IMG/VR virus record: IMGVR_UViG_3300037067_007848
Location: 1 to 64,000 of that record
Length of the DNA: 64,000 nt
Origin: a virus
Lineage: Duplodnaviria; Caudoviricetes
Direction: 5' to 3' (one strand)
Part shown: positions 1-64,000 of the stretch, in pieces
Layout of the letters: the number at the start of each line of letters is the position of its first letter
Numbering within the stretch: the first letter of the stretch is position 1
The notes under the pieces: generated by a model
The model's database searches: none
Told to the model about the DNA's origin: nothing
The model's input: only the letters and a program-made list of their open reading frames with translations
Made by a program: the position numbers and the translations under genes

Positions 1-2
1 AA

Positions 3-743
3 TCTGAAATTCGTAAACAAATTGCCGATAATATTGAAATTGATTGGTATTATATTAGTAAATATCAAAAACTTTCCGAAGATTTTATTCGAGAATTTAA
101 GGATAAAGTAAATTGGTATTATATTAGTTGTTTCCAAAAACTTTCCGAAGATTTTATTCGAGAATTTAAGGATAAAGTAAATTGGAGTTACATTAGTCAA
201 TATCAAAAACTTTCCGAAGATTTTATTCGAGAATTTCAGAATAAAGTCGATTGGTATAATATTAGTTATTCTCAAAAACTTTCCGAGGATTTTATTCGAG
301 AATTTCAGAATAAAGTCGATTGGTATTACATTAGTGAATATCAAAAACTTTCCGAAGATTTTATTCGAGAATTTCATCTTACCCCTCCAACAAATTCCTG
401 GCTATGCAAATTCGGAGACGAAAAACTACAAATTATCAAAGACTGTGGAAAATACGAGATTGACGGTGACTATGTAATTGCATATAAAAGCATTCGCCAA
501 GATAGATATAGTGTTTATAATTTCCAATATAAATACGAAGCCGGGCAAACATACGAAACTCACGCAGATTTTAATCAAAACAATGAAAATAGTTTTGGTT
601 TTAGTGCATGGACAGAAGAGGGGGCGGTATCTTATTATTCTGAGGGATTAATTGTTAAAGTCAAAATCCACAAAAACGATTTGGCAGCACTTGTACATGA
701 AAATGGAAAAATTCGATGTGAAAAAATTAGCATTTTGAATTAA
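3..743 (+). CDS. 5'-truncated tryptophan-repeat protein (23-aa WxxISxxQKLSEDFIREFxDKV units) with a C-terminal globular domain
   Basis: Open frame from position 3 to TAA at 741-743, not in the ORF track because the start lies outside the window; paralogous to 7148..8263. Confidence 0.85.
   Translation, partial: SEIRKQIADNIEIDWYYISKYQKLSEDFIREFKDKVNWYYISCFQKLSEDFIREFKDKVNWSYISQYQKLSEDFIREFQNKVDWYNISYSQKLSEDFIREFQNKVDWYYISEYQKLSEDFIREFHLTPPTNSWLCKFGDEKLQIIKDCGKYEIDGDYVIAYKSIRQDRYSVYNFQYKYEAGQTYETHADFNQNNENSFGFSAWTEEGAVSYYSEGLIVKVKIHKNDLAALVHENGKIRCEKISILN
42..377 (+). repeat. Coding tandem repeat, 69-bp unit, about 5 copies
   Basis: Trp codons at 45, 114, 183, 252 and 321; near-identical caaaaactttccga(a/g)gattttattcgagaattt core. 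Confidence 0.95.
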
Positions 744-771
744 TACAAATAAACACTAGGAAATAAAAAAA

Positions 772-1224
772 ATGAAAATTTACAAACTAATTATTTTGAC
801 TATTTTGGCTGTTTTACCCACTTTATGTTTTGGGCAAGATACCCCCACTAATGATGAACAGAAATTTTTACAAGAAGTAAATAAAGTTCGTCAATCATAT
901 GGCCTACATCCATTTGAACTTAGTGTGGATTTACTCAAAAAGACCCGCCAACATTGTGGGTGGATGGCCCGAAATCGCTCTATGACGCATAGTAGTTATC
1001 CACATGCCGAAAATATAGCAATGGGGCAAAGGGATATCGCCGCCGTTTTAAGATCATGGTTAAATTCCCCTGGGCATCGGGCTAATTTATTGGGCGGGTA
1101 TAAATATTTTGCCATGTCCCTAGAGCGAACAACTGGTGGAACGCCATATTGGTGTCAAATTTTTAGTGACGGACAATCAAATTCGAGTTATTCACCCAAT
1201 TATCACAGGGAGAGACGTAGATAA
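772..1224 (+). CDS. Secreted CAP/SCP-domain protein
   Basis: Signal peptide; VNKVRQ, MTHS, AENIAMG and WLNSPGHRANLL CAP motifs. Confidence 0.9.
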   Translation: MKIYKLIILTILAVLPTLCFGQDTPTNDEQKFLQEVNKVRQSYGLHPFELSVDLLKKTRQHCGWMARNRSMTHSSYPHAENIAMGQRDIAAVLRSWLNSPGHRANLLGGYKYFAMSLERTTGGTPYWCQIFSDGQSNSSYSPNYHRERRR

Positions 1225-1607
1225 TGTTTCGCCATATTCTATTTTTTGTATTTATCCTTCTTCCTTTTCAATGTTTTGCCGATGAAATTATAATTAAGAG
1301 TTTTACGGCAAATTGGTGTTCGGCTTGTCAAACAATGCACAAAAAAGTATGGGAAGATAAAGAAGTTGAAGATTTATTAAAGAAAAATGATATAAAGTTT
1401 GAGCTATTAAAATTTGAAGATAACCGCGAATTATTTTATAAATATAAGTGTAAGTCATTACCAACCACAATTATTATTAGTAAAAGTGATAAAGAAGAGG
1501 TTGAACTGTCTCGATTTGGATATAAATCCAAGCAAGATTTCTTAGAATTACTCAAAAAAACGCTTGACAAAACCAATAAAACGAATATAATAGAGGTGAA
1601 GAAATGA
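1224..1607 (+). CDS. Secreted thioredoxin-family protein
   Basis: Signal peptide; FTANWCSAC active site and LPT cis-Pro motif. Confidence 0.88.
   Translation: MFRHILFFVFILLPFQCFADEIIIKSFTANWCSACQTMHKKVWEDKEVEDLLKKNDIKFELLKFEDNRELFYKYKCKSLPTTIIISKSDKEEVELSRFGYKSKQDFLELLKKTLDKTNKTNIIEVKK
1564..1591 (+). promoter_or_regulatory. Sigma70-type promoter TTGACA-N16-TATAAT
   Basis: Perfect hexamers upstream of ORF 1604. Confidence 0.7.
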
Positions 1608-1795
1608 CAAGTATGCCACATGAATATCGAATTGGACAGACAAATAAAACGGCAGAAGAAAATATGATTTGCCCGCATTGTGGAATGGATAGTGGAATAC
1701 AAAATAATTTATCAATGACGATCCCAACTGAGGGTTTATATTGTGAAAAATGTGGCGGAATTGTAGTTTTACCAAGTATTACGACGATTAATTAA
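1604..1795 (+). CDS. Small zinc-ribbon protein
   Basis: CPHCG...CEKCG; GAGGTG RBS. Confidence 0.6.
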   Translation: MTSMPHEYRIGQTNKTAEENMICPHCGMDSGIQNNLSMTIPTEGLYCEKCGGIVVLPSITTIN

Positions 1796-1838
1796 AGATA
1801 TATATTAATGTCAATATTATTTTATAAAGGAAAATCAA

Positions 1839-2060
1839 ATGCCAAGATCAATTAGAAATGCAATGTCCAATGTGAGTAACGCCAGTAATGCTGTAGATAA
1901 TGCCGCCGATTGGGTTAGTATTATTGCGGAAAAGGTTAATGTTGTTGTAGATAAAATGATTGCCGACGGTGGTGTAGACTTAGAAATTAGTGGACCAATC
2001 AATATTTTTGGTAAAACCGTTGAATTAACGGGCAATGTTAAGATTAAATTTCCAGAATGA
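1839..2060 (+). CDS. Hypothetical protein
   Basis: ORF with AAGGA RBS in an operon. Confidence 0.6.
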   Translation: MPRSIRNAMSNVSNASNAVDNAADWVSIIAEKVNVVVDKMIADGGVDLEISGPINIFGKTVELTGNVKIKFPE

Positions 2061-2281
2061 AAATATTAGTAAAAAAAGACCCAACGTCTATTATTTATAG
2101 AACAACATGTTCAAAATGTTATAGTAAATTGGAATTCGATAGGAATGATATTGAAATAGGATTTTATCTGGAATATATAATCTGTCCAGTATGTAAAAGA
2201 CTTATAAGTAATTATCAATTTAGAAAAAAGAATATATTAGATAAAATAATTGAATATATATTTAATAAAAATAGGGAATAA
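2057..2281 (+). CDS. Small zinc-ribbon protein
   Basis: CSKC...CPVC. Confidence 0.6.
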   Translation: MKILVKKDPTSIIYRTTCSKCYSKLEFDRNDIEIGFYLEYIICPVCKRLISNYQFRKKNILDKIIEYIFNKNRE

Positions 2282-2283
2282 AT

Positions 2284-2733
2284 ATGTCGGCAAAAGAAGA
2301 AACATATAAACATATTTTAACTGTTCAAAAAAATATTAATAAAATTATTGATGAATTATTAATTCGGTCAAATCAACATGATAGTCCTAAGTTAGAATCT
2401 CCAGAAGTTGAAATATTTGAAGAATATACATCAAAATTGGCAAGATTAACATATGGGTCAAAAGAATATAATGAACAATTAAAGGAAATTGAACCTGCAT
2501 TAATTCACCATTATGCCAATACAAGACATCATCCAGAGGGATTTTTAGATGGTATAAAAGACATGAATCTTGTTGATATCTTAGAGATGATATGTGATTG
2601 GTTTGCTGCAACAAAAAGGCATAATAATGGAAATATACGTAAATCAATAGCAATAAATCAACAAAGATTTGGGTATTCCGACGAATTAAAACAAATATTT
2701 TATAATACTGTTGAATTTTTAGAGGGAAAATAA
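2284..2733 (+). CDS. HD-like phage protein (DUF5662-like)
   Basis: HDSPK, HHYANTRHHPE and EMICDW motifs. Confidence 0.75.
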   Translation: MSAKEETYKHILTVQKNINKIIDELLIRSNQHDSPKLESPEVEIFEEYTSKLARLTYGSKEYNEQLKEIEPALIHHYANTRHHPEGFLDGIKDMNLVDILEMICDWFAATKRHNNGNIRKSIAINQQRFGYSDELKQIFYNTVEFLEGK

Positions 2734-2734
2734 A

Positions 2735-3121
2735 TTGAAGGTTATAATTACTGGATCACGTGATGTTTTTGATTTTACAATTTTACAATCCGCCATTAAA
2801 GAGTCGGAATTTGAAATCACAGAGGTGGTTTGTGGTGACTCTCCAGGGATGGATAAATGCGGCGAATGTTGGGCAAAACAAAAAGATATTCCCGTAAAAC
2901 ATTTTCCAATCGAATGGGGTGATTTAAATGTTCCAAACGCATTAATTAGGGAAAATTCAAAAGGAAAGTATAATGCAAGGGCTGGATTTGATAAAAATGT
3001 ATTAATGGCTAAATACGCCGATGCTGCAATAGTTATTATTGATGGGGACGATAAAGGTTCTTTACATATAATTGAGCAAATGGAAAATTTGGAAAAACCA
3101 GTATATATATGGGAAGTTTAA
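2735..3121 (+). CDS. SLOG/YspA-like (DUF2493) protein
   Basis: KVIITGSRD, VVCGDSPGMD, KGSLH; TTG start. Confidence 0.8.
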   Translation: MKVIITGSRDVFDFTILQSAIKESEFEITEVVCGDSPGMDKCGECWAKQKDIPVKHFPIEWGDLNVPNALIRENSKGKYNARAGFDKNVLMAKYADAAIVIIDGDDKGSLHIIEQMENLEKPVYIWEV

Positions 3122-3278
3122 CAAAAGAAGACATACAAATAAATATTGATATTACGATTCCAGTAAACGTATTATCGAAAAAAGGTAAATTTTTGGCATA
3201 CGAAAGTATAGAAAAAGTCATTAAAATTTTTGGGGATGAGTTGAAAGAAAAAATTATTAATTTATTAAAGGATGTAGA

Positions 3279-3503
3279 ATGAGCGAGTTTGTTAGTGTGA
3301 AATTGGCCTATTGCGAATCAAAACCTGGGGTAAATTACCAAGTTTTATCCAATGGATTTGATAGTGTCACCATTAAGTGTAAAGGTCGCCCACTATGTAT
3401 TCCCAAGGGATATATTACCTCTCCAACATTTGCAAATCGTGAAGAGTACGAACCATCTTATGAAGACATTGTGGCCAAAGAAATGTCCGATCTGGGGATT
3501 TAA
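3279..3503 (+). CDS. Hypothetical protein
   Basis: ORF with RBS. Confidence 0.55.
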   Translation: MSEFVSVKLAYCESKPGVNYQVLSNGFDSVTIKCKGRPLCIPKGYITSPTFANREEYEPSYEDIVAKEMSDLGI

Positions 3504-3516
3504 AAAACACTGCAAT

Positions 3517-3530
3517 GGTGTATAATATAT
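3517..3530 (+). promoter_or_regulatory. Candidate phage-specific promoter motif GGTGTATA
   Basis: Intergenic, upstream of ORF 3559; same motif at 19453. Confidence 0.4.
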
Positions 3531-3558
3531 AGACGAAATATTAAAAAGGAGATAATTT

Positions 3559-4329
3559 ATGTTTAGGTCATTTTTACTTACTCTATGCTTATTAATTCCT
3601 ACGATTGGCCTACGTGCCGAGCCAAAAGCCGTAATTGAGGCGAAGCCAACTGCTATTATTGGCGAATCAGTATGGCTTAAAACAAATAATTCTATTGGAA
3701 AGACATTTCAATGGAAGGTCTTGCCACCATCCGAAGAATCATCATTTACTATTTTGCCCATTTTCGGTGGAATGGATGATAAAGGGGCACCAATTGTAAC
3801 GTATTGGTCTCATTATTCATCTATGAAATCAGGGACGATTTATTTCGTTTTAGTGGCAACCGAGGGAGATAAATCTGACGTTGTAACACATACACTTATT
3901 TATGGTGGGGGGGCACCAAATCCCACTCCAGACGTAGTAATCCCCGACGTTGAACAACCAACCAGCGATATAATTAGTATAGTCAGCCCAATTACACCTA
4001 TATTAGTGGGCGAAAAACCCCAATTAAAGAAAGATATTGCGGCTTTAGTGGGATTTTATCTTGAAATGGCCGATACTATTCAACGGGATAAAGATGCCCA
4101 AACAATTAAGAATACCGATGCCCTACGAAAAACTAATGTAAATGCGGGTAATTTGGCATTTCAAAATACAGGAATTAAAAACCGATATCCTGGGCTTGGT
4201 AAGGCTATTGATAAGTCAATTGCTGATAAACTTGGGCTTGATATTGTTGAGTTGACTGGGCAAAAACGGACGGATGCAATTACAATTTTCAAGGGAATAG
4301 CCTGGGCAGTTAAACAGGCAGATAAATAG
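3559..4329 (+). CDS. Secreted protein (beta-rich N-domain, Pro linker, helical C-domain)
   Basis: Signal peptide, PNPTPD linker, AGGAG RBS. Confidence 0.7.
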   Translation: MFRSFLLTLCLLIPTIGLRAEPKAVIEAKPTAIIGESVWLKTNNSIGKTFQWKVLPPSEESSFTILPIFGGMDDKGAPIVTYWSHYSSMKSGTIYFVLVATEGDKSDVVTHTLIYGGGAPNPTPDVVIPDVEQPTSDIISIVSPITPILVGEKPQLKKDIAALVGFYLEMADTIQRDKDAQTIKNTDALRKTNVNAGNLAFQNTGIKNRYPGLGKAIDKSIADKLGLDIVELTGQKRTDAITIFKGIAWAVKQADK

Positions 4330-4370
4330 ATTAATAGATCGTTAGATAAATAAGGAAAATAGAGGTAACT

Positions 4371-5321
4371 ATGAATTTAGATAATTATTTTTTCGGATAT
4401 ATTCCAGATCCTGAAGGCACAGCCAAGTTTTGTGATTCATTGACGAAAATCGGGCATGAACCAGACGGTAAAGTTTTGGCCGATAGATTGTTCGACGATG
4501 AAAAGAAAACTGTTATTCTTCCACAATATCTAAAAATGGCTTTTCCAAATTGGAAGTCATACAGCCAAGAAATTGGAAGTTGTGTGGGCTTTTCATCTAC
4601 CCACAATATTGATGAATTAATGGCTGTTCAAATATTCTTCAATAATCTTCCAGAACAGGCCGAATATTTATGTTCTGTAGAATCCCTTTATGGATTTATG
4701 CGGGTTGAATTATTTGGCAAACCTGACTATAGTAGTGGTGGGTCTTACGGGGCTGCGGCTGCAAAGGCAATTATGAAGTTTGGTTCATTACATCGCAAAA
4801 AATACAATTTTGGGGATGGGTATGACCTAACCACCTATTCGGGTGATAGATGTTATAAATGGGGACGGACAGGAGTTCCAGACGAATTAGAAGAAATTGC
4901 CCGCGAACATTTAGTACAAACCACAACCCAAATTAAAGATTTTGATACTGCGGCCAAATTTATTATGAACGGTTATTCAATTATAAATACACATGGGCGT
5001 AATCCGACTTTTGTGGGTGAACGAGATTCCGAGGGGTTCTCGACAAAAAGGGGTACAACGGGTTATGCCCATGCTATGAATTATGTTGGTGTGCGTTTTG
5101 GTTCTCGCCCTGGCCTATTAAAGGTAAATAGTGGGTGGCCCCAAACCGTAACCGGCCCAATGGGCGAATATGATTTTTCAATTGTAGAGGATTGTGGTTG
5201 GTGGGAGGACGCAGAAACATGCAATAAAGTTTTTGACGGCGATGATAGTTTTGCGTATTCTCAATATAACGGGTTTAAGAAACAAAAATTGGATGATTAT
5301 GGCACCTCAACTTTTCTATAA
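4371..5321 (+). CDS. Papain-like cysteine peptidase (C1A-like)
   Basis: QEIGSCVG (oxyanion Q, catalytic C), AHAM (H), NSGW (N). Confidence 0.85.
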   Translation: MNLDNYFFGYIPDPEGTAKFCDSLTKIGHEPDGKVLADRLFDDEKKTVILPQYLKMAFPNWKSYSQEIGSCVGFSSTHNIDELMAVQIFFNNLPEQAEYLCSVESLYGFMRVELFGKPDYSSGGSYGAAAAKAIMKFGSLHRKKYNFGDGYDLTTYSGDRCYKWGRTGVPDELEEIAREHLVQTTTQIKDFDTAAKFIMNGYSIINTHGRNPTFVGERDSEGFSTKRGTTGYAHAMNYVGVRFGSRPGLLKVNSGWPQTVTGPMGEYDFSIVEDCGWWEDAETCNKVFDGDDSFAYSQYNGFKKQKLDDYGTSTFL

Positions 5322-5583
5322 AATAATACTTTTGTGTAGTATTTTCTTAGGAATATTAGCCTTTGCCCAAAATGCCGAGGCTGGAAGATGGCGTTCGTTA
5401 ATTGCGGTAAGTGCGGCACAAACAATATTAAACCCCAAAATACAAACGCCCAATGAAATTATTGCCCAATCTATTCCTTCTCAAAATGTTAAAGAAATAG
5501 AAGAAAAGACTGAAACGGTTCAACCGACGCCAACTGTTAATCAGCCTCAACAACGATATTCCAGGCGTTTATTCAGGAGATAA
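5299..5583 (+). CDS. Secreted hypothetical protein with C-terminal RRLFRR
   Basis: Signal peptide after the Met at 5299, a more likely start than 5194. Confidence 0.55.
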   Translation: MAPQLFYKIILLCSIFLGILAFAQNAEAGRWRSLIAVSAAQTILNPKIQTPNEIIAQSIPSQNVKEIEEKTETVQPTPTVNQPQQRYSRRLFRR

Positions 5584-5586
5584 AAT

Positions 5587-5931
5587 ATGAAAGCCCGTAC
5601 ACAATTTACATCATCTTTACGAACTGGTGCCCGATTAGCCCTTTTTACAGGGAAAATAAAACTTAGTGATTGGTTCCGCGTTCAGGGAGTTTTGCTAAAC
5701 TCAAAACGTAAAACGTCCGAAGGAACAGAGGTCGATATTATTCAAGAGGTAGCCGAACATTGTTTAGACGTTGGCAAAGCTGACAGTAAGATTTCAGCCG
5801 AAATTACTATTGAATCAGAAGCTACAGCCGTTGACTGGACCGCTATTACCACTTGGATTAAGGAAAATATGGCTAGCGTTATGGCTTTTATTGCCGAAAT
5901 TCTTGCTCTTTTCGAGAAAAAATCTGATTAA
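5587..5931 (+). CDS. Hypothetical protein
   Basis: AGGAG RBS; amphipathic C-terminus. Confidence 0.65.
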   Translation: MKARTQFTSSLRTGARLALFTGKIKLSDWFRVQGVLLNSKRKTSEGTEVDIIQEVAEHCLDVGKADSKISAEITIESEATAVDWTAITTWIKENMASVMAFIAEILALFEKKSD

Positions 5932-5936
5932 ACTGC

Positions 5937-5964
5937 TTGACAAATGTCGATGATAAGGTATAAT
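5937..5964 (+). promoter_or_regulatory. Sigma70-type promoter TTGACA-N16-TATAAT
   Basis: Perfect hexamers upstream of ORF 5982. Confidence 0.8.
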
Positions 5965-5981
5965 AACATTAAAGGAAACCT

Positions 5982-6182
5982 ATGAGATATATTGTAGAAA
6001 AGGTCACATTCGATAAAACCCACCCAATTTGGGCAAATCAGGACGGATTTTTCATTAAGGATTTACATAATGGGCGATTAAGTTGGTCGTACTGGACCAA
6101 AATAGAATTGGCACAACAAATATGTCATAATAAAAACATAAACGATGGCAAAACCTTCTCCCAAATATATTCAAACACATAA
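5982..6182 (+). CDS. Hypothetical protein
   Basis: Promoter and AAGGA RBS. Confidence 0.6.
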   Translation: MRYIVEKVTFDKTHPIWANQDGFFIKDLHNGRLSWSYWTKIELAQQICHNKNINDGKTFSQIYSNT

Positions 6183-6282
6183 TATTACAATTACACATCC
6201 GAAAATTGTTGCTCAGTGGCACCTAACATTAAACGGATGTGATAAACCAGAGTATTATACGGCAAGCAGTAAACATAATTAA
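6145..6282 (+). pseudogene. Remnant of a zinc-ribbon-repeat (DUF4379-like) endonuclease gene
   Basis: 45-aa ORF containing NITITHPKIVAQWHLTLNGCDKPEYYTASS, matching the N-terminus of ORF 52478 (NITITHPEVAEQWDGEKNGDEKPEYYTKGS). Confidence 0.7.
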
Positions 6283-6409
6283 TTATTTAGAGATACCATA
6301 CTATCATATTGGTAAAATAGATATATTAATTAAAAACAAGATAGATACAACAGTTTCTTATATGTGTTCTGTTAACAAATTGTAGCAAGAAAAAACAAGG
6401 AATAAATAT

Positions 6410-6628
6410 ATGAAAAATGACAAGGGTAGAATATATTTTGGATGTGTCGCTATGAATGATATGGAAATATTTAATAGCCTACCTAAAGCAGGAAGGATTA
6501 ATAGTGATAAGATTATTATTCCTATTGCATCAATAGACGTAATAGATTCAGATACAAGTATTAAAGAGGCCATTGATACAATTCAAAATAATATTTATGA
6601 TTGTTTTAAATTCTCAGGTGAAGACTGA
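6410..6628 (+). CDS. Hypothetical protein
   Basis: ORF with RBS. Confidence 0.5.
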   Translation: MKNDKGRIYFGCVAMNDMEIFNSLPKAGRINSDKIIIPIASIDVIDSDTSIKEAIDTIQNNIYDCFKFSGED

Positions 6629-6893
6629 GTAAATAATTAAAAATAAGGAATAAACGAATGGATTATTTAGAAATAATTAATAAAATATTAAATTCTTGGG
6701 ATTTAAATAATAGTATAACCGATATTGGTATTTTAGACGACGTTAGAAATGCAATGATTGAGGCATATAATGAAGGATTGTCTAATGTGAGAGCATGTAT
6801 TGCACAAAATTCCCCTTATGGCGAGTAGTGACATTGGATTTTATCCCTATTTGCCATTTTACGTAATTTTATCTCTTATATAAGGAATTAATT

Positions 6894-7136
6894 ATGCTAT
6901 TCCGTTGTGAGAGCATGGATTGTACAACAAAGCAAGCGGAATTATTACGGAAATGTATTGAGGAAGACAAATATTATTTATCGGAAAAAGCGGGACATGA
7001 TGTTGGGTGGGATTTTGCCGAACAACATTTTATTAAAACTTATTTTGCGGGATTTGCCATAGCTTGGCGTGTAGTGTATTGTTCACAAGTTTGTCAATAT
7101 AGAAGTGGATGTTATTTAGGACAAAAATATTTATAA
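6894..7136 (+). CDS. DUF4032-like protein
   Basis: IEEDKYYLSEKAGHDVGWDFA motif. Confidence 0.6.
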   Translation: MLFRCESMDCTTKQAELLRKCIEEDKYYLSEKAGHDVGWDFAEQHFIKTYFAGFAIAWRVVYCSQVCQYRSGCYLGQKYL

Positions 7137-7147
7137 AGGAAAATTAA

Positions 7148-8263
7148 ATGAGAAAATTAACAAATGGCGAAATTGAACTAATTAGGAAGTATCCTAATCA
7201 AGTAGACTGGGATGAAATTACTTATAAAATACTTTCAGAAAATTTTATTCGAGAATTTAGAAATCATTTTAATTTAGGATTATTATTATTGTGGCAAGAT
7301 TTTTCAGAAGATTTTATAATAGAATTATCTAATGGAATTTCTAAAGAAGAAGAAAAAGATTTTTGGAAGATGATTACTACTCATCAAAAAATTTCTGAGA
7401 ATTTTATAGAAAAACACCAAGATAAATTATATTGGAAGGAAATTTCTTACAGTCAAAAATTATCTGAATCTTTTATTAGAAAATTTAAAGATAAAATTCA
7501 TTTTGACAAATTATATATAAAAGAAAATATTTCTGAAGATTTTATATTAGAATTTCAAAATAAATTAGATTGGTTTAATGTCAGTATGCGTAAAAATTTA
7601 TCAGAAAGTTTTATATCTATATTTGCCGATAAATTACAATGGTGTGTATTAAATTTTGGGCATTTGTTTTCTATTGGATTTATTGAAAAATTTAAGAATA
7701 AAATAGAATGGGAGACACTTAGTTCAACTTATATTTTATCGGAGGATTTTATTAGAAAATATCAGAATTATGTTTGTTGGGAATATATTAGCCAATATCA
7801 AAAACTTTCTGAGGATTTTATAAGAGAATTTAAAGGCAAGGTATTTTGGACTAATATTTGTAAATATCAAAAATTATCATTTGAATTTATTAAAGAATTT
7901 GGCCTTGTCGTAGATAATAAATCTTGGATATATAAATCCGGGGATGAAAAACTAAAAATTATTAAAAAGGACACAAAATGCGAAATTAACGGCGATTATA
8001 TTATAGCATATAAACAAGTCGGATTAAATCGTTATGCTAATTGGAATGTTTTATATAATATTGGGAATATTATTGAAGGAAATTCTGGGCATAATATAGA
8101 AAGAAATTCGATGTTTGGGCTTGACGCATACCCAAATATAGAAGATATTAGAGAAATTGATGTAAATAGTCAAATAATTAAAGTAAAAATACATAAAAAT
8201 GATTTACGAGGGCAGAATTGTGACAGTGGAATTTTTTGCACAAAAATGACTGTTTTAACATAA
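7148..8263 (+). CDS. Tryptophan-repeat protein, paralogue of 3..743
   Basis: About 10 degenerate W..IS..QKLSE.FI..F units; same C-terminal GDYIIAYK domain. Confidence 0.85.
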   Translation: MRKLTNGEIELIRKYPNQVDWDEITYKILSENFIREFRNHFNLGLLLLWQDFSEDFIIELSNGISKEEEKDFWKMITTHQKISENFIEKHQDKLYWKEISYSQKLSESFIRKFKDKIHFDKLYIKENISEDFILEFQNKLDWFNVSMRKNLSESFISIFADKLQWCVLNFGHLFSIGFIEKFKNKIEWETLSSTYILSEDFIRKYQNYVCWEYISQYQKLSEDFIREFKGKVFWTNICKYQKLSFEFIKEFGLVVDNKSWIYKSGDEKLKIIKKDTKCEINGDYIIAYKQVGLNRYANWNVLYNIGNIIEGNSGHNIERNSMFGLDAYPNIEDIREIDVNSQIIKVKIHKNDLRGQNCDSGIFCTKMTVLT

Positions 8264-8276
8264 TTAAATAAAACAA

Positions 8277-8495
8277 ACCTTTGGCTTAATGTAGGAGCCT
8301 TGAGACGGGTATATAAATAATTCGGCAATAGCCAGAATGTCTCAAAAGTATTTTGAAAAAATCTATAAATTATAATGTTGTACAAAATATTAAATAAATA
8401 TATTTGGAGAGTATAATGGAGGATTTCTTAGAATATACATTCTTTACGAATACTACATGTTAGGGAGAGTTTACACCATATCAACTAATATTCTC
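8277..8495 (+). ncRNA. Orphan copy of the TnpB-associated omega/tracr-like RNA scaffold with a putative fused guide
   Basis: Collinear similarity to 14186-14370 (tgtagg.gccttg.gacggg, tgtc.caaaagtattttgaaaaaa, aatgttgta, gagagt, ggagg.tttcttagaa) with compensatory stem changes. Confidence 0.75.
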
Positions 8496-8522
8496 TCGTA
8501 TTTTTATAAAAGGAATATCCCT

Positions 8523-8768
8523 ATGAAATTTGAAGATTTAGGATGTATTTTACACTCCAAATGGGTTCCTAGCATTAAATGTTCAAATATTATTATTGGA
8601 ATTTGGGCTGAAGATAATGCTGAATATCAAATAGACGTACAATCTCAACTAAGAGATCAGGTTATATACATACAAAATTGTTTGTACACCTTGTATCAAA
8701 ATTTTAATACCCAAAAACACAATCTAAATATTATAAAGAATAGAATTAATGACATATTTTCAATTTGA
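8523..8768 (+). CDS. Hypothetical protein
   Basis: AAGGA RBS before the ATG at 8523. Confidence 0.55.
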   Translation: MKFEDLGCILHSKWVPSIKCSNIIIGIWAEDNAEYQIDVQSQLRDQVIYIQNCLYTLYQNFNTQKHNLNIIKNRINDIFSI

Positions 8769-8982
8769 TACATATAAAAAAGACGATCAATTAGAAATTA
8801 CGCCCATTGAAGAAAAAGAGGCTGGCAATACACCTTATGAAATTACCGAAAAAATAACAATTCTTCAACTTTATGACCAGGAAAATGGTAAAATATTGAG
8901 ATTTCTATCAAATTCACGATTGGTTATAGATAGTTTTTTGGACGGTTTTCAGACTAGACAAAAAGCGGAGATAATGCTATAA
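8749..8982 (+). CDS. Hypothetical protein
   Basis: Operon ORF. Confidence 0.5.
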   Translation: MTYFQFDTYKKDDQLEITPIEEKEAGNTPYEITEKITILQLYDQENGKILRFLSNSRLVIDSFLDGFQTRQKAEIML

Positions 8983-9170
8983 TGAACTGGTTGAAAAAAC
9001 AGGCCGAAGTGGCTAAAATAGCATGGACAATCATTGTGATACTTGCTAGTTTATTTGGTTATCAAATTACTCTTAAACCTACAAGTGAACCAATCGAACA
9101 ACGCCTTTCTATTATTTCTCAACAACTAGATAGACTAAACAATCAAATCAATGCCATTAAACCCAACTGA
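8982..9170 (+). CDS. Small membrane protein
   Basis: One TM helix plus a coiled coil. Confidence 0.55.
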   Translation: MNWLKKQAEVAKIAWTIIVILASLFGYQITLKPTSEPIEQRLSIISQQLDRLNNQINAIKPN

Positions 9171-9594
9171 TTTAATTCCTGGCGATATTATTTTAGTTCG
9201 TAATTTTGAGGTCGTTGGGAATGATATGCCTGGATTTTTCAATCACGCCACAATTTATTCGTCGGACGGCGTTATAGAAGCACAAATGCCTCCTATTGGA
9301 GAGGTAATAAAATCCCCCGTAAATGAGTTTGGACAAAGATATGAAAAATATGTCATTATGCGTTATAATAATGGCCCAGGGGATAAAATTGCCCAACACG
9401 CAATAGCCCTAATCGGTAAAAAATATAGTATGATTTCTTCCCTACTTTTTAATATTCGCCTACGAAATAGAGTTAATTGTGTATCAATGGTCAGATTGGC
9501 CTATAAAAGAGCGACGGGAATTGATTTTGGCTGGGTTATTCCAGATGATATATATAAAGATATAAGATTGACAATGATAAGCGAACAGAAGTAG
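9151..9594 (+). CDS. Permuted papain-like amidase (YiiX/NlpC-P60 type)
   Basis: PGDIIL...NHATIY...VIEA...NCVSMV...PDDI; His precedes Cys. Confidence 0.8.
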   Translation: MPLNPTDLIPGDIILVRNFEVVGNDMPGFFNHATIYSSDGVIEAQMPPIGEVIKSPVNEFGQRYEKYVIMRYNNGPGDKIAQHAIALIGKKYSMISSLLFNIRLRNRVNCVSMVRLAYKRATGIDFGWVIPDDIYKDIRLTMISEQK

Positions 9595-9700
9595 TTTTTT
9601 TTAGGAGTTTAGTGCGGTACTCATTGTGGGGCCGCTAATTTTATTACTTACTTTTAGTATTTTCAAAACCGTCACCATTGAATAAGAAAAGGAAAAAAGA

Positions 9701-9991
9701 ATGAAGTATTTTATTACCGCGATTATCGTTTTGGCTATGTCAACACCAGTCCTTGCCCGCTCGCGTTGTACATCATGTAGTGGGGCAAATGGTTGTGCGG
9801 TCGTAGCTCCCGATCAGGTTAAGCCAGATCAGGCTAAACCCGACCAAACAAAGCCCGACCAAGCTAAATCCGATCAAACGAAGACGAATAAGGTTGAAAA
9901 AAAGGTGGGAAGGGCCGAAAAGGCAGTTGTTAAGGAAGTGAAAAAGGAAAAGAAATTGAATATTAATGTGCGAATTTTGCGTAAGAAGTAG
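9701..9991 (+). CDS. Secreted protein with five (P/S)DQxK pentapeptide repeats
   Basis: Signal peptide, CTSC..C, PDQVK-PDQAK-PDQTK-PDQAK-SDQTK. Confidence 0.7.
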   Translation: MKYFITAIIVLAMSTPVLARSRCTSCSGANGCAVVAPDQVKPDQAKPDQTKPDQAKSDQTKTNKVEKKVGRAEKAVVKEVKKEKKLNINVRILRKK

Positions 9992-10006
9992 AGGATAAAT
10001 CCTCGA

Positions 10007-10091
10007 TGTATGGATGAAGCGTTGGTGTCTTCAGTATGACTGTTAATCATATATGGCTATGCCTACGAAGGTTCGATTCCTTCCCATACAG
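10007..10091 (+). tRNA. tRNA-Asn(GTT) with a long variable arm
   Basis: Acceptor tgtatgg/ccataca; D stem gaag/cttc; anticodon arm tatga-ctGTTaa-tcata; T arm gaagg-ttcgatt-ccttc; no encoded CCA. Confidence 0.85.
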
Positions 10092-10203
10092 CTAAATAAA
10101 ACACAGTTTAAATATAATAGAAGAAAAATAAAATAACGAAAACAAATCCTTGAATTCGTTCAATCTAAAGAAAAAAAATGATAAATGGCAATAGAATACC
10201 ACA

Positions 10204-10419
10204 ATGGACTTATTAGCTGGACCCCTCGAATTATTTGGACTTTTCCTTCTTTCTTATAAAATAAAGTGGGGATTTGCCGTAAATATTTTAGCTTGCCTAT
10301 CTTGGATATTTTATGTATCTTACACACAATCTACCTTTGGATTACTTTTTGTTGTAATTCCAGGTATTTTTATAAATATTTTAGGATTTTTGAAATGGGG
10401 AAATCATGCCTTACATTAA
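10204..10419 (+). CDS. Small multi-TM membrane protein (PnuC-like fragment)
   Basis: Three hydrophobic helices; KWGF...SWIFY...GFLKW. Confidence 0.55.
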   Translation: MDLLAGPLELFGLFLLSYKIKWGFAVNILACLSWIFYVSYTQSTFGLLFVVIPGIFINILGFLKWGNHALH

Positions 10420-10831
10420 ACAACATACACGAAAAAAATTAGATTATTGTATAGACGAACTAGCGGCGTGTTTCAAGAATAACTGTCCATTAGATAACGG
10501 TTCAGCCAACTATATCATTACGCGGCTAATTCTTCAAATGTTAAAACCTACCAATGGTTGGTCTTACGAATCACTAAGCAATGTAATTAAAACACTTGAA
10601 TGTTCAAAACTTGAAATCACACGACGATTACTAAATAATTACGAAGATCAAAAAATAGTTGAAAATGGTGATATACCAGAATTGTATCATTTTGCAAATT
10701 TAATTTCCCATTCACAACAACAAAATCCCCCATCTAAACCTGAACCACCACAAAATATTAGAATTAAAGATGGACAGACAATAGAGAAAAAAACAAAAAT
10801 AATTAATAAAGGAGAAAATTATGCCAATTAA
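10406..10831 (+). CDS. Conserved phage protein
   Basis: MPYIK...GSANYIIT...LECSKLE..RR...YED.K..ENGD pattern. Confidence 0.7.
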   Translation: MPYIKQHTRKKLDYCIDELAACFKNNCPLDNGSANYIITRLILQMLKPTNGWSYESLSNVIKTLECSKLEITRRLLNNYEDQKIVENGDIPELYHFANLISHSQQQNPPSKPEPPQNIRIKDGQTIEKKTKIINKGENYAN

Positions 10832-11162
10832 AAATTGCTCTGTAAATAATAAACCTGGATATAAATGGGGCAACGGTGGGCATTGTTATACATACGCCCC
10901 AAATGATGCAGAATCTCGAAAAGAGGCAAAGAAGAAAGCCATAAAACAAGGCGTTGCCATAGAAGGTCCTGAAAAATTTAAGAAAATCATGGAGGCTGAA
11001 GGCTCGGAATATATCCGCGATTTGCTAGAAGACGACGAATTGACCGACCAAGAATTTGAATGTGTTGCCTCGACATATTCATCAAAGGGAAATATTCAAG
11101 AACAATTACTTTTTGCCCAGTTTGTTGAGGCAAGGCGATTGGTCCGCAAGGAAAATAAATGA
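10821..11162 (+). CDS. Hypothetical phage protein
   Basis: MPIKNC..GYKWG..GHCY motif; RBS. Confidence 0.65.
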   Translation: MPIKNCSVNNKPGYKWGNGGHCYTYAPNDAESRKEAKKKAIKQGVAIEGPEKFKKIMEAEGSEYIRDLLEDDELTDQEFECVASTYSSKGNIQEQLLFAQFVEARRLVRKENK

Positions 11163-11174
11163 TATTAATTCTAT

Positions 11175-11591
11175 TTGGAGATGGATGTGATTAAATTGTA
11201 TAAATTAATTTTCGCCGTTATATTTTTTATCTTCTCTTTTAATTGTCTTGCCCAAGACCATCATGCCGAATCATATTATCAAGACAAAATAGCAAAATCC
11301 CTTCCTGACAATCCAGTCCGCGAATACATTTTAGACGATGGTACACGAGTAGACATTTTGACCGATAAACGATCCATTGAAGTGGAATTCGCCCACAAAT
11401 TTTACGAAAGCATTGGGCAGAGTTTGCACTATTCACTCAAAACTGGCAAAATACCGTGCATTTATCTAATTCGCGAAAGTGAAAAAGACGATAAATATAT
11501 TGAGCGGTGCAAAAACCTATGTAAAAAAGTATATATTGATATAGATGGTAAATTAATTAAGATCGAAGTTTGGGTATACGACGGGAAATAA
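11175..11591 (+). CDS. PD-(D/E)XK-like nuclease-fold protein with an N-terminal signal peptide
   Basis: E...RVDIL...IEVE...ESIGQSLHY; hydrophobic leader. Confidence 0.6.
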   Translation: MEMDVIKLYKLIFAVIFFIFSFNCLAQDHHAESYYQDKIAKSLPDNPVREYILDDGTRVDILTDKRSIEVEFAHKFYESIGQSLHYSLKTGKIPCIYLIRESEKDDKYIERCKNLCKKVYIDIDGKLIKIEVWVYDGK

Positions 11592-11603
11592 AGGGTTTTT
11601 CTC

Positions 11604-11631
11604 TTGACAAAACTGGGGAATGGTATATAAT
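11604..11631 (+). promoter_or_regulatory. Sigma70-type promoter TTGACA-N16-TATAAT
   Basis: Perfect hexamers upstream of the DHH gene; could drive the downstream TnpB locus. Confidence 0.8.
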
Positions 11632-11656
11632 AGGTGGGTAAAGGGAACTTATTAAA

Positions 11657-12490
11657 ATGAAATGTTTTTATCATGGTTGTGATTTTGACGGGCATTGTTC
11701 GGCGGCAATAGTTAAGATGGTTTATCCAAAATGTGAATTAATTCCTATTAACTACGGGGATATATTCCCTTGGGATACAATTCGGCCAAAAGAAAAGGTA
11801 TTTATGGTGGATTTTGCAATTCAACCATACGACGAAAATATGCCAAGATTAAAAGAACTTGCTGATTTAGTTTGGATAGATCATCATAAAACATCATTAG
11901 AATGGGCAAAAAATTCCAATTTTATTTGTAGTGGCGGTACAGATTTAGATTTTGCTGGGTGTGAATTAACGTGGAAATATTTACATTATTCACCTATTCC
12001 TCTAGCAGTACACTTATTAGGGCGTTATGATATTTGGAAATATGAAGATGATGATAGGGTATTGCCATTTCAATATGGAATGAAATTAGCAGCACAACCA
12101 CCTACAAATACCGCTTGGTGGTCAACGTTGTTTGGTGGATATCCAACAAATGTTGATGATATTATCAAAATTGGAAAAAATATTCTACAATATCAAGAAA
12201 AGATAAATGTCGAAATGTGCGATTCGTCGGCTTTTGATTTAGATTGGGAAGATTTACATTGGACTGCACTTAATGGTACTTTTCGTGGTTCAACCCCACA
12301 TAAAAAACGCTGGGAAACGGGAAAATATGACGCAATGCTTGGTTTTTGGTGGGATGGTAAACAATGGATTTTTTCAATGACGACCGCCAAAAATGGGGTT
12401 GATGTATCTAAAATTGCCAAAAAATATGGTGGGGGCGGACATAAACAAGCGGCGGGTTGCCAAATGTTATCATTGCCATTTTTAATTTAG
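11657..12490 (+). CDS. DHH/DHHA1 phosphoesterase (nanoRNase-like)
   Basis: DFDG, VDF, IDHH and GGGGHKQAAG motifs. Confidence 0.92.
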   Translation: MKCFYHGCDFDGHCSAAIVKMVYPKCELIPINYGDIFPWDTIRPKEKVFMVDFAIQPYDENMPRLKELADLVWIDHHKTSLEWAKNSNFICSGGTDLDFAGCELTWKYLHYSPIPLAVHLLGRYDIWKYEDDDRVLPFQYGMKLAAQPPTNTAWWSTLFGGYPTNVDDIIKIGKNILQYQEKINVEMCDSSAFDLDWEDLHWTALNGTFRGSTPHKKRWETGKYDAMLGFWWDGKQWIFSMTTAKNGVDVSKIAKKYGGGGHKQAAGCQMLSLPFLI

Positions 12491-12506
12491 ATATTTAAGG
12501 AAAATT

Positions 12507-12725
12507 ATGGATTTTTTTACCCCACAAACAATTTCACTTTTAATTTGGGCACTTGGAGCCACACTGACAATTATTTTGTCCATTATTTCTCTCAAACCGA
12601 GATCGGCCTATTGGCGTGGAATGATTGGTTTGGCCGCATGGATTTTTGGTCTATTGCCAGGAATTATTGGATTATCTTGGTTTTGTGGACAACTTATTCA
12701 CTTTTTAATTTATGGTAATCTTTAG
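12507..12725 (+). CDS. Small membrane protein
   Basis: Two TM helices; RBS. Confidence 0.6.
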   Translation: MDFFTPQTISLLIWALGATLTIILSIISLKPRSAYWRGMIGLAAWIFGLLPGIIGLSWFCGQLIHFLIYGNL

Positions 12726-12779
12726 ATTTTTTTATACTATCTTTATTTAATAACGATAATATTATTTTATAGAATTATT

Positions 12780-14186
12780 ATGTTTGCCCATAAAATTAGA
12801 CTAAAGTTAGATAAACCTACCTCCGATATTATTGATAAGCGAATGAATGTTTGCCGCCTAATTGATAATTTATTTATTGGCGAAATGTTTAGGCGGGTTG
12901 GACTTCGTAATCAGTCTAAAACATGGCAAAATGGAATCGCCCTAAAACATTTGGGTAGGAAGAAAAAAGAGGGTAATTTACTTCTAAGCGAGGCGTCTAA
13001 AAAATACGCTTGCAATATTGGATACTCTTACCTATTAAATGGATTTGGGAATAAAGAATTTGCCCATTCTTGGCATTTACAACATATTGCCAAAACTATT
13101 GTCGGTTTACGTGGGCAAAATATAGTGGGAAATTTCAAAAAATGGCTTATTGACCATAAGGGCAATCCAAAAAAAGGAAAACCGCGATTTAATCGTTTTG
13201 GGGACTGCCGTACAGTTTATGGAAGTTTGGCCACAAGTAAAAAAACATCTGGGAAAATTATTCTATTTAATAAAGATAATGGGCAAATTATTTGGGGCGG
13301 GAGAGGGGTTGACAAAATCTCATTAGACTGTATAATAGACCCTGGAGACAAAAACACCCAACTTGCACTAAATAGCACAATTAAGCGTGTCGGCATAACA
13401 AAAGAGAATAATAAGTATTACGGAATTTTAATTTGTGATACCGATCCATTAGTTAAAGGAAAATATAGTCCAAAAACAAATAATATTGTAAGTTTTGATA
13501 TTGGAATTAAAGACATTGCAATAGTTACGTCAGACGGAAAAACATATAAATTACCACTTTTAGAGGGACTAAAAGATAGTGCCCGCGAATTAAATATTTT
13601 GGCCCGAACAATAGAACGTCGTCGGCGAATGGCCAACCCACAAAATTATAATGAAAACGGCACAATTAAACGTGGTATTAGATTAACATGGAATAAGACT
13701 AATAATTATCTCTCCGCACTTAAAAAATACAAAAATCTCGCCTATAAACAACAACAAACGCGTAAAAATCTTCATAATAATTTAATTCATTGGATGATGG
13801 GGTTGGGCAATACCTTCCATTTTGAAAAAATCGACTATAGAACATGGGCCAAAGGATTAAATAAAACTCAACGGCGTAATATGGGATTATTTTCACCTGG
13901 ATTGTTTATTTCCTTATTAAAATATAATGTGTTGAAATATGGATTAAAAATTGACGAATTTTCCACATATAGCACGGCTTGTAGCAAAACGTGTATTTGT
14001 GGGGAAAAGCATAATAAAAAAGATGATATTTATATATGCCCAGTATGTGGCCTTGCTATAGACCGTGATATAAAGTCGGCCTACCTTGGTTTGTGGGTTG
14101 AAGAAGATAAAATTAATCATCAACGGGCAAAAGATAATTATGACAAATTCAAAGAACGATTAAACAATTTTAGAACTGAGCGATGA
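12780..14186 (+). CDS. tnpB: TnpB/Cas12f-like RNA-guided RuvC endonuclease, CRISPR-associated
   Basis: RuvC-I SFDIGIK, RuvC-II FHFEKID, Zn finger C-ICG...CPVCG, RuvC-III DRDIKSA; all three acidic residues present. Confidence 0.88.
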   Translation: MFAHKIRLKLDKPTSDIIDKRMNVCRLIDNLFIGEMFRRVGLRNQSKTWQNGIALKHLGRKKKEGNLLLSEASKKYACNIGYSYLLNGFGNKEFAHSWHLQHIAKTIVGLRGQNIVGNFKKWLIDHKGNPKKGKPRFNRFGDCRTVYGSLATSKKTSGKIILFNKDNGQIIWGGRGVDKISLDCIIDPGDKNTQLALNSTIKRVGITKENNKYYGILICDTDPLVKGKYSPKTNNIVSFDIGIKDIAIVTSDGKTYKLPLLEGLKDSARELNILARTIERRRRMANPQNYNENGTIKRGIRLTWNKTNNYLSALKKYKNLAYKQQQTRKNLHNNLIHWMMGLGNTFHFEKIDYRTWAKGLNKTQRRNMGLFSPGLFISLLKYNVLKYGLKIDEFSTYSTACSKTCICGEKHNKKDDIYICPVCGLAIDRDIKSAYLGLWVEEDKINHQRAKDNYDKFKERLNNFRTER

Positions 14187-14400
14187 CCTTTGGCGAAAGT
14201 CAAGTGGCCTACTGTAGGGGCCTTGGGACGGGAAAGTAACCTAACAATAGTTGGGTGTCCCAAAAGTATTTTGAAAAAACTTATAATCTGCAATGTTGTA
14301 AAAAGCGATTCAAAAGGTCGTATTTTGAGAGTGCAGAGGAGGGTTTCTTAGAAATATAATTACCCTAAAGTATTACAGCATAACAAGTTACGGCGGATGA
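14186..14400 (+). ncRNA. omegaRNA/tracrRNA-like scaffold with an anti-repeat
   Basis: GAAA-capped hairpin cttTGGC-GAAA-GTCAag; stems ttgggac/gtcccaa and ctgca/tgcag; anti-repeat ttaccctaaa (14360-69) and gcataac (14378-84) complementary to the CRISPR repeat. Confidence 0.75.
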
Positions 14401-14566
14401 GATGTAGTTATGCCGATTTTTAGGGGTAACTACAAGCAAATGCTGGTTCGTAGATATGCTGCCAAAGATGTAGTTATGCCGATTTTTAGGGGTAACTACA
14501 GGCCAAGTGCCTCATAATCGGCAAGCAATTTTGATGTAGTTATGCCGATTTTTCGGGGTAACTACA
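14401..14566 (+). CRISPR. Mini CRISPR array: 3 repeats of GATGTAGTTATGCCGATTTTTAGGGGTAACTACA, 2 spacers
   Basis: 34-nt repeats at 14401, 14467 and 14533 (one mismatch in the last), exact 66-nt period, unrelated 32-nt spacers, palindromic TGTAGTTA/TAACTACA ends. Confidence 0.9.
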
Positions 14567-14620
14567 GTAACTACAGGTAGATTTTATATATCAGATTTGG
14601 ACAAATATATGGACAAATAA

Positions 14621-15007
14621 ATGAAACTAACAAAAGGCACCATTGTAGATAAACCTTGGGGATTTGAGGAAATATATGTTAATTCGGATAAATATTGTGG
14701 AAAACGCCTAGTTATTCAAATTGGTGGGTCGACTTCAATTCACGCCCACATCGTTAAGATGGAGACTTTCACACCAATTTTGGGGAATTTAAATGTTGAT
14801 TTGTATCGACAGATTTGTTTAGATTATGGTGACAAACAAAAAATTTCCACAGAAATAATAAAAACCATTCAATTAAAAACCGGCGAAACATTAACACTAC
14901 CCCCAAAAACCATTCATCGCCTATATCCTGATCAGGGTGATATGGTAGTTTTGCTTGAATTTTCGACTAACCACGACGATAAAGACACAATAAGATATTC
15001 ACAATAA
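14621..15007 (+). CDS. Cupin-domain protein (sugar isomerase-like)
   Basis: KPWGFE...SIHAH..KMETF...IHRL..LLEFS. Confidence 0.8.
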   Translation: MKLTKGTIVDKPWGFEEIYVNSDKYCGKRLVIQIGGSTSIHAHIVKMETFTPILGNLNVDLYRQICLDYGDKQKISTEIIKTIQLKTGETLTLPPKTIHRLYPDQGDMVVLLEFSTNHDDKDTIRYSQ

Positions 15008-15042
15008 GATATTCATCATAAATTATTCATAATAAGGTATTC
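14987..15042 (+). repeat. Four imperfect 14-bp tandem repeats
   Basis: acaataagatattc x2, atcataaattattc, ataataaggtattc. Confidence 0.7.
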
Positions 15043-15045
15043 ATA

Positions 15046-15300
15046 ATGGCCAAAAAACGCGGTCGTCCGCCCAAATACAAACCCGATTTTATACCCACAA
15101 TTCAAGAAAAACAGGACTTTTCATTTAGTCTTGACGCGATAGGATTTTTATCTTCTATTCAATATGCGGTTAGGAAAGATATAGAAGATTTAGCGGTTGA
15201 AATATCGACGGAAAAACTAAACATTGATAAGAAAATTATTGTTAGTGCGGCAAAACAGTTAGGATTGGAAAAATATACACAATTTAAGGAAATACAATGA
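15046..15300 (+). CDS. AT-hook protein with a possible histone fold
   Basis: KKRGRPPK; C-terminal pattern resembles NF-YB/DR1 helices 2-3. Confidence 0.55.
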   Translation: MAKKRGRPPKYKPDFIPTIQEKQDFSFSLDAIGFLSSIQYAVRKDIEDLAVEISTEKLNIDKKIIVSAAKQLGLEKYTQFKEIQ

Positions 15301-16370
15301 ACATAAACTTTCAAGGCCCATGTTGTCAAACTGGGTATGGTATTGCGTCCAAAAACATTTTACTATCACTCTATAAACTAAACAATTATATAAGTTATTT
15401 TCCAATTGGCCAACCTCAAATTGAGACCGAGGAAGAGAATAGGATAATAGGAAAACTCATTGAAAATCAGACAAATTTTGATTATGCCACCCCATCCATT
15501 CGATTTTGGCACCAGTTTGATATGGCCGAACATATTGGGAATGGAAAAAAATACGGCTTCCCCATCTTTGAACTAGACCAATTTAATAAGAAAGAATTGC
15601 ACAATCTTAATTTTTTGGACGAAATTATAGTCACGTCAAAATGGGCAAAAGAGATAATTAGGGCAAATAACATAAATAAACCGACCAATATTGTCCCGTT
15701 GGGCGTTAATCCCGCTATTTTTTATCCAAATGGTAAACACGGATTGGCCAAACAGGGAGACCGTCCATACACATTCTTAAATATATCAAAATTTGAACAT
15801 AGAAAAGGGCATTTAGAACTTGCCGAAATATTCAATAGGGCATTTACTAAAGAAGATAATGTTCAATTATTAATGATGTGCCACAACCCATTTTTGAATG
15901 AGGCTGAGGTTAATTCATTTATTGCCCCATATAAAAATAGTCCATTGGGCGATAAAGTCTTATTTTTAGACCCGTGCCCGACCCACTATCACCTTGCAGG
16001 GCTTATACGCGGGGTTGACTGTGGTATTTTCCCCACTAAAGCCGAGGGCTGGGGAATGGGATGTCTGGAAATGATGGCGTGTGGCAAACCCGTTATTGTG
16101 ACCAATTATTCCGCCCTAACCGAGTATTGTAATGATAAAAACTCTTTCCTTATTAATATTTCTGAAAAAGAAATTGCCAATGACGGAAAATGGTTTACCT
16201 CTGGCATTGGTTCATGGGCAAAATTTGACGAACCACAAATTGAACAAACTATTGAATATATGAGAAAGGCATATAAAGAACGCATTGTGGAAAATGAAGC
16301 TGGAGTTGAAACGGCAAAACAATTTACATGGGAAAATAGTGCCAAACAATTACTTAGTAGTATTAGTTAA
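15297..16370 (+). CDS. Glycosyltransferase family 4
   Basis: TGYG, RKG, EGWGMGCLEMMACGKPVI, FTWENSA. Confidence 0.92.
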   Translation: MNINFQGPCCQTGYGIASKNILLSLYKLNNYISYFPIGQPQIETEEENRIIGKLIENQTNFDYATPSIRFWHQFDMAEHIGNGKKYGFPIFELDQFNKKELHNLNFLDEIIVTSKWAKEIIRANNINKPTNIVPLGVNPAIFYPNGKHGLAKQGDRPYTFLNISKFEHRKGHLELAEIFNRAFTKEDNVQLLMMCHNPFLNEAEVNSFIAPYKNSPLGDKVLFLDPCPTHYHLAGLIRGVDCGIFPTKAEGWGMGCLEMMACGKPVIVTNYSALTEYCNDKNSFLINISEKEIANDGKWFTSGIGSWAKFDEPQIEQTIEYMRKAYKERIVENEAGVETAKQFTWENSAKQLLSSIS

Positions 16371-16565
16371 ATAATATGGAAAGATTAAAAAGAATAAAAT
16401 ATTTACTTAGACCCCCTGGAGTTGGAACTAAATTAGTCCGTAAAATCATTTCTCTTAAAACTTATGAAACGGGTTTCGTTGACATCGAAGATAATGGACG
16501 AAAAACTACATTAAAAGCAACAGTTTTACCAACTAGAAATTTCAAAAACTAACCAAAAATAAATA

Positions 16566-17099
16566 ATGCAAAATTTTGAAACAATTGAATCTTACTTAAT
16601 ACAAGCACAAAAAATGATTTGTCGATTTGGCGGAAGACACGTAGGAAAATTATTAAAAGATGATGATTGTGTAGGTGATGTGGCGGGCGGTATAATGAAG
16701 GCCGACTGGCAATATCGAGAAAATAATTTAGGTAAAGATGGTAAGATTTGTGGGGTTGGGACATTTAGGTGTGTTTACGCCAAGAATATCATTTTTTCTA
16801 TTATTAAAAATTGGACAAAACTCGGTAAAATTAAGATAAAACCAATAACCGAATCTATTCCTGATAAAACTAACATTGACCCATCCAAAATTGTTGAACA
16901 AAATGACTATATTTCCCACATGCTAAATAATTCCCATTTAAGCGATACTCAAAAAGGATGCATAGAAAAATATTATTTTTACGATATGACATTACAGGAA
17001 ACGGGCAATTATTATAATTTTTCGTGTGAGGCTGCCCGCAAGAATATAAAAAATGGATGTAAAAAGATAAACGAAACAATGGCAAATTATTATGAATAA
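16566..17099 (+). CDS. Sigma70-family-like phage sigma factor
   Basis: Region-4-like HTH (LSDTQK..IEKYYFYDMTLQETG...SCEAARKNI). Confidence 0.65.
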   Translation: MQNFETIESYLIQAQKMICRFGGRHVGKLLKDDDCVGDVAGGIMKADWQYRENNLGKDGKICGVGTFRCVYAKNIIFSIIKNWTKLGKIKIKPITESIPDKTNIDPSKIVEQNDYISHMLNNSHLSDTQKGCIEKYYFYDMTLQETGNYYNFSCEAARKNIKNGCKKINETMANYYE

Positions 17100-17460
17100 A
17101 CAATACACGGTCAAAATTGCCCTGGCAGTAGTTTCCCACAATTTATTGACGGGTGATACCAATATTATGTCGGTTGACGACAATGAAATAATTCTTCCTT
17201 ATTATATTGTTGATGACGATCTAAATATACAGCGAATATTACAAGATTTAAAAGAAAAGTATATTTTTCTACATTCAAAATGGATTGTACATGAACCGAA
17301 ATTTTTCATATTTGATAAAGATGAATTGTTTTTGGTTTATAGGGCAACAATACCATTTGACACAAAATTAAATAATGCTTATTGGAAACCCATCTTAAAT
17401 TGTGCAAATAACCCAGTTTTACAAAATATAATTAAAAATATTCTTGGAAGCCTAGAATGA
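17092..17460 (+). CDS. Hypothetical protein
   Basis: Operon ORF. Confidence 0.6.
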   Translation: MNKQYTVKIALAVVSHNLLTGDTNIMSVDDNEIILPYYIVDDDLNIQRILQDLKEKYIFLHSKWIVHEPKFFIFDKDELFLVYRATIPFDTKLNNAYWKPILNCANNPVLQNIIKNILGSLE

Positions 17461-17807
17461 AATTTATAAAAAATCTATTTAAAAAGAGAGAAAAGGAAAA
17501 AGAACAGGACGGACCGCCTGAAAATGAGGAAATTTCGTCGTTTATCACATTTTGTATGATGCCAGAAAATGACAACGATATTTTTGTTAAAACCGACTGG
17601 GCGGAATGTACGGTTGAGTCGGCAATTTTATATGCCGAATTATTATATAGTGTTAATCATGGGCTATTAGAAGAATATATCTTTGACATTCTATTACAAA
17701 GTGCAAAAACCGACTTAGACAAAAACTTTGTAAAATTAATAATAGACTCCTATAATATATTGGGGAAAGATAAACCTTTGGTAAGTGCTAGTAAGGTGTT
17801 AAAATGA
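17457..17807 (+). CDS. Hypothetical protein
   Basis: Operon ORF. Confidence 0.6.
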   Translation: MKFIKNLFKKREKEKEQDGPPENEEISSFITFCMMPENDNDIFVKTDWAECTVESAILYAELLYSVNHGLLEEYIFDILLQSAKTDLDKNFVKLIIDSYNILGKDKPLVSASKVLK

Positions 17808-18436
17808 AATTAATTAAGTCATCATTTGAAATTATAAATTGGAATATTGATAATAAATTAATTGAGAGATGTGGGCGGGTTTGTTATCAGAGCGAATCAA
17901 AAGGCGACCCTGATAAGTTTGTAAAAATGGTTATTGATAGGGGGCATGAATCGGTCGTTGAACATAGTTCGGCAACAGTACAATTAATTATTGATCGTGG
18001 ATTTTTGGCCGAAATAACAAGGCACAGAATTATATCTCCATCGGCGGAATCAACACGATTCTGTACGTATAAAAGTGGTTGCACATTTATTATTCCACCA
18101 TGGGTTGATATTTTACCTGGAGAATATTATTATTTATTAGATGATTATAAAGATTATAATATAGAAAACAAAACTAGATTATGGTTCAACGCTATGTTAC
18201 ATAGTGAAAATTATTATAAAGATTTACTCTCGAATGGTTGGACTCCACAACAGGCTCGTTCAGTTTTGCCAAATTCATTAAAAACCGAGGTTGATATCAC
18301 CACAAACGCCCGAGAATGGCGACATATTTTTGATTTACGTTGTGATGCATCGGCCCATCCGCAAATGCGTGAGATTATGGTTCCTCTCCAACAAGAATTT
18401 GCCAAAAGAAATCCAATATTATTTGGAGACGTATAA
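17804..18436 (+). CDS. thyX: Flavin-dependent thymidylate synthase
   Basis: GHESVVEH, RHRIISPSAESTR, ARSVLPN, AHPQMR. Confidence 0.95.
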   Translation: MKLIKSSFEIINWNIDNKLIERCGRVCYQSESKGDPDKFVKMVIDRGHESVVEHSSATVQLIIDRGFLAEITRHRIISPSAESTRFCTYKSGCTFIIPPWVDILPGEYYYLLDDYKDYNIENKTRLWFNAMLHSENYYKDLLSNGWTPQQARSVLPNSLKTEVDITTNAREWRHIFDLRCDASAHPQMREIMVPLQQEFAKRNPILFGDV

Positions 18437-18441
18437 AAATA

Positions 18442-18795
18442 ATGCAGGAAAATATTCCAAAGATAGGTTGGGAAAAATGGAAAAGCCCCTACGAAATTGC
18501 AAAAGATGAGGATTCAGATGATTCTTATGAAAAAAATGATGTACTAAGACAATATGCCCTTAATCTTAAAACTTTTAATTTTTGGACTGGACATACCAAT
18601 TTTAGAATTACACGGGATATAGCCCAAATAGTTGAAAATACCAATGGGGTTGAAGTATTAGCCATTGTATCTCCCTACCGAATGCATGTTGGGGTAGGAA
18701 AAATGTTTAATTCGTCTACAACGCGACATATTATTAATAAAAATCTCTACGAATATTTACTACAACAGAAAGAAGAATATGACACGCAAGGATGA
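18442..18795 (+). CDS. Conserved phage hypothetical protein
   Basis: FNFWTGHTNF..GVE..SPYR motif. Confidence 0.65.
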   Translation: MQENIPKIGWEKWKSPYEIAKDEDSDDSYEKNDVLRQYALNLKTFNFWTGHTNFRITRDIAQIVENTNGVEVLAIVSPYRMHVGVGKMFNSSTTRHIINKNLYEYLLQQKEEYDTQG

Positions 18796-19450
18796 AAAAG
18801 AAGAATTATTACGAATTATACACGAATATTCACTTAATCCAAATACGCGGGAAATATATCTTAATGGTAATGTAGAAGACATAACAAAAGAATCATCTGA
18901 GATTGATTATAAAGTATCGACGGTTTTTATTAAAAATCTTAATTTTTTGGTTTCTCGGAGTAAAGAATCCCCAATTATTATTCATTTATCAACCATAGGA
19001 GGGGACTATGGGGCGGGAATTTCTATTTTTGACGCCATTTCCACCTGCCCATGTTATATTTATATCATTGTTCATGGGGAGGCATATTCTATTGGGAGTC
19101 TTATTCTACAGGCTGCCGATATGCGTATTATGATGCCAAATGCCTATTGCATGATCCACGAAGGATCTATTGAAATCCCCTCTTCGACAAATAAAGTGGC
19201 TAATTCGACTGTCACATGGTCTAAAGATATAACTGCCTTTATGCTAAATCTTTATGCCGAAAGATGTATAAACGGTGAATATTTTAAGGAGGGGGAAAAG
19301 ACCGAAAGAGAAATTAAAAAATTCATCCAAAATAAAATTGACAAAAAAGAAGACTGGTTTTTAACCGCAAAAGAAACGGTTTATTATGGATTTGCCGATG
19401 AAATTATAGGGGAAAATTCCAAGTATAAAAATATTAACGAAATTATCTAA
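18779..19450 (+). CDS. clpP: ClpP-like protease
   Basis: STIGGD, AYSIGS (Ser), MIHEG (His), DWFLTAKE..YGFADEI. Confidence 0.88.
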   Translation: MTRKDEKEELLRIIHEYSLNPNTREIYLNGNVEDITKESSEIDYKVSTVFIKNLNFLVSRSKESPIIIHLSTIGGDYGAGISIFDAISTCPCYIYIIVHGEAYSIGSLILQAADMRIMMPNAYCMIHEGSIEIPSSTNKVANSTVTWSKDITAFMLNLYAERCINGEYFKEGEKTEREIKKFIQNKIDKKEDWFLTAKETVYYGFADEIIGENSKYKNINEII

Positions 19451-19452
19451 AC

Positions 19453-19466
19453 GGTGTATACTAATA
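19453..19466 (+). promoter_or_regulatory. Candidate phage-specific promoter motif GGTGTATA
   Basis: Intergenic; same motif as at 3517. Confidence 0.4.
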
Positions 19467-19532
19467 ATAGGAATGTGGACTTTTATTTTTTGGGATATTG
19501 TGGATATACACCCTATTATTGGAGTGTAAAAC

Positions 19533-20372
19533 ATGGGTAGTTTAATCGTTAATACGACTGGAACTGACGTTGGCACCGATTTTTATGACGTTGCAGGTTC
19601 GGCCATTAGTTCTCAGCCAAAAGTTCTTGGTGGAGCCGCCGCCAATATTAAATATTCAGCATTGCTAGATAATGTTGGTATTTCACAGGCAAGCACCGTT
19701 TACGGCGGGGCGAAAGTTTATCGCGGCTTTGACAATGGTGTAGCCCCTGCATTTGTTAGTTCTACAAAAGATGCCACAGTAGCCAATTCTGGTGGATATT
19801 GTGGATATGCCTCTACAAGTCATGCCTTGTCAATTGGGGCAAAGCTATATATTGGCCCGTCAGGGACAGGAGCAGTTTCTGTTGGTCCTGGAATGGTAAA
19901 AAGCACATTATATGGCGAACAAACCATTACTGCGACTGGTGCGGCTGGTTTTACCACAGATAAAACATATAATACTGCCTATTTATCTGCACAAGTATCT
20001 TGTTTTGTTGATAATACCTCTGCTAATTTTGCCACATTAACCCCAGGTAAGTATATTGTTGCACATGGCAATACCTATACATTAGCGGGAATTGCAAAAA
20101 CTGCCCTCAAATCAATGACTAAGACTGACGTTCGATCAACCAATAAAGTTGAGGCGATTCGGACCCAGAAAACATCATTGGGTATGCAGGCTGGCTATTA
20201 CAATGTATTAACTGGTAAATGGACAACCGCCCCTTATATTAGCGAAGATGGGGCAACTGGTAATATGAAATATGACGCTGCGGCTAGTGGTTCTTGGGCT
20301 TATGCTGGAACATTGACATATAAATATGCCAATACTCCAACAACTGCTTCTTACCAAGCAAGAACTGACTAA
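19533..20372 (+). CDS. Probable virion structural protein
   Basis: Gly/Ala/Thr/Ser-rich; own candidate promoter and terminator. Confidence 0.5.
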   Translation: MGSLIVNTTGTDVGTDFYDVAGSAISSQPKVLGGAAANIKYSALLDNVGISQASTVYGGAKVYRGFDNGVAPAFVSSTKDATVANSGGYCGYASTSHALSIGAKLYIGPSGTGAVSVGPGMVKSTLYGEQTITATGAAGFTTDKTYNTAYLSAQVSCFVDNTSANFATLTPGKYIVAHGNTYTLAGIAKTALKSMTKTDVRSTNKVEAIRTQKTSLGMQAGYYNVLTGKWTTAPYISEDGATGNMKYDAAASGSWAYAGTLTYKYANTPTTASYQARTD

Positions 20373-20390
20373 TTGGGATTAATTTAATAG

Positions 20391-20423
20391 ATGGGCGGGA
20401 TGAAAAACTCCCGCTCATTTTTT
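20391..20423 (+). terminator. Rho-independent terminator
   Basis: atgggcggga/tcccgctcat stem followed by a T-tract. Confidence 0.85.
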
Positions 20424-20445
20424 CATTTTATTTAAGGAAAATACC

Positions 20446-21009
20446 GTGGCGATAAAAAAAGAAAATTCAAACGCGAATACCAATGAACATTTAGAGAGTA
20501 GAGTGGGTAAATTAGAGGGGACAATGGAGACATTGGCCGAGGGTTTACGAACCACAAGCACGAACGTTGATAAATTAATAAATCAACAAAATTTGTTTAA
20601 GGAAGAGGTTTTAGGTAAATTGGGCACTTTAACTGCCCCAAAATGGCCCTTAATTCTTTCCTTTATAATGGCTGGGCTAACAATTTTTGGGTTAGTTGGA
20701 ACTGTTATGGCATTTATGATGTCGGGGCAAAGAGATGCCATTGAAACATTAAAAGCACAAATTCAAACAGCCCAAATAAACGAATTAAATAATAAATACG
20801 AAGATGGAAAGACCTCTATAATTAGAGAAAATATAACAAATGATCTTAGTTCTCTCAAAAGTAGTATTTTAGATGTTCAAAAATGGCAAGTTCTTCACGA
20901 AAATGAAGATTCTAAATTACATGGGGAGGAAATTGCCAAATTGGGAAAGCTGAATTCCGACGTGGAAAAAATTGAACAACGGCAATATTTACATAATTTG
21001 AAAAAGTAA
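20446..21009 (+). CDS. Coiled-coil membrane protein
   Basis: Central TM helix with flanking heptads. Confidence 0.65.
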   Translation: MAIKKENSNANTNEHLESRVGKLEGTMETLAEGLRTTSTNVDKLINQQNLFKEEVLGKLGTLTAPKWPLILSFIMAGLTIFGLVGTVMAFMMSGQRDAIETLKAQIQTAQINELNNKYEDGKTSIIRENITNDLSSLKSSILDVQKWQVLHENEDSKLHGEEIAKLGKLNSDVEKIEQRQYLHNLKK

Positions 21010-21037
21010 TAAAATAAATAATTTAGAAATATAACAT

Positions 21038-21670
21038 ATGTATGAAAAAGATAGAATATATATTCCGTATAAAGAGGCAAAACCTTTAATTAAAGATGCC
21101 GATTTATTCCTCTATTGTGGCAATGCCTGGTATTCTTTTTTTATAAAACGGGCTGGTAGAGGTCAGTATTCACATGGCGGATTGGCCAGTTGGAATGATA
21201 ATATTTTAGAAAGTGTTGAATTTAACGGTTGGCGTGGTGGTGGAGCAACATTTAACGTTGATAACTTATTTCCCGAATATACAAAACAAATAGATGTTTA
21301 TCGAGTATCGGACTATATAGAGGTAATAAATTACAATCGAGAATTTAATGTTATTGCACATAATAATCTTACCCTGGATAGAAAATGTGTTTGCCAAACA
21401 ATGCGGGGACTAACAGGGCTTCCGTATGGGTGGCGGCGAATTTTTTGGTTTGTCAAAAGTTATTTGTTTGGATTACGTTTTTGTTATGATATTGAAGACT
21501 TAACATCCGACGAATTAGAAAAATTAATATATCCAGTTTGTTCGACTGCAATTGCCTATTCTTTTAATAAATGCGGATTCAAATTATTGCACCAATTGGC
21601 CGACGAATGGACACAACCCTCAAATCTTGCAAATAGTCCATTAACAAATTATCTATTTACAATAGTTTAA
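21038..21670 (+). CDS. Permuted papain-like amidase
   Basis: DADLFLY...YSHGG...GLPYGW...VCSTAIA...PSNL. Confidence 0.75.
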   Translation: MYEKDRIYIPYKEAKPLIKDADLFLYCGNAWYSFFIKRAGRGQYSHGGLASWNDNILESVEFNGWRGGGATFNVDNLFPEYTKQIDVYRVSDYIEVINYNREFNVIAHNNLTLDRKCVCQTMRGLTGLPYGWRRIFWFVKSYLFGLRFCYDIEDLTSDELEKLIYPVCSTAIAYSFNKCGFKLLHQLADEWTQPSNLANSPLTNYLFTIV

Positions 21671-21685
21671 TTTTAGGAAATCTTT

Positions 21686-22036
21686 ATGACAATTAATGAA
21701 TTATCTACCGAACTGTCTAAAAATGTCTACCCAAACGAAGAAAAAAAGCAATTTGACCCATTAACAATATTGATGATAACTTCAATTATAGTTAATGTTA
21801 TTCGGATTATACAAAACTGTCAATTAGACGACGAACGCCTAAAAGATAAAATAAAACACCCACATTTATTTGATAAAATTAGGTTACGCCGCACTGTTCT
21901 ACACGAATTAAGAAAGAATAATAATCAAGACCTCGATAAAGAAATAGTCGTTGAAAATTTGTACAAATTGGGGTATAATATGAATATCCAAGACGTACAA
22001 AATCTTTATCAAGAGGCCAAAGATGGAAAATTCTAA
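21686..22036 (+). CDS. Hypothetical protein
   Basis: ORF with RBS. Confidence 0.6.
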   Translation: MTINELSTELSKNVYPNEEKKQFDPLTILMITSIIVNVIRIIQNCQLDDERLKDKIKHPHLFDKIRLRRTVLHELRKNNNQDLDKEIVVENLYKLGYNMNIQDVQNLYQEAKDGKF

Positions 22037-22604
22037 TTGGGCAGAATATTTTTTTACTTTTATTAATGACCGCCCCTGCGAAGAAGAAAATGACTTTGCT
22101 AATTTAGAATGGAAACGCCCACCTCGCAAAATTCCCTCTAAAGATGAGCGATACATGGGTTTGGCATGGATGATCGCGGGATTTTCTAAAGACCCCGACA
22201 CACAAATCGGGGCCATTTTTATCGGCAAAGGTAATTACCCACTATCATTTGGGTATAATGGTCTGCCGCGTGGAATAGATGATGATTCATTCGATTGGCA
22301 AAGAGAAACAAAAAGAAATGTTGTAGTTCATGCCGAAATGAATGCTATTAGGCATAGCGATAAGAAAAAATTGACTGGGTCAACCCTATATGTCACCGCC
22401 ATGCCATGTCATAATTGTATGATTCAACTTATTAATTATGGTGTAAAACGCATAGTCTATTACAATCTCAAAGTCGATAAAAACTCTTCAATAAATGATA
22501 ATGCCAAAGATAAAACTTTATATCTTGCCAAATTATCTGGCATAGCAATAGAAGAATTTCAAGGTGGTTTAGGCTGGCTTGGTGAAAGGATTAAACAAAT
22601 ATGA
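22023..22604 (+). CDS. dCMP deaminase
   Basis: SKDPDTQIGA, GYNG, HAEMNA, PCHNC. Confidence 0.93.
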   Translation: MENSNWAEYFFTFINDRPCEEENDFANLEWKRPPRKIPSKDERYMGLAWMIAGFSKDPDTQIGAIFIGKGNYPLSFGYNGLPRGIDDDSFDWQRETKRNVVVHAEMNAIRHSDKKKLTGSTLYVTAMPCHNCMIQLINYGVKRIVYYNLKVDKNSSINDNAKDKTLYLAKLSGIAIEEFQGGLGWLGERIKQI

Positions 22605-22825
22605 TTAAAAATAATCCAGATATGGCAAATTTTGAGTTAGTGGTTTACAAAAGAGATTCCAAAGGAAACCCAACGAATCAAAAAATTTCACATCAAAGTA
22701 ATTCTGGATATGGAGTGGCCCAATTCTATGGTAAAAATGTAGTGGCATATCGTCAGAAAAAAGGAACGTCAATTCCAGGGGCGGAAGAGGCAGATAAGAT
22801 TTTACGAGATATGTATAATGATTAA
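22601..22825 (+). CDS. Hypothetical protein
   Basis: Operon ORF. Confidence 0.55.
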   Translation: MIKNNPDMANFELVVYKRDSKGNPTNQKISHQSNSGYGVAQFYGKNVVAYRQKKGTSIPGAEEADKILRDMYND

Positions 22826-22920
22826 TTATGTCAAAGAATAATAGGGCATATCGTCTGGCACAATTAAAAAGAAATTAAAGCAAAAATTAGTGAAAAAGAA
22901 AGTGTTCAACAGGAGATATT

Positions 22921-25890
22921 TTGAATAGTAAAAAATTAGTAGAAGATTATTTATATAAACAAGATTGGCGTGTTAAAGAAAACTCAAATTCCCCATATTG
23001 TTTTGGGGCATTAAATAAACATTTGTCAGCGTCAGTTTCGGCGGATTATTGGTTAAAAGAGGTATATACCACAGAAATTGGAGAGGCTCATAAACATTGT
23101 TTTATAAAATTACACGACCTTGGAATATTGAGCCTATATTCATATTTTGGAGAAGAATGCGTTCTTATAAAATATAATAATAATTATAGTTATATTTCTT
23201 TTAGACAATTATATGCCCTAATAAAGGAAGAGGAAGAAATTTTTAATGAAAAAGATGGGGCATATGTAAAATATCCTAAAGATTTATTTGTTGAGGATAA
23301 AAATGGATTTGTAAATATTTCTAGGGTTATAAAAAAGAAAAGAAATAATAATTTTTATTTTGTAAAATCTACAAATGGATTTTCACAATTGGTTACTGAC
23401 AATCATCCGGTTATTACAAATAAAGGTGATGTTATTGCGAAAGACCTAACAAATACCCATCAGATTTCTACATATAAACAAGAACTTTATGGAGATCAAA
23501 AAGAAATCTGTGTTGCTGAAATAATAAAAGAAAAATTTGCAATAGATAATTATACAATTAATGGTAAAACGATAAAAGATTATAAAGAACAAGGTTTACT
23601 AAGTATATACAATTCGCCATATTCAATTAACAATTATTTAAAATTAGACGGACAACTTGGATGGTTGATTGGAATGATATTGGCCGAAGGAAGTATACGT
23701 AAAAATAATATTTCCATAGCACAAAACGATGGTGTAATTAAAAATAAGATTTCCGAGTGTTTGAATAAAATATCTATTGCATATAATGTTTCAAATAAAG
23801 ATGTGTCAATCAAATCTAAAGTTTTTATTAAATTTATTAATTCATTACTAGGAAATGAATATTCAAAATTAAAACATCTTCCAAGTAATTTTATTAATTT
23901 TAATAAAGAGTTTTTACTTGGTATTATAGCAGGAGTATTTGATGGGGATGGGACGAGAACGTTTGATTATGGGTTAAGATGTATTATTAGAATAACTTCG
24001 AGATTATTATTAAATCAACTTAGTTATATATTACGTTCTATTGACATAAATCCAAGAGAAGGTAAGCCATATTTTAATAATAAAAGTAAAACAGGTTTTA
24101 AATCAAACTTTCCAATGTTTTATTTATCCTTTTCTTGTACAAAAGATTTATTACCTGAAAGTATTAAATGTAATAGCGAAGGCAATAAAACGGTAGATTC
24201 AACAAAAAAAACAAGCAAATATGACTTTGGATTTGGGGAAAAAAATATTGTTGTATTGAAAGAAATAGATTATTTAGACGAAGAATTTGTATACGATATT
24301 ACAACTGAAACAAATACATTTTTATGTAATGGAATTTTGTCCCATAATTGTTCCGGGTATTCTTTAAGAACCGTTCTTGAAAAAGGAATAAAGGGAATTG
24401 CGAATATTCCTGCGTCAAAACCTGCAAAACATTTTATGTCAATTTTAAACCAATTGGCCAATCTCACCACTATTTTTCAAAATGAAATAGCAGGGGCGGT
24501 AGCATTTAATAATGTTGATACACTTTTAGCCCCGTTTGTTAAAGAAGATAAACTAACATATGACGAGGTTTATCAATTTATGCAAAATTTTATCTTCTCT
24601 ATTAACTCAAATTCAAGGGCGGGGGCCGAGCCATCTTTCTCTAATCTAACATTTGATCTTACCCCTGATGAAAATTTATTAATCCAACCAGTTACCCACA
24701 ATGGAAAACTACTTGATTATACATATAAAGAATGTCAAAAAGAAATGGATATGATAAACAAAGCATTCTTTACCTTAATGTTAAACGGTGATGCCCAGGG
24801 GAAACCGTTTGGATATCCAATCCCAACATATAATATACATAATAGATTCGACTGGGATAATCCTAATAATGATTTATTATGGGAACTGTGTGGCAAGTAT
24901 GGGACTCCCTATTTTGCCAATTTTATTAATAGTGATATGGACCCAAAAGATATTAGATCACTATGCTGTCGTTTAAGACTCGACCTTAAAGAACTTCGTC
25001 ATAAAAATGGGGGATTATTTGGCTCGGGTGATTCGACTGGTTCAATAGGAGTATGTACATTAAATCTTCCGCGACTAGCTCACGTATCCAATAAAGATAT
25101 TCCTACTTTTTATAATATATTAGATAAATATTTAAATATTGCAAAAGATAGTCTTGAAATAAGGCGTGGATTTTTGCAAAAGTTATTTGAATTGGGTACT
25201 ATGCCAGCATTCAAAGAATACGTCGGAACATTAAATAATTATTTTAATACAATTGGCTACGTCGGGCTAAATGAATGTCTTGTTAATTTAACAGGAAAAA
25301 ATATTCTTGAAAATAAACAATTAGGCTTAGAAATATTAGGATATATAAGAAAAAAGATTATTGAATTTCAACAAGAAACTGGGCATTTATATAATCTTGA
25401 GGCAACGCCAGCCGAATCAACGGCTTTTAGTTTTGCCAAAAAGGATGTAGAGGAATTTGGATATAAAAATATTTGCGTACAAGGGCCTGCTACCGCTCCG
25501 TATTATACCAATTCATGTCATATTCCAGTTAAACTAGTAAATAATATCAAGGAATTGTTAGACAATCAAAATGAATTGCAAGCGGCACATACAGGGGGAA
25601 CGGTTGTCCATATTTATACCAATGGGCCAATTTCGGGGCAGCAAGCTAAAAATCTAATACAATATATATGTAAAAATTATAAAATTCCATATGTAAGTCA
25701 TTCTCCTCTTAATACTATTTGCCCCGAACATGGATTATTAATTCCCTCAAAAAATATTTGCGATATATGTGGGCAAAAAACTCAAAAATACCAACGTATT
25801 ACTGGCTATATTCGTAATGTAGAACATTTTAATCCTGGCAAAACATCCGAATTCAATGATAGAAATCAAATATGCGATATAAAGGTATAA
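22921..25890 (+). CDS. nrdD: Anaerobic ribonucleoside-triphosphate reductase (class III), intein-containing
   Basis: DWRVKENSN, SLCCRL, LEATPAES, C-terminal RITGY glycyl-radical motif; TTG start with AGGAG. Confidence 0.95.
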   Translation: MNSKKLVEDYLYKQDWRVKENSNSPYCFGALNKHLSASVSADYWLKEVYTTEIGEAHKHCFIKLHDLGILSLYSYFGEECVLIKYNNNYSYISFRQLYALIKEEEEIFNEKDGAYVKYPKDLFVEDKNGFVNISRVIKKKRNNNFYFVKSTNGFSQLVTDNHPVITNKGDVIAKDLTNTHQISTYKQELYGDQKEICVAEIIKEKFAIDNYTINGKTIKDYKEQGLLSIYNSPYSINNYLKLDGQLGWLIGMILAEGSIRKNNISIAQNDGVIKNKISECLNKISIAYNVSNKDVSIKSKVFIKFINSLLGNEYSKLKHLPSNFINFNKEFLLGIIAGVFDGDGTRTFDYGLRCIIRITSRLLLNQLSYILRSIDINPREGKPYFNNKSKTGFKSNFPMFYLSFSCTKDLLPESIKCNSEGNKTVDSTKKTSKYDFGFGEKNIVVLKEIDYLDEEFVYDITTETNTFLCNGILSHNCSGYSLRTVLEKGIKGIANIPASKPAKHFMSILNQLANLTTIFQNEIAGAVAFNNVDTLLAPFVKEDKLTYDEVYQFMQNFIFSINSNSRAGAEPSFSNLTFDLTPDENLLIQPVTHNGKLLDYTYKECQKEMDMINKAFFTLMLNGDAQGKPFGYPIPTYNIHNRFDWDNPNNDLLWELCGKYGTPYFANFINSDMDPKDIRSLCCRLRLDLKELRHKNGGLFGSGDSTGSIGVCTLNLPRLAHVSNKDIPTFYNILDKYLNIAKDSLEIRRGFLQKLFELGTMPAFKEYVGTLNNYFNTIGYVGLNECLVNLTGKNILENKQLGLEILGYIRKKIIEFQQETGHLYNLEATPAESTAFSFAKKDVEEFGYKNICVQGPATAPYYTNSCHIPVKLVNNIKELLDNQNELQAAHTGGTVVHIYTNGPISGQQAKNLIQYICKNYKIPYVSHSPLNTICPEHGLLIPSKNICDICGQKTQKYQRITGYIRNVEHFNPGKTSEFNDRNQICDIKV
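23140..24348 (+). mobile_element. 403-aa intein with LAGLIDADG endonuclease in NrdD
   Basis: LSLY|SYFGEE...VTDNHP...LIGMILAEG...IAGVFDGDG...VYDITT..NGILSHN|CSG. Confidence 0.92.
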
Positions 25891-26324
25891 TTTATGATAA
25901 TAAGGATCATCCATTGGGTTTGGGGACTTTAATTATTGCGGATAATTGTACACATGATTGTAAATGTTGTATAAATAGGGGGATAATAACAAAACCCTCT
26001 TTTTCACATGATTATAGAAGTATTTTAACGAATATTTTCAAAAAAACAATTAATAAATATATAATATTGGGCGGATTGGAATGGACAGAACAAATAGAGG
26101 ATGTATACAATATATTGGAATTATGCACAGATTTAAAATCCCCTCCTATTTTATATACACATTGGCCTGAAGAAGAATTTGCTAAAAAATTTCCAAAATT
26201 ATTTCAGTATCATGGATTTTATATTAAATTTGGAGAATATTTAGAAAAATTCAAATCAAATAAATATTTTTCACATGGAATACCACTCGCCTCAACAAAT
26301 CAATATATTAAATATTTTCAATAA
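25872..26324 (+). CDS. nrdG: Anaerobic RNR activating radical-SAM protein
   Basis: CTHDCKCC, LGGLEW, LASTNQY; adjacent to nrdD. Confidence 0.85.
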   Translation: MRYKGIIYDNKDHPLGLGTLIIADNCTHDCKCCINRGIITKPSFSHDYRSILTNIFKKTINKYIILGGLEWTEQIEDVYNILELCTDLKSPPILYTHWPEEEFAKKFPKLFQYHGFYIKFGEYLEKFKSNKYFSHGIPLASTNQYIKYFQ

Positions 26325-26428
26325 GTGTGAGCCAATTGACTAAAAATATGGAATCTCCATTGAAAATTTTGCCAATTCGTCTATACTTAGTGTATTAAGA
26401 CTTCTTTAAAATCAAAAGTGGAAATAAA

Positions 26429-27445
26429 ATGGAACAAAAAATTATTAATTTGCTAAAAGATGTATTTGATATACATAACATTAGATATAGTATAATTCCC
26501 ATCGAAAATATAGAAAGCCCTATTTACAACATATGGGAATATTATATCCCCAAGGATATTGTTTGTAATCCTGTTTATTTGGATAATGATAAAACAGCAC
26601 AAAGGGCGATGTATACATTTATAAATGATATTATCAATTCTTTAAATATAAATGATAAAATTGATATTTTAGACATTAATATAAACCAAGAAAATGATGC
26701 TTTTATATTACAAATAAAATATAATATTTCACCATGGTATAAGAATGATAATTTAAAATTTATAGGAAGTCCGTCAGAATCTATTTATACAAATTTAAAA
26801 GGAATGCTAAAACGATATTCTATAAATTTAATTAAATTAAATAACAGTTCAAATTGTCGAATACTGCATTATACATTACCATACGATGAAAAAAATATTG
26901 TTAATATAGATAGTATTTTTGAGAATAATTATATTTTAGAAGATATTATTTTACAATATTTAGATTTGAAACTTATAAAATATCCCAATCTTCCCGAAAC
27001 ATTGAAGGAACAAAATGCTGTTTTAATAATGGGTCAAATAAATATATTTAAATATAAAGATTTATGTGTAATAGAAGTACCAGTTTTAAAAGGAATAGAT
27101 ATGCCCACTTATACTTTTGAATGTGTTAAAGAAGATGGTGGTTGTGGAGAAATTTTTGAAGAATATATGTTAATGTCCGATTATTCCGAAAATAATTTCC
27201 CACATTGCCCAAAATGTCAAAATAGGCGATTTATTAGGCGTAATTTTGCCGCTGATACAACACGCGGATTTGTCGAAACTAATACTTTGGGCTCTTTGGC
27301 AGAAAAAAATACCGACAAAATGAGTGACGATCAAAAACAGGTTTTATACGAACAACACCACGACTATCTAATAAATAAAAATCGCCCCGAACTTCCAAAA
27401 CACATGCAATATCTCCAAGACCCTTCAAGGTTTAAACAACGATGA
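26429..27445 (+). CDS. Hypothetical protein; C-terminal part (from 27101) is an FmdB-like zinc-ribbon protein
   Basis: Internal AAGGA RBS and ATG 27101 giving MPTYTFEC..CG...CPKC. Confidence 0.6.
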   Translation: MEQKIINLLKDVFDIHNIRYSIIPIENIESPIYNIWEYYIPKDIVCNPVYLDNDKTAQRAMYTFINDIINSLNINDKIDILDININQENDAFILQIKYNISPWYKNDNLKFIGSPSESIYTNLKGMLKRYSINLIKLNNSSNCRILHYTLPYDEKNIVNIDSIFENNYILEDIILQYLDLKLIKYPNLPETLKEQNAVLIMGQINIFKYKDLCVIEVPVLKGIDMPTYTFECVKEDGGCGEIFEEYMLMSDYSENNFPHCPKCQNRRFIRRNFAADTTRGFVETNTLGSLAEKNTDKMSDDQKQVLYEQHHDYLINKNRPELPKHMQYLQDPSRFKQR

Positions 27446-27666
27446 GACCTAATGCTATAAAAGCCAAACCACACGAACCGCTTGCCCCACATCAAGCCAT
27501 TATTACAATTAACTGTGATATTATGGAAAATTTGCCTAGTGGACATGTAAGTGGACTAACAATTAAAAAATTAACAAAATTATTATCAATTAAAGGAAAG
27601 GACTTTGACGAATGCCTACAAAAAGCAGAAAAGTTATTAAGCCAAATGCACCAACCCACGGAATAA
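27442..27666 (+). CDS. Hypothetical protein
   Basis: Operon ORF. Confidence 0.5.
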   Translation: MRPNAIKAKPHEPLAPHQAIITINCDIMENLPSGHVSGLTIKKLTKLLSIKGKDFDECLQKAEKLLSQMHQPTE

Positions 27667-28076
27667 GGCAGGCCGAATTAGACCAATGCGTTGTTCGTCT
27701 ACAAACTAAACAACCCGACACTAAATTAGTAAAGCAGTTTAAGACATATTACACGATATTTGGTGAACATGACCGCCTTATTGATGAAGAAGGAAATGAG
27801 GGGGAAAATGGCTATCCATCCCTTGATAAGGAAGTAAAGAAAAAAATATACGCAAAAATTGCACATGGGGCACGAACAAAATATTATATCCGCGTAGACG
27901 CTACTGGAATGTTTTATAACCCAATCGGCTTATACGAAGAGAGAAGTAATAAATCCCGTTATGTGAATAACTTTGTTTTTGCCGAGGTTAATCAAAATAT
28001 ATTCGTAAAATATGCAAAATTTCTTAAGACACGAAATGACGGATATTTACGTCAGGCACGAAGGGAGGGAATGTAA
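27612..28076 (+). CDS. Conserved phage hypothetical protein (start uncertain)
   Basis: YNPIG...Y.KFLKT.N..YL..A.R pattern. Confidence 0.6.
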   Translation: MPTKSRKVIKPNAPTHGIRQAELDQCVVRLQTKQPDTKLVKQFKTYYTIFGEHDRLIDEEGNEGENGYPSLDKEVKKKIYAKIAHGARTKYYIRVDATGMFYNPIGLYEERSNKSRYVNNFVFAEVNQNIFVKYAKFLKTRNDGYLRQARREGM

Positions 28077-28429
28077 TGGGTTATCCATCTTTAACATTAA
28101 AAGAAAAGTATGCCATTCAAGGAATGTTGGCCAATGGATTGAGTGTGGCCGAAATGGCCCGCGTGGTAAAAAAAAGTTCAACATGTGTTAGTGAATATAT
28201 TAAGAAAAATCTTACTGTTAAAAAAATAGACGAACGATTTACCCAAATTAATGATTTAAATCTTGGGGTTCCAAAAAAACAATCAAAATTAGTCATACTA
28301 AAACGGGCTGGTGCAACAGTAATGACACAGGCTGGATCGGAAATTGGCGATGAAATTATCAAACATATTCCAAAACTTTCAAGGAGTGTTCGCGGACATT
28401 TGTATACAAGTGATGGCGAACAAATTTAG
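28076..28429 (+). CDS. HTH-containing protein
   Basis: LTLKEKYAI..M...GLSVAEMARVV. Confidence 0.6.
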   Translation: MGYPSLTLKEKYAIQGMLANGLSVAEMARVVKKSSTCVSEYIKKNLTVKKIDERFTQINDLNLGVPKKQSKLVILKRAGATVMTQAGSEIGDEIIKHIPKLSRSVRGHLYTSDGEQI

Positions 28430-28432
28430 GAA

Positions 28433-28858
28433 ATGGCCAAAGATCAGACGGACAAATCACGATATCCTTCAAGATATTCACCAGGGCAATATGTAACCTC
28501 CGCCCAATATATTATTGAATTAGTTTGTGAACAATATGCCCGAAAACAAGGGAAAGAACTTCCAATTCATTTTTGGAGGTTGGCGGAATGGAAAACATAC
28601 TGGGGCGGACAATGTAGGACGGTTAATCAATTAGTTAAAAAATACCCGCCCCAAATTCTAATTAAAATTATTAAGGAAAAAAAATTAGATAACGTTCGCC
28701 CACAATGGGTTAGGGCATTGTTTAATAAGGCTATGTTGGAATATAAACCGCCCGCCGAAATGGGGCAAATAATTGAACGCCCCAAAGAAATTGTCCTTCC
28801 AGTTCAAAATAGGAAAGTGGGTATTTTAGACAAATTGGATGAAATAGATAAATTATGA
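28433..28858 (+). CDS. Conserved phage hypothetical protein
   Basis: YPSRY...AQYIIELVCE...FW. Confidence 0.65.
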   Translation: MAKDQTDKSRYPSRYSPGQYVTSAQYIIELVCEQYARKQGKELPIHFWRLAEWKTYWGGQCRTVNQLVKKYPPQILIKIIKEKKLDNVRPQWVRALFNKAMLEYKPPAEMGQIIERPKEIVLPVQNRKVGILDKLDEIDKL

Positions 28859-29067
28859 ATAAATATATTGATATACCTTCTTTAACAACCGAGGCAATTA
28901 AATCTAAGCTTTTTGATCTTCAATATCATAATTGTAATGGATCATTAGACACGAACAAACCGCCTTTCGATGGCAATAATCATGGTTGCGATGGATGTAC
29001 ATTGTACATGCAATTAATTGCCGAATTAAATAAAAGAAATTCTAAACAAAATAATAATTATGAATAA
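28855..29067 (+). CDS. Hypothetical protein
   Basis: Operon ORF. Confidence 0.5.
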   Translation: MNKYIDIPSLTTEAIKSKLFDLQYHNCNGSLDTNKPPFDGNNHGCDGCTLYMQLIAELNKRNSKQNNNYE

Positions 29068-29222
29068 AAATCCATGCAATTTATGCCATAGGCTTATATG
29101 CCCAGAGACAAAAAATCTTCCTTGTCAATCTAAATTATGGTTGACTATGAGTAAAGGTGGGCAAAATATTCCAAACAATCTAATAAATAGACCTGCCACG
29201 CCTAAAGGGAGTAGCAAAAATA

Positions 29223-30266
29223 ATGGCTAAAAAAAAAGACGACCAAACGCAAAATTCTGACTCAATTGCCCAAAGTATTAGGGATGATTTTGGCGATAAT
29301 GTTTTAGTAGACGCAAATTATATTTTGGAAAGGAAAAGGGTTGTTATACCAATTGGGCCAGCCTTGGATAGTATTTGTGGCGGAATCCCCGAGGGTTCAT
29401 ATGTAATATTTACAGGTCCTGCAAAAGCGGGCAAATCTCTTACTTCTTTATATTTTTCTGCAACCGCCCAAGATATGAAATATGCAACCGAATTATGCCC
29501 AAATGGCCGAGAAGTCTATTATTACAATATTGAGGGGCGATTAAAAGAACGCGACATAGATGGAATTCCCCATTTGTGTAAAGACCGATTTTTTATTATT
29601 CAATCTACCCCTAAAAAAATACTTACCGCAAGTGATTACCTCGAAATTGCCGACCGCCTAATTAATACTAAACCTTGTTCAATTCATATTCTTGATTCAT
29701 TTTCGGCATTATGCACTGAGGCAGAAAAAACTGGTGGAATGTCCGATATGCAAAGGGCGGATGGCCCTAAACTTTTGGCCAAATTCTGTCGAAAAATATG
29801 TAATGTTACGCCTGTCAACAATACGATAGTTATTGGGATTACCCACCAAATGGCCAATGTTACTGGTTATGGGTCACCACTTTCAGAAAAAAGCGGAAAC
29901 TCACTTAAATATCAAGTTGACGTTAAATTTATGGCGAAAAAAATTGAAAGATGGAGTTTAAAAGATGGAGACCCACCAATTGGTCAGTCGGTAGATTGGG
30001 AATGCCAAGCAACGGCTCTTAATATTGCCCCATGGGGCAAGGCAACTAGTTATCTTCGATATGGCATGGGGATTGACAAAGCCCAGGAATTGGCTATAAT
30101 GGCATCAGACCTTGGGATTATTTCAAAGGGCGGTGCTGGGTGGTATACCCTTCCAATGTTTGATAATACGAAATTGCAGGGCCTTGAAAATGTGCGGCGG
30201 TTTTTATTAAACACAGATGGGGCATATGAGAAAATTTACCAGGAAATAAGAAATATTATTGGGTAA
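29223..30266 (+). CDS. recA: RecA/UvsX-like recombinase
   Basis: GGIPEG, Walker A GPAKAGKS, ILDSFSAL, GNSLKY, GAGWY. Confidence 0.9.
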   Translation: MAKKKDDQTQNSDSIAQSIRDDFGDNVLVDANYILERKRVVIPIGPALDSICGGIPEGSYVIFTGPAKAGKSLTSLYFSATAQDMKYATELCPNGREVYYYNIEGRLKERDIDGIPHLCKDRFFIIQSTPKKILTASDYLEIADRLINTKPCSIHILDSFSALCTEAEKTGGMSDMQRADGPKLLAKFCRKICNVTPVNNTIVIGITHQMANVTGYGSPLSEKSGNSLKYQVDVKFMAKKIERWSLKDGDPPIGQSVDWECQATALNIAPWGKATSYLRYGMGIDKAQELAIMASDLGIISKGGAGWYTLPMFDNTKLQGLENVRRFLLNTDGAYEKIYQEIRNIIG

Positions 30267-30277
30267 GGATATGAATA

Positions 30278-30868
30278 ATGTTAAACGAGCAAGATAAAAC
30301 TGTTATAGAAGAATTTTATAATTCAATAGATAAAGAAAGAAATCATCTATATAAAGTAATTAAAAAGGGGTATTTAAAAGAAACTTTATATTTTTATAGA
30401 AGCGATAAAACACCCCAATTAGGAGATGAAGGATATGGATTTGGAAGATATATTTATGCCGAGGGAGAACATTTCGACTTAGGATTTAATATATATGACG
30501 AAGAGCCAGACTATGATAATATGACAGAAAATGAAATAGAAGAAGAAAATTATAAACATCATAAAAAACGTTTATTTAATAAACAAGAATTAAAAACTAT
30601 TTTATTTAAGAAAAAAGGGCCAAAACCAAAAACTTTAAAACAATATATTAAACGACATAAATATGATTTTCAAAAATATTATAAAAAAGGTGATTTATTT
30701 ATCGAGGCATTAATTATGGAAAATGGAATAGATAGATTAGTTTGGTTTGGTTCAGAAGATTATTGCGTTGGAGGAGAACATTTTCATAATAACTGGGCAA
30801 TAGAAAATTTAGAAAATATTGAAGAAATACCAAAACATAAAATTGAAGATTTTTTAAAAAAGGAATAA
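30278..30868 (+). CDS. Hypothetical protein
   Basis: ORF with RBS. Confidence 0.6.
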   Translation: MLNEQDKTVIEEFYNSIDKERNHLYKVIKKGYLKETLYFYRSDKTPQLGDEGYGFGRYIYAEGEHFDLGFNIYDEEPDYDNMTENEIEEENYKHHKKRLFNKQELKTILFKKKGPKPKTLKQYIKRHKYDFQKYYKKGDLFIEALIMENGIDRLVWFGSEDYCVGGEHFHNNWAIENLENIEEIPKHKIEDFLKKE

Positions 30869-30872
30869 TAAA

Positions 30873-31181
30873 ATGAACAAAATAGATAATTTAGCCAAAA
30901 TAATTAAAGCATTTCAAGAAGAACAAATGATAGAATATAAATGTATTTTATCTGGGGTCGATCCAAAATGGGAAGATATTAAAGATTCGCGGTTGTTTGA
31001 ACAATCTATAGCCGATTATATTGATGGTAATGTTGATTTAAGAATTAAACAAGAACCAAGAGTAATTTGGGTCAATATATATGATAGTGGAGAAATTTTT
31101 GCCTGCAAATCTAAAAGCGATGCCAAATCTGCCAGTGACTATTCATGTGAATGCGTCAGATTTATAGAAGATCAAAATTGA
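30873..31181 (+). CDS. Hypothetical protein
   Basis: LRIKQEPRVIWVNIY phage-type motif. Confidence 0.6.
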   Translation: MNKIDNLAKIIKAFQEEQMIEYKCILSGVDPKWEDIKDSRLFEQSIADYIDGNVDLRIKQEPRVIWVNIYDSGEIFACKSKSDAKSASDYSCECVRFIEDQN

Positions 31182-31236
31182 ACATTCCTAATGAATAATA
31201 AATATAAATACAAATATAATTTTAAGGAGTCTTCAA

Positions 31237-31641
31237 CTGAAAGTCATAGACCTTAATGGTAATAAATCTTCTTGGTGTATTGCAGATTGTGTTGTAAATC
31301 CGTCCAATAAACGTTCCGCCCGATCTTCTCTTCACCTACAAACACGACAAATTTTACTAGAGAAATATCCCACATTAACAATATGCGAAGAATGCCCAAT
31401 TGCCCTAAGACGCGGCGAAATTGCCTATCTTGATTTTTATCTTCCTCTTTTAAAAACTGCCGTCGAGGTAAATGGAGAACAACATTTTAAGTATACGCCG
31501 CACTTTCATGGGTCGGCCCAAGGATTTTTACGAGCAAAAAAAAAGGATAGAGATAAGGCCGAATGGTGTGAGAAAAATGGCATAAAACTTGTGAATTTAA
31601 ACTATAATGAGGATGTCGAAGAATGGAAGAAGAAGATTTAA
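31237..31641 (+). CDS. DUF559/Vsr-like endonuclease with a CTG start (absent from the ORF track)
   Basis: AAGGAG RBS 7 nt before CTG; 134 aa with YLDFYLP..AVEVNGEQHF..FH...KDRDK..WCE.NGI. Confidence 0.8.
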   Translation: MKVIDLNGNKSSWCIADCVVNPSNKRSARSSLHLQTRQILLEKYPTLTICEECPIALRRGEIAYLDFYLPLLKTAVEVNGEQHFKYTPHFHGSAQGFLRAKKKDRDKAEWCEKNGIKLVNLNYNEDVEEWKKKI

Positions 31642-31644
31642 ATA

Positions 31645-32145
31645 ATGGAAGATAATTCCCCTGCCAAAGAACGAATGGAAAAAATTGAAGCCGTATTAGA
31701 CGAATACGAGCGACAATGCGGTTTCCCGCCAATCAAAAGTCCTGGCCAAGAACAAGAATTAGACGAATATTTGAGTATGGGGCGTGATACAATCGAAAAA
31801 CTCACCCCTGAGGCAGCTGGCTCACTATCTTATCGCCTTTCTCAATTTGCGTTTTACATTCAACGACTCTATAATAGGGAAAGATCGCGTAAAACATGGG
31901 CAGATAGTGAATTAAACCGCGTAATAGCAGCACATATTGAGGATTATAGTCGATATATTAAATACGACATGAGAGCCGCGATGGTATGCCGCGAAAATGC
32001 CTATGCCACAAATGTTCAAAGTATTGTGCGATATGCCACACAAAGAATGCAAAGATTAGAAGACTTATCAGAGGGAATTCAAAATTTGGCACTTGCAATT
32101 AAGTCGGTTGGATATATGAAACAACAACTTAATAAGAATTTATAA
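31645..32145 (+). CDS. Helical protein, possibly a UvsY-like recombination mediator
   Basis: Long amphipathic helices; lies between recA and dnaB. Confidence 0.45.
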   Translation: MEDNSPAKERMEKIEAVLDEYERQCGFPPIKSPGQEQELDEYLSMGRDTIEKLTPEAAGSLSYRLSQFAFYIQRLYNRERSRKTWADSELNRVIAAHIEDYSRYIKYDMRAAMVCRENAYATNVQSIVRYATQRMQRLEDLSEGIQNLALAIKSVGYMKQQLNKNL

Positions 32146-32158
32146 TAGAAATCTACAA

Positions 32159-32554
32159 ATGGAAAATATATTTAAATTATTTCTTACTGACTACTTACTT
32201 ACAACAATAAAAAAAGATTTGGAGGATGATCCTTTATATCTACCACAACCAAATACTAATAATAGAATAAATGTTATTCTTTTGGACAAAGTTATTCATT
32301 CGATTTCAATTAAAAAAGGATATATCAACGAAAATAGACATAATGTTGTTGCTAGAGGAATAGATTTATTAATATTTAATTTTATTAAAACAATCCACGA
32401 TAATATTTTTACTAATCGTCAATATCAAATTAATATACCTGATAAGAGTCGAATTAGCCCAACTGAAGACAATATAATTTGGAAGATTGAAGAAGATGTA
32501 GATAAATATATTATAACATGTAAAATCTGGGAAATAATTATAAATAATAAATAG
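32159..32554 (+). CDS. Hypothetical protein
   Basis: AT-rich ORF. Confidence 0.5.
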   Translation: MENIFKLFLTDYLLTTIKKDLEDDPLYLPQPNTNNRINVILLDKVIHSISIKKGYINENRHNVVARGIDLLIFNFIKTIHDNIFTNRQYQINIPDKSRISPTEDNIIWKIEEDVDKYIITCKIWEIIINNK

Positions 32555-32562
32555 GAGAAATA

Positions 32563-33111
32563 ATGTTAGAAAAAGAAGATATTAAATTAATTAAAAATAT
32601 TGTGTCCGAAATAGTATTAGCGAAAATACCCACTAATACCCAAATTAAAAAACCACGGAAAAAAGCCGTTAAAAAAGTTGTCAAAAAATCAGTAAAAGCA
32701 CCAAAAACATCCAAAAAAATAACGACACAAAAAAAATCACCCAATATTATATCTCCTCAACCAATTCGTTTAAATGGAAAAAGAGAAGGAATAAATAATC
32801 GAGTTAATAGGGCTAGTGAATTAGAGGGGAGGGGGCATAATTATGGCCGAACTGAGGCATTTCAATTTGTAAAAAATCGCCCCAATCTTTTCCTATCTAG
32901 TGACGTGCGAAATATGCACAAAGAAGACGTTAAAATAGATAAAATATTAAATAAAAACAAACAAACAATACAAAGGCGTGAGGCGGTCCAAATGTATTCA
33001 GTTGATTGTATCCGATGTGGCAAAGAATTTGTTGTTACATACGATATAATTCCATTTGATGCCGAAACAAACGAACCAAACTATATTTGCGATAGTTGTG
33101 TAAGGAGATAA
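32563..33111 (+). CDS. Lys-rich protein with a C-terminal zinc ribbon
   Basis: KKPRKKAVKK; CIRCG...CDSC. Confidence 0.65.
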   Translation: MLEKEDIKLIKNIVSEIVLAKIPTNTQIKKPRKKAVKKVVKKSVKAPKTSKKITTQKKSPNIISPQPIRLNGKREGINNRVNRASELEGRGHNYGRTEAFQFVKNRPNLFLSSDVRNMHKEDVKIDKILNKNKQTIQRREAVQMYSVDCIRCGKEFVVTYDIIPFDAETNEPNYICDSCVRR

Positions 33112-33112
33112 T

Positions 33113-34579
33113 TTGTCAACACTTTTTGCCGATTTAGCATCTGAGAGGGCAATTTTAGCGGGAATTTGCCGATACCACGAAAAAGCATATTATGACGTTG
33201 TTGATATTATACAGGAATCGTCATTTAATTCGGACTTAAATCGTTATATTTATCAAAGTATTAAGTCTATATTTAATAAACAAAATAATGCCCGATTAGA
33301 TATTCCCACACTTCAATCAGCCGCCCAAGAACTTGGATTGGGCTATTTATTTGCCAAAAAAGACGACGTTCAATATTTACAGGCCCTATTTGAATTTCCA
33401 ATTGACTTAGATAATGTTCGCAAATTTGCCGCTAAAATTCGTAAATTAGAAATTGGCAAACTATTATATTCTCAACTTGAAGACGCCCAGCAAACTTTAT
33501 CCAAAATTAATGGAAGTGAATCTGTTTCATCTATTTTAAGTATCGCAGAAGAAAAGATATTTAATTTTTCCTCCTTGTTAAATAATAAATCCGAAGATAC
33601 AGAACTACTGGGTGAAGATGCCGAACAAATTTTACAAAATTTAATTGATAATCCTGTAACACAAGTTGGTATTCCAACTGGACTACCCGCTTTTGATAAA
33701 ATGATTGGTGGCGGACTACGAGAAGGATCTGTAAGTGTAATTTCGGCACGAATTAAACAAGGGAAAAGTATGTTGGCCGATAATATTGGGCGACATATTG
33801 CCGAAAATTATTGCCCCGTTCTTAATTTAGATACCGAAATGCTTAGGGAAGATCATTTATATCGAACATTGGCGTCAATGACCGAAATTCCTATTAACGA
33901 TATAGAAACTGGTAGTTTTGCTAAAAATCCACATAATAAAATTAAAGTTCAACAGGCGGCAAAAATATTATCAAAAACGCCATATCATCATAAAAATATA
34001 CGCGGATTATCATTTGAAGATCAATTGTCTATAATACGACGGTGGATGGCACAATACGTAGGGTTTAATACGGATGGGACGGCCAAAAAATGTGTTATTA
34101 TATATGATTATATTAAATTAATGGATACAGTGGATTTGGGCAAAAATATGGCCGAGCACCAACTTATCGGTTTTATGATGACATCTATGCACAATTTTGC
34201 CACACATTATAAAGTACCATTTCTTGCCTTTTGCCAGCAAAATAGAGATGGTATCACTAAAGAAGACACAGGAACGGCATCTCAATCTGACAGAATTCTT
34301 TGGTTGTGCGATAATTTTAGTATATTCAAAACAAAATCGGACGAAGAACGATCTGAAGATGGGTCGAAATCTGGAAATAAAAAGTTAATTGTTTTGGTGT
34401 CTCGGCATGGAGGGGGGTGTGAATTCGGTAATTATATCAACCTTCATATGAATGGTTGTTGTGGCAAAATTACAGAGGGAAAAACAAAATTTGAATTAGA
34501 ATTAGATAAAGGAAATCATTTAGACGAAGGGTTTAAAACTGAAGGAAATGACGATGATATTCCTTTTGATCCCGATTAA
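33113..34579 (+). CDS. dnaB: Replicative DNA helicase
   Basis: SERAILAG, GIPTG, ARIKQGKS, DTEM, YDYIKL, QQNR, SRHG; TTG start. Confidence 0.93.
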   Translation: MSTLFADLASERAILAGICRYHEKAYYDVVDIIQESSFNSDLNRYIYQSIKSIFNKQNNARLDIPTLQSAAQELGLGYLFAKKDDVQYLQALFEFPIDLDNVRKFAAKIRKLEIGKLLYSQLEDAQQTLSKINGSESVSSILSIAEEKIFNFSSLLNNKSEDTELLGEDAEQILQNLIDNPVTQVGIPTGLPAFDKMIGGGLREGSVSVISARIKQGKSMLADNIGRHIAENYCPVLNLDTEMLREDHLYRTLASMTEIPINDIETGSFAKNPHNKIKVQQAAKILSKTPYHHKNIRGLSFEDQLSIIRRWMAQYVGFNTDGTAKKCVIIYDYIKLMDTVDLGKNMAEHQLIGFMMTSMHNFATHYKVPFLAFCQQNRDGITKEDTGTASQSDRILWLCDNFSIFKTKSDEERSEDGSKSGNKKLIVLVSRHGGGCEFGNYINLHMNGCCGKITEGKTKFELELDKGNHLDEGFKTEGNDDDIPFDPD

Positions 34580-35728
34580 ATGAAAAATAAATTTATTGAA
34601 CAGGAAAAATTATATGCCATATCAATTAATATTATGGCAAGGATTGAGGATATTCTACAATGTCTTGGCGTAGAATTACGGGATGGTCGAAAAATGTTGG
34701 TCGGCCCCTGTCCAATACACGGCGGGGATAAATATAACGCCTTTAATTTATATACCGAGGAAGATAGTATTGGGGCTTGGAAATGTCGCACTCATAATTG
34801 CCATCGTTATTTCGCTGGAAATATCATAGGATTTATTCGTGGCGTTTTATCAAGACAAAAGTGTGGGTGGTCAAAAAATGGGGATGAAATTTATTCATTT
34901 GCCAATACTCTAAAGTTTATCTCCGAATGCCTAAACGAAGATTTTTCTTCTATTAAAGTAAATTCGGACAAAATGGAACAACGGCGATTTATAAATTATT
35001 CACGATATTTTCAAAAATTTCAACCAATTAAAAATGGGACAACTAGGGAAGATATTCGGAAAATATTAACAATTCCTTGTCCCTATTTTATTAAACGTAA
35101 TTTTTTGCCCGAAACATTGGATTATTTTGACATTGGGACATGTAATACGCCATCCAATACTTTGTTTAATTCGTCGGTTGTCCCCATTTATGATTTAGAG
35201 AAAAAATTTGTTATTGGAACCAGTGCCCGTTCAATTTGGGAAAAATGTACAAAATGCGGGACATGGCATAACCCCAAAAGAGGTTGCCCAAATTATTTTG
35301 AAATAGATAAATATTCTAAGTGGAGACACTCAAATTTCAAGAGAAATACATCCGTTTACAATTACTGGAATGCCGCCCGCGATATTTATAGGACAAAAGT
35401 ATGTATTTTGACCGAATCACCAGGAAATGTTTGGGCATTACAACAGGCTGGATTGCCAATTGGGCTTGCGACCTATGGAACGGCATTGGACGATAACCAA
35501 ATTCGACTATTAAATATGACTGGGGCACTTTCCATAATATTAATCGGCGACAATGATAAAGCGGGACATGAATTTAACGTGATAAATACACAAAAATTGC
35601 GGTCTATGTTTGATATTCATACAATTATTCCTTGTAAAAATGATATTGGAGATATGACAATTGAGGAAATTAAACAACAAATTAAGCCAGTGTGCATCCA
35701 GTGTAAAGAAAAATGGGCGATTTTGTAA
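34580..35728 (+). CDS. dnaG: DNA primase (CHC2 zinc finger plus TOPRIM)
   Basis: CPIHGGD..WKCRTHNC; ILTESP; GDNDKAG; NDIGD. Confidence 0.85.
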   Translation: MKNKFIEQEKLYAISINIMARIEDILQCLGVELRDGRKMLVGPCPIHGGDKYNAFNLYTEEDSIGAWKCRTHNCHRYFAGNIIGFIRGVLSRQKCGWSKNGDEIYSFANTLKFISECLNEDFSSIKVNSDKMEQRRFINYSRYFQKFQPIKNGTTREDIRKILTIPCPYFIKRNFLPETLDYFDIGTCNTPSNTLFNSSVVPIYDLEKKFVIGTSARSIWEKCTKCGTWHNPKRGCPNYFEIDKYSKWRHSNFKRNTSVYNYWNAARDIYRTKVCILTESPGNVWALQQAGLPIGLATYGTALDDNQIRLLNMTGALSIILIGDNDKAGHEFNVINTQKLRSMFDIHTIIPCKNDIGDMTIEEIKQQIKPVCIQCKEKWAIL

Positions 35729-35735
35729 ATAATGC

Positions 35736-35763
35736 TTGACAAATGGCCGATATAGGCTATAAT
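35736..35763 (+). promoter_or_regulatory. Sigma70-type promoter TTGACA-N16-TATAAT
   Basis: Perfect hexamers just upstream of the stem-loop array. Confidence 0.8.
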
Positions 35764-35772
35764 ATAGTCGTT

Positions 35773-35949
35773 AGAGCAAATGAAGTTCCTCTTTTATATC
35801 AATTGGAGATTTTTACTTCTGGCTCTTTCTTACGAGGCATAGGTAGTTCCTATTAAATATTTTTACATAATAACTTACTACCCGCCTCATTTTTTTTTAG
35901 ATTTTTAGCATAGGAAGTTCCTATATTTTTATCAATTATACTTCCCGCT
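35773..35949 (+). ncRNA. Three tandem structured RNA units (bulged stem, variable loop)
   Basis: Units at 35773-826, 35834-888 and 35907-949 share GCA.A.G.AGTTCCT...TACT.C..GC with covarying pairs. Confidence 0.65.
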
Positions 35950-35968
35950 TTATTTATTTGAGGAAAAT

Positions 35969-37885
35969 ATGAATAAAGAAATTATTGCCGCAACTCTTAA
36001 TCTATTCAATGGAATTGTAATTACTAAACAAGATTATGATAAGGCATCATTATCTAAATACCTAATTTGCAAAACATTTAGAGTTTGTCTGAAAAATGGA
36101 TTTATTTTATCTCCATCAATCTATCTTCAGTATAAAAAAGATATTGTTGAAATATTATCACAAATTGACGATACTGTTGGAATTAATGGAAAAAATCTTA
36201 ACACGGCATTTCATAAATCCTGGGAAAAGGTTTGTGATTCTTCGATTGAACAATTAGTTTTAGAGCAATTTGTACATTATTTTACAACATACGGATTTGA
36301 ATCGTTAGGGATTGATAATGATATTGTCTACATTCCAACAGAAAAATTAAAAATTCCAAAAGTTAAAATAGATAGAATACCATTGACTATAATTCACGGA
36401 TATACCTTAGATGAAATTAAATCTAAAATTTCCGCCCTTCTATCTTCAGGAATTGCACTATCCGAAAAAACCATTCAAGATTTAGTTTTGTTGATTAAAT
36501 ATTACAAATTTTTTAATGCCACCGATTTAGCAAATATTAAAAATAAAGAAATACGTGTTATATTATATAAAGAATTGAATATTATTCCAGCTAACAATGT
36601 TGAATTTCTACGATTTTTAATTTACATTTCTACTGGAAAATCTTTACTTATTAAAAACAAAGAAACAATCGAAAGTATTAAGTCGGGAAGTTTAGATGTT
36701 GATGTATTTAATTGTCTTAATACATATATAAAAATGTATGGAATAGAGCGTTTAGGGGAGATATTTTACAGATTTAAACCATTATTTTTGGCTTTTAAGT
36801 TCAATGATTGTCAACCTATTATCAATAGAATACGCCGATCGGCAAAACAAAATCATAAACCATTAATACCCGATTATATTAATTCGGTAACACAACTTTT
36901 AGTCAAAGACGATTTGGATTTACATAAATTATTCAACGAACTAAAAAAAGTAAATACGTTTAGAAAGATTAAATTGTTATATGCCCTAGCCATGAGAACA
37001 ATTGACTGCGGAAGTGCCGTTTATAATATTCGCAATGGAAAGACATGGACAAAATTAGTTAAAAATAATTATTCATATGAACAGGCGTCAGAAATTTATA
37101 ATATTGTCTATTCCAATTTGGTGAATGATATTTCGCCCAATATTAAAGGAAAAAAGATTTATATCCCTAAAAATATAAAATATTCCATCCCATCCACCGA
37201 AAAACAATTTGTTGATAAAATTCCCGCTGGGACACACATTAAATTTGACAATAGAATGGTTTTTGGTGTGCATTGGGCGAATCAGGATGGGCAACGTATT
37301 GATTTAGACCTTAGTTTGTTATCTCTCAACAAAAAATTTGGGTGGGATGCATATTATCGTTCTGGTAGTGATATATTATTTTCAGGAGATATGACAGATG
37401 CACCACAACCACATGGGGCATCCGAATTATTTTCAATCAGCAATACTAACGATAAACAATTTCTAGTAAGCCTAAACTACTACAATAGAGATAATGATAG
37501 TCCGAAAATTGTGCCATTTAAGTTGTTTTTGGCCAAAACATTTGATAAAAAAATGTCACATAATTACATGGTCGATCCAAACAATATTCTTACACAGTGT
37601 AATCTTGAATTATCGAGACAACAAAAATTTATTGGATTTATCAATCGAACTGGTTTTTATTTTACCAATAGTGATTTTATTCAAGGAAGAACATTGAGAG
37701 ATAACAATCATACAAAAAATATGATTAATTATTTTGTAAAATTTTACCAGAATGCACTTAGTTTAAATTATTTATTACATGATGCGGGAGCAATTATGGT
37801 TGACAACCCAGAAGATTGTGATATTAATTTAGATTTACAAAGTATAGAAAAAGACACAATAATTAATTTATTAACAAAACCATGA
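35969..37885 (+). CDS. Large helical protein with a C-terminal TerD-like domain
   Basis: GVHW...IDLDLS...FSGDMTDAP..GASE. Confidence 0.65.
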   Translation: MNKEIIAATLNLFNGIVITKQDYDKASLSKYLICKTFRVCLKNGFILSPSIYLQYKKDIVEILSQIDDTVGINGKNLNTAFHKSWEKVCDSSIEQLVLEQFVHYFTTYGFESLGIDNDIVYIPTEKLKIPKVKIDRIPLTIIHGYTLDEIKSKISALLSSGIALSEKTIQDLVLLIKYYKFFNATDLANIKNKEIRVILYKELNIIPANNVEFLRFLIYISTGKSLLIKNKETIESIKSGSLDVDVFNCLNTYIKMYGIERLGEIFYRFKPLFLAFKFNDCQPIINRIRRSAKQNHKPLIPDYINSVTQLLVKDDLDLHKLFNELKKVNTFRKIKLLYALAMRTIDCGSAVYNIRNGKTWTKLVKNNYSYEQASEIYNIVYSNLVNDISPNIKGKKIYIPKNIKYSIPSTEKQFVDKIPAGTHIKFDNRMVFGVHWANQDGQRIDLDLSLLSLNKKFGWDAYYRSGSDILFSGDMTDAPQPHGASELFSISNTNDKQFLVSLNYYNRDNDSPKIVPFKLFLAKTFDKKMSHNYMVDPNNILTQCNLELSRQQKFIGFINRTGFYFTNSDFIQGRTLRDNNHTKNMINYFVKFYQNALSLNYLLHDAGAIMVDNPEDCDINLDLQSIEKDTIINLLTKP

Positions 37886-38388
37886 AAAATCCAAATATAA
37901 TACGTGTTGGTGATTATATTCGTATTATTAATCCTGAATTATTTGTTCGATGTGGATACCCACTTACAATTAAGGTTCAGCAAGAAGATATTGAAAAACA
38001 ATTTGGGGACGATATTCGTTTGTTAATTAATAAGGTTGGACTTCAATACACATCTTTTGCAGAAAATAAAACATTTAACGAAATTTCACAATCTCTTGCC
38101 TATTATATGGTAAAACAAAAGAAATTTGGTGGAAATGAAAGAAAAATATATACAAAAACTTGTGAAGAATTAATAGAAAATGTATATAAAGTTATTAATA
38201 TAAAAATTGTAAAAACTGGGATATATTGCGTTGGTGGATATTCTGGATATGAAGGGCAGGAATGGGAACCTGCATCTTTAGAAAATCCAAAAACTCACAA
38301 AATATTAGAATTGGATATGTTTCACGAATTTCCATTTATAGAAGATAAAAATGTCAAAAAAACAATTACTACCAAAATTGATAATTAA
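37882..38388 (+). CDS. Hypothetical protein
   Basis: Operon ORF. Confidence 0.6.
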   Translation: MKNPNIIRVGDYIRIINPELFVRCGYPLTIKVQQEDIEKQFGDDIRLLINKVGLQYTSFAENKTFNEISQSLAYYMVKQKKFGGNERKIYTKTCEELIENVYKVINIKIVKTGIYCVGGYSGYEGQEWEPASLENPKTHKILELDMFHEFPFIEDKNVKKTITTKIDN

Positions 38389-38674
38389 TAATCTCCACGA
38401 ATTTGAATTTTGGGAGTATAAATTAAGTCATAGGAATATATGGATTGATACATTAATTATAAATATGGAATATGTTGAAAAATCAATAAAAATTCCTCAT
38501 TGTATCAATTCTTTATATTTTCCCAAACTTAAAAAATGTGATAATATTTCTTTTAGACCGACACATCTTAAAGAATACAATCAAGATTTTTACATTGCAG
38601 TGCCTTCGACGTTATCCCTAGACATTATTCCAGCGAGTTGGGTTCTAAAATATCAACTGAGATTTTATCTATGA
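38351..38674 (+). CDS. Hypothetical protein
   Basis: Operon ORF. Confidence 0.45.
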   Translation: MSKKQLLPKLIINNLHEFEFWEYKLSHRNIWIDTLIINMEYVEKSIKIPHCINSLYFPKLKKCDNISFRPTHLKEYNQDFYIAVPSTLSLDIIPASWVLKYQLRFYL

Positions 38675-39429
38675 TAAATAATCTTTTTTGCGATGATTGT
38701 TTTAATGTTTTACCCAAAATAGATAATAAATCCATTGATTTGATAATTTGCGATCCACCATATGGTTCAACGCCACTGAAATGGGACAAACAATTAGATT
38801 TCAACAGATTATGGGCGGAATATAAAAGGATTATCAAAGATAATGGGGTAATACTTATTTTTGGGCAAGAACCCTTTTCTAGTTATGTTCGCCTATCTAA
38901 TATAGAATGGTTTAAGTATGACTGGTATTGGCAAAAAGAAAGACTTACCAATGTATTTCAAGTTAAACGCCGTCCTGGGAAAGTTATTGAAACCATTAGT
39001 GTTTTTTATAAAAATCAACCCACATTTAATCATGTAAAAACAATTTATGAAGGAAGGAAGGTTTCAAATAAAATTGGCGAAAATGCCCGATTTTCTCAAA
39101 CAATGTCCGCAAATGCAAAAAATAAACCACTGGAATATATAGATGATGGAACTAGGTATCCTTTACAATTGTTAAAAATAAATCGTGATAATTGTCGTAA
39201 AAATATACACCCCACACAAAAACCGCTGGAATTGTGCGAATATTTTATAAATACCTACACTAATGAAGGTAATGTAGTTTTAGACAATTGTATGGGTTCG
39301 GGCGGGACTATATTAGCCAGCCTAAAGTTAAACCGACAATATATTGGAATAGAAAAAAACAACAACTATTACAACTTAGCATTAAACCGAATAAATCAAT
39401 ATAAATATGATAATTATACTAAACAATAA
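38671..39429 (+). CDS. N6-adenine/N4-cytosine DNA methyltransferase (beta class)
   Basis: DPPY, HPTQKP, VLDNCMGSGGT. Confidence 0.93.
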   Translation: MINNLFCDDCFNVLPKIDNKSIDLIICDPPYGSTPLKWDKQLDFNRLWAEYKRIIKDNGVILIFGQEPFSSYVRLSNIEWFKYDWYWQKERLTNVFQVKRRPGKVIETISVFYKNQPTFNHVKTIYEGRKVSNKIGENARFSQTMSANAKNKPLEYIDDGTRYPLQLLKINRDNCRKNIHPTQKPLELCEYFINTYTNEGNVVLDNCMGSGGTILASLKLNRQYIGIEKNNNYYNLALNRINQYKYDNYTKQ

Positions 39430-39748
39430 CGAAGATTTAAACCGGCAAATCTTATCTAAAATGGGTAACGAGGACAAAACAAATGTCCTTGGTGTAAAAG
39501 ATATTTTTGAATGCCAATTAGCCCTGATGGATACCGAATGCGACCTTTTGATTATTGACGCAGATTATGAGGACAAATCGGATATTTTGTGTAATTGGAT
39601 AGTAAAAAACAACACATTTATTAAACATATTATTATTTTTGCAAAATCGGGTATTTCAGATCAAAATGTGAAAATTCTAAAACGCGGACAATATAAAGTA
39701 AGTGTAATGAAAATACAACAGTTTAGGGCAGGTTTAGAGAAAATATAA
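39407..39748 (+). CDS. Degenerate receiver-like domain protein
   Basis: IIILNN...CDLLIIDAD...IIIF alpha/beta pattern. Confidence 0.4.
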   Translation: MIIILNNNEDLNRQILSKMGNEDKTNVLGVKDIFECQLALMDTECDLLIIDADYEDKSDILCNWIVKNNTFIKHIIIFAKSGISDQNVKILKRGQYKVSVMKIQQFRAGLEKI

Positions 39749-39756
39749 TATTAGAG

Positions 39757-40041
39757 ATGTCAATAATTATGAATACAAAAATAAAATGTATAATTTGTGA
39801 AAAAGAATTAGAAATATTACATTATGATATTAAAAATAAAGGACATCACTTATGTAACAATGCAAATATAGCCGATTTTACTGTTGGTTATGGTTCACGA
39901 TTTGATACTAATAATTATATTTTTGGTTTATGTGATGATTGTTTAGAAATAAAACTGAAAAAAGGCATTCTTATAAACAACCCATATGAAGTTATAGATC
40001 AAACAAATGACCAATTTATAATACTTGAAAATAAAATATAA
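39757..40041 (+). CDS. Zinc-binding hypothetical protein
   Basis: CIICE...GYGSRFD...LCDDC. Confidence 0.65.
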   Translation: MSIIMNTKIKCIICEKELEILHYDIKNKGHHLCNNANIADFTVGYGSRFDTNNYIFGLCDDCLEIKLKKGILINNPYEVIDQTNDQFIILENKI

Positions 40042-40051
40042 AGGAAAAGAT

Positions 40052-40930
40052 ATGAATCAAACAATTATTGGTTTGGCTGGGCGAAAATCATCTGGGAAAA
40101 ACACCTTTGCCAATTTTATGGTCGGGGCCTATATGGTCGGACTAGGTATTTCTCGCTCGTTTAACATTCTTGAGGACGGACAATTATATATATCGGATAT
40201 TGACGAAATTGAAAATACCGATGGGATTTTTGATTATTATAGGCAAACTGCCTCAATAGACGAATTTAAGAAAAATCGGCTCGACCCATTTATTAAATTG
40301 TATAGTTTTGCCGATTTATTAAAGAAAAATGTTTGTATGAACATACTTGGACTTTCATATGAACAGTGTTATGGGACAAATGAACAAAAAAACCAATTGA
40401 CGGACTTATTATGGGAAGATATGCCAGGAGTTATCACAGAGGTATATGTAAAAAATGTTGAAATAACTAATATAACTGGCAATTATGAAAATGGGGACTT
40501 AATAACTCCTATGGAGTGCCAATATGAACACTACTATCATTCTTCTGGGCAAATGACCGCCCGTGAAGTTCTCCAATATGTCGGGACAAATATTTTCCGC
40601 AAAATGTCTGGCAATGTGTGGGTTTCGGCGTTATTTCGACAAATTCAAAAAGATAATGCTAAAGTAGTAATAATTACTGATTGTCGTTTTCCCAATGAGG
40701 TATATGGAATTCAAGATCGTGGCGGGAAAGTTGTATATCTAACGCGAAATCCCTATAATGATACACACGCGAGCGAAACGGCCCTAGACAAAGAAAATTT
40801 CGACCATTCTAAATTCGCCCATATCCTTCAAAATGATAAAATGACAATTGACCAACAAAATAGTGAGGTTTGTCAACTCATGTTAAAATGGGGAATATTA
40901 CCAAAAGAATTGGAGACTAAAAAATTATGA
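40052..40930 (+). CDS. Deoxynucleoside monophosphate kinase
   Basis: GLAGRKSSGKNT, SFAD.LK, REVLQYVGT, DCRFPNE, HASE. Confidence 0.9.
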   Translation: MNQTIIGLAGRKSSGKNTFANFMVGAYMVGLGISRSFNILEDGQLYISDIDEIENTDGIFDYYRQTASIDEFKKNRLDPFIKLYSFADLLKKNVCMNILGLSYEQCYGTNEQKNQLTDLLWEDMPGVITEVYVKNVEITNITGNYENGDLITPMECQYEHYYHSSGQMTAREVLQYVGTNIFRKMSGNVWVSALFRQIQKDNAKVVIITDCRFPNEVYGIQDRGGKVVYLTRNPYNDTHASETALDKENFDHSKFAHILQNDKMTIDQQNSEVCQLMLKWGILPKELETKKL

Positions 40931-41243
40931 AAAAATATAAAATTATTTTTTGTTGTAGTATTTTCCTATCTATCACCATTCTAATATTTGGTTTTTATAA
41001 AAACGCCAATCAAACTCCCGAAATTATTCCTGCTGGACAATTTGTAGACTGTATTTATACCCCAGTGGATTTAGCCACCCAAATATATCTATTGTAGAAA
41101 CCACAATTGGTGAGTTCAATATTAAAAATTATCTTATTAGTGGTATTAAGGGCGAACAATGTTTTGTTTATAAATATCCCGATTCAATGTATTTTTATAT
41201 CGAAGGCCATAATAAAACTTTTCAAATAGAATAATAGTTAAAA

Positions 41244-41759
41244 ATGAATAAAACTATAAATACAGTTCCACATTTAGAATCCCTTCCTTTAAAATGCCAG
41301 ACAAAAAATTATAGAGGTATTTTCAGACCAAGGTGTAATGCCAAGAGAGGTTGTCAATCGTGTTGGATGAAATATTATGCCAAAAACCCCAATGAAAAAA
41401 TTATTGATATTTTAAATTGGATAAAAAATGAAATGGACAAAATAAAAACAATGATTCGACCAGCCCAATGTCAGTCTGAATCTATAATCGAATTTGTAAG
41501 TTATGATGGTAAATATCCCAATTTATGTTCTGGTCAACTTGTTATGAGAGTAAATGGGGTAGATGTTAAATTCCCAAAATATTGTTTACATAGTGGTGGT
41601 AGTGTTTGGCTTTCTAATGGTTATTCTGAAGAACATGTAGAAAAGGGCGAGTGGACAATAGCCAAATGGCCAGAAGATTTTCCAAAAGAATTAAAAGGTG
41701 CGGCAAAAGATTTAGTTAATCAAAATATACCAAAGGGTTGTTGTGGAGGATGTGTATGA
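41244..41759 (+). CDS. Hypothetical protein with C-terminal GCCGGC
   Basis: YDGKYPNLCSG...GCCGGCV. Confidence 0.6.
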   Translation: MNKTINTVPHLESLPLKCQTKNYRGIFRPRCNAKRGCQSCWMKYYAKNPNEKIIDILNWIKNEMDKIKTMIRPAQCQSESIIEFVSYDGKYPNLCSGQLVMRVNGVDVKFPKYCLHSGGSVWLSNGYSEEHVEKGEWTIAKWPEDFPKELKGAAKDLVNQNIPKGCCGGCV

Positions 41760-42232
41760 TGTATATTGCTTATTTAGCTGGACCGATTACGGGCTTATCG
41801 TTTGATGGGGCAGTTGATTGGCGTGAATTTTTTATAAATGCTCTGTCACCTGAAATTCAAGGTATGAGTCCATTACGTGGAAAAGATTATTTGCAAAATA
41901 GTGGTGAGATTGCCCCAGTCTATCCAAGTATTCCATTATCTTGTTCTCGTGGAATTATGACTAGGGATTTTAATGATTGTAAACGCTGTGATATATTAGT
42001 GGTCAATTTTCTAGGGGCAAAAAAAATTTCAATTGGGACGGTTATGGAATTGGCCTGGGCATATGCCTTTCGCATTCCAACAATTGTAATAATAGAAAAA
42101 GAGGGTAATCCACACGATCATCCAATGGTTCAAGAGGCAATTGGCTATCGAGTAACATCTATTGAAGAGGCGGTTGTTTTAACCAAATCAGTATTATTGC
42201 CAATTTCACATCACAAACCAATAAAGGAATAA
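41756..42232 (+). CDS. Nucleoside 2-deoxyribosyltransferase-like protein
   Basis: YLAGPI, WR, RD..D, SIGTVMELAWA. Confidence 0.8.
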   Translation: MMYIAYLAGPITGLSFDGAVDWREFFINALSPEIQGMSPLRGKDYLQNSGEIAPVYPSIPLSCSRGIMTRDFNDCKRCDILVVNFLGAKKISIGTVMELAWAYAFRIPTIVIIEKEGNPHDHPMVQEAIGYRVTSIEEAVVLTKSVLLPISHHKPIKE

Positions 42233-42236
42233 TAAA

Positions 42237-43256
42237 ATATTAATTACATATTTCCGTTCTAGCAGTTATAATTCCCATTCCATGTGCGAATTTGGCTATT
42301 TTTGCGAGTACGTCTTGGGGTGGAGATCTATTGCAGGAATTAAGGCTGAAAAGGGGACTTGCACGCATAAAATACTTGAAATTTTATCCAAAATTAAATT
42401 TGCCCAACAAAATCAAGAAAATGGAACAATTATAGATGAACTATATGGCGAAATAGATATTAGACAATTTTCTATAAAAGATATATCGCAAAAAATTGCA
42501 GATTATTATTCTCAATCAAAATTTAATAAATGGAGCACGAAAGATAAAGAGGATTGTTACAAATGGGTCCAAAAACAAATTATATTTAATAATGGGATGT
42601 TTAATCCTTTAAATTTAAATATTATATCGCCAGAACAGAGTTTTGATTTTACAATAGATGCACCATGGGCAAATTACTGTTATTGTTTTGATAATAAAAA
42701 GATAGATGGAAAACTTGCTATTAAGGGCACTATTGATCTAATTACATCTCCATCACCCGGAATACTTGAAGTTATAGATTTTAAAACTGGCAGAAAATTA
42801 GATTGGGCCACGGGCGAGGAAAAAGACTATGAAAAACTGTTAAAAGACGCACAATTAATGTTATATTATTATGCAGCGTCTCGATTATACCCTGATGTTG
42901 ATGAAATTATTATGACTATCGACTTTATAAATGACGGCGGGCCCGTAACCCTAGGATATACTAAAGCTAATAATAGGGCAATTCTACAATTATTACAAAA
43001 TAAGTTTGAATTAATTAAATCTGTTCAACGCCCAAAATGTTCTAAATCATGGAAGTGTACTAAATTTTGCTACCACGGTATGAATACATTTAAAGGAACT
43101 GGATTACCTATTTTAACAAATAAAGAAGGTAAACCAATGACTAGGTGCGAACAATTAAATTATGAGTTTGAACGAAAAAATATGGAAAAAATTATGCTTT
43201 TATATACAAATCCAGAACATCAAATAGGTTATTATCATAATCCAGGTGGAATATAA
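42237..43256 (+). CDS. PD-(D/E)XK RecB/Cas4-like exonuclease (possible ATA start)
   Basis: GTCTHKILE, EQSF, KGTIDL, IDFKTG, QLMLY, C-terminal Cys cluster; AAGGA RBS before in-frame ATA. Confidence 0.8.
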   Translation: MLITYFRSSSYNSHSMCEFGYFCEYVLGWRSIAGIKAEKGTCTHKILEILSKIKFAQQNQENGTIIDELYGEIDIRQFSIKDISQKIADYYSQSKFNKWSTKDKEDCYKWVQKQIIFNNGMFNPLNLNIISPEQSFDFTIDAPWANYCYCFDNKKIDGKLAIKGTIDLITSPSPGILEVIDFKTGRKLDWATGEEKDYEKLLKDAQLMLYYYAASRLYPDVDEIIMTIDFINDGGPVTLGYTKANNRAILQLLQNKFELIKSVQRPKCSKSWKCTKFCYHGMNTFKGTGLPILTNKEGKPMTRCEQLNYEFERKNMEKIMLLYTNPEHQIGYYHNPGGI

Positions 43257-43653
43257 AAAAGGACCAATAATGAACGTAATTCAATCCAAAGATCAACTTT
43301 ATGACAAGAATCGGCGATTTGCCGCATTATTCGTTGAAATTGAAGACTGCCTTTATCAAGATTATGAAATTGTTCTACACAATTATATTGACAGTCCGCC
43401 ATTTAATTTAGAAAATATTAGTAATTTTAGGTCAGGAATATCGTTTGACATAAATAAAGGTGTAGACGAAATAAATGTCGAATTAACAAAATTGATTAAA
43501 AATTTATCTCAAGGCATTGCCGAAAGTATAAATAAATATGACGAATTATATACACATTATCGAGTTGGATTTGACTCGGAATTAGATGAAAATACATTTG
43601 ATGGACCAGCTTTTTTAGAAGTGTCGATTAAAATAGAAAGAAAAGTACAATAA
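43246..43653 (+). CDS. Hypothetical protein
   Basis: Operon ORF. Confidence 0.55.
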   Translation: MEYKKGPIMNVIQSKDQLYDKNRRFAALFVEIEDCLYQDYEIVLHNYIDSPPFNLENISNFRSGISFDINKGVDEINVELTKLIKNLSQGIAESINKYDELYTHYRVGFDSELDENTFDGPAFLEVSIKIERKVQ

Positions 43654-44027
43654 TGTGTTTATATATAGATCATAGTGTGGAAATTAAATTTAATGAAGAG
43701 GGGTATATTTATGCTAATAAACTGGTGATATACCTAAATAATAGAATTTTTTCTCCCTTTTATCCTCATTTTTCGTGGAAATCTGGGTGGAACGTTGTAG
43801 AAGACCTAAATGATATGTCGGAAAATGGCGTATTAAACAAGGGTTTGCACGTATATTTGTGCGACGGGGCAAATGAGAAATTTTTCAGTATGTATAATTG
43901 TAAGGTGAAATGTTATAAAGAAGATTTAATTGACGTGGGGTATGATAGTGCTAGAAATGAATGTGCCGCTTTTAAGAAAGTTTGGTTGGACCAAGAGGAA
44001 TATGACAAAATAAAAAAGGCATATTAA
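43653..44027 (+). CDS. Hypothetical protein
   Basis: MCL...ANK...SPFY...GLHVY phage-type pattern. Confidence 0.6.
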   Translation: MCLYIDHSVEIKFNEEGYIYANKLVIYLNNRIFSPFYPHFSWKSGWNVVEDLNDMSENGVLNKGLHVYLCDGANEKFFSMYNCKVKCYKEDLIDVGYDSARNECAAFKKVWLDQEEYDKIKKAY

Positions 44028-44091
44028 TATAAATATTGAATATTACAAATATTTAGCTAAATTAGTTTCGGAATATAATAAATAATATAAT

Positions 44092-46251
44092 ATGAATAAA
44101 TATATTGCACTTCATAATCACAGCCATTTTTCTACCCAGGATAGTATAAATCAGCCTAAACATATCATTTCTCGAATGAATTCCCTTGGTATGGATACAA
44201 TAGCTATTTCCGATCATGGCAACCTTGGAGGCGTCGTAACATTTTTAGATGCATTTAAAAAAGAAAATAAAAGGTTGATTGCTGGCTGCGAACTTTACCT
44301 AAGCGAATTTGCCGCAAATATTCGCAATGAAAACAACAGAAAAAATACCCATTTAGTGGTATTGGCCAATGGCGATCAAGGATGGGAAAATTTACTGAAA
44401 ATAGTTTCACAGTCCAATCACCCCGACAATTTTTATTATAAACCCCGCCTTTCTCTTGAGGAAATTGCCCCGTATAGTAAAAATATTATTGCAATTGCGG
44501 GACATTTAGGCTCGTGTTTGGCCCACGAAATAGTCGATAGAGATTGTGTGGTTTTGCCAAATGGGTTAGAAAACGGGATTGTTAAGGCCGAACAATTAAG
44601 GGGGATTTTTGGTGAAAATTTCTACCTTGAATGCCAACTTATTGATGAAAAGTGCCGCCAGTTAGTTGAGGTTATTCGAGAAATTGGGAAAAGGACTGGG
44701 ATACCCTGTGTGGCGACCCCTGACGCCCATTACAGCTTCCCCGAACAAATCCACGATCATCAGGTACTTGTGGCCACCAACCTCCGCAAATCAATCATGG
44801 AGTGTTCTAACCCAGACTTTGCTATGTCAACATTTTTTGCCCCAAACCATTATTATATTCCCTCTTATGACGAATTGTTAAAATGGGGTAATACCGAGGA
44901 AGAATTAGAAAATACGTTGGTAATTGCCGAAAAGTGCAAAAATTATACCACAATATTACGCCAACCAATTCCGCCTCCCTTTCAACTCCCGACAACTTAC
45001 GACAAAACACACGACGACTATTTGCGGGAAAAATGTTGGGCGGCTTTTGATAAAAAATTCGCACATTTAGAAAGTGAAAAATTAAAGATATACCGCGATA
45101 GACTGAGGGACGAATTGGACATTCTGGTTGATAGTAATTTATCCACCTATTTCTTATTAATTGCGGATGTTTTGGATTATGCCCGCGAAATACATTGTCT
45201 GACCTCCCCAGGGCGTGGGTCGGCGGCTGGTAGTTTAGCCTCTTATTTACTCCAAATTACCCAAATTGACCCAATTGAACATGGTTTAATATTTGAACGG
45301 TTTTATAATGCCGCCCGTTGTATGCCCCCCCATGTTGAGTTTGACGAATTCCCCTTTGAACAATTTGATAAAACACCCTATAATGGGGATATTACCGAGT
45401 TTATTCAGCCCGAATGTAAAAAAATAATAGAAAACGCCATATTTAAAGAGGAATTGAAGTTATTGGGCAATCGCCATGTGCGGGCCTATTATTATCACCT
45501 CTTGAAAAATGTCGAATTAGATCAGGCAAATCCCCAAAATAGTTATATTATGTGGGCCTGCGGAAAGGTCGATGAAATAGATATTAAAAATCCGCCCAAA
45601 ATAAATCCTGGTAATGTGTCCATGCCCGATATTGACGTGGATTTTGCGGCAAGTAAACGCGGTAAAATTGTCGAATATATTAAAAATAAATATGGGGAAA
45701 AACATGTCGCCCAATTAGTCACGTTCCAACGAATGAAGGGGCGAGCCGCAATAAAAAATGTTTTACGTGCTCATAATGTTGTGTCGGCCTCTGAAATGAA
45801 CGCGATTACAGAAGACTTCCCAATGGAGGGAAAAATTACCGATGAATTACAGGAAATGAAAGACGAAACTGGCGAATCGTCCATTATTCTTTGGACATTA
45901 CAAAATGATAAAAAGGGTAAATTGCGTAATTGGTGCTATATAGATGAAAATGGCGAGCTAAAAGGGTCATTGGCCAAATATTTTGAGCAGGCGATTAGGC
46001 TAGAGGGTTGTATTTCCGCCCAAAGTAAACATCCTGCGGGGATTGTTATCTCACCCCCCGATATACCCATTGACAAAGTTTGCCCAATGTCGTATGATAG
46101 TAAGGATAAACAGTTAATCGCGGGTTTTGAAATGCGGGATATTGAGAAAATCGGGCTAATTAAATATGACCTTTTATCCCTTTCTCTTCTTGATAAACTG
46201 GCTGGAATTTGTAATATATTAAAATATGGGACAATAATAGGTGAAGAATGA
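44092..46251 (+). CDS. dnaE: DNA polymerase III alpha, piece 1 (PHP domain and palm)
   Basis: LHNHSHFS, SDHG, GRGSAAGS, FERF, PDIDVDF, HPAG, GLIKYDLL. Confidence 0.93.
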   Translation: MNKYIALHNHSHFSTQDSINQPKHIISRMNSLGMDTIAISDHGNLGGVVTFLDAFKKENKRLIAGCELYLSEFAANIRNENNRKNTHLVVLANGDQGWENLLKIVSQSNHPDNFYYKPRLSLEEIAPYSKNIIAIAGHLGSCLAHEIVDRDCVVLPNGLENGIVKAEQLRGIFGENFYLECQLIDEKCRQLVEVIREIGKRTGIPCVATPDAHYSFPEQIHDHQVLVATNLRKSIMECSNPDFAMSTFFAPNHYYIPSYDELLKWGNTEEELENTLVIAEKCKNYTTILRQPIPPPFQLPTTYDKTHDDYLREKCWAAFDKKFAHLESEKLKIYRDRLRDELDILVDSNLSTYFLLIADVLDYAREIHCLTSPGRGSAAGSLASYLLQITQIDPIEHGLIFERFYNAARCMPPHVEFDEFPFEQFDKTPYNGDITEFIQPECKKIIENAIFKEELKLLGNRHVRAYYYHLLKNVELDQANPQNSYIMWACGKVDEIDIKNPPKINPGNVSMPDIDVDFAASKRGKIVEYIKNKYGEKHVAQLVTFQRMKGRAAIKNVLRAHNVVSASEMNAITEDFPMEGKITDELQEMKDETGESSIILWTLQNDKKGKLRNWCYIDENGELKGSLAKYFEQAIRLEGCISAQSKHPAGIVISPPDIPIDKVCPMSYDSKDKQLIAGFEMRDIEKIGLIKYDLLSLSLLDKLAGICNILKYGTIIGEE

Positions 46252-47159
46252 ATGTATTAAGTTTATTTGATGGAATATCTTGCGGACAAATTGCTTTAGA
46301 ACGTGCAAAAATAAAAATTAATAAATATTATGCAAGTGAAATTGATAAAGATGCAATTGGCATTACCCAATTTCATTATCCGAATACAATACAACTTGGA
46401 GATATAAGAAATATAAATACAACAAATCTTCCAAAAATGAATTTAATGATTGGAGGTTCTCCATGCCAATCTTTTTCATTTTTAGGGTCTAAAGATGGAA
46501 TGAAAACAATTGATAATTTTGAAGTTACTACATTTGAACAATATTTAGAATATAAAAACAAAGGTTATATATTTAAAGGACAATCTTATTTATTTTGGGA
46601 ATATGTTAGAATATTAAAAGAAATAAAACCAAAATATTTTATATTGGAAAATGTTAACATGTCTTTAAAATGGAAAGAAATAATTACAAAAACATTAAAT
46701 GTTGTTCCAATATTAATTAATTCTAATTTAGTTTCAGCCCAAAATCGTAGAAGATTGTATTGGACAAATATACCAAATATAAATCAACCAAAAGATAAAA
46801 ATATCTATTTATCATCTATTTTAGAAAAAGATATAAAAATATTACAAAAATATAAACTACCAAAAACAAAATCAAGAATACAAATGTGGAACGGTACTTG
46901 TAAAAATATTACAAATGAATTGAAAAGTAGTTGCGTAACTACCAAACAAGATGGATGGCATAATCAAGGTTTATTAGAATTTGATGGATTTTGTAGATTT
47001 TGTACACCTATAGAACTAGAAAGACTACAAACTATTAATGATAATTATACATTAGTTAATAATATTAGTGATAAGAAAAGAGATTTTTTAGTAGGAAATG
47101 CTTGGACAATTGATGTAATTACACATATTTTATCTTTTATAGAGGATAAAGATGAATAA
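46248..47159 (+). CDS. C5-cytosine DNA methyltransferase
   Basis: LSLFDG, GGSPCQ, LENV, QNRRRLY, GNAW. Confidence 0.93.
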   Translation: MNVLSLFDGISCGQIALERAKIKINKYYASEIDKDAIGITQFHYPNTIQLGDIRNINTTNLPKMNLMIGGSPCQSFSFLGSKDGMKTIDNFEVTTFEQYLEYKNKGYIFKGQSYLFWEYVRILKEIKPKYFILENVNMSLKWKEIITKTLNVVPILINSNLVSAQNRRRLYWTNIPNINQPKDKNIYLSSILEKDIKILQKYKLPKTKSRIQMWNGTCKNITNELKSSCVTTKQDGWHNQGLLEFDGFCRFCTPIELERLQTINDNYTLVNNISDKKRDFLVGNAWTIDVITHILSFIEDKDE

Positions 47160-47847
47160 TCAATATGTTTGTTGCCTCGACTTTGAGACTGATAGTTCAA
47201 ATCCCAACACTTGTAATCCCGTTCAACTTTCCTCACTAATTATTCACCCTCGCACATTAGAAGTTGTTGAGGGAAGTGAATTTAATTCATTTATTAAACC
47301 AGAAGAAATGGATAAAAATGATTATTTGGCCGTTCACAATGAAACAATAGAATGGCACGCGAAAATTAGAAAACAAACTGTGGGCGAAATTCTTGAAATG
47401 TGGAAAAATGCCCCATCCCAAAAGATAGTTTGGGCAAACTTCCTTAATTATCTTGAAAAATACCATAATAATAAAGGGAAAAGTAAAAGTATGTTTACCG
47501 CCCCAATTGTCATGGGTTATAATATTCTTAAATTTGATTGTGTAATTATTGAACGGTTATGCCAAAAATATAAAAATGTTGATGGACGTGGACAGCCCAA
47601 TATTTTTTACCCACGGGATAAGGTTGATTTAATCAATTATTCATGGGCATGGTTTGAAAATCTCAAAGAACCAGCCTCATATTCAATGGATGTTTTGCGG
47701 GAATTCCTTGGATATTCACAGGTCGGGGCACATGATTCAATGGAAGATGTTCGGTTTACCGCCAAATTATTTATTGCTTTTCAAAAACTGCATCGTAAAA
47801 TAGCAGAAAAAACTCAATTTGCAAAAGCTTTTATTCAAAAGGATTAA
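47152..47847 (+). CDS. DEDDh 3'-5' exonuclease (DnaQ-like)
   Basis: LDFET, GYNILKFD, AHDSMEDV. Confidence 0.88.
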   Translation: MNNQYVCCLDFETDSSNPNTCNPVQLSSLIIHPRTLEVVEGSEFNSFIKPEEMDKNDYLAVHNETIEWHAKIRKQTVGEILEMWKNAPSQKIVWANFLNYLEKYHNNKGKSKSMFTAPIVMGYNILKFDCVIIERLCQKYKNVDGRGQPNIFYPRDKVDLINYSWAWFENLKEPASYSMDVLREFLGYSQVGAHDSMEDVRFTAKLFIAFQKLHRKIAEKTQFAKAFIQKD

Positions 47848-47849
47848 TT

Positions 47850-48191
47850 ATGGATAATTTTACATATCGTGTTTTGGATTTATGTTATAAATATGATATT
47901 CAAGGCTCTTTATATTGGTCAACTTGCGATGGAAAAGTACAATTTTTCATTAATTGTAATGATTTATTTTTTTGGGCCTGTGCCGATTTAGAAGAAATTA
48001 CTCCCGAAAATATTCATATATTGAAACAATCTTTAGAGGATATGGCCCCACTAGACGATATATATGGCCCCGATTTATTTTGTTGTAGATCAAGAAAAAC
48101 GAGGCCGCAAAAGATGATATATAATGAATTTGATGATAATAAAGATATATGGAAACTATTTAAGGAATGTGGCCCAGAAAGGGAAAATTAA
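47850..48191 (+). CDS. Hypothetical phage protein
   Basis: CNDLFFWACADLEEIT...RPQ. Confidence 0.65.
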   Translation: MDNFTYRVLDLCYKYDIQGSLYWSTCDGKVQFFINCNDLFFWACADLEEITPENIHILKQSLEDMAPLDDIYGPDLFCCRSRKTRPQKMIYNEFDDNKDIWKLFKECGPEREN

Positions 48192-48449
48192 ATGAAATCA
48201 ACAGCCGAACTAATTAGATTGTTAAAAATAAAAGACGATTTAGAACATTTTAATTTTTATTATTCTAACAAAATGTTTGAGGGTCATCATCCATATTCAC
48301 TTGATTGCCGCATTTTTGGTAATCTTAGCCTTTTGTCTAAAAAAGAATCGTGTAAATTAGCAGATGAATTAAACGAGGCAATTAAACCCGTTGTTCAAAA
48401 ATATATTAATGAAATAGATAGAGAAATAACTAAAGAAATTCAAGGATAA
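48192..48449 (+). CDS. Hypothetical protein
   Basis: Operon ORF. Confidence 0.55.
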   Translation: MKSTAELIRLLKIKDDLEHFNFYYSNKMFEGHHPYSLDCRIFGNLSLLSKKESCKLADELNEAIKPVVQKYINEIDREITKEIQG

Positions 48450-48450
48450 T

Positions 48451-49713
48451 ATGGAATATCATCAGTTTTCGTGTGGTTGTAAATTCCCAATTCAAGGTTA
48501 TTTTGAGGATGGAAAACCAAAAATAGATTTATCCCCAACAATAGAAAATATTCCCCTAGATTGTTCACGAACTTGGGAAATGCTTGGGAGAGGCGACACC
48601 TTTGGCGTTTTTCAACTAGAAAGTAATCAATGTGCGGGATTTTCTAAAAAGCTAAAACCATCTACCTTGGGACATCTTGCCGCCCTTGTAAGTATTATTC
48701 GCCCTGGTGTTATTGAATGTATTGAAGACGGTAAGAGTATGACCAACCATTATATTGACCGTAAAAATGGTGTTGAGCCAGTCAAATATTTCCACCCCGC
48801 CCTTGAAAATTCCCTCAAAAATACCTACGGCATTGCAATTTATCAGGAAAATGTTTTACAAATTTCGCGGGATATTGCGGGATTTAGTTTACAAGAGGCA
48901 GATTTATTACGTAAATGTGTTGATCCAAATTGTACAGTAGAATTAGAAAATGGCGAAATTACCAAAATTGGAGATGTGAATATTGGGCAAAAAATAAAAA
49001 CATTAGATGGCTATACTACAATATTAGATAAATTTAACAATGGTGAACAATTAGTATATAAATTTATATTTAATAATGGGCAATTTATCGTATGTACTGA
49101 TACACATAAATTATTATGTGAAGATGGCATTTGTTATTCGGCATACGATATTTTTACAAAACGAATTGGCGTTCAATCTATTAATGGAATAATATTTATA
49201 GAAAAAATTACCAAGGCCGAAATTATTGAAACAATTGATATATACGTGGATCATCCAAAGAATATTTACTATTTAAATGGAATTGCAAGTCATAACAGCA
49301 TTGGGAAAAAGTCTACGGAATTAATGGCCAAATGCCGAACAATGTTCATAGATGGATGTAAAAAACAAGGCATTGTAAATGAGGCAGAGGCAACACAATT
49401 ATTTGATTGGATCTCAGTCGGGCAAAGATACGCCTTCAACAAATGCGTTTCATTGGATACAATAGTAGAGACTAAATATGAAAATAAAACTATTGATAAT
49501 ATTGAAATAGGGGATGTAATAAAAACAAAAAATAATGAATATACAACCATTTTAGATAAAATAAACACTGGAATACAAGATATATATGAAGTAGAATTAG
49601 AAAATGGTAAAAAAATAAAATGTACATTAGCTCATAAATTTGTTTGTTCGGATAATAAATTATATACTTTACAGGAAATATTTGATAGTAATTACGAAAT
49701 AATATGTGAATGA
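48451..49713 (+). CDS. dnaE: DNA polymerase III alpha, piece 2, with a cis mini-intein and a terminal N-intein
   Basis: GVFQLES, RPG, YQE, EADLLRK|intein|SIGKK, YAFNK|CVSLDT...stop. Confidence 0.92.
   Translation: MEYHQFSCGCKFPIQGYFEDGKPKIDLSPTIENIPLDCSRTWEMLGRGDTFGVFQLESNQCAGFSKKLKPSTLGHLAALVSIIRPGVIECIEDGKSMTNHYIDRKNGVEPVKYFHPALENSLKNTYGIAIYQENVLQISRDIAGFSLQEADLLRKCVDPNCTVELENGEITKIGDVNIGQKIKTLDGYTTILDKFNNGEQLVYKFIFNNGQFIVCTDTHKLLCEDGICYSAYDIFTKRIGVQSINGIIFIEKITKAEIIETIDIYVDHPKNIYYLNGIASHNSIGKKSTELMAKCRTMFIDGCKKQGIVNEAEATQLFDWISVGQRYAFNKCVSLDTIVETKYENKTIDNIEIGDVIKTKNNEYTTILDKINTGIQDIYEVELENGKKIKCTLAHKFVCSDNKLYTLQEIFDSNYEIICE
48916..49296 (+). mobile_element. 127-aa mini-intein
   Basis: CVDPN...CTDTHKL...NGIASHN|S. 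Confidence 0.9.
49444..49710 (+). mobile_element. Split intein, N-half (89 aa)
   Basis: CVSLDT...KCTLAHKF then a stop codon. Confidence 0.9.
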
Positions 49714-50618
49714 TGGAAATAACAAAAGAACAAATAGAAAATGTTTATTATAATGAAAAACTCACTCTTAAACAAAGTGCAAGAAAATTAAAAATTGGTT
49801 ATAATAAATTTCGCCAATATATAAAAGAATATAGCATACAAGTTAAGCCTTCTCGCAAACAATATTTTGCAAATGATAATGCCTTTTCTAATTGGAATGA
49901 GAAAATGGCATATTGCCTTGGTTTTATTACAGGAGATGGACATATTTGGAAAAATAGACCATTTTTTACAATAGGAATACATGAAAATGATATCAAAATT
50001 TTAGAATATATTCGAGATTATGTATCCCCTGATTCGTTGGTAAGAAATGATCCAAAAAATAATAAAGTACAAATATGTGTACATTCAAAACAAATATGGG
50101 AAGATTTACAAAAATATAACGCAAATCACGATAAAACATTCAATCTAAAAATTGATTTTGATATTCCAGAAGAATTTTGGGGTGATTATTTAAGGGGATT
50201 TTTTGATGCTGATGGTTGTATTTACTATACACAACCTAAAAAATCACCTTATTACACTGCTTCGTTTTCATGTGCATCAAAACCAATGTTGGAATATATA
50301 AAAAATAGATTAGGTATTGGTAGACTTAGGTGTTTTAGAGAAAAATATTATGAATTAAGTTTTTCCCAATCAAATTGTCTAAAATTATATGATGTAATGT
50401 ATAAGAATGAAAATTGTTTTAAATTAGAAAGAAAATATGAAAAATTTCTTAAAATTCATACTGATTATAAATTTTGGACAAAAGAAGAAGACTCTATTAT
50501 ACTAGAACATATAAAAGATAGAAATACTAGACAGTTATTTACTTTATTAAATAGAGCACCTAAAGCCATTCAATCAAGAAAAAATAAATTAAGAAAAAAT
50601 GCAAAAATCAAGAATTAA
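49710..50618 (+). CDS. Free-standing LAGLIDADG homing endonuclease between the split-intein halves
   Basis: AYCLGFITGDG and YLRGFFDADG; LERKY. Confidence 0.92.
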   Translation: MMEITKEQIENVYYNEKLTLKQSARKLKIGYNKFRQYIKEYSIQVKPSRKQYFANDNAFSNWNEKMAYCLGFITGDGHIWKNRPFFTIGIHENDIKILEYIRDYVSPDSLVRNDPKNNKVQICVHSKQIWEDLQKYNANHDKTFNLKIDFDIPEEFWGDYLRGFFDADGCIYYTQPKKSPYYTASFSCASKPMLEYIKNRLGIGRLRCFREKYYELSFSQSNCLKLYDVMYKNENCFKLERKYEKFLKIHTDYKFWTKEEDSIILEHIKDRNTRQLFTLLNRAPKAIQSRKNKLRKNAKIKN

Positions 50619-51732
50619 AACAATAAAATATTTAGGTAAACAACCAACGATAGATATTGAAGTTGACCACCCCGAACATGTTTATTACGCCAATGGTATT
50701 CTAACCTCTAATTCTCACGCCGTTTGTTATGCCGCCAATGCCTATATTTCCGCCTATCTTAAATGCCATTTCCCCCGTGCATTTTATACATCTTATCTAT
50801 ATTACGCAAATAACCAGCAAAAACCACACGAAGAAATTCGCAAATTGGTCAAAGACGCCAAATTAAGTGGAATTGAAATACTTGGCCCAGATATTTTGCA
50901 CTTGTGCGAACATTTTACACTTGAGGGGCGGGATATACGATTTGGAATTGCCGACATTAAGGGAATTGGCAAAAACGCCTACAAAAAACTTTCTTTTATT
51001 CTTAAACAATATGTGAAAAATACGGAAAAAAAATTAGAAAATATTAGTTGGAACGAATTTCTCATTTATATATCACGAAAAATCGGCAGTGGTACCAATA
51101 TGATATTATTCCAGGGTGGGGCAATGTCATATCTCGGACTTTCCAGAACACAACTATGTTTTGAGTATGAATTATTTAATAGATTGACCGATTTAGAACA
51201 AATGTATATTGCCAAAGAAATGACCAATCAAAGTATTGCCGATAAAAAATTGGGCGATATTATAAAAATTTTAATAGAAGATAATATACCAAATGTGAGA
51301 AGGAAAGTAATTGTCGAGGGTATTATTAAAATGGCCAATAACCCGCCCTATAATATGGAGGACTCGCCCGAATGGTTGGCCCACACAGAAGCAAACTTAT
51401 TTGGGGTTCCTCTAATATGTTCGGGTTTGGAAAATAAGACCGAGGACGCCACCCATACTTGTATGGACTATATTCAAAGTCCCACCGAATGTTCAATTGC
51501 CCTATCTTTGGACGAAGTAAAAGAACATGTTACAAAAAATGGAAAAAGCAAAGGGAAAAAAATGGCGTTTATGACGGCGAGCGACCTGACTGGAAAGTTG
51601 GAGTGTGTGATTTTTCCAGAAGAATATGCCCAGTTTGAACTTTATATATTTGCGGGGAATAATATTTTGGCGGGTGGGACACCTAGTAAAGATAAATCAT
51701 CATTTATAATTAAAAATGTAAAGCAAATATGA
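50599..51732 (+). CDS. dnaE: DNA polymerase III alpha, piece 3, led by a 38-aa C-intein
   Basis: MQKSRIK...IDIEV..YANGILTSN|SHAVCYA..LKCHFP; IRFG..IKGIG; OB-fold KMAF. Confidence 0.92.
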   Translation: MQKSRIKTIKYLGKQPTIDIEVDHPEHVYYANGILTSNSHAVCYAANAYISAYLKCHFPRAFYTSYLYYANNQQKPHEEIRKLVKDAKLSGIEILGPDILHLCEHFTLEGRDIRFGIADIKGIGKNAYKKLSFILKQYVKNTEKKLENISWNEFLIYISRKIGSGTNMILFQGGAMSYLGLSRTQLCFEYELFNRLTDLEQMYIAKEMTNQSIADKKLGDIIKILIEDNIPNVRRKVIVEGIIKMANNPPYNMEDSPEWLAHTEANLFGVPLICSGLENKTEDATHTCMDYIQSPTECSIALSLDEVKEHVTKNGKSKGKKMAFMTASDLTGKLECVIFPEEYAQFELYIFAGNNILAGGTPSKDKSSFIIKNVKQI

Positions 51733-51821
51733 ACATTAAATAAATATTAAAATTATTTATAGTTAAATTCTTTATAGTTGAAATTATTTATCCTCTTTCT
51801 ATAATACCATTAGAGGAATTT

Positions 51822-52274
51822 ATGGACGAACAGCAAGATTTAATATTACAAAACCTAAAATTAGTCGTACATATAGCAAAAAGATTTGGTCCAAAAAATA
51901 ATGACGAATTACAGGATTTAGTTCAAGAGGGAAATTTAGCCTTAGTTAATGCCACCCGAAATTATAACGGTAAATACAAATTTAGTACATACGCCTGGAC
52001 AATTATTTATAGGGCAATCGCCCGCTATTATTATAAGCCATTCCCAATATTAATTGATTTATTTAATTTTGACGTTCAAGATTATCGTATATCGCCAAAC
52101 TTTCTAATTGACTATGACGACGGAAAAAATACCGATAATTTGACAGTTTTAATGTTAAAAACCCAGGGATATACATTTAAAGAAATTGGGGAAAAATTCG
52201 GGAAAGATTATCATTGGGCAAGTAGTAGATATGACAAAGGGATAAAATATATCAGGGGAATAATTAATGATTAA
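51822..52274 (+). CDS. Sigma70-family sigma factor
   Basis: NLKLVVHIAK, DLVQEG..AL, KFSTYA, GYTFKEIG. Confidence 0.88.
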   Translation: MDEQQDLILQNLKLVVHIAKRFGPKNNDELQDLVQEGNLALVNATRNYNGKYKFSTYAWTIIYRAIARYYYKPFPILIDLFNFDVQDYRISPNFLIDYDDGKNTDNLTVLMLKTQGYTFKEIGEKFGKDYHWASSRYDKGIKYIRGIIND

Positions 52275-52477
52275 ATTACTATCAAATCGTGAAATGGAGT
52301 TGTTTAGATTAGCGGTCAATTTGGCCATTCGATTAGACGATTGTAGGAATGGGCCAACACGCCAACCATTGCCGAAAAAATATCAAAAAATCTTTCTTTT
52401 GAAATTGATGAAGATGATATTTATGAGGTGTGCGAAATTGCCGAAGGACAATGAAATAACACCAAAAAAATCAAATA

Positions 52478-53687
52478 ATGAATAAAAAGGAAAATATTTT
52501 AATAAAGGAAAGAGTTAAGCCAAATAATATTACTATAACTCATCCAGAAGTTGCGGAACAATGGGATGGCGAAAAAAACGGGGATGAAAAGCCGGAATAT
52601 TATACGAAGGGAAGCAATGCGAAAATTTGGTGGTTATGTAATATGTGTCGTTATGAATGGCAAACTAAGATAGGTGATAGATGTTTGTATCATACGGGAT
52701 GTCCAGTATGTGCGAATCGTATTGTTTCCCATGGTAAAAATGACTTTGCTACAATTTGCCAAGATTTGGCAAAAGAATGGAATTATGATAAAAATAAATT
52801 AGGCCCAGAATATTATATTGCAGGTTCACATACAAAGGTTTGGTGGAAGTGCGAACACGGACATGAATGGCAGGCAAGATTAAGTAATCGAAAAAACCGT
52901 CATCATGGATGCCCATATTGTGCTGGCAAAAAAGTTCTTGTTGGTTTTAATGACCTTAAAAAATTAGAACCAGAATTGTGTAAAGGATGGGATTATAATA
53001 AAAATAAATTTGGACCAGAAAATTATACTAAATCTAGTCATAAACTCGTATGGTGGAAATGTGAAAAAAATCATAGTTGGCAATGTGCTATAAACAACCG
53101 AACAAGCAAGAATAAAACGGGGTGCCCATATTGTAGTGGGGCAAAAGTTTTAAAAGGATTTAATGATTTAAAAAAAAAACTATCCAAAAATTGCGGGAGA
53201 ATGGCATCCAACATTAAATGGCAATAATAAACCAGAAAATTATACAAAAGGAAGCAGAAAAAGGATTTGGTGGTTATGTAAATATGGACACGAATATTAT
53301 CAAGAAATACATGCAAGATGCATTAAAAATTGTGGTTGTCCAGAATGTGCTGGTACATATGGCGAAAAAACTGTTTCTGAATGTTTAAAAAATAACAATA
53401 TAAATTTTATACAACAAAAAACTTTTAATAATTGTAAATATAAAAATTTATTATACTTTGATTTTTACCTACCTAAATATAATTGCTGTATAGAGTATAA
53501 TGGAATGCAACATTATAAATATATAAAACATTTTCATAAAAATAAAGAAGTTTTTGAAATATGTAAAAAAAGAGATGAAATTAAGAAAAAATATTGTGAA
53601 GATAATAATATTGTATTAATTACTATATCATATAAAAATTTTAATAAAATTGATGAAATTTTAACAAAAGAATTACAATTAGCATGA
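52478..53687 (+). pseudogene. Zinc-ribbon-repeat (DUF4379-like) plus DUF559-like endonuclease, frameshifted at an A10 run
   Basis: WWKC..GHEW...GCPYC repeats continue in another frame after the A-run at 53170-53179 into FDFYLP..IEYNG.QH, ending at 53687. Confidence 0.8.
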
Positions 53688-55381
53688 ATAAAAAAAGAAA
53701 ACTTAGAATATTAGCCATTTCAGAATGTTCCCAGACCGCAAGCGGGTTCGGCACGTACTATAATGAGGTATTAAAGCGTTTAGTTGAGACTGATAAATAT
53801 TACGTTGGCGAATTTGCCTCTTATACAACCATCAATAGTCCAAAAGACACCCAATCTAAATGGAAAATTTATGCAAATGCTGTTCACCAAGACGATCCAA
53901 GATTCGCCCAATATAACATGGATTATCAGTCACAATGGGGGAAATGGAGATTTGAAAGAGTTTGTCTCGATTTCAAAAGTGACGTAAATTTTTCAATCAG
54001 AGACCCATGGATGCTCGAATATGAACTTTCTAGCCCATTTAGTCCATTTTCCCACAGAATTTGGATGCCTACAACCGACTCAGCCCCTATTAAAAACGAT
54101 TGGTTGGACCTATATATAGAAATAGATTCGGTATTTACCTATTCCGATTGGGCTTTAGATGTTTTAAAAGAGGAAAGTGGTGGTAAAATTAATCTACAAT
54201 GTGCCGCCCCTCCGGGTGTAGAAATTGATTTGTTCAAACCGCCCGCCAATAAAGGTCAACACAAAGCCAGTATGGGGCTTAACCCGAATATGAATATTGT
54301 CGGGACGGTCATGCGTAATCAAAAACGCAAACTTTTCCCCGACTTATTTCGGGCATTTAAACTTTTCCTTAATAAATGTGAGGAGAATGGGCAAAAAGAA
54401 CTGGCCAACAACACCTTTTTATACATTCATACGTCTTACCCCGATGCAGGTTGGAATCTTCCACAATTAATTAACCAGCACGAAATAGGACAACGCCTAA
54501 TATGTTCATATGTATGTCAAAAATGTCAGTCGTGGTTTGCCTCGCCATTTAATGATATTTATGCCACCTGCCCCAATTGTGGGGGTACGGCGATTATGCC
54601 AAATGTAACAAATGGGGTAGATAGGCCGACACTTGGCAAGATAATGGGTTGTTTTGATTTTTATGTTCAGCCGACCATTGCGGCGGGGCGTGAAATGCCC
54701 GTATGGGAAGCTGCTTCTTGTGGTGTACCCGTCGCGGTAATGCCCCATTCCGCGTTAAATGACGCCATCAAACATATACACGCCTTCCCAATTCGCATAG
54801 CCAAACAATACCTTGAGGCCGAAACGGCTGCCGAACGGGTGATGGTGGACACCGAAGATATGGCCCGCGTTATATATGACTTTTTTCAAATGCCTTTATA
54901 TAAACGTCAACAATTATCATTTAAGATTAGGGATAAAATAGTAAAACAATTTACGTGGGATAATACGGCTAAAATTTGGGAAAGTTATTTTGATAACATG
55001 GAATTAACTGGCCTTCAAGGCAAGTGGGATTCGCCCCCACGAATATATCCAATTCCTGATAAAATGCCCCCAAATCAGTCGGTTGAAGATTTCGTCACTT
55101 GGCTATATAATGAAGTGTTGCACCAACCAGAACGACGACATAGTTATCGGGCCTATAAAATTTGTTCCGACCTAACCTTCGGATTGGCCCAAGATGGTGG
55201 TGGAATACGCCAAATAAATCGAGAAATGATTTTTAATATGTATAGAGGAATGGCCAAAAATCGTAATGATTGGGATGCCGTAAGATGTGGAATGGTAAAA
55301 CTTGAGCCAGAGGACTATTTATTAAATGCCAATTTACATGAACGGGCTATAAAATTAAAACCTGGAGATATTATTAGATGA
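53684..55381 (+). CDS. Glycosyltransferase family 4 with an inserted zinc ribbon
   Basis: SGFGTY, RNQKRK, CQKC..CPNC, EAASCGVP, FTWD. Confidence 0.85.
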   Translation: MNKKRKLRILAISECSQTASGFGTYYNEVLKRLVETDKYYVGEFASYTTINSPKDTQSKWKIYANAVHQDDPRFAQYNMDYQSQWGKWRFERVCLDFKSDVNFSIRDPWMLEYELSSPFSPFSHRIWMPTTDSAPIKNDWLDLYIEIDSVFTYSDWALDVLKEESGGKINLQCAAPPGVEIDLFKPPANKGQHKASMGLNPNMNIVGTVMRNQKRKLFPDLFRAFKLFLNKCEENGQKELANNTFLYIHTSYPDAGWNLPQLINQHEIGQRLICSYVCQKCQSWFASPFNDIYATCPNCGGTAIMPNVTNGVDRPTLGKIMGCFDFYVQPTIAAGREMPVWEAASCGVPVAVMPHSALNDAIKHIHAFPIRIAKQYLEAETAAERVMVDTEDMARVIYDFFQMPLYKRQQLSFKIRDKIVKQFTWDNTAKIWESYFDNMELTGLQGKWDSPPRIYPIPDKMPPNQSVEDFVTWLYNEVLHQPERRHSYRAYKICSDLTFGLAQDGGGIRQINREMIFNMYRGMAKNRNDWDAVRCGMVKLEPEDYLLNANLHERAIKLKPGDIIR

Positions 55382-55923
55382 TTCCATTTCCAAATAAAAA
55401 ATATCAAATTATATATGCCGATCCACCATGGAAATACAATGATAAAATGAAAGGCCATAGCTTTAGCCTAGACCATGAATATAAAACACAAAGTAAACAA
55501 TGGATTTCATCGCTTCCTATAAATACTATTTCAGAAGATAATTGTTGCCTATTTTTATGGGTTACTTCTCCATTGCTAGACGAAGGAATTAAAGTTTTAG
55601 AAGATTGGGGATTTAAATATATAACCGTGGCTTTTTGCTGGACCAAACATAGCAAAAATGGGAAAAGAATTTATAATTTAGGACGATGGACAATGGGCAG
55701 TGTAGAATTATGTCTTCTCGGAATAAAGGGAAAACCTAATAGTTGGAGAATTAGTAAGAATATTAAACAATTGGTTGATGCCGAACGTACAAAACATAGT
55801 CAAAAACCAGATGAGGTACGAGATAGAATAGTTCAGTTATTAGGTGATAAAAATAGAATAGAACTTTTTGCACGACAAAAATATGAAGGGTGGGATTGTT
55901 GGGGAGACGAAATCAATGACTAA
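55378..55923 (+). CDS. MT-A70-family adenine methyltransferase
   Basis: IYADPPW, LFLWVT, WGFKY, HSQKP, IELFAR. Confidence 0.92.
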   Translation: MIPFPNKKYQIIYADPPWKYNDKMKGHSFSLDHEYKTQSKQWISSLPINTISEDNCCLFLWVTSPLLDEGIKVLEDWGFKYITVAFCWTKHSKNGKRIYNLGRWTMGSVELCLLGIKGKPNSWRISKNIKQLVDAERTKHSQKPDEVRDRIVQLLGDKNRIELFARQKYEGWDCWGDEIND

Positions 55924-57010
55924 AAACATTTTATTTATAGGCCCATATCGTCAACAGGATGGTTGGGGTCAATCTGCCCGCAATTTAATTTCCTCCTTAT
56001 TAACGACTTCGCACGATTTAACTCTTCGCCCAGTTTATTTAGCAAATACCTCATTAGTAAACGACGAAGTTTTTGATAAGTTGGAAGGAAAATCAGGAAA
56101 TTACGACGTTATTATACAAAATTGTCTGCCAGAACAATTCTCTTATAAATACGGGGCTAAAAATATTGGGTTTTTTTGTGTGGAAACCAACAATTTAGAG
56201 AATACTCCATGGATTAGTCATTGCAATTTAATGGACGAAATATGGGTTCATAGTTATTGCGAAAAAAGAACACTGGAATATTCAGGGGTAAAAACACCTA
56301 TTAAAATTATTGGTGGGTCAATAAATATACAAAAGTTTCAAAATGCTCCACCTAAAATGTATAAAGAAGACTTTGTTTTTTATTTTATAGGAAACGGAGA
56401 AAGAAAAAATCTTAAAGCCCTTATTACCGCATTTCATCTTGAATTTCGGCGAAATGAGCCAGTTGAACTTGTTATTAAAACTTCAGGAAATGAACAAGAG
56501 GTAATTCAATATATCCAGGGGATTAAACAAGAACTAGGACTATATCCCAATTTTGAGCAATATAAACAAGAACAAATCATAACTAAACATTTAACAGAAG
56601 AAGAGTTAGTTCAATTACACGTCAACGGCGATTGCTTTGTTATGCCATCCAGGGGCGAGGCATGGTGTATTCCCGCATTAGACGCCATGGGATTTGGGAA
56701 TATTCCTATTGTGACCGAAAATACTGGAATGGAAGATTTTGTTAAAAATAACGTTAATGGATATACAATACCTGGTCATGAGATTCCTGTATTATGTGCC
56801 CAAAGACCTCTTCCATATATATATACGGGAAATGAAACATGGATGGACCCCGATATAGAATCATTAATATGTGCAATGCGTGGGGCCTACCAAGCAAAAA
56901 AAAATAATTCGGTGCATTATCTAAAAATGGTGCAAGAAGGTAAAAAAACTGTTAATTATTACTCTTTTGAAAATACTGGGAAAAGATTAAATGACATCCT
57001 TTGTTCGTAA
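55916..57010 (+). CDS. Glycosyltransferase family 4
   Basis: DGWG, RKN, PSRGEAWCIP..DAM. Confidence 0.88.
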   Translation: MTKNILFIGPYRQQDGWGQSARNLISSLLTTSHDLTLRPVYLANTSLVNDEVFDKLEGKSGNYDVIIQNCLPEQFSYKYGAKNIGFFCVETNNLENTPWISHCNLMDEIWVHSYCEKRTLEYSGVKTPIKIIGGSINIQKFQNAPPKMYKEDFVFYFIGNGERKNLKALITAFHLEFRRNEPVELVIKTSGNEQEVIQYIQGIKQELGLYPNFEQYKQEQIITKHLTEEELVQLHVNGDCFVMPSRGEAWCIPALDAMGFGNIPIVTENTGMEDFVKNNVNGYTIPGHEIPVLCAQRPLPYIYTGNETWMDPDIESLICAMRGAYQAKKNNSVHYLKMVQEGKKTVNYYSFENTGKRLNDILCS

Positions 57011-57905
57011 TGTAATAAACAACGCTATTAAAGATGATAAACGTAGAAATATTATAGTCGCCCCCTACAATGGGGTATTCGACTATTTATTAGAGAAAAG
57101 TATAAAACATAATTTTTATTATTTGGGCGGATTTCAATATATCAATGATTTGCCCATAGCCAAAAATGTTATTTCGCCCAATCCAAATGAATGGCCATTG
57201 TTTTTTAGTGCCGACCTAATTATCTGCAATCATATAGAGGGGCAATTACAAGTCTGTCAACAAATATCTCAACTATTACACATTCCCCTTATTATTATTC
57301 ATCATGGATTACCAAATAAATTTGTAAAAAATCAAGATAAAATTGTGTTGTTTAATACAAATGGGCAAAACGCACGAATTGTCTTAGAAGAACAAATAAA
57401 TAGGGAGTGGTTTGCCGAATTCCTAATGATCCCTGATATAGTTGAGCAATTTGAACTAGGCCCAATGACCGACGAGATTATAACAATTGGTGGGCAATAT
57501 GATAATGGGATAATGAATTTTATTAAACAAATCGAACAGGGTGTTCAAAAACGCATAAATGTTATTCGCCCAAAAACCTACGACGATGCTATTGATGCTA
57601 TTAAAAAATGCGGCACATATCTATCTTTTGATAATGGGCTTGACAGAAATGGGTTTGTTTTATCAGCAATGGAAATGGGCAAACGTATTATTGCCACCCC
57701 GTCACCACTTAATATTTCATTGGTCCAAAATCAATATAACGGCTATATTGCGGATAATGCCTATTCCTTTGTAAAAATAATTAAAGAACCAATTAATCCA
57801 ACTATATTAAATAATGCTAAAATAACGGCATCACAATATATTGGGAATATTAATTTATGGGCACAATTTATAGAACAAAATCTTCACAAGTCTTTTAGGA
57901 TATAA
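56991..57905 (+). CDS. Degenerate GT-B glycosyltransferase
   Basis: LSAMEMGKRIIAT..NQYNGY. Confidence 0.65.
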   Translation: MTSFVRNVINNAIKDDKRRNIIVAPYNGVFDYLLEKSIKHNFYYLGGFQYINDLPIAKNVISPNPNEWPLFFSADLIICNHIEGQLQVCQQISQLLHIPLIIIHHGLPNKFVKNQDKIVLFNTNGQNARIVLEEQINREWFAEFLMIPDIVEQFELGPMTDEIITIGGQYDNGIMNFIKQIEQGVQKRINVIRPKTYDDAIDAIKKCGTYLSFDNGLDRNGFVLSAMEMGKRIIATPSPLNISLVQNQYNGYIADNAYSFVKIIKEPINPTILNNAKITASQYIGNINLWAQFIEQNLHKSFRI

Positions 57906-57907
57906 TA

Positions 57908-58312
57908 ATGAAAATTAAAATTTCGACACAGATTTTACCAGAAAAGAAAGATGAAAACTATACCTATTTTTATATTGGGAACGCCCATATTCTCGAAGAT
58001 GAATCGTGCGAAGAAATTATCTTGGACGATTGCCTAGACTTTGTGCAAAATCGTGATGAACAATTGGGCATTTTACTTAAAAAACTATCTCCAGGCGGAA
58101 AATTATCAATGTATGGGCTGGACTTATTTGAATTGGCCCGCAGTATTCATAATGGGCAAAGTAGTGTAGCATCTGCAAATTCCATGATGTATAATAAAAA
58201 ACAATCTTTGGACACATTATTTAGATTAATTACATCGTTTAGAAATGCACGATTAAATATTGTAGAAAAAAGTTTAGATGGAATGGTTTATAAAATAGAG
58301 GTAGTAAAATAA
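57908..58312 (+). CDS. Methyltransferase-like fragment protein
   Basis: DESCEEI...LDF...KKLSPGG. Confidence 0.5.
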   Translation: MKIKISTQILPEKKDENYTYFYIGNAHILEDESCEEIILDDCLDFVQNRDEQLGILLKKLSPGGKLSMYGLDLFELARSIHNGQSSVASANSMMYNKKQSLDTLFRLITSFRNARLNIVEKSLDGMVYKIEVVK

Positions 58313-59122
58313 ATGGATAGTCCAATAGTTATAAATCAAATACATACCGCCTGTCAATATTGTGTTTTTGCCGATTATACCAACAATACTCAAGAGGGAT
58401 GTGTTATTGGGGAATTAAACAAATTTCGTAATTATGGGTATGAAATTATAGAGGCAAAAACTGGAGAAATTGAAAATGGGCAAATAATTCCAGGAACAGA
58501 AGACGAATTTTTTGTTATTAACAACACCAAATGTACAAAAAAACGTACAAATGATTGGAATTTCGCCAGTTCTTCACTAACAGAACAACTTCAGGCCGTT
58601 GGCAAGGAATGTGAATTAAAGTACACCGCCGTTATATTCGAGGATAATAATCCATATGGTGTTTTTTGTACTGCCCAATCCCTATTAAAACAATCTATCC
58701 CTCCGCAAAAAATAATTGTTATTCGCCCATATAATTCTGGAACCAGCCCATTAGGATATGTCGGATTTTTTGAAAAAGAAAATATTTCGTGGAAAATACA
58801 AAATTTCTGCGAAGATTATTCTGAAGAAGAAATGACCGATATGGTGGTTTTTCACATTAAAACGTCGATCTATTCAATTTTTCATGCGGGATTTATTGTT
58901 CCGCCAAACATGTTTAACGAATTAAACTATCAAGTGAATGAAGAGTTTTTAAATTTTATTTTAATTATCCCTAATTCTACACAAAATGGGCAGGTTGGAA
59001 TGACGGCGGCCTATATGACCTTTAACGGCAATCTTGGACAAAATTTTGAAGAAAAAATTAAAGAAAGCAATCCTAAATGTCTATACCAAATATCGAGAAT
59101 AATCAAAAACTTCCCAGAATAA
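58313..59122 (+). CDS. Hypothetical protein (Cys-rich N-terminus, GT2-like C-terminus)
   Basis: HTACQYCVF; SLLKQSIPP.KIIV. Confidence 0.55.
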   Translation: MDSPIVINQIHTACQYCVFADYTNNTQEGCVIGELNKFRNYGYEIIEAKTGEIENGQIIPGTEDEFFVINNTKCTKKRTNDWNFASSSLTEQLQAVGKECELKYTAVIFEDNNPYGVFCTAQSLLKQSIPPQKIIVIRPYNSGTSPLGYVGFFEKENISWKIQNFCEDYSEEEMTDMVVFHIKTSIYSIFHAGFIVPPNMFNELNYQVNEEFLNFILIIPNSTQNGQVGMTAAYMTFNGNLGQNFEEKIKESNPKCLYQISRIIKNFPE

Positions 59123-59592
59123 TAATCGCCCATTATGATGAATTAGAATATTCTCTAGCCCAAAATATTATTGATAAAAAAATACCCCTAAGTATTCAAC
59201 CGAATTTCGCCTTCAATGATATTTTACAAAAAGAACGGGCAGATATTTATATTTTTATTCCGCCAAATTGGACGATTATTAAAGAGGGAATTGAGAAAGC
59301 AATTAAAGTATTGGCCGAAAATCAGCATATTAATTATGTATATTTCGACTATAACGACCAATATTTATCGTCAGGCCCCCAATCATTAAAACAAATACCT
59401 CTCTTTGTAAAAAATTCGCCCTCTTTATTTAATCCAAATTTACAATATTTATATATGCACGAACTGTTTCTAAAACTTGAACAAATGAGTTTTGGGATAC
59501 ATATAGCCGAATCTTTTACAAAAACCACCCAGCAATTAATACAACAACAAATTCAACAGGACTTAGCAATTATCCATGAGTCGTGCAATTAG
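59077..59592 (+). CDS. Degenerate GT2-like protein
   Basis: YVYFDY...HIAE. Confidence 0.45.
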   Translation: MSIPNIENNQKLPRIIIAHYDELEYSLAQNIIDKKIPLSIQPNFAFNDILQKERADIYIFIPPNWTIIKEGIEKAIKVLAENQHINYVYFDYNDQYLSSGPQSLKQIPLFVKNSPSLFNPNLQYLYMHELFLKLEQMSFGIHIAESFTKTTQQLIQQQIQQDLAIIHESCN

Positions 59593-60289
59593 AAATATAT
59601 TTAGATTAAAAAAGAATGGATTTGAACAACTCGTAATTATCATATTAAGTGCGGGTGATAATCCAAAAATGAAAATTTATGGAGCTAGATCATATTTCAA
59701 ACTCCCGAATGGTCAAACAATTTTAGAAAGACAAGTAGATTTATTAAAAAAACAATTCCCCGAAACACCAATTATCGTCGTTCATGGATATAACTATAAA
59801 ACGGCCATAAGCAATGCCCCATGTGGAATAGTTAATGTCGTAAACACCGATTATGAAAATTATGGAATAGCCAAGACAATTCTGGCTGGATTACAAACAA
59901 TTAAACATACATCTGCCCTTTTAATTTATGGGGACGTGGTTTTTAATACTGCGGCAATAAAAATTCCTGACAATAATAAATCCTCACTATGTCTTGGCAA
60001 TAAAAATAAACTTGGTGAAGTTGGGGCAATTATAAATGATGGACAAATTATACGACTTATGTACGATATGCCAAAAACTTGGGGGCAAATTGCCTATATT
60101 ACTAATCAAGAATTAAATATTCTAAATAATATTATCACAGATACCGAAACAGAAAAAATGACGGGATTTGAATTGATAAACACTATTATTGACAAGGGTG
60201 GAAAATTTATCGAACATAGCAATAGATTTATTATGTGTGAAGATATAGATGCGGTAACAGATGTGAAAAAAATAGAGGGTCGATTATAA
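59576..60289 (+). CDS. Sugar/choline-phosphate nucleotidyltransferase (LicC-like)
   Basis: IILSAG..KMK.YG, TILERQ, YGD, DID. Confidence 0.8.
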   Translation: MSRAIRNIFRLKKNGFEQLVIIILSAGDNPKMKIYGARSYFKLPNGQTILERQVDLLKKQFPETPIIVVHGYNYKTAISNAPCGIVNVVNTDYENYGIAKTILAGLQTIKHTSALLIYGDVVFNTAAIKIPDNNKSSLCLGNKNKLGEVGAIINDGQIIRLMYDMPKTWGQIAYITNQELNILNNIITDTETEKMTGFELINTIIDKGGKFIEHSNRFIMCEDIDAVTDVKKIEGRL

Positions 60290-61059
60290 TGAAGATATTT
60301 TTGGACGTGGTTAAAGATATTAAGTTCGCCCATTTGTGCAATACAATTACCCAGATAGATGGTTTTCAACATTATATTCGGCATCCCCAACAACCATTTT
60401 TGTCGGCTGTTTTACAAATTAAGCCCGATTTAATCTTTATAGAAACCTGCAATATTACTAAATCTAAAGTAGAAATAGCCCAAAAAAATAATATTAAAAT
60501 AGTGTGTTTTGGCCCCGAGACATATTTGACAAAAGATTTGCTAAGATTTGATTATCAAGAGGCCACAAATATACTAAATATTCCACCAATTTCTATAACG
60601 CCATTTGATGTATTAATTTCGATAGATAAAATTTCAGAAAATATCATACATTTTTTAAGAGAGAATGGTTTATCATTCAAAATTGTTGGGGCGGGACATG
60701 TTGGAACCCCCGAGTATGTTGGCAATCCCAATGTGTTGAACATGGCGGCATTATACAAATCGTGCAAAATTATCATTACAAACGCCCATCTTAACGACGT
60801 AGCCATCAATAAAGGATTTGCCCTGTGCGGGGTTGAAAATCAATACTTTCCTCTCTATAATAGTGATGAAGAGTTGACAACGACGATAGTTCATTATCTA
60901 CAAAACGACACATTGCGGCAAAACAAAATAAAAGAGGCATATAAACTAGCCACCCAAAATACTTACTTTCATATCCTATCTAATATTTTTGCCCAATTAA
61001 ACTTTAACAAAGAATCGGAATTATGTCTACAGGCGGTATCAAAAGTTTTGGGGTGTTGA
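60289..61059 (+). CDS. CgeB-like glycosyltransferase-associated protein
   Basis: LYKSCKI...YLQNDTLR...NTYFH C-terminal pattern. Confidence 0.55.
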   Translation: MKIFLDVVKDIKFAHLCNTITQIDGFQHYIRHPQQPFLSAVLQIKPDLIFIETCNITKSKVEIAQKNNIKIVCFGPETYLTKDLLRFDYQEATNILNIPPISITPFDVLISIDKISENIIHFLRENGLSFKIVGAGHVGTPEYVGNPNVLNMAALYKSCKIIITNAHLNDVAINKGFALCGVENQYFPLYNSDEELTTTIVHYLQNDTLRQNKIKEAYKLATQNTYFHILSNIFAQLNFNKESELCLQAVSKVLGC

Positions 61060-61496
61060 TTGACGGGCTAAATAATAGCCAATTAATCCACACTCTATTA
61101 TTCAATCTTAATAAAATTGTTCAAACAAACCCTAATTATTCGCCCACTATATTTTACCAGTCTATTGGGCAGTGTCAAATGCCATCCATGGTGGCCAAAA
61201 TGCACTATTGCAATGCCTGGAATTATCCCCATACATTAATTGCGACTAACTTAAATACGGCATCAATATTATTAAATTGTATTAGGCCAAAAAAACGCCT
61301 ATTTTATGTACATGACCCAGAATGGACATTTTTACATTGTCCACCATTTGATTTAGTAAACAATATTTATAACAATCCAAAAATCCAACTTATTGCACGT
61401 AGCAAACACCACTTTAACCTTATAAAACGTGTTTGGAAAGAACCAATTGGTATTATTGAAAACTTTGATATAGAACAATTATTGGAATATATATAA
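61023..61496 (+). CDS. GT-B N-terminal-like protein
   Basis: LIAT...TA...FYVHDPEW...IARS. Confidence 0.55.
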   Translation: MSTGGIKSFGVLIDGLNNSQLIHTLLFNLNKIVQTNPNYSPTIFYQSIGQCQMPSMVAKMHYCNAWNYPHTLIATNLNTASILLNCIRPKKRLFYVHDPEWTFLHCPPFDLVNNIYNNPKIQLIARSKHHFNLIKRVWKEPIGIIENFDIEQLLEYI

Positions 61497-61528
61497 TTAA
61501 AAGGCAATTCTTAAAATAAGGTAAAAAT

Positions 61529-62305
61529 ATGGAAAATCCGCAAATTAATCCGCAAATTAATCTACAAATTGATCCACGATTAGACGAAGATTACGAAATT
61601 AAAGAGGAAGATGTAGATAGTAATGAACAGGTGGAAGATATTCCAACAATGACCTCTCCCGAATGGGATGGATATGTTCTGTCACATTTTGCCCCTGATG
61701 AATTAAGTGATGGTCACCCAACTGTTGGAGGTTTAAGACGTGTGGCCGAATATTTATTGGGCGAAATTATTTCGAGTATTTCGGACGTAGTTCAGCCCCC
61801 AGTTAGCCCAGACCTTAGGGCGACCGTAATCCACACTATTACTTTTGAAAGTGGAAAACGTTTTAGTGGGGCTGCCGACTCATATTATGGAAATACCGAC
61901 AAACCCTATGGCCTTTTCCCAACGTCTATAGCCGAAACACGGGCTGAGGCAAGGGCTTTGCGACGGGCCTTAAAATTGAAAAATATTGTAAGTGCCGACG
62001 AATTGGCCAAAGACCTTGACGATAAATCAAAGAAGAAAATAGACAAATCTAACGAATCCAATGAGCCTGTAGAACCAATTAATGATACCCAGGTAAATTG
62101 TGTTAATGTGTTGTGTGGGCGGAACAACATAAATGTACAAAAAACAGTTCAAAAACATTTTGGAGGAATAAAAAATATAAAAGAATTAACGCGGGAACAG
62201 GCTACAAATTTAGTTCAAATATTATCGGGATTGCAACAGGATAGAACAAAAATTACTGACGATGTGGCGGGTTTTAATGTGGATTGGAAGGCAAATTTTG
62301 CCTAG
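61529..62305 (+). CDS. Putative ssDNA-annealing protein (Rad52/Sak-like)
   Basis: GLRRVA...SGAADS...AETRAEARALRRAL...ADEL. Confidence 0.55.
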   Translation: MENPQINPQINLQIDPRLDEDYEIKEEDVDSNEQVEDIPTMTSPEWDGYVLSHFAPDELSDGHPTVGGLRRVAEYLLGEIISSISDVVQPPVSPDLRATVIHTITFESGKRFSGAADSYYGNTDKPYGLFPTSIAETRAEARALRRALKLKNIVSADELAKDLDDKSKKKIDKSNESNEPVEPINDTQVNCVNVLCGRNNINVQKTVQKHFGGIKNIKELTREQATNLVQILSGLQQDRTKITDDVAGFNVDWKANFA

Positions 62306-62334
62306 GTATAACAACGTATAAAGAAAGGTTTACA

Positions 62335-62664
62335 ATGAAAGTTACATTTTACGCAACTGACAATTTGAAGTTTGAAGTCGACGGCGAGATGCAGATTGAT
62401 GTTTTTGAAAAAATCTCCTCAATCCAAGAGGTCTTTTCACACACAACCTGCGGGGTTTGCGGGGCCGAGGCAATTTTTAGGGTCCGCGAAGACAAAGAAG
62501 GCAATAAATACTACGAAATGTATTGTATAGACCTGTCCTGCCGTGCAAAATTAGCATTTGGGCAAAACAAAAAGGGCGGCACCCTATATCCAAAACGTAA
62601 AGACAAAGAGGGGAATTGGATTCCTAATAATGGTTGGGAGAAATACGAAGCAAAACCAGCCTAG
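62335..62664 (+). CDS. Zinc-binding conserved phage protein
   Basis: CGVCG..YYEMYC...CRAKLAFGQ..LYPKRK. Confidence 0.65.
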   Translation: MKVTFYATDNLKFEVDGEMQIDVFEKISSIQEVFSHTTCGVCGAEAIFRVREDKEGNKYYEMYCIDLSCRAKLAFGQNKKGGTLYPKRKDKEGNWIPNNGWEKYEAKPA

Positions 62665-62690
62665 CCTTTATTGTTAAATCTTTTCTTAAT

Positions 62691-62726
62691 AATCCGTCAG
62701 GAAATGATTTCTTGGCGGATTTTTTT
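62691..62726 (+). terminator. Rho-independent terminator
   Basis: aatccgtcaggaa/ttcttggcggatt stem followed by a T-tract. Confidence 0.8.
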
Positions 62727-62739
62727 ATAAAGGAATAAA

Positions 62740-63306
62740 ATGAGTTTAGATAAACGCCGCGATAATCGTTCAAAGGCCGAATTCAAAAAAGATATGATAA
62801 ACGCCGCCCAAAAAGAGGCAAAATGGATGGAGATTTTGTGCGGCCAACTCAAACGAAATAAACGTGAATTTACACTGCGGGATACGGGCGTTGACAATAC
62901 GGGCAAATTAATTGATGGGGTATTACCGAAAAATACGCCCGACTTTTATTTAGAGAATAATAATGGGGGTGGTCAATATATTGAAGTCAAAACCGCCCCC
63001 GAATTTTGCGATGGTAAATTTTACACATTTAAGGTGTCGTCGCTCAAAATGTGCATCGCCCATAATTCCTGGATATTTTTGCCCCGCCGCCCATTTTTCT
63101 ATTTAATTCAATGTGGCGGAATGGAAAAACTGCTCGAATATTCGCCCAAGATTTATCCTGGGTTTTCGCCCAATGATCCCGCTATTCGTATTTATCACAA
63201 AAACTTTATTTCCTTATTAAATAATGGGTTGGTCACTAAACATAATTGGGATAAAATATCGCGTCAGCTAATTGACGATTCGGCCCAAGAATTTGGACTG
63301 TTTTAG
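62740..63306 (+). CDS. PD-(D/E)XK nuclease-family protein
   Basis: PDFYL...YIEVK. Confidence 0.65.
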   Translation: MSLDKRRDNRSKAEFKKDMINAAQKEAKWMEILCGQLKRNKREFTLRDTGVDNTGKLIDGVLPKNTPDFYLENNNGGGQYIEVKTAPEFCDGKFYTFKVSSLKMCIAHNSWIFLPRRPFFYLIQCGGMEKLLEYSPKIYPGFSPNDPAIRIYHKNFISLLNNGLVTKHNWDKISRQLIDDSAQEFGLF

Positions 63307-63315
63307 GTTCTTCCC

Positions 63316-63942
63316 CTAAGTTCTTCCAACTTTATTACATCCACACCCGCCACCACCATTATTGGTTGGGCTTGCCTTTTGTATAGTCGCCCCCACAATA
63401 TTATTTTCGGCCTCAATTCTGGCCTGTTCTATTTCTGACTCTGTTGGTGGCTGCGGTATTTGGTTATCGGATAGTGGCAAACTTTGCGGAGATTCAATTA
63501 CTGCTGGTGTAAAACCCTCTTCCTCTATCCATTTTGGCGGATTCCCAGGGCATCGTGTCGTAGCCCATGCAATTTTATTTAGATATTTTCGCTGATTAAT
63601 ATAACACCCACATATTTTACACGCATATCCATTATACATTTCACATTTTTCGCATTGTTCTTTGAAAATTTGATCTATTTTCTCTTGTGAACGCATTGGG
63701 CGACCAGCAAGATTCCAATGAATGTAGGAATCGGCATAGGATTTCATTCTTGTCCAAGTATTGGGCATCTCAATAATATTTTTATTTTGTTGTTCAGAAA
63801 TATTCTGTTTAATATTATTTTCTCCAGGACGACAAAAACGATTTGGTGGTTTCCCCAGCCCCACCTTATCTTCCCACGGCACTTTACAATTTTGACAAAT
63901 AAATATTTTATTAGATTGCTTATAAAATTGACATACTTTCAT
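63316..63942 (-). CDS. Cys-rich protein
   Basis: CEKCE..CKICGC...RCP..KW; C-terminal GCGC; only convincing minus-strand gene in the window. Confidence 0.65.
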   Translation of the reverse strand: MKVCQFYKQSNKIFICQNCKVPWEDKVGLGKPPNRFCRPGENNIKQNISEQQNKNIIEMPNTWTRMKSYADSYIHWNLAGRPMRSQEKIDQIFKEQCEKCEMYNGYACKICGCYINQRKYLNKIAWATTRCPGNPPKWIEEEGFTPAVIESPQSLPLSDNQIPQPPTESEIEQARIEAENNIVGATIQKASPTNNGGGGCGCNKVGRT

Positions 63943-64000
63943 TACAACCTCTTAATAATGTATTGTTCTAATAATTTTCATAAATGATGATAAATCTACA

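What the first reader, a model, noticed from the sequence alone, without database searches (positions are those of the whole stretch)
8277..8495. Orphan second guide-RNA scaffold with compensatory mutations and a fused single-guide end
Seen: this intergenic region aligns collinearly with 14186-14370, about 6 kb away, with no nuclease beside it. Stem pairs covary: ttgAgac/gtcTcaa versus ttgGgac/gtcCcaa, and TtAta/taTaA versus CtGca/tgCaG. It lacks the GAAA hairpin between two tggc copies. In place of anti-repeat plus array it has a short imperfect hairpin ending gttagggagagtttaca, resembling the repeat end ttaggggtaactaca, followed by a candidate guide ccatatcaactaatattctc. Inferred: a trans-acting single guide for the same or a paralogous TnpB, so one genome may carry both the fused and the CRISPR-split guide forms.
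Basis: partly seen in the sequence, partly recalled or inferred. Interest (0 to 1): 0.87.

Follow-up and report, generated by a model that had tools for sequence, protein, structure and literature searches.

The report
Stand-alone fused guide RNA in phage
A 121-kb phage with a small TnpB-like nuclease and a mini CRISPR array also has, 6 kb away and with no nuclease beside it, a second structurally conserved copy of the guide-RNA scaffold in the older one-piece (omega RNA) form with a built-in guide, so one genome appears to hold both the fused and the split guide designs.

Summary
Window 8277-8475 (copy A) is collinear with 14186-14384 plus the repeat 3' end (copy B): blastn E 9e-17. RNAalifold gives 48 pairs, 15 compensatory and none broken, z -11.7 against column shuffles. 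These are the only two copies in the 121-kb phage record.

The scaffold is a genuine guide-RNA scaffold of this TnpB clade.
- A model built from A and B alone hits the 3' end of a 30%-identical tnpB-like gene (E 2e-6).
- The hallmark module (stem, AUGNUGUA, variable hairpin, GAGAG, stem) sits at the gene 3' end in 10 relatives, including an archaeal IS605 with tnpA.

In that IS605, a second genomic copy shows the element ending exactly after GGAGAGGTTCAAT. Copy A ends the same way, with a terminal hairpin and then GGGAGAGTTTACA. In copy B the same hairpin is split into an anti-repeat and a CRISPR repeat.

Copy A has no nuclease, left end or tnpA beside it. Use in trans by the 468-aa nuclease is inferred, not shown. 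No convincing target was found, and no related genome was available to test conservation.

Verdict: real, a new variant of a known kind (orphan omega RNA; TranC-type split).

The parts
8237..8264 (+). Promoter-like site (TTGCAC/TGCACA, spacer, CATAAT) ending 13 nt before the scaffold
   Evidence: Consensus scan. It is not enriched over shuffles, so it is only compatible with an independent transcription unit.
8277..8475 (+). Copy A: complete fused omega-RNA-type scaffold. It has hairpin 1 (8283-8299, loop AAUGUAG), stem 2 (8300-8345), long hairpin 3 with the AUGUUGUA/GAGAG internal loop (8351-8433), terminal hairpin 4 (8439-8470) and adaptor UUACA (8471-8475).
   Evidence: for similarity, covariation and the shuffle controls. 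for homology to the tnpB 3'-end RNAs. for the terminal hairpin.
8476..8497 (+). Candidate built-in guide CCATATCAACTAATATTCTCTC. Its 3' limit is uncertain.
   Evidence: The start is set by homology to the IS605 right-end boundary. No significant target was found.
8498..8507 (+). U-rich run GUAUUUUUAU after the alternative hairpin GGGAGAGU(8463-8470)/AUUCUCUC(8490-8497); possible terminator
   Evidence: Fold. The loop is 19 nt, so the consensus terminator scan does not call it.
12780..14186 (+). 468-aa TnpB-family nuclease, the only one in the 121-kb record; presumed protein partner
   Evidence: Pfam PF07282 5.5e-8. NCBIfam guided_TnpB 3.5e-21, below its cut-off. PADLOC Cas12f 1e-11. PDB matches ISDra2 TnpB at 2e-4 and LaTranC at 3.5e-4. 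D240 and E349 are invariant, and D430 and four Cys nearly invariant, in 25 relatives. Single copy.
14186..14384 (+). Copy B: tracr-like scaffold (14186-14358, with an extra GAAA hairpin at 14190-14205) and anti-repeat (14360-14384)
   Evidence: The anti-repeat:repeat duplex is -19.3 kcal/mol. In cis with the first repeat it is -18.1 kcal/mol.
14401..14566 (+). Mini CRISPR array: three 34-nt repeats (14401, 14467, 14533) at a 66-nt period, with two 32-nt spacers
   Evidence: No cas1 in the record. Spacers have no match in viral contigs.

Best explanation
Copy A (8277 to about 8505, + strand) is a stand-alone gene for a one-piece guide RNA of the omega RNA (right-end RNA) type. It is a paralogue of the tracr-like scaffold that follows the phage's 468-aa TnpB-like nuclease.

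Copy A keeps the whole scaffold:
- hairpin 1;
- stem 2;
- the long hairpin with the AUGUUGUA/GAGAG internal loop;
- the terminal hairpin in its ancestral closed form;
- a 5-6-nt adaptor (UUUACA) and a fixed guide of about 20 nt starting at 8476.

In copy B the same terminal hairpin has been opened. Its 5' arm is the anti-repeat and its 3' arm plus adaptor form the end of the CRISPR repeat.

The inferred mechanism is as follows. The RNA is transcribed on its own, or as the 3' UTR of the upstream gene. It is bound in trans by the single nuclease of the phage. It programs that nuclease with one hard-wired target, while the mini-array supplies exchangeable guides. The adaptor probably pairs with the UGUAG loop of hairpin 1 in both copies (UUACA in A, CUACA in B).

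Shown here: homology, conserved structure, the fused against split anatomy, and the guide boundary.
Inferred: transcription, binding, and the target.
For: Copies A and B:
- Similarity E 9.4e-17.
- 48 consensus pairs, 15 compensatory and 0 broken.
- z -11.7 against column shuffles, with the + strand favoured over the reverse complement.
- They are the only two copies in 121 kb.

Homology to real omega RNAs:
- Model R1, built from A and B only, hits L064:5450-5513 at 24.4 bits, E 2e-6. All three stems are compensated and the AUG-UGUA and GAGAG motifs are kept. The hit overlaps the 3' end of a 30%-identical tnpB-like gene.
- The motif occurs 11 times in 12.3 kb at gene 3' ends, against 3 times in 197 kb elsewhere.
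- In the six-sequence alignment, 18 of 26 pairs are compensatory.
- The distance from the motif to the end of the RNA is 126-141 nt in five relatives and 141 nt in copy A.

Guide boundary:
- The IS605 relative (tnpA + tnpB) has a second genomic copy whose identity stops exactly after GGAGAGGTTCAAT.
- Copy A has GGGAGAGTTTACA at the same place.

Terminal hairpin:
- A hairpin followed by a single-stranded tail is predicted in all relatives and in copy A. Copy B forms the same hairpin between the anti-repeat and the first repeat.

Nuclease:
- The catalytic D/E/D residues and zinc-finger Cys are conserved.

Precedent:
- Protein-less PATE elements encode omega RNAs that TnpB must use in trans (10.1101/2023.03.14.532601). 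One such mini element was found here in the archaeal genome.
Against: - There is no expression or binding evidence.
- No significant target was found for the guide.
- The terminal hairpin of copy A is weak (-3.1 kcal/mol). The whole RNA does not fold better than shuffles (z -0.39).
- The guide's 3' part can pair with the hairpin's 3' arm.
- A model built only from the GC-rich IS omega RNAs finds copy A at the right place but not significantly (1.6 bits, E 0.35 in 600 nt).
- Covariation rests on two paralogues in one genome, because no related phage could be retrieved.
- Two complete related phages with mini-arrays have no second scaffold.
- About 20% of the genome is missing, so another nuclease cannot be excluded.
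Confidence: 0.6

Rival explanations
1. Copy A is a relic. It would be the leftover right end of a lost tnpB/IS copy, or of a duplicated nuclease locus. It would no longer be used, and simply not yet degraded.
For: - There is no nuclease, tnpA or left end next to it.
- No target was found.
- The terminal hairpin is weak and the fold is not significant overall.
- Protein-less derivatives of such elements exist in this clade.
Against: At about 25% divergence from copy B, none of the 48 pairs is broken and 15 are compensated. All single-stranded motifs shared with distant relatives are kept. The element exactly fills an intergenic gap, with promoter-like and U-run flanks. Neutral decay would have broken pairs.
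Confidence: 0.17
2. Copy A is bound by the nuclease but acts as a regulator rather than a cleavage guide. One option is a decoy that titrates the protein. Another is a guide with partial matches that represses a phage gene, in the manner of tracr-L with Cas9.
For: - The guide has a 17-of-18 match inside the 5' end of the phage's own DNA primase gene at 34617-34634.
- Natural single guides that autoregulate are known for Cas9 (10.1101/2020.05.21.102756).
Against: The self-match is not significant. Between 1.3% and 9% of random genomic k-mers do as well, depending on the length chosen. No T-rich flank is present there. The RuvC residues of the nuclease are intact.
Confidence: 0.13
3. Copy A serves a different protein. 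This could be a second TnpB-like nuclease in the unassembled ~20% of the phage genome, or a host TnpB/Cas12 that the phage reprograms or blocks. Phage-encoded sgRNAs that subvert Cas9 are a precedent.
For: - The record is about 80% complete.
- Contigs in two metagenomes join a piece resembling 8382 onward to sequence absent from the record.
- Viral sgRNAs against host Cas9 have been reported (10.64898/2026.06.01.729453).
Against: Copy A is a close structural paralogue of the scaffold beside the phage's own nuclease. It keeps the same single-stranded motifs. The simplest partner is therefore that nuclease.
Confidence: 0.1

Closest known systems
Omega RNA / right-end RNA (reRNA) of IS200/IS605 TnpB, including protein-less PATE elements whose omega RNA is used in trans (Karvelis 2021, from my own knowledge; Meers et al., 10.1101/2023.03.14.532601)
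   Same: - One-piece scaffold with the guide at the 3' end.
- Homologous hairpin module and terminal hairpin-adaptor.
- An orphan RNA that needs a TnpB encoded elsewhere.
   Different: - Copy A is not in a transposon: there is no left end, no tnpA, and no room for either.
- In IS relatives the scaffold overlaps the tnpB 3' end; here it is a free-standing intergenic unit in a phage.
- Its presumed protein partner is CRISPR-associated.
[quoted passage not shown] 2025 Cell, as cited in PMC13565253 and 10.64898/2026.03.27.714800)
   Same: - Copy B plus the 468-aa protein fit this description: a TnpB-sized nuclease, a tracr-like scaffold between gene and array, and 3 repeats of 34 nt.
- No cas1.
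- Phage-borne, like CauTranC9.
   Different: - The locus has not been assigned to a published TranC clade. The match to LaTranC is only E 3.5e-4 over the zinc-finger region.
- I found no report, in the papers read, of a natural genome with a separate fused paralogue of the scaffold beside the split one.
Natural single guides and delocalised guides in CRISPR systems: tracr-L of S. pyogenes Cas9, standalone cr-like RNAs, the delocalised crRNA of type V-K CAST (from my own knowledge), and phage vsgRNAs
   Same: A fixed, non-array guide encoded apart from the array and used by the same effector.
   Different: Those are derived from tracr or repeat pieces of the same locus. Here it is a full second scaffold 6 kb away that retains the ancestral fused architecture.

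Membership tests
TnpB omega RNA (reRNA) family of this clade | Scaffold homologous in sequence and structure to the RNAs at the 3' end of related tnpB genes | tested here: met
   - R1 hits L064 at E 2e-6 with compensated stems.
- The motif is enriched at gene ends.
- In the alignment with 5 relatives, 18 of 26 pairs are compensatory.
- The reverse test with the IS-only model R2 was not significant.
TnpB omega RNA (reRNA) family of this clade | Closed terminal hairpin and short adaptor, directly followed by the guide at the 3' end | tested here: met
   Terminal hairpin plus tail is predicted in all relatives and in copy A. The boundary after GGAGAGGTTCAAT is shown by two IS copies. Copy A has GGGAGAGTTTACA at the same distance.
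TnpB omega RNA (reRNA) family of this clade | Encoded at or overlapping the 3' end of a tnpB gene within an IS element that has a left end (and tnpA, or is mobilised in trans) | tested here: not met
   - The upstream gene is an unrelated repeat protein.
- Only 13 nt separate its stop codon from the scaffold.
- There is no Y1 transposase in the record.
TnpB omega RNA (reRNA) family of this clade | Transcribed and bound by the nuclease, directing DNA cleavage next to a TAM | not testable with these tools
   No RNA run holds the phage. No protospacer set is available to derive a TAM.
TranC / miniature type V CRISPR-Cas (for the partner locus, copy B) | TnpB-like RuvC nuclease next to a CRISPR array | tested here: met
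TranC / miniature type V CRISPR-Cas (for the partner locus, copy B) | reRNA split into a tracrRNA with an anti-repeat, and a crRNA | tested here: met
   The anti-repeat 14360-14384 pairs with the repeat at -19.3 kcal/mol, stronger than the repeat's own hairpin at -14.8. The shuffle control for that duplex alone is not significant (110 of 500). The support therefore comes mainly from homology with the closed hairpin of copy A and of the relatives.
TranC / miniature type V CRISPR-Cas (for the partner locus, copy B) | Placement in a published TranC or Cas12 clade | not tested
   No reference set of TranC clades was available. Only weak PDB hits were found, to LaTranC, ISDra2 TnpB and Cas12n.

The most novel reading that the evidence does not exclude
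The phage is a living snapshot of the omega-RNA-to-CRISPR transition. One TnpB-like nuclease would be served at the same time by an ancestral one-piece guide with a hard-wired target and by a split tracr/crRNA mini-array. The target could be a host gene; one lead is a 21-nt match with a TTTT flank across the start codon of a Bacteroidales membrane-protein gene. This would show that the fused and split forms can coexist functionally in nature, rather than one replacing the other.
Probability: 0.4. Interest if true: 0.8.

Novelty: new variant of a known kind. Interest (0 to 1): 0.66.

Why it matters
The origin of type V CRISPR-Cas from TnpB is now explained by a split of the transposon's right-end RNA into tracrRNA and crRNA. 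A natural genome that keeps both designs for what looks like one nuclease would make that step directly testable with native parts. One could ask whether the same protein accepts both RNAs, and whether they share a TAM/PAM. One could also ask what a phage gains from one fixed guide plus a small exchangeable array.

It also gives a ready-made natural single-guide design for a compact 468-aa nuclease. The closed hairpin of copy A shows where the tracr and crRNA of copy B can be fused.

Tried and rejected
Searches for relatives:
- Single-protein scan of viral contigs: none.
- The 83%-identical protein P0003 sits on a 2,090-bp JGI contig that could not be fetched.
- The metagenome scan returned only 23-25% relatives.

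Scaffold DNA patterns in viral contigs:
- The shared 19-mer gave 41 loci, none matching model R1.
- A GC-richer 19-nt pattern gave one chance locus.

RNA family searches:
- Rfam gave nothing at gathering score or at E <= 10.
- Model R1 with default filters found nothing in 16 relatives' loci. The motif was then found by regular expression.
- The IS-only model R2 does not reach significance on copy A.

Targets:
- The guide 18-mer gave 3 viral hits with 19-nt matches and no common flank.
- It gave 6 scattered genome hits, the best a 21-nt match. Both results are at chance level.
- Spacers 1 and 2 have no viral match.
- The self-match in the primase gene is not significant.

Expression:
- No RNA holder is listed among public runs.
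- The DNA runs (groundwater and landfill) carry an identical phage, so they add no covariation.

Other:
- The promoter scan is not enriched over shuffles.
- The idea that the 371-aa upstream ORF is a degenerate nuclease was rejected.
- A second scaffold copy was sought in two complete related phages and not found.

Full report
**Context**

The window is the first 64 kb of a 121,008-bp IMG/VR virus record. It is linear and about 80% complete, with about 33% G+C. An identical phage is present in a groundwater and a landfill metagenome. Genes in the region all lie on the + strand.

At 12780-14186 lies a 468-aa TnpB-family protein. The evidence:
- Pfam Cas12f1-like_TNB, 5.5e-8.
- NCBIfam guided_TnpB, 3.5e-21, below its cut-off.
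- PADLOC Cas12f, 1e-11.
- Best solved relatives are ISDra2 TnpB (2e-4) and LaTranC (3.5e-4).

In an alignment of 25 relatives, D240 and E349 are invariant, and D430 and four zinc-finger cysteines are nearly so. It is the only such gene in the record. No Y1 transposase and no Cas1 are present.

The gene is followed by a structured non-coding stretch and three 34-nt repeats at a 66-nt period. This is a phage-borne TnpB-CRISPR mini system of the kind now called TranC or miniature type V (PMC13565253; 10.64898/2026.03.27.714800).

**The observation**

The intergenic stretch 8277-8475 (copy A) is collinear with 14186-14384 (copy B). blastn gives 73% identity and E 9.4e-17. MAFFT gives 75-81% column identity.

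RNAalifold on the pair predicts 48 base pairs. Of these, 15 changed on both sides, 4 on one side, and none is broken. The structure was derived from these same two sequences, so I ran a control with 300 column shuffles of the alignment:
- Energy: mean -7.6 +/- 2.7 kcal/mol, against -38.7 observed (z -11.7).
- Compensatory pairs: mean 3.5, maximum 10, against 15 observed.
- The reverse complement reaches only -25.0, so the + strand is the RNA strand.

A covariance model of the two copies finds only these two in the whole 121 kb.

The upstream 371-aa ORF is a repeat protein of phrog_3532. It is unrelated to the nuclease.

**What the scaffold is**

Close relatives of the phage could not be retrieved, so I looked at distant relatives of the protein at 23-33% identity.

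The model built from A and B alone hits L064:5450-5513 at 24.4 bits, E 2e-6. This overlaps the 3' end of a 30%-identical gene. The three stems are fully compensated: GUGUCA/UGACAC, CUUUGG/CCAAAG and AAAUCAGA/UCUGAUUU. The internal-loop motifs AUG-UGUA and GAGAG are kept.

The same module (stem, ATGNTGTA, variable hairpin, GAGAG, stem) is present at or just after the gene's 3' end in 10 relatives. It occurs 11 times in 12.3 kb around gene ends, against 3 times in 197 kb elsewhere in the same loci.

One of these relatives, L007 from a Methanosarcinales MAG, is a textbook IS605 with tnpA next to tnpB.

In a six-sequence alignment of copy A with five of these RNAs, 18 of 26 consensus pairs show compensatory change. 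The distance from the motif to the end of the RNA is 126-141 nt in the relatives and 141 nt in copy A. The 5' part (CUUUGG-UUAA...GAGACNG) is also shared by eye.

The reverse test was not significant. A model built only from the five GC-rich IS RNAs puts its best hit at the right place in copy A, but at 1.6 bits (E 0.35 in 600 nt). I attribute this to composition, but it limits the strength of the homology claim.

Rfam has no family for this RNA.

**The 3' end**

In the IS relatives the RNA ends in a closed hairpin, followed by a short single-stranded adaptor. An example is CUCCCGGC-UUUA-GCCGUGGAGAG, then GUUCAAU.

The archaeal genome holds a second copy of the L007 element. Its identity (99%) stops exactly after GGAGAGGTTCAAT, at L007:7556. 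This is the transposon right end and therefore the first base of the guide in the omega RNA.

Copy A has the equivalent arrangement:
- hairpin AUUCUUU(8439-8445)...GGAGAGU(8464-8470);
- adaptor UUACA (8471-8475);
- then CCATATCAACTAATATTCTC.

In copy B the 5' arm is the anti-repeat (UUACCCUAAA plus GCAUAAC). The 3' arm plus adaptor form the end of each repeat (UUUAGGGGUAA-CUACA). The duplex is -19.3 kcal/mol, against -14.8 for the repeat's own hairpin. As one transcript with the first repeat, it folds as a -18.1 kcal/mol hairpin with a single-stranded tail. Copy B is thus the split version of the hairpin that is closed in copy A and in the transposon RNAs.

In both copies the adaptor (UUACA in A, CUACA in B) can pair with the conserved UGUAG in the loop of hairpin 1. 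This is analogous to the long-range GGAUC:GGUUC pairing predicted in the IS relatives. It is an inference, not a tested pseudoknot.

**How it most likely works**

Copy A fills the gap between the stop codon of the 371-aa gene (8263) and the likely start of the next gene (ATG 8523, preceded by AAGGA). It is preceded by a TTGCAC-N17-CATAAT site (not enriched over shuffles). It is followed by a U run that comes after an alternative hairpin, GGGAGAGU/AUUCUCUC.

The simplest reading is an independently expressed RNA of about 200-230 nt. The single TnpB-like nuclease of the phage would load it in trans, gaining one fixed guide in addition to the two array spacers.

Orphan omega RNAs used in trans are already accepted for PATE elements (10.1101/2023.03.14.532601). 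I found such a protein-less mini element, with a left end plus the omega-RNA right end and about 475 nt long, in the archaeal genome. Copy A differs from these because it has no left end and no room for one.

**Targets**

- The guide has a 17-of-18 match in the 5' end of the phage's own primase gene at 34617. Between 1.3% and 9% of random genomic k-mers do as well.
- In viral contigs there are three 19-nt matches with no common flank.
- In 596 Gb of prokaryote genomes there are six scattered hits. The best is a 21-nt match with a TTTT 5' flank across the start codon of a membrane-protein gene in a Bacteroidales MAG. About 0.1-0.3 such matches are expected by chance.
- Spacers 1 and 2 have no viral match.

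The target is therefore unknown.

**Rivals**

- A decaying relic fits the absence of a neighbouring nuclease and of a target, and the weak terminal hairpin (-3.1 kcal/mol). The overall fold z-score is only -0.39. It does not fit 48 of 48 pairs being kept at about 25% divergence.
- A regulatory or decoy role, or service to a second nuclease in the missing 20% or in the host, cannot be excluded. Contigs in both metagenomes join a piece resembling 8382 onward to 15 nt that are absent from the record.
- Two complete related phages with mini-arrays lack a second scaffold. The arrangement is therefore not a general trait of the clade.

**Comparison and novelty**

The nuclease-array locus is a member of a known kind (TranC-like / miniature type V in phages). 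Orphan omega RNAs are known in transposon form, and natural single guides are known for Cas9.

What I did not find described in the papers read is a genome with two paralogous scaffolds for apparently one nuclease, where one is in the ancestral fused form as a free-standing gene and the other is in the split CRISPR form. I rate this a new variant of a known kind. It is of real interest to those working on TnpB-to-Cas12 evolution and on compact editors. Function remains to be shown.

Noticed in passing
L007:5499-7556; L080:223-698 (- strand): The Methanosarcinales MAG holds an autonomous IS605 (tnpA, tnpB, omega RNA). It also holds a protein-less mini derivative of about 475 nt that keeps the left end and the omega-RNA right end. 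The left flanks are TGAAT and CAGAT.
   Followed up: partly
L065:4571-4730; L070:4581-4672; L075:4031-4212: Other phages have 2-3-repeat mini arrays downstream of related TnpB-like genes; two of them are complete genomes of 83 and 90 kb with terminal repeats. In L065 and L070 the repeat contains the whole terminal hairpin (CCCCAC-AGGC-GTGGGG) plus adaptor. The RNA therefore seems to be split at a different point than in this window.
   Followed up: partly
window 8382 and 12876 (joint seen in runs X1 and X2): Contigs at the phage's own depth join sequence resembling ...12876 to sequence resembling 8382... through 15 nt (AAAATAATATGATAG) that occur nowhere in the 121-kb record. This may be a third scaffold-like piece in the unassembled part, or AT-rich mis-laying.
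   Followed up: partly
window 34617-34634: A near-match (17 of 18) of the copy A guide lies in codons 13-18 of the phage DNA primase gene (34580-35728, phrog_47). It is not significant by an empirical k-mer test.
   Followed up: yes
L056:6434-6454: A 21-nt exact match to the copy A guide, with a TTTT 5' flank, spans the start codon of a 373-aa membrane protein gene in a fen Bacteroidales MAG. It is near chance expectation, but it is a lead for host or target.
   Followed up: partly
window 14557-14576: The third repeat is followed by a direct duplication of its last 10 nt (GTAACTACAG twice). Its T>C change (TTTTCGGGG) weakens the anti-repeat pairing, so this looks like a degenerate terminal repeat.
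   Followed up: no
window 7148-8263: The 371-aa protein is built of repeated W/F-rich units of about 30 aa (phrog_3532, E 3e-59). Many unrelated metagenome contigs lie on 7364-7891 at high depth, so the repeat unit is widespread in the same samples.
   Followed up: no
window 14985: The landfill variant of the phage has a 14-nt insertion (CACAATAAGATATT), a tandem duplication at the end of the cupin-like gene 14621-15007. This was the only difference seen in 7.9 kb.
   Followed up: no

Follow-up and report, generated by a model that had tools for sequence, protein, structure and literature searches.

The stretch of phage DNA between positions 12,780 and 14,576 is best explained as a phage-borne, TnpB-derived and CRISPR-associated miniature nuclease locus that is TranC-like and type V-U-like, a reading to which we assign a probability of roughly 70%. 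The locus is a real example of the published TranC intermediates and not a new kind of system, and it is probably functional. It lies in the window, the 64,000-nt stretch that was analysed here and that covers positions 1 to 64,000 of the IMG/VR record IMGVR_UViG_3300037067_007848. The features on which the analysis is built are as follows, with the evidence for each in parentheses.

8282..8524, + strand: second scaffold copy, without a nuclease (sequence identity and model R1)
12780..14186, + strand: effector gene encoding P0001, a predicted TnpB-fold RNA-guided nuclease of 468 aa (Pfam, NCBIfam, alignment, AlphaFold model, structure search)
14187..14399, + strand: putative guide-RNA scaffold, tracrRNA-like or omega-RNA-like, 213 nt (conserved core, fold)
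14327..14436, + strand: 3' module of 110 nt, made up of the scaffold end, the anti-repeat, a linker of ~15 nt and repeat 1 (87.5 bits with model R1)
14361..14386, + strand: anti-repeat (duplex energy, covariation)
14401..14436, + strand: repeat 1, 36 nt, contiguous with the scaffold (start 14400/14401)
14437..14466, + strand: spacer 1, 30 nt, edges placed to within 1-2 nt (unmatched in own genome and searched collections)
14467..14502, + strand: repeat 2, core identical to repeat 1 (start 14466/14467)
14503..14532, + strand: spacer 2, 30 nt (likewise unmatched)
14533..14568, + strand: repeat 3, degenerate terminal repeat (start 14532/14533)
14558..14576, + strand: 3' end of the repeat duplicated in tandem over 9 bp, on the trailer side of the array (sequence)

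A first-pass annotation had described the effector as a 468-aa TnpB-like protein with a D-E-D triad and a zinc finger, and this description was borne out. P0001 scored 33.3 bits against Pfam PF07282 (Cas12f1-like_TNB), above the cut-off of 26.3, and it matched NCBIfam NF040570 (guided_TnpB) with an E-value of 3.5e-21 and 75.9 bits, the curated cut-off being 100 bits. The RuvC triad (D240/E349/D430) was intact in an alignment of 39 sequences (A1), in which D240, E349 and R429 were invariant, while D430 and the four cysteines of the CxC...CxxC zinc ribbon (C405/C407/C420/C423) were conserved in at least 90%. The triad residues align with the catalytic motifs of ISDra2. The AlphaFold model of P0001 had a pLDDT of 89.3 and its top structural matches in the PDB were ISDra2 TnpB, with a Z score of 19.7 over 343 aligned residues, and ISFba1 TnpB (Z 18.6), which assigns it the TnpB fold of WED/REC, split RuvC and a zinc-ribbon TNB domain. 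P0001 most likely retains RuvC nuclease activity and would cleave DNA. The protein forms a long branch, with ~30% identity to everything except its closest relative, P0002, which is ~81-83% identical. Searches of IMG/VR and JGI metagenome contigs with P0001 for close relatives returned nothing useful, and PDB sequence searches with the Bacteroidota and Bacillota relatives gave no match. Since quick trees joined P0001 to a second long branch, P0040, its tree position is unsure and we claim no origin or donor.

The scaffold lies directly 3' of the gene, and the array starts 214 nt past the stop codon. When scaffold and repeat 1 were folded together, the z score was -3.77 relative to dinucleotide shuffles, in keeping with the structured non-coding region noticed earlier. 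The scaffold core is conserved with the second copy in the same genome and with the scaffolds of relatives L007, L012, L025, L097, L094 and L071, and blocks of its sequence are common to scaffolds adjoining proteins of only 22-30% identity. The length of the 3' module, 110 nt, is the same in four Bacteroidota loci. Complementarity between scaffold and repeat had also been pointed out, and it could be assigned to two blocks: block 1 (14361-14370) is complementary to the repeat's 3' box and block 2 (14380-14386) to its 5' half. The two-block duplex has an energy of -19.3 kcal/mol, which is thermodynamically modest (local empirical p ~0.03). The duplex-energy test alone gave a Fisher p of 0.023 over nine loci, several of the relatives being not significant, and the anti-repeat site was not among the best duplexes in a genome-wide ranking. 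It is covariation that carries the case for the anti-repeat. An Rfam search of scaffold and array gave no match, a scan for promoter and terminator consensus sequences found sites no commoner than in shuffles, and no RNA run was listed as containing the locus.

Covariation was examined with a covariance model, R1, that covers the 110-nt 3' module, from the scaffold end through repeat 1, and was built from 6 sequences. R1 recovered the module at the 5' (leader) edge of the array in ~20 untrained loci, always on the gene strand, with E-values from 7e-5 to 0.35. The alignment used for scoring was fitted to R1 and hence leans towards the proposed structure; over its 28 distinct sequences, 76.5% of the cells were paired, compared with 59.4 +/- 1.8 in shuffled alignments (none of 500 reached the observed value) and 33-43% when the partner was slid. 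The covariation score for these 28 sequences was 0.434 as opposed to 0.184 after shuffling and 0.06-0.14 after sliding. The anti-repeat:repeat helix was 84.8% paired, and six of its seven pairs change on both sides; one of its pairs is GC in 16 sequences, CG in 10 and UA in 2. Helix 2 was paired in only 62%. With MAFFT alignments, RNAalifold gave an uninformative consensus for A3, and in A7 a slide of -3 columns was nearly as good as the proposed register. The hairpin in cis between scaffold and repeat 1 that the first-pass annotation had suggested is supported by this covariation over 28 related loci. The guide architecture of the locus, as defined by covariation, is a scaffold, a two-block anti-repeat and a 36-nt repeat.

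The array consists of three repeats with an exact period of 66 nt and two mutually unrelated 30-nt spacers, as had been annotated, with the repeat now set at 36 nt. Repeat 3 differs by one internal base, C in place of A at 14554, which falls in the box paired by block 1 of the anti-repeat. Searches for protospacers were negative for both spacers: comparison with the phage's own genome yielded chance matches of 11-14 nt only, 22-mers of both spacers had none in IMG/VR, and the only matches among GenBank phages had E-values of 0.9-3. The GC content of the spacers was considered as a signal and rejected; both are at 43% against 35% for the genome, a value reached by ~26% of 30-mers and thus not significant.

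Homologous loci had been named as the place to look for arrays with differing spacers, and such arrays are present. They occur in 23 Bacteroidales loci, the largest with 41 repeats, and they also lie 3' of the gene in L007, L012 and L013. L025/L026 have seven repeats with a period of 66, the repeat being identical to that of the window at 21 of 36 positions; for the L097 repeat the figure is 25 of 36 by manual count. All 100 spacers from distant relatives, in 17 loci, are unique, and 98 of them are 29-30 nt long. L094 and L099, which encode near-identical proteins, have wholly different spacers. L024, L027 and L023, in which no repeat was visible, were left out as evidence on either side, their contigs stopping 220-340 nt past the gene. 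Because the module in which a scaffold is fused to an array is shared by a large clade of Bacteroidota with protein identities of only 22-27%, the association with the array, judged from these sequences, is old and widespread across the relatives. The suggestion that it is nascent did not hold.

The phage record is an IMG/VR sequence of 121,008 bases (121 kb) from groundwater/landfill, estimated to be 80% complete. Genes for DNA polymerase, NrdD, UvsX, DnaB and primase are encoded on the same single strand of it, and the element is therefore phage-borne, as had been proposed. The absence of tnpA and cas1 noted in the window extends to the entire record, in which neither Cas1 (PF01867) nor Y1 TnpA (PF01797) had a match; positive controls for the latter search worked. 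A related phage contig seems to join ~12670 to 14619, that is, to be without the cassette. The interior of the array is the break point of contigs in three samples. There are hints of spacer turnover in this lineage: the sequence of relative X3 diverges immediately 3' of repeat 1, and an X2 contig has 84 unaligned letters ahead of spacer 1.

We considered whether the locus might be a stranded, decaying remnant of an IS200/IS605-type TnpB that has lost tnpA, whose repeats arose by local duplication of the 3' end of the omega RNA and of flanking DNA and today have no role as guides except, at most, in the selfish retention typical of TnpB. The wider family is that of classical mobile TnpB, multi-copy in MAGs of Nitrospirota, Chloroflexia and Clostridia, and Y1 TnpA is found immediately upstream in L001, L013 and L016. 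PHROGs labels P0001 a transposase, the orphan scaffold elsewhere in the genome resembles a leftover right end, and the array is tiny with a degenerate terminal repeat. We nevertheless regard such a remnant as unlikely. The exact 66-nt period and the unrelated 30-nt spacers match the ruler-like spacing of the arrays of the relatives, and none of the catalytic or zinc-ribbon residues has been lost. A second landfill sample, independent of the first, contains the ORF, the scaffold and repeat 1 without a single differing letter, and covariation of scaffold and repeat requires selection on the RNA.

The array could also be one that P0001 does not serve, namely a phage mini-array or decoy that mimics host CRISPR with 36-nt repeats and 30-nt spacers and that borrows host Cas proteins or acts as an RNA anti-CRISPR. 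A format of 36-nt repeats and 30-nt spacers is common among Bacteroidota arrays, the arrays neighbouring L007, L012 and L021 are type I-E-like in length and period, and the phage has no adaptation genes. Against this, an exact search with the repeat found no match in IMG/VR or in 185,579 species-representative genomes. The repeat is moreover continuous with a scaffold homologous to those beside TnpB-like genes and covaries with its anti-repeat, which links the array with the present family of RNAs and proteins and not with an unrelated Cas effector. We thus consider a decoy improbable and favor a TranC-like array that would be read by P0001.

The genome contains one scaffold paralogue, in which positions 8282-8437 are 73% identical to 14205-14358 (E 1.5e-16). 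The 3' module of this orphan copy (8407-8524) scored 69.4 bits with R1. Its anti-repeat and repeat-like segments differ from those of the array-linked copy yet stay complementary to each other. The orphan scaffold extends into the beginning of the gene that follows, and its built-in guide matches the 5' end of that gene. As it runs on in this way, the orphan copy is a fused, single-guide form. It sits 6 kb from the array-linked scaffold.

The match between the orphan guide and the adjoining gene raised the question of an RNA-guided regulator, TldR-like or Cas12m-like, that would bind matches of the spacers or of the orphan guide and repress, for example, the gene after the orphan scaffold. TnpB-derived repressors are known, and those described so far have lost the RuvC residues and the zinc ribbon (PMC13565253). 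P0001, unlike these derivatives, retains the complete RuvC triad together with its zinc ribbon, and we deem a regulatory role very improbable in comparison with that of a TranC-like nuclease.

For this nuclease we infer transcription, RNA processing, cleavage, the use of repeats 2 and 3 in trans and the targets along the following lines. P0001 would be loaded with a scaffold RNA of ~200 nt whose DNA template lies immediately 3' of the effector gene. Since anti-repeat, short linker and repeat 1 follow one another at the end of the scaffold DNA, the unit of scaffold, repeat 1 and spacer 1 could serve, like an omega RNA, as a natural single guide. The later repeat-spacer units would have to pair in trans with the anti-repeat of the scaffold, as a crRNA does with a tracrRNA. 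As the phage is without adaptation genes, spacers would be gained through host Cas1-Cas2 or by recombination. DNA matching a spacer would be cut, the most plausible targets being competing mobile elements or phages that share the host.

A more far-reaching proposal, which we offer tentatively and regard as doubtful, is that the P0001 lineage forms a TnpB branch of its own, resident in phages, in which one protein works with two kinds of guide at once. It would use fused omega-type guides (scaffold-repeat 1-spacer 1 and 8282-8524) as well as trans-paired crRNAs, and compatibility of its repeat with Bacteroidota-type host arrays would be maintained so that host adaptation feeds it. If true, the locus would be a living example, from an unsampled clade, of the step from fused to split guides that work on TranC has inferred.

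With this locus, the young TranC class gains a very compact (468 aa) and apparently intact phage-borne effector. The many Bacteroidales loci with the same RNA module form a comparative set for the design of single-guide RNAs, one that is also useful for the question of how the fused guide of a transposon became the split guide of CRISPR. Because the genome has both a fused orphan and an array-linked scaffold, one protein would suffice to test fused against split guides. The locus fits the current view of how type V systems arose and leaves it unchanged.

Among known systems, TnpB of IS200/IS605 elements (ISDra2 and ISFba1; PDB 8h1j, 8exa, 8iaz) gave the best structural matches, with Z scores of 18.6-19.7 over residues 1-444. 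It has in common with P0001 the RuvC triad, the zinc ribbon, a scaffold encoded at the gene's 3' end and past it, and a guide at the 3' end of that scaffold. It differs in that sequence identity is 16-17% and the phage record is without TnpA, and in that a single transposon end stands where the P0001 scaffold is followed by a repeat-spacer array.

Cas12f/Cas14 (V-F) and the V-U effectors (U2 = C2c8, U4) resemble the locus as miniature RuvC effectors with a tracrRNA and repeats of 36-37 nt. The PADLOC matches of P0001 to Cas12f were weak and partial (E 1.3e-11), and at an E-value of 0.001 P0001 matched neither the NCBIfam Cas12f models, Cas12f2 included, nor NF038192 (V_cas_c2c8). The latter model was matched by 18 of 39 relatives (best E 3.7e-15), and relatives also matched Cas12u2, P0040 at 9.5e-26. 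P0001 differs from Cas12f in having no cas1, cas2 or cas4 beside it, and AsCas12f, with Z 17.5, is structurally farther than TnpB.

Cas12j/CasPhi, CasLambda and Cas12r of Thermus Lalka phages (bioRxiv 10.64898/2026.04.20.719267) are likewise single-effector CRISPR loci of phages that are without adaptation genes, and a role in conflicts between mobile elements has been proposed for such systems. Their effectors are far larger, and CasPhi (Z 11.7-12.2) and CasLambda (Z 10.6-10.9) are more distant from the P0001 model in fold. CasPhi and CasLambda are not known to require a tracrRNA.

CauTranC9 is a phage-borne nuclease of TranC clade 9 from a Caudoviricetes genome, with a proposed role in phage-against-phage conflict and with spacers that match phages (bioRxiv 10.64898/2026.03.27.714800). 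It is similar to P0001 in its TnpB-like size and fold, in its small array (five repeats) and in having no accessory cas genes. As compared by description only, CauTranC9 has 38-bp repeats and about the length of TnpB without expansions, whereas P0001 has 36-nt repeats, 468 aa, a longer helical REC region and spacers for which no target was found.

The first-pass annotation had called the system possibly undescribed, which no longer applies. TranC systems, transposon-CRISPR intermediates with a split omega RNA, have been published (Jin et al., Cell 188:6283, 2025, doi 10.1016/j.cell.2025.09.004, as relayed in PMC13639567 and PMC13565253), and phage TranC9 appears in bioRxiv 10.64898/2026.03.27.714800. 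According to PMC13565253, PMC13639567 and bioRxiv 10.1101/2025.09.28.678669, TranC derives from TnpB lineages of the IS605/IS607 type; the last of these gives a protein size range of ~300-600 aa. LaTranC (9jfo/9jfq), the only TranC in the PDB, is structurally farther from P0001 (Z 13.7) than plain TnpB is (Z 19.7), and its match to the family profile is confined to the RuvC half (E 1.5e-21). When compared by published description, the locus is like TranC in that a TnpB-derived protein of 468 aa adjoins a CRISPR array without adaptation genes and in that the right-end or omega RNA is reorganised into an anti-repeat-bearing scaffold and repeat-spacer units. It differs from TranC in that the phage scaffold is physically fused to repeat 1, with a second fused copy standing alone elsewhere in the same genome.

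The TnpB-like ORF, structured non-coding region, 66-nt-period repeats and unrelated spacers described in the first-pass annotation were all confirmed at 12780-14576. The locus is made up of the following features:

12780-14186, + strand: effector ORF (P0001) from the ORF call, 468 aa
Directly 3' of the effector ORF: non-coding scaffold stretch, 213 bases
Starts at 14400/14401, 14466/14467 and 14532/14533: three 36-nt repeats with an exact period of 66 nt
Between the repeats: two spacers of ~30 nt each, mutually unrelated

Repeat 3 has a single internal change at 14554, and 9 bp of its end are duplicated in tandem behind it; no further copy of the repeat was found elsewhere in the phage genome. 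Neither Y1 TnpA nor Cas1 was detected in the whole 121,008-base record, an IMG/VR virus with an estimated completeness of 80% whose initial 64 kb make up the window, in searches whose positive controls worked. Since the + strand carries nearly all ORFs of the window and these include matches to DNA polymerase pieces, NrdD, a UvsX-like recombinase, a DnaB-like helicase and primase, the phage context of the locus holds. The phrog_405 (DNA polymerase) matches are divided between two ORFs about 2.2 kb apart (44092-46251 and 48451-49713). Also present are a tRNA gene at 10007-10091 on the + strand (Rfam; 33.3 bits versus a gathering score of 29), a 69-nt tandem repeat within the first open frame (42-376; 4.9 copies, 87% matches) and a 14-nt tandem repeat (14989-15047; 4.2 copies) between a cupin-like gene (14621-15007) and a small AT-hook ORF (15046-15300).

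The nature of the effector was examined by domain searches, residue conservation and structural modeling. A Cas12f1-like TNB zinc-ribbon domain from Pfam scored above threshold, and the general TnpB model of NCBIfam matched with an E of 3.5e-21, its score being under the curated cut-off. When P0001 was aligned with 38 full-length relatives (24-30% identity), D240, E349 and R429 were invariant and D430 and four cysteines were conserved at 90% or more; the conserved positions line up with the ISDra2 TnpB catalytic motifs. The structures closest to the AlphaFold model (pLDDT 89.3) were ISDra2 TnpB (Z 19.7) and then ISFba1 TnpB (Z 18.6), with AsCas12f (17.5), Fanzor2 (16.8), Cas12p, Cas12m and LaTranC (13.7) ranking lower. 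The structural ranking and the conserved catalytic residues thus indicate that P0001 is, as modeled, a nuclease of the TnpB fold whose active site is intact and which is not closely allied to any solved Cas12 subtype. Among 1.8 billion cluster representatives, its sole close relative is P0002 (81-83% identity) and the next-best match is at 32-33% identity. By these sequence comparisons, P0001 is isolated.

The first-pass annotation had proposed that scaffold segments pair with complementary parts of the repeat, in cis with repeat 1 and possibly in trans with the others. Scaffold plus repeat 1 folds better than its shuffles (z = -3.77). Related genes in the phage contigs L007, L012 and L025 and at the Bacteroidales loci L097, L094 and L071 are followed 3' by blocks of the scaffold sequence. 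Measured from a six-base conserved motif through repeat 1, the module spans 109-110 nt both in the window and at four Bacteroidales loci. Six sequences and two helices drawn by hand went into a covariance model of the module, one helix joining anti-repeat block 1 to the 3' box of the repeat and the other joining block 2 to its 5' half. The model located the module in about 20 loci absent from training (E 7e-5 to 0.35); every hit shared the strand of the gene, and its 3' end fell exactly on an array's first repeat. Over 28 distinct module sequences, in an alignment that was fitted to the model and is therefore biased in favor of structure, 76.5% of cells were paired versus 59.4 ± 1.8 for shuffles (0 of 500 reached the observed value) and 33-43% when the partner was slid. 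The covariation score was 0.434, compared with 0.184 for shuffled and 0.06-0.14 for slid partners. In helix 1, six of seven pairs vary on both sides; helix 2 is weak, with 62% paired. The energy of the anti-repeat duplex in the window is unremarkable (-19.3 kcal/mol; local p ~0.03), and the energy test over nine loci gave a Fisher p of 0.023. The anti-repeat case consequently rests on covariation and on the fixed position of the anti-repeat, 13-27 nt before repeat 1, rather than on energy. The mechanism proposed in the first-pass annotation is largely right, and this comparative RNA evidence backs it.

The same genome contains one scaffold paralogue at 8282-8437 (73% identity, E 1.5e-16). At its repeat-like end (8489-8530), this orphan copy overlaps a stretch resembling a ribosome-binding site as well as an ATG at 8524, so its built-in guide would be the same as the 5' end of the small gene that follows. 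Position 8524 is the more probable start of the 103-aa ORF that was listed from 8457.

Among viral relatives, arrays were found 3' of the gene in L007 (3 repeats), L012 (2), L013 (5), L009 and L017/L018, with that of L013 co-occurring with TnpA. At L013:3585-5900, an intact-looking IS605 pair of Y1 TnpA and TnpB precedes five 36-nt repeats of 66-nt period, the first of them 32 nt past the stop codon. In L016, a close relative of L013, TnpA is present and a clear array is lacking. A 108-111-kb marine viral contig (L025/L026/L028) carries seven repeats at a 66-nt period, and its 36-nt repeat is identical to that of the window at 21 of 36 positions. The arrays at L021:455-655 (upstream of the gene), L007:5571-5730 and L012:5581-5672 have a period of 61-62, an internal G+C hairpin and repeats of ~29-30 nt (~36 nt in L007), resembling type I-E repeats in length and period.

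Arrays of period 65-66 lie before or after the gene in 23 of 80 cellular loci (Bacteroidales, Prevotella), the largest with 41 repeats (L078), and the L097 repeat matches that of the window at 25 of 36 positions by our own count. All 100 spacers from 17 of the Bacteroidales/Prevotella array loci are unique, 98 of them measuring 29-30 nt; L094 and L099 share no spacer despite near-identical proteins. Both arrays and differing spacers, for which the first-pass annotation had suggested a search in homologs, are therefore present at the family level. No cas1 or cas2 was found within 3 kb of the relatives' loci checked. The TnpB-like proteins of loci L068-L099, from rumen and gut MAGs of Prevotella/Bacteroidales, are 525-608 aa long, form a large clade and match no named Cas12 model. 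Each adjoins an array of 36-nt repeats (period 65-66) with the same 110-nt scaffold and first-repeat module as in the window at the leader end, in the order scaffold-array-gene or gene-scaffold-array.

The wider family is one of classical mobile TnpBs, since Y1 TnpA lies directly upstream of distant relatives in archaeal/viral contigs (L001, L013 and L016) and cellular relatives are multi-copy in MAGs of Nitrospirota, Chloroflexia and Clostridia. In quick maximum-likelihood trees, the Bacteroidota array clade and some Bacillota stood apart (SH-aLRT 100) from a second group made up of P0001/P0002, P0040, P0025/P0030, IS-type TnpBs and the majority of phage copies. The branch leading to P0001 is long, and the grouping of P0001 with P0040 may be an artefact. 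The same RNA module occurs on either side of this deepest split. The scaffold-array association is thus either ancient or acquired by transfer, and not nascent in the phage as had been supposed.

The locus was letter-identical in a groundwater run, which may be the source, and in an independent landfill run, the contigs of both breaking inside the array. In a third run, the contig of a relative ~17% diverged runs parallel to the window through the final base of repeat 1 and departs from it thereafter. A related-phage contig from this landfill run (X3) appears to join ~12670 to 14619 without the whole cassette, which may mean that nuclease and array were inserted together as an accessory. In another landfill contig (X2), 84 unaligned letters directly precede spacer 1, which would fit an extra repeat-spacer unit. 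These differences around the array are hints only. Spacers 1 and 2 had no match beyond chance in the phage's own genome or in GenBank phages and no exact 22-mer match in IMG/VR, and neither is significantly unusual in GC content. By likeness to CauTranC9 and Cas12r, the system may play a role in conflict between mobile elements.

The compact size of the locus, its well-defined guide module and the fused scaffold copy in the same genome give it value. The suggestion that it might be an undescribed system fails, as its kind has been published. TranC comes from Jin et al. 2025, with proteins put at 300-600 aa (figure from bioRxiv 10.1101/2025.09.28.678669). A 2026 preprint (bioRxiv 10.64898/2026.03.27.714800) adds further TranC clades and a phage-borne TranC9; the arrays it describes hold 3-20 repeats of 32-38 bp, and accessory cas genes are absent. 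The window locus shows every TranC feature that was testable. On sequence grounds, we regard it as a divergent, previously unreported member of the already known TranC-type kind.
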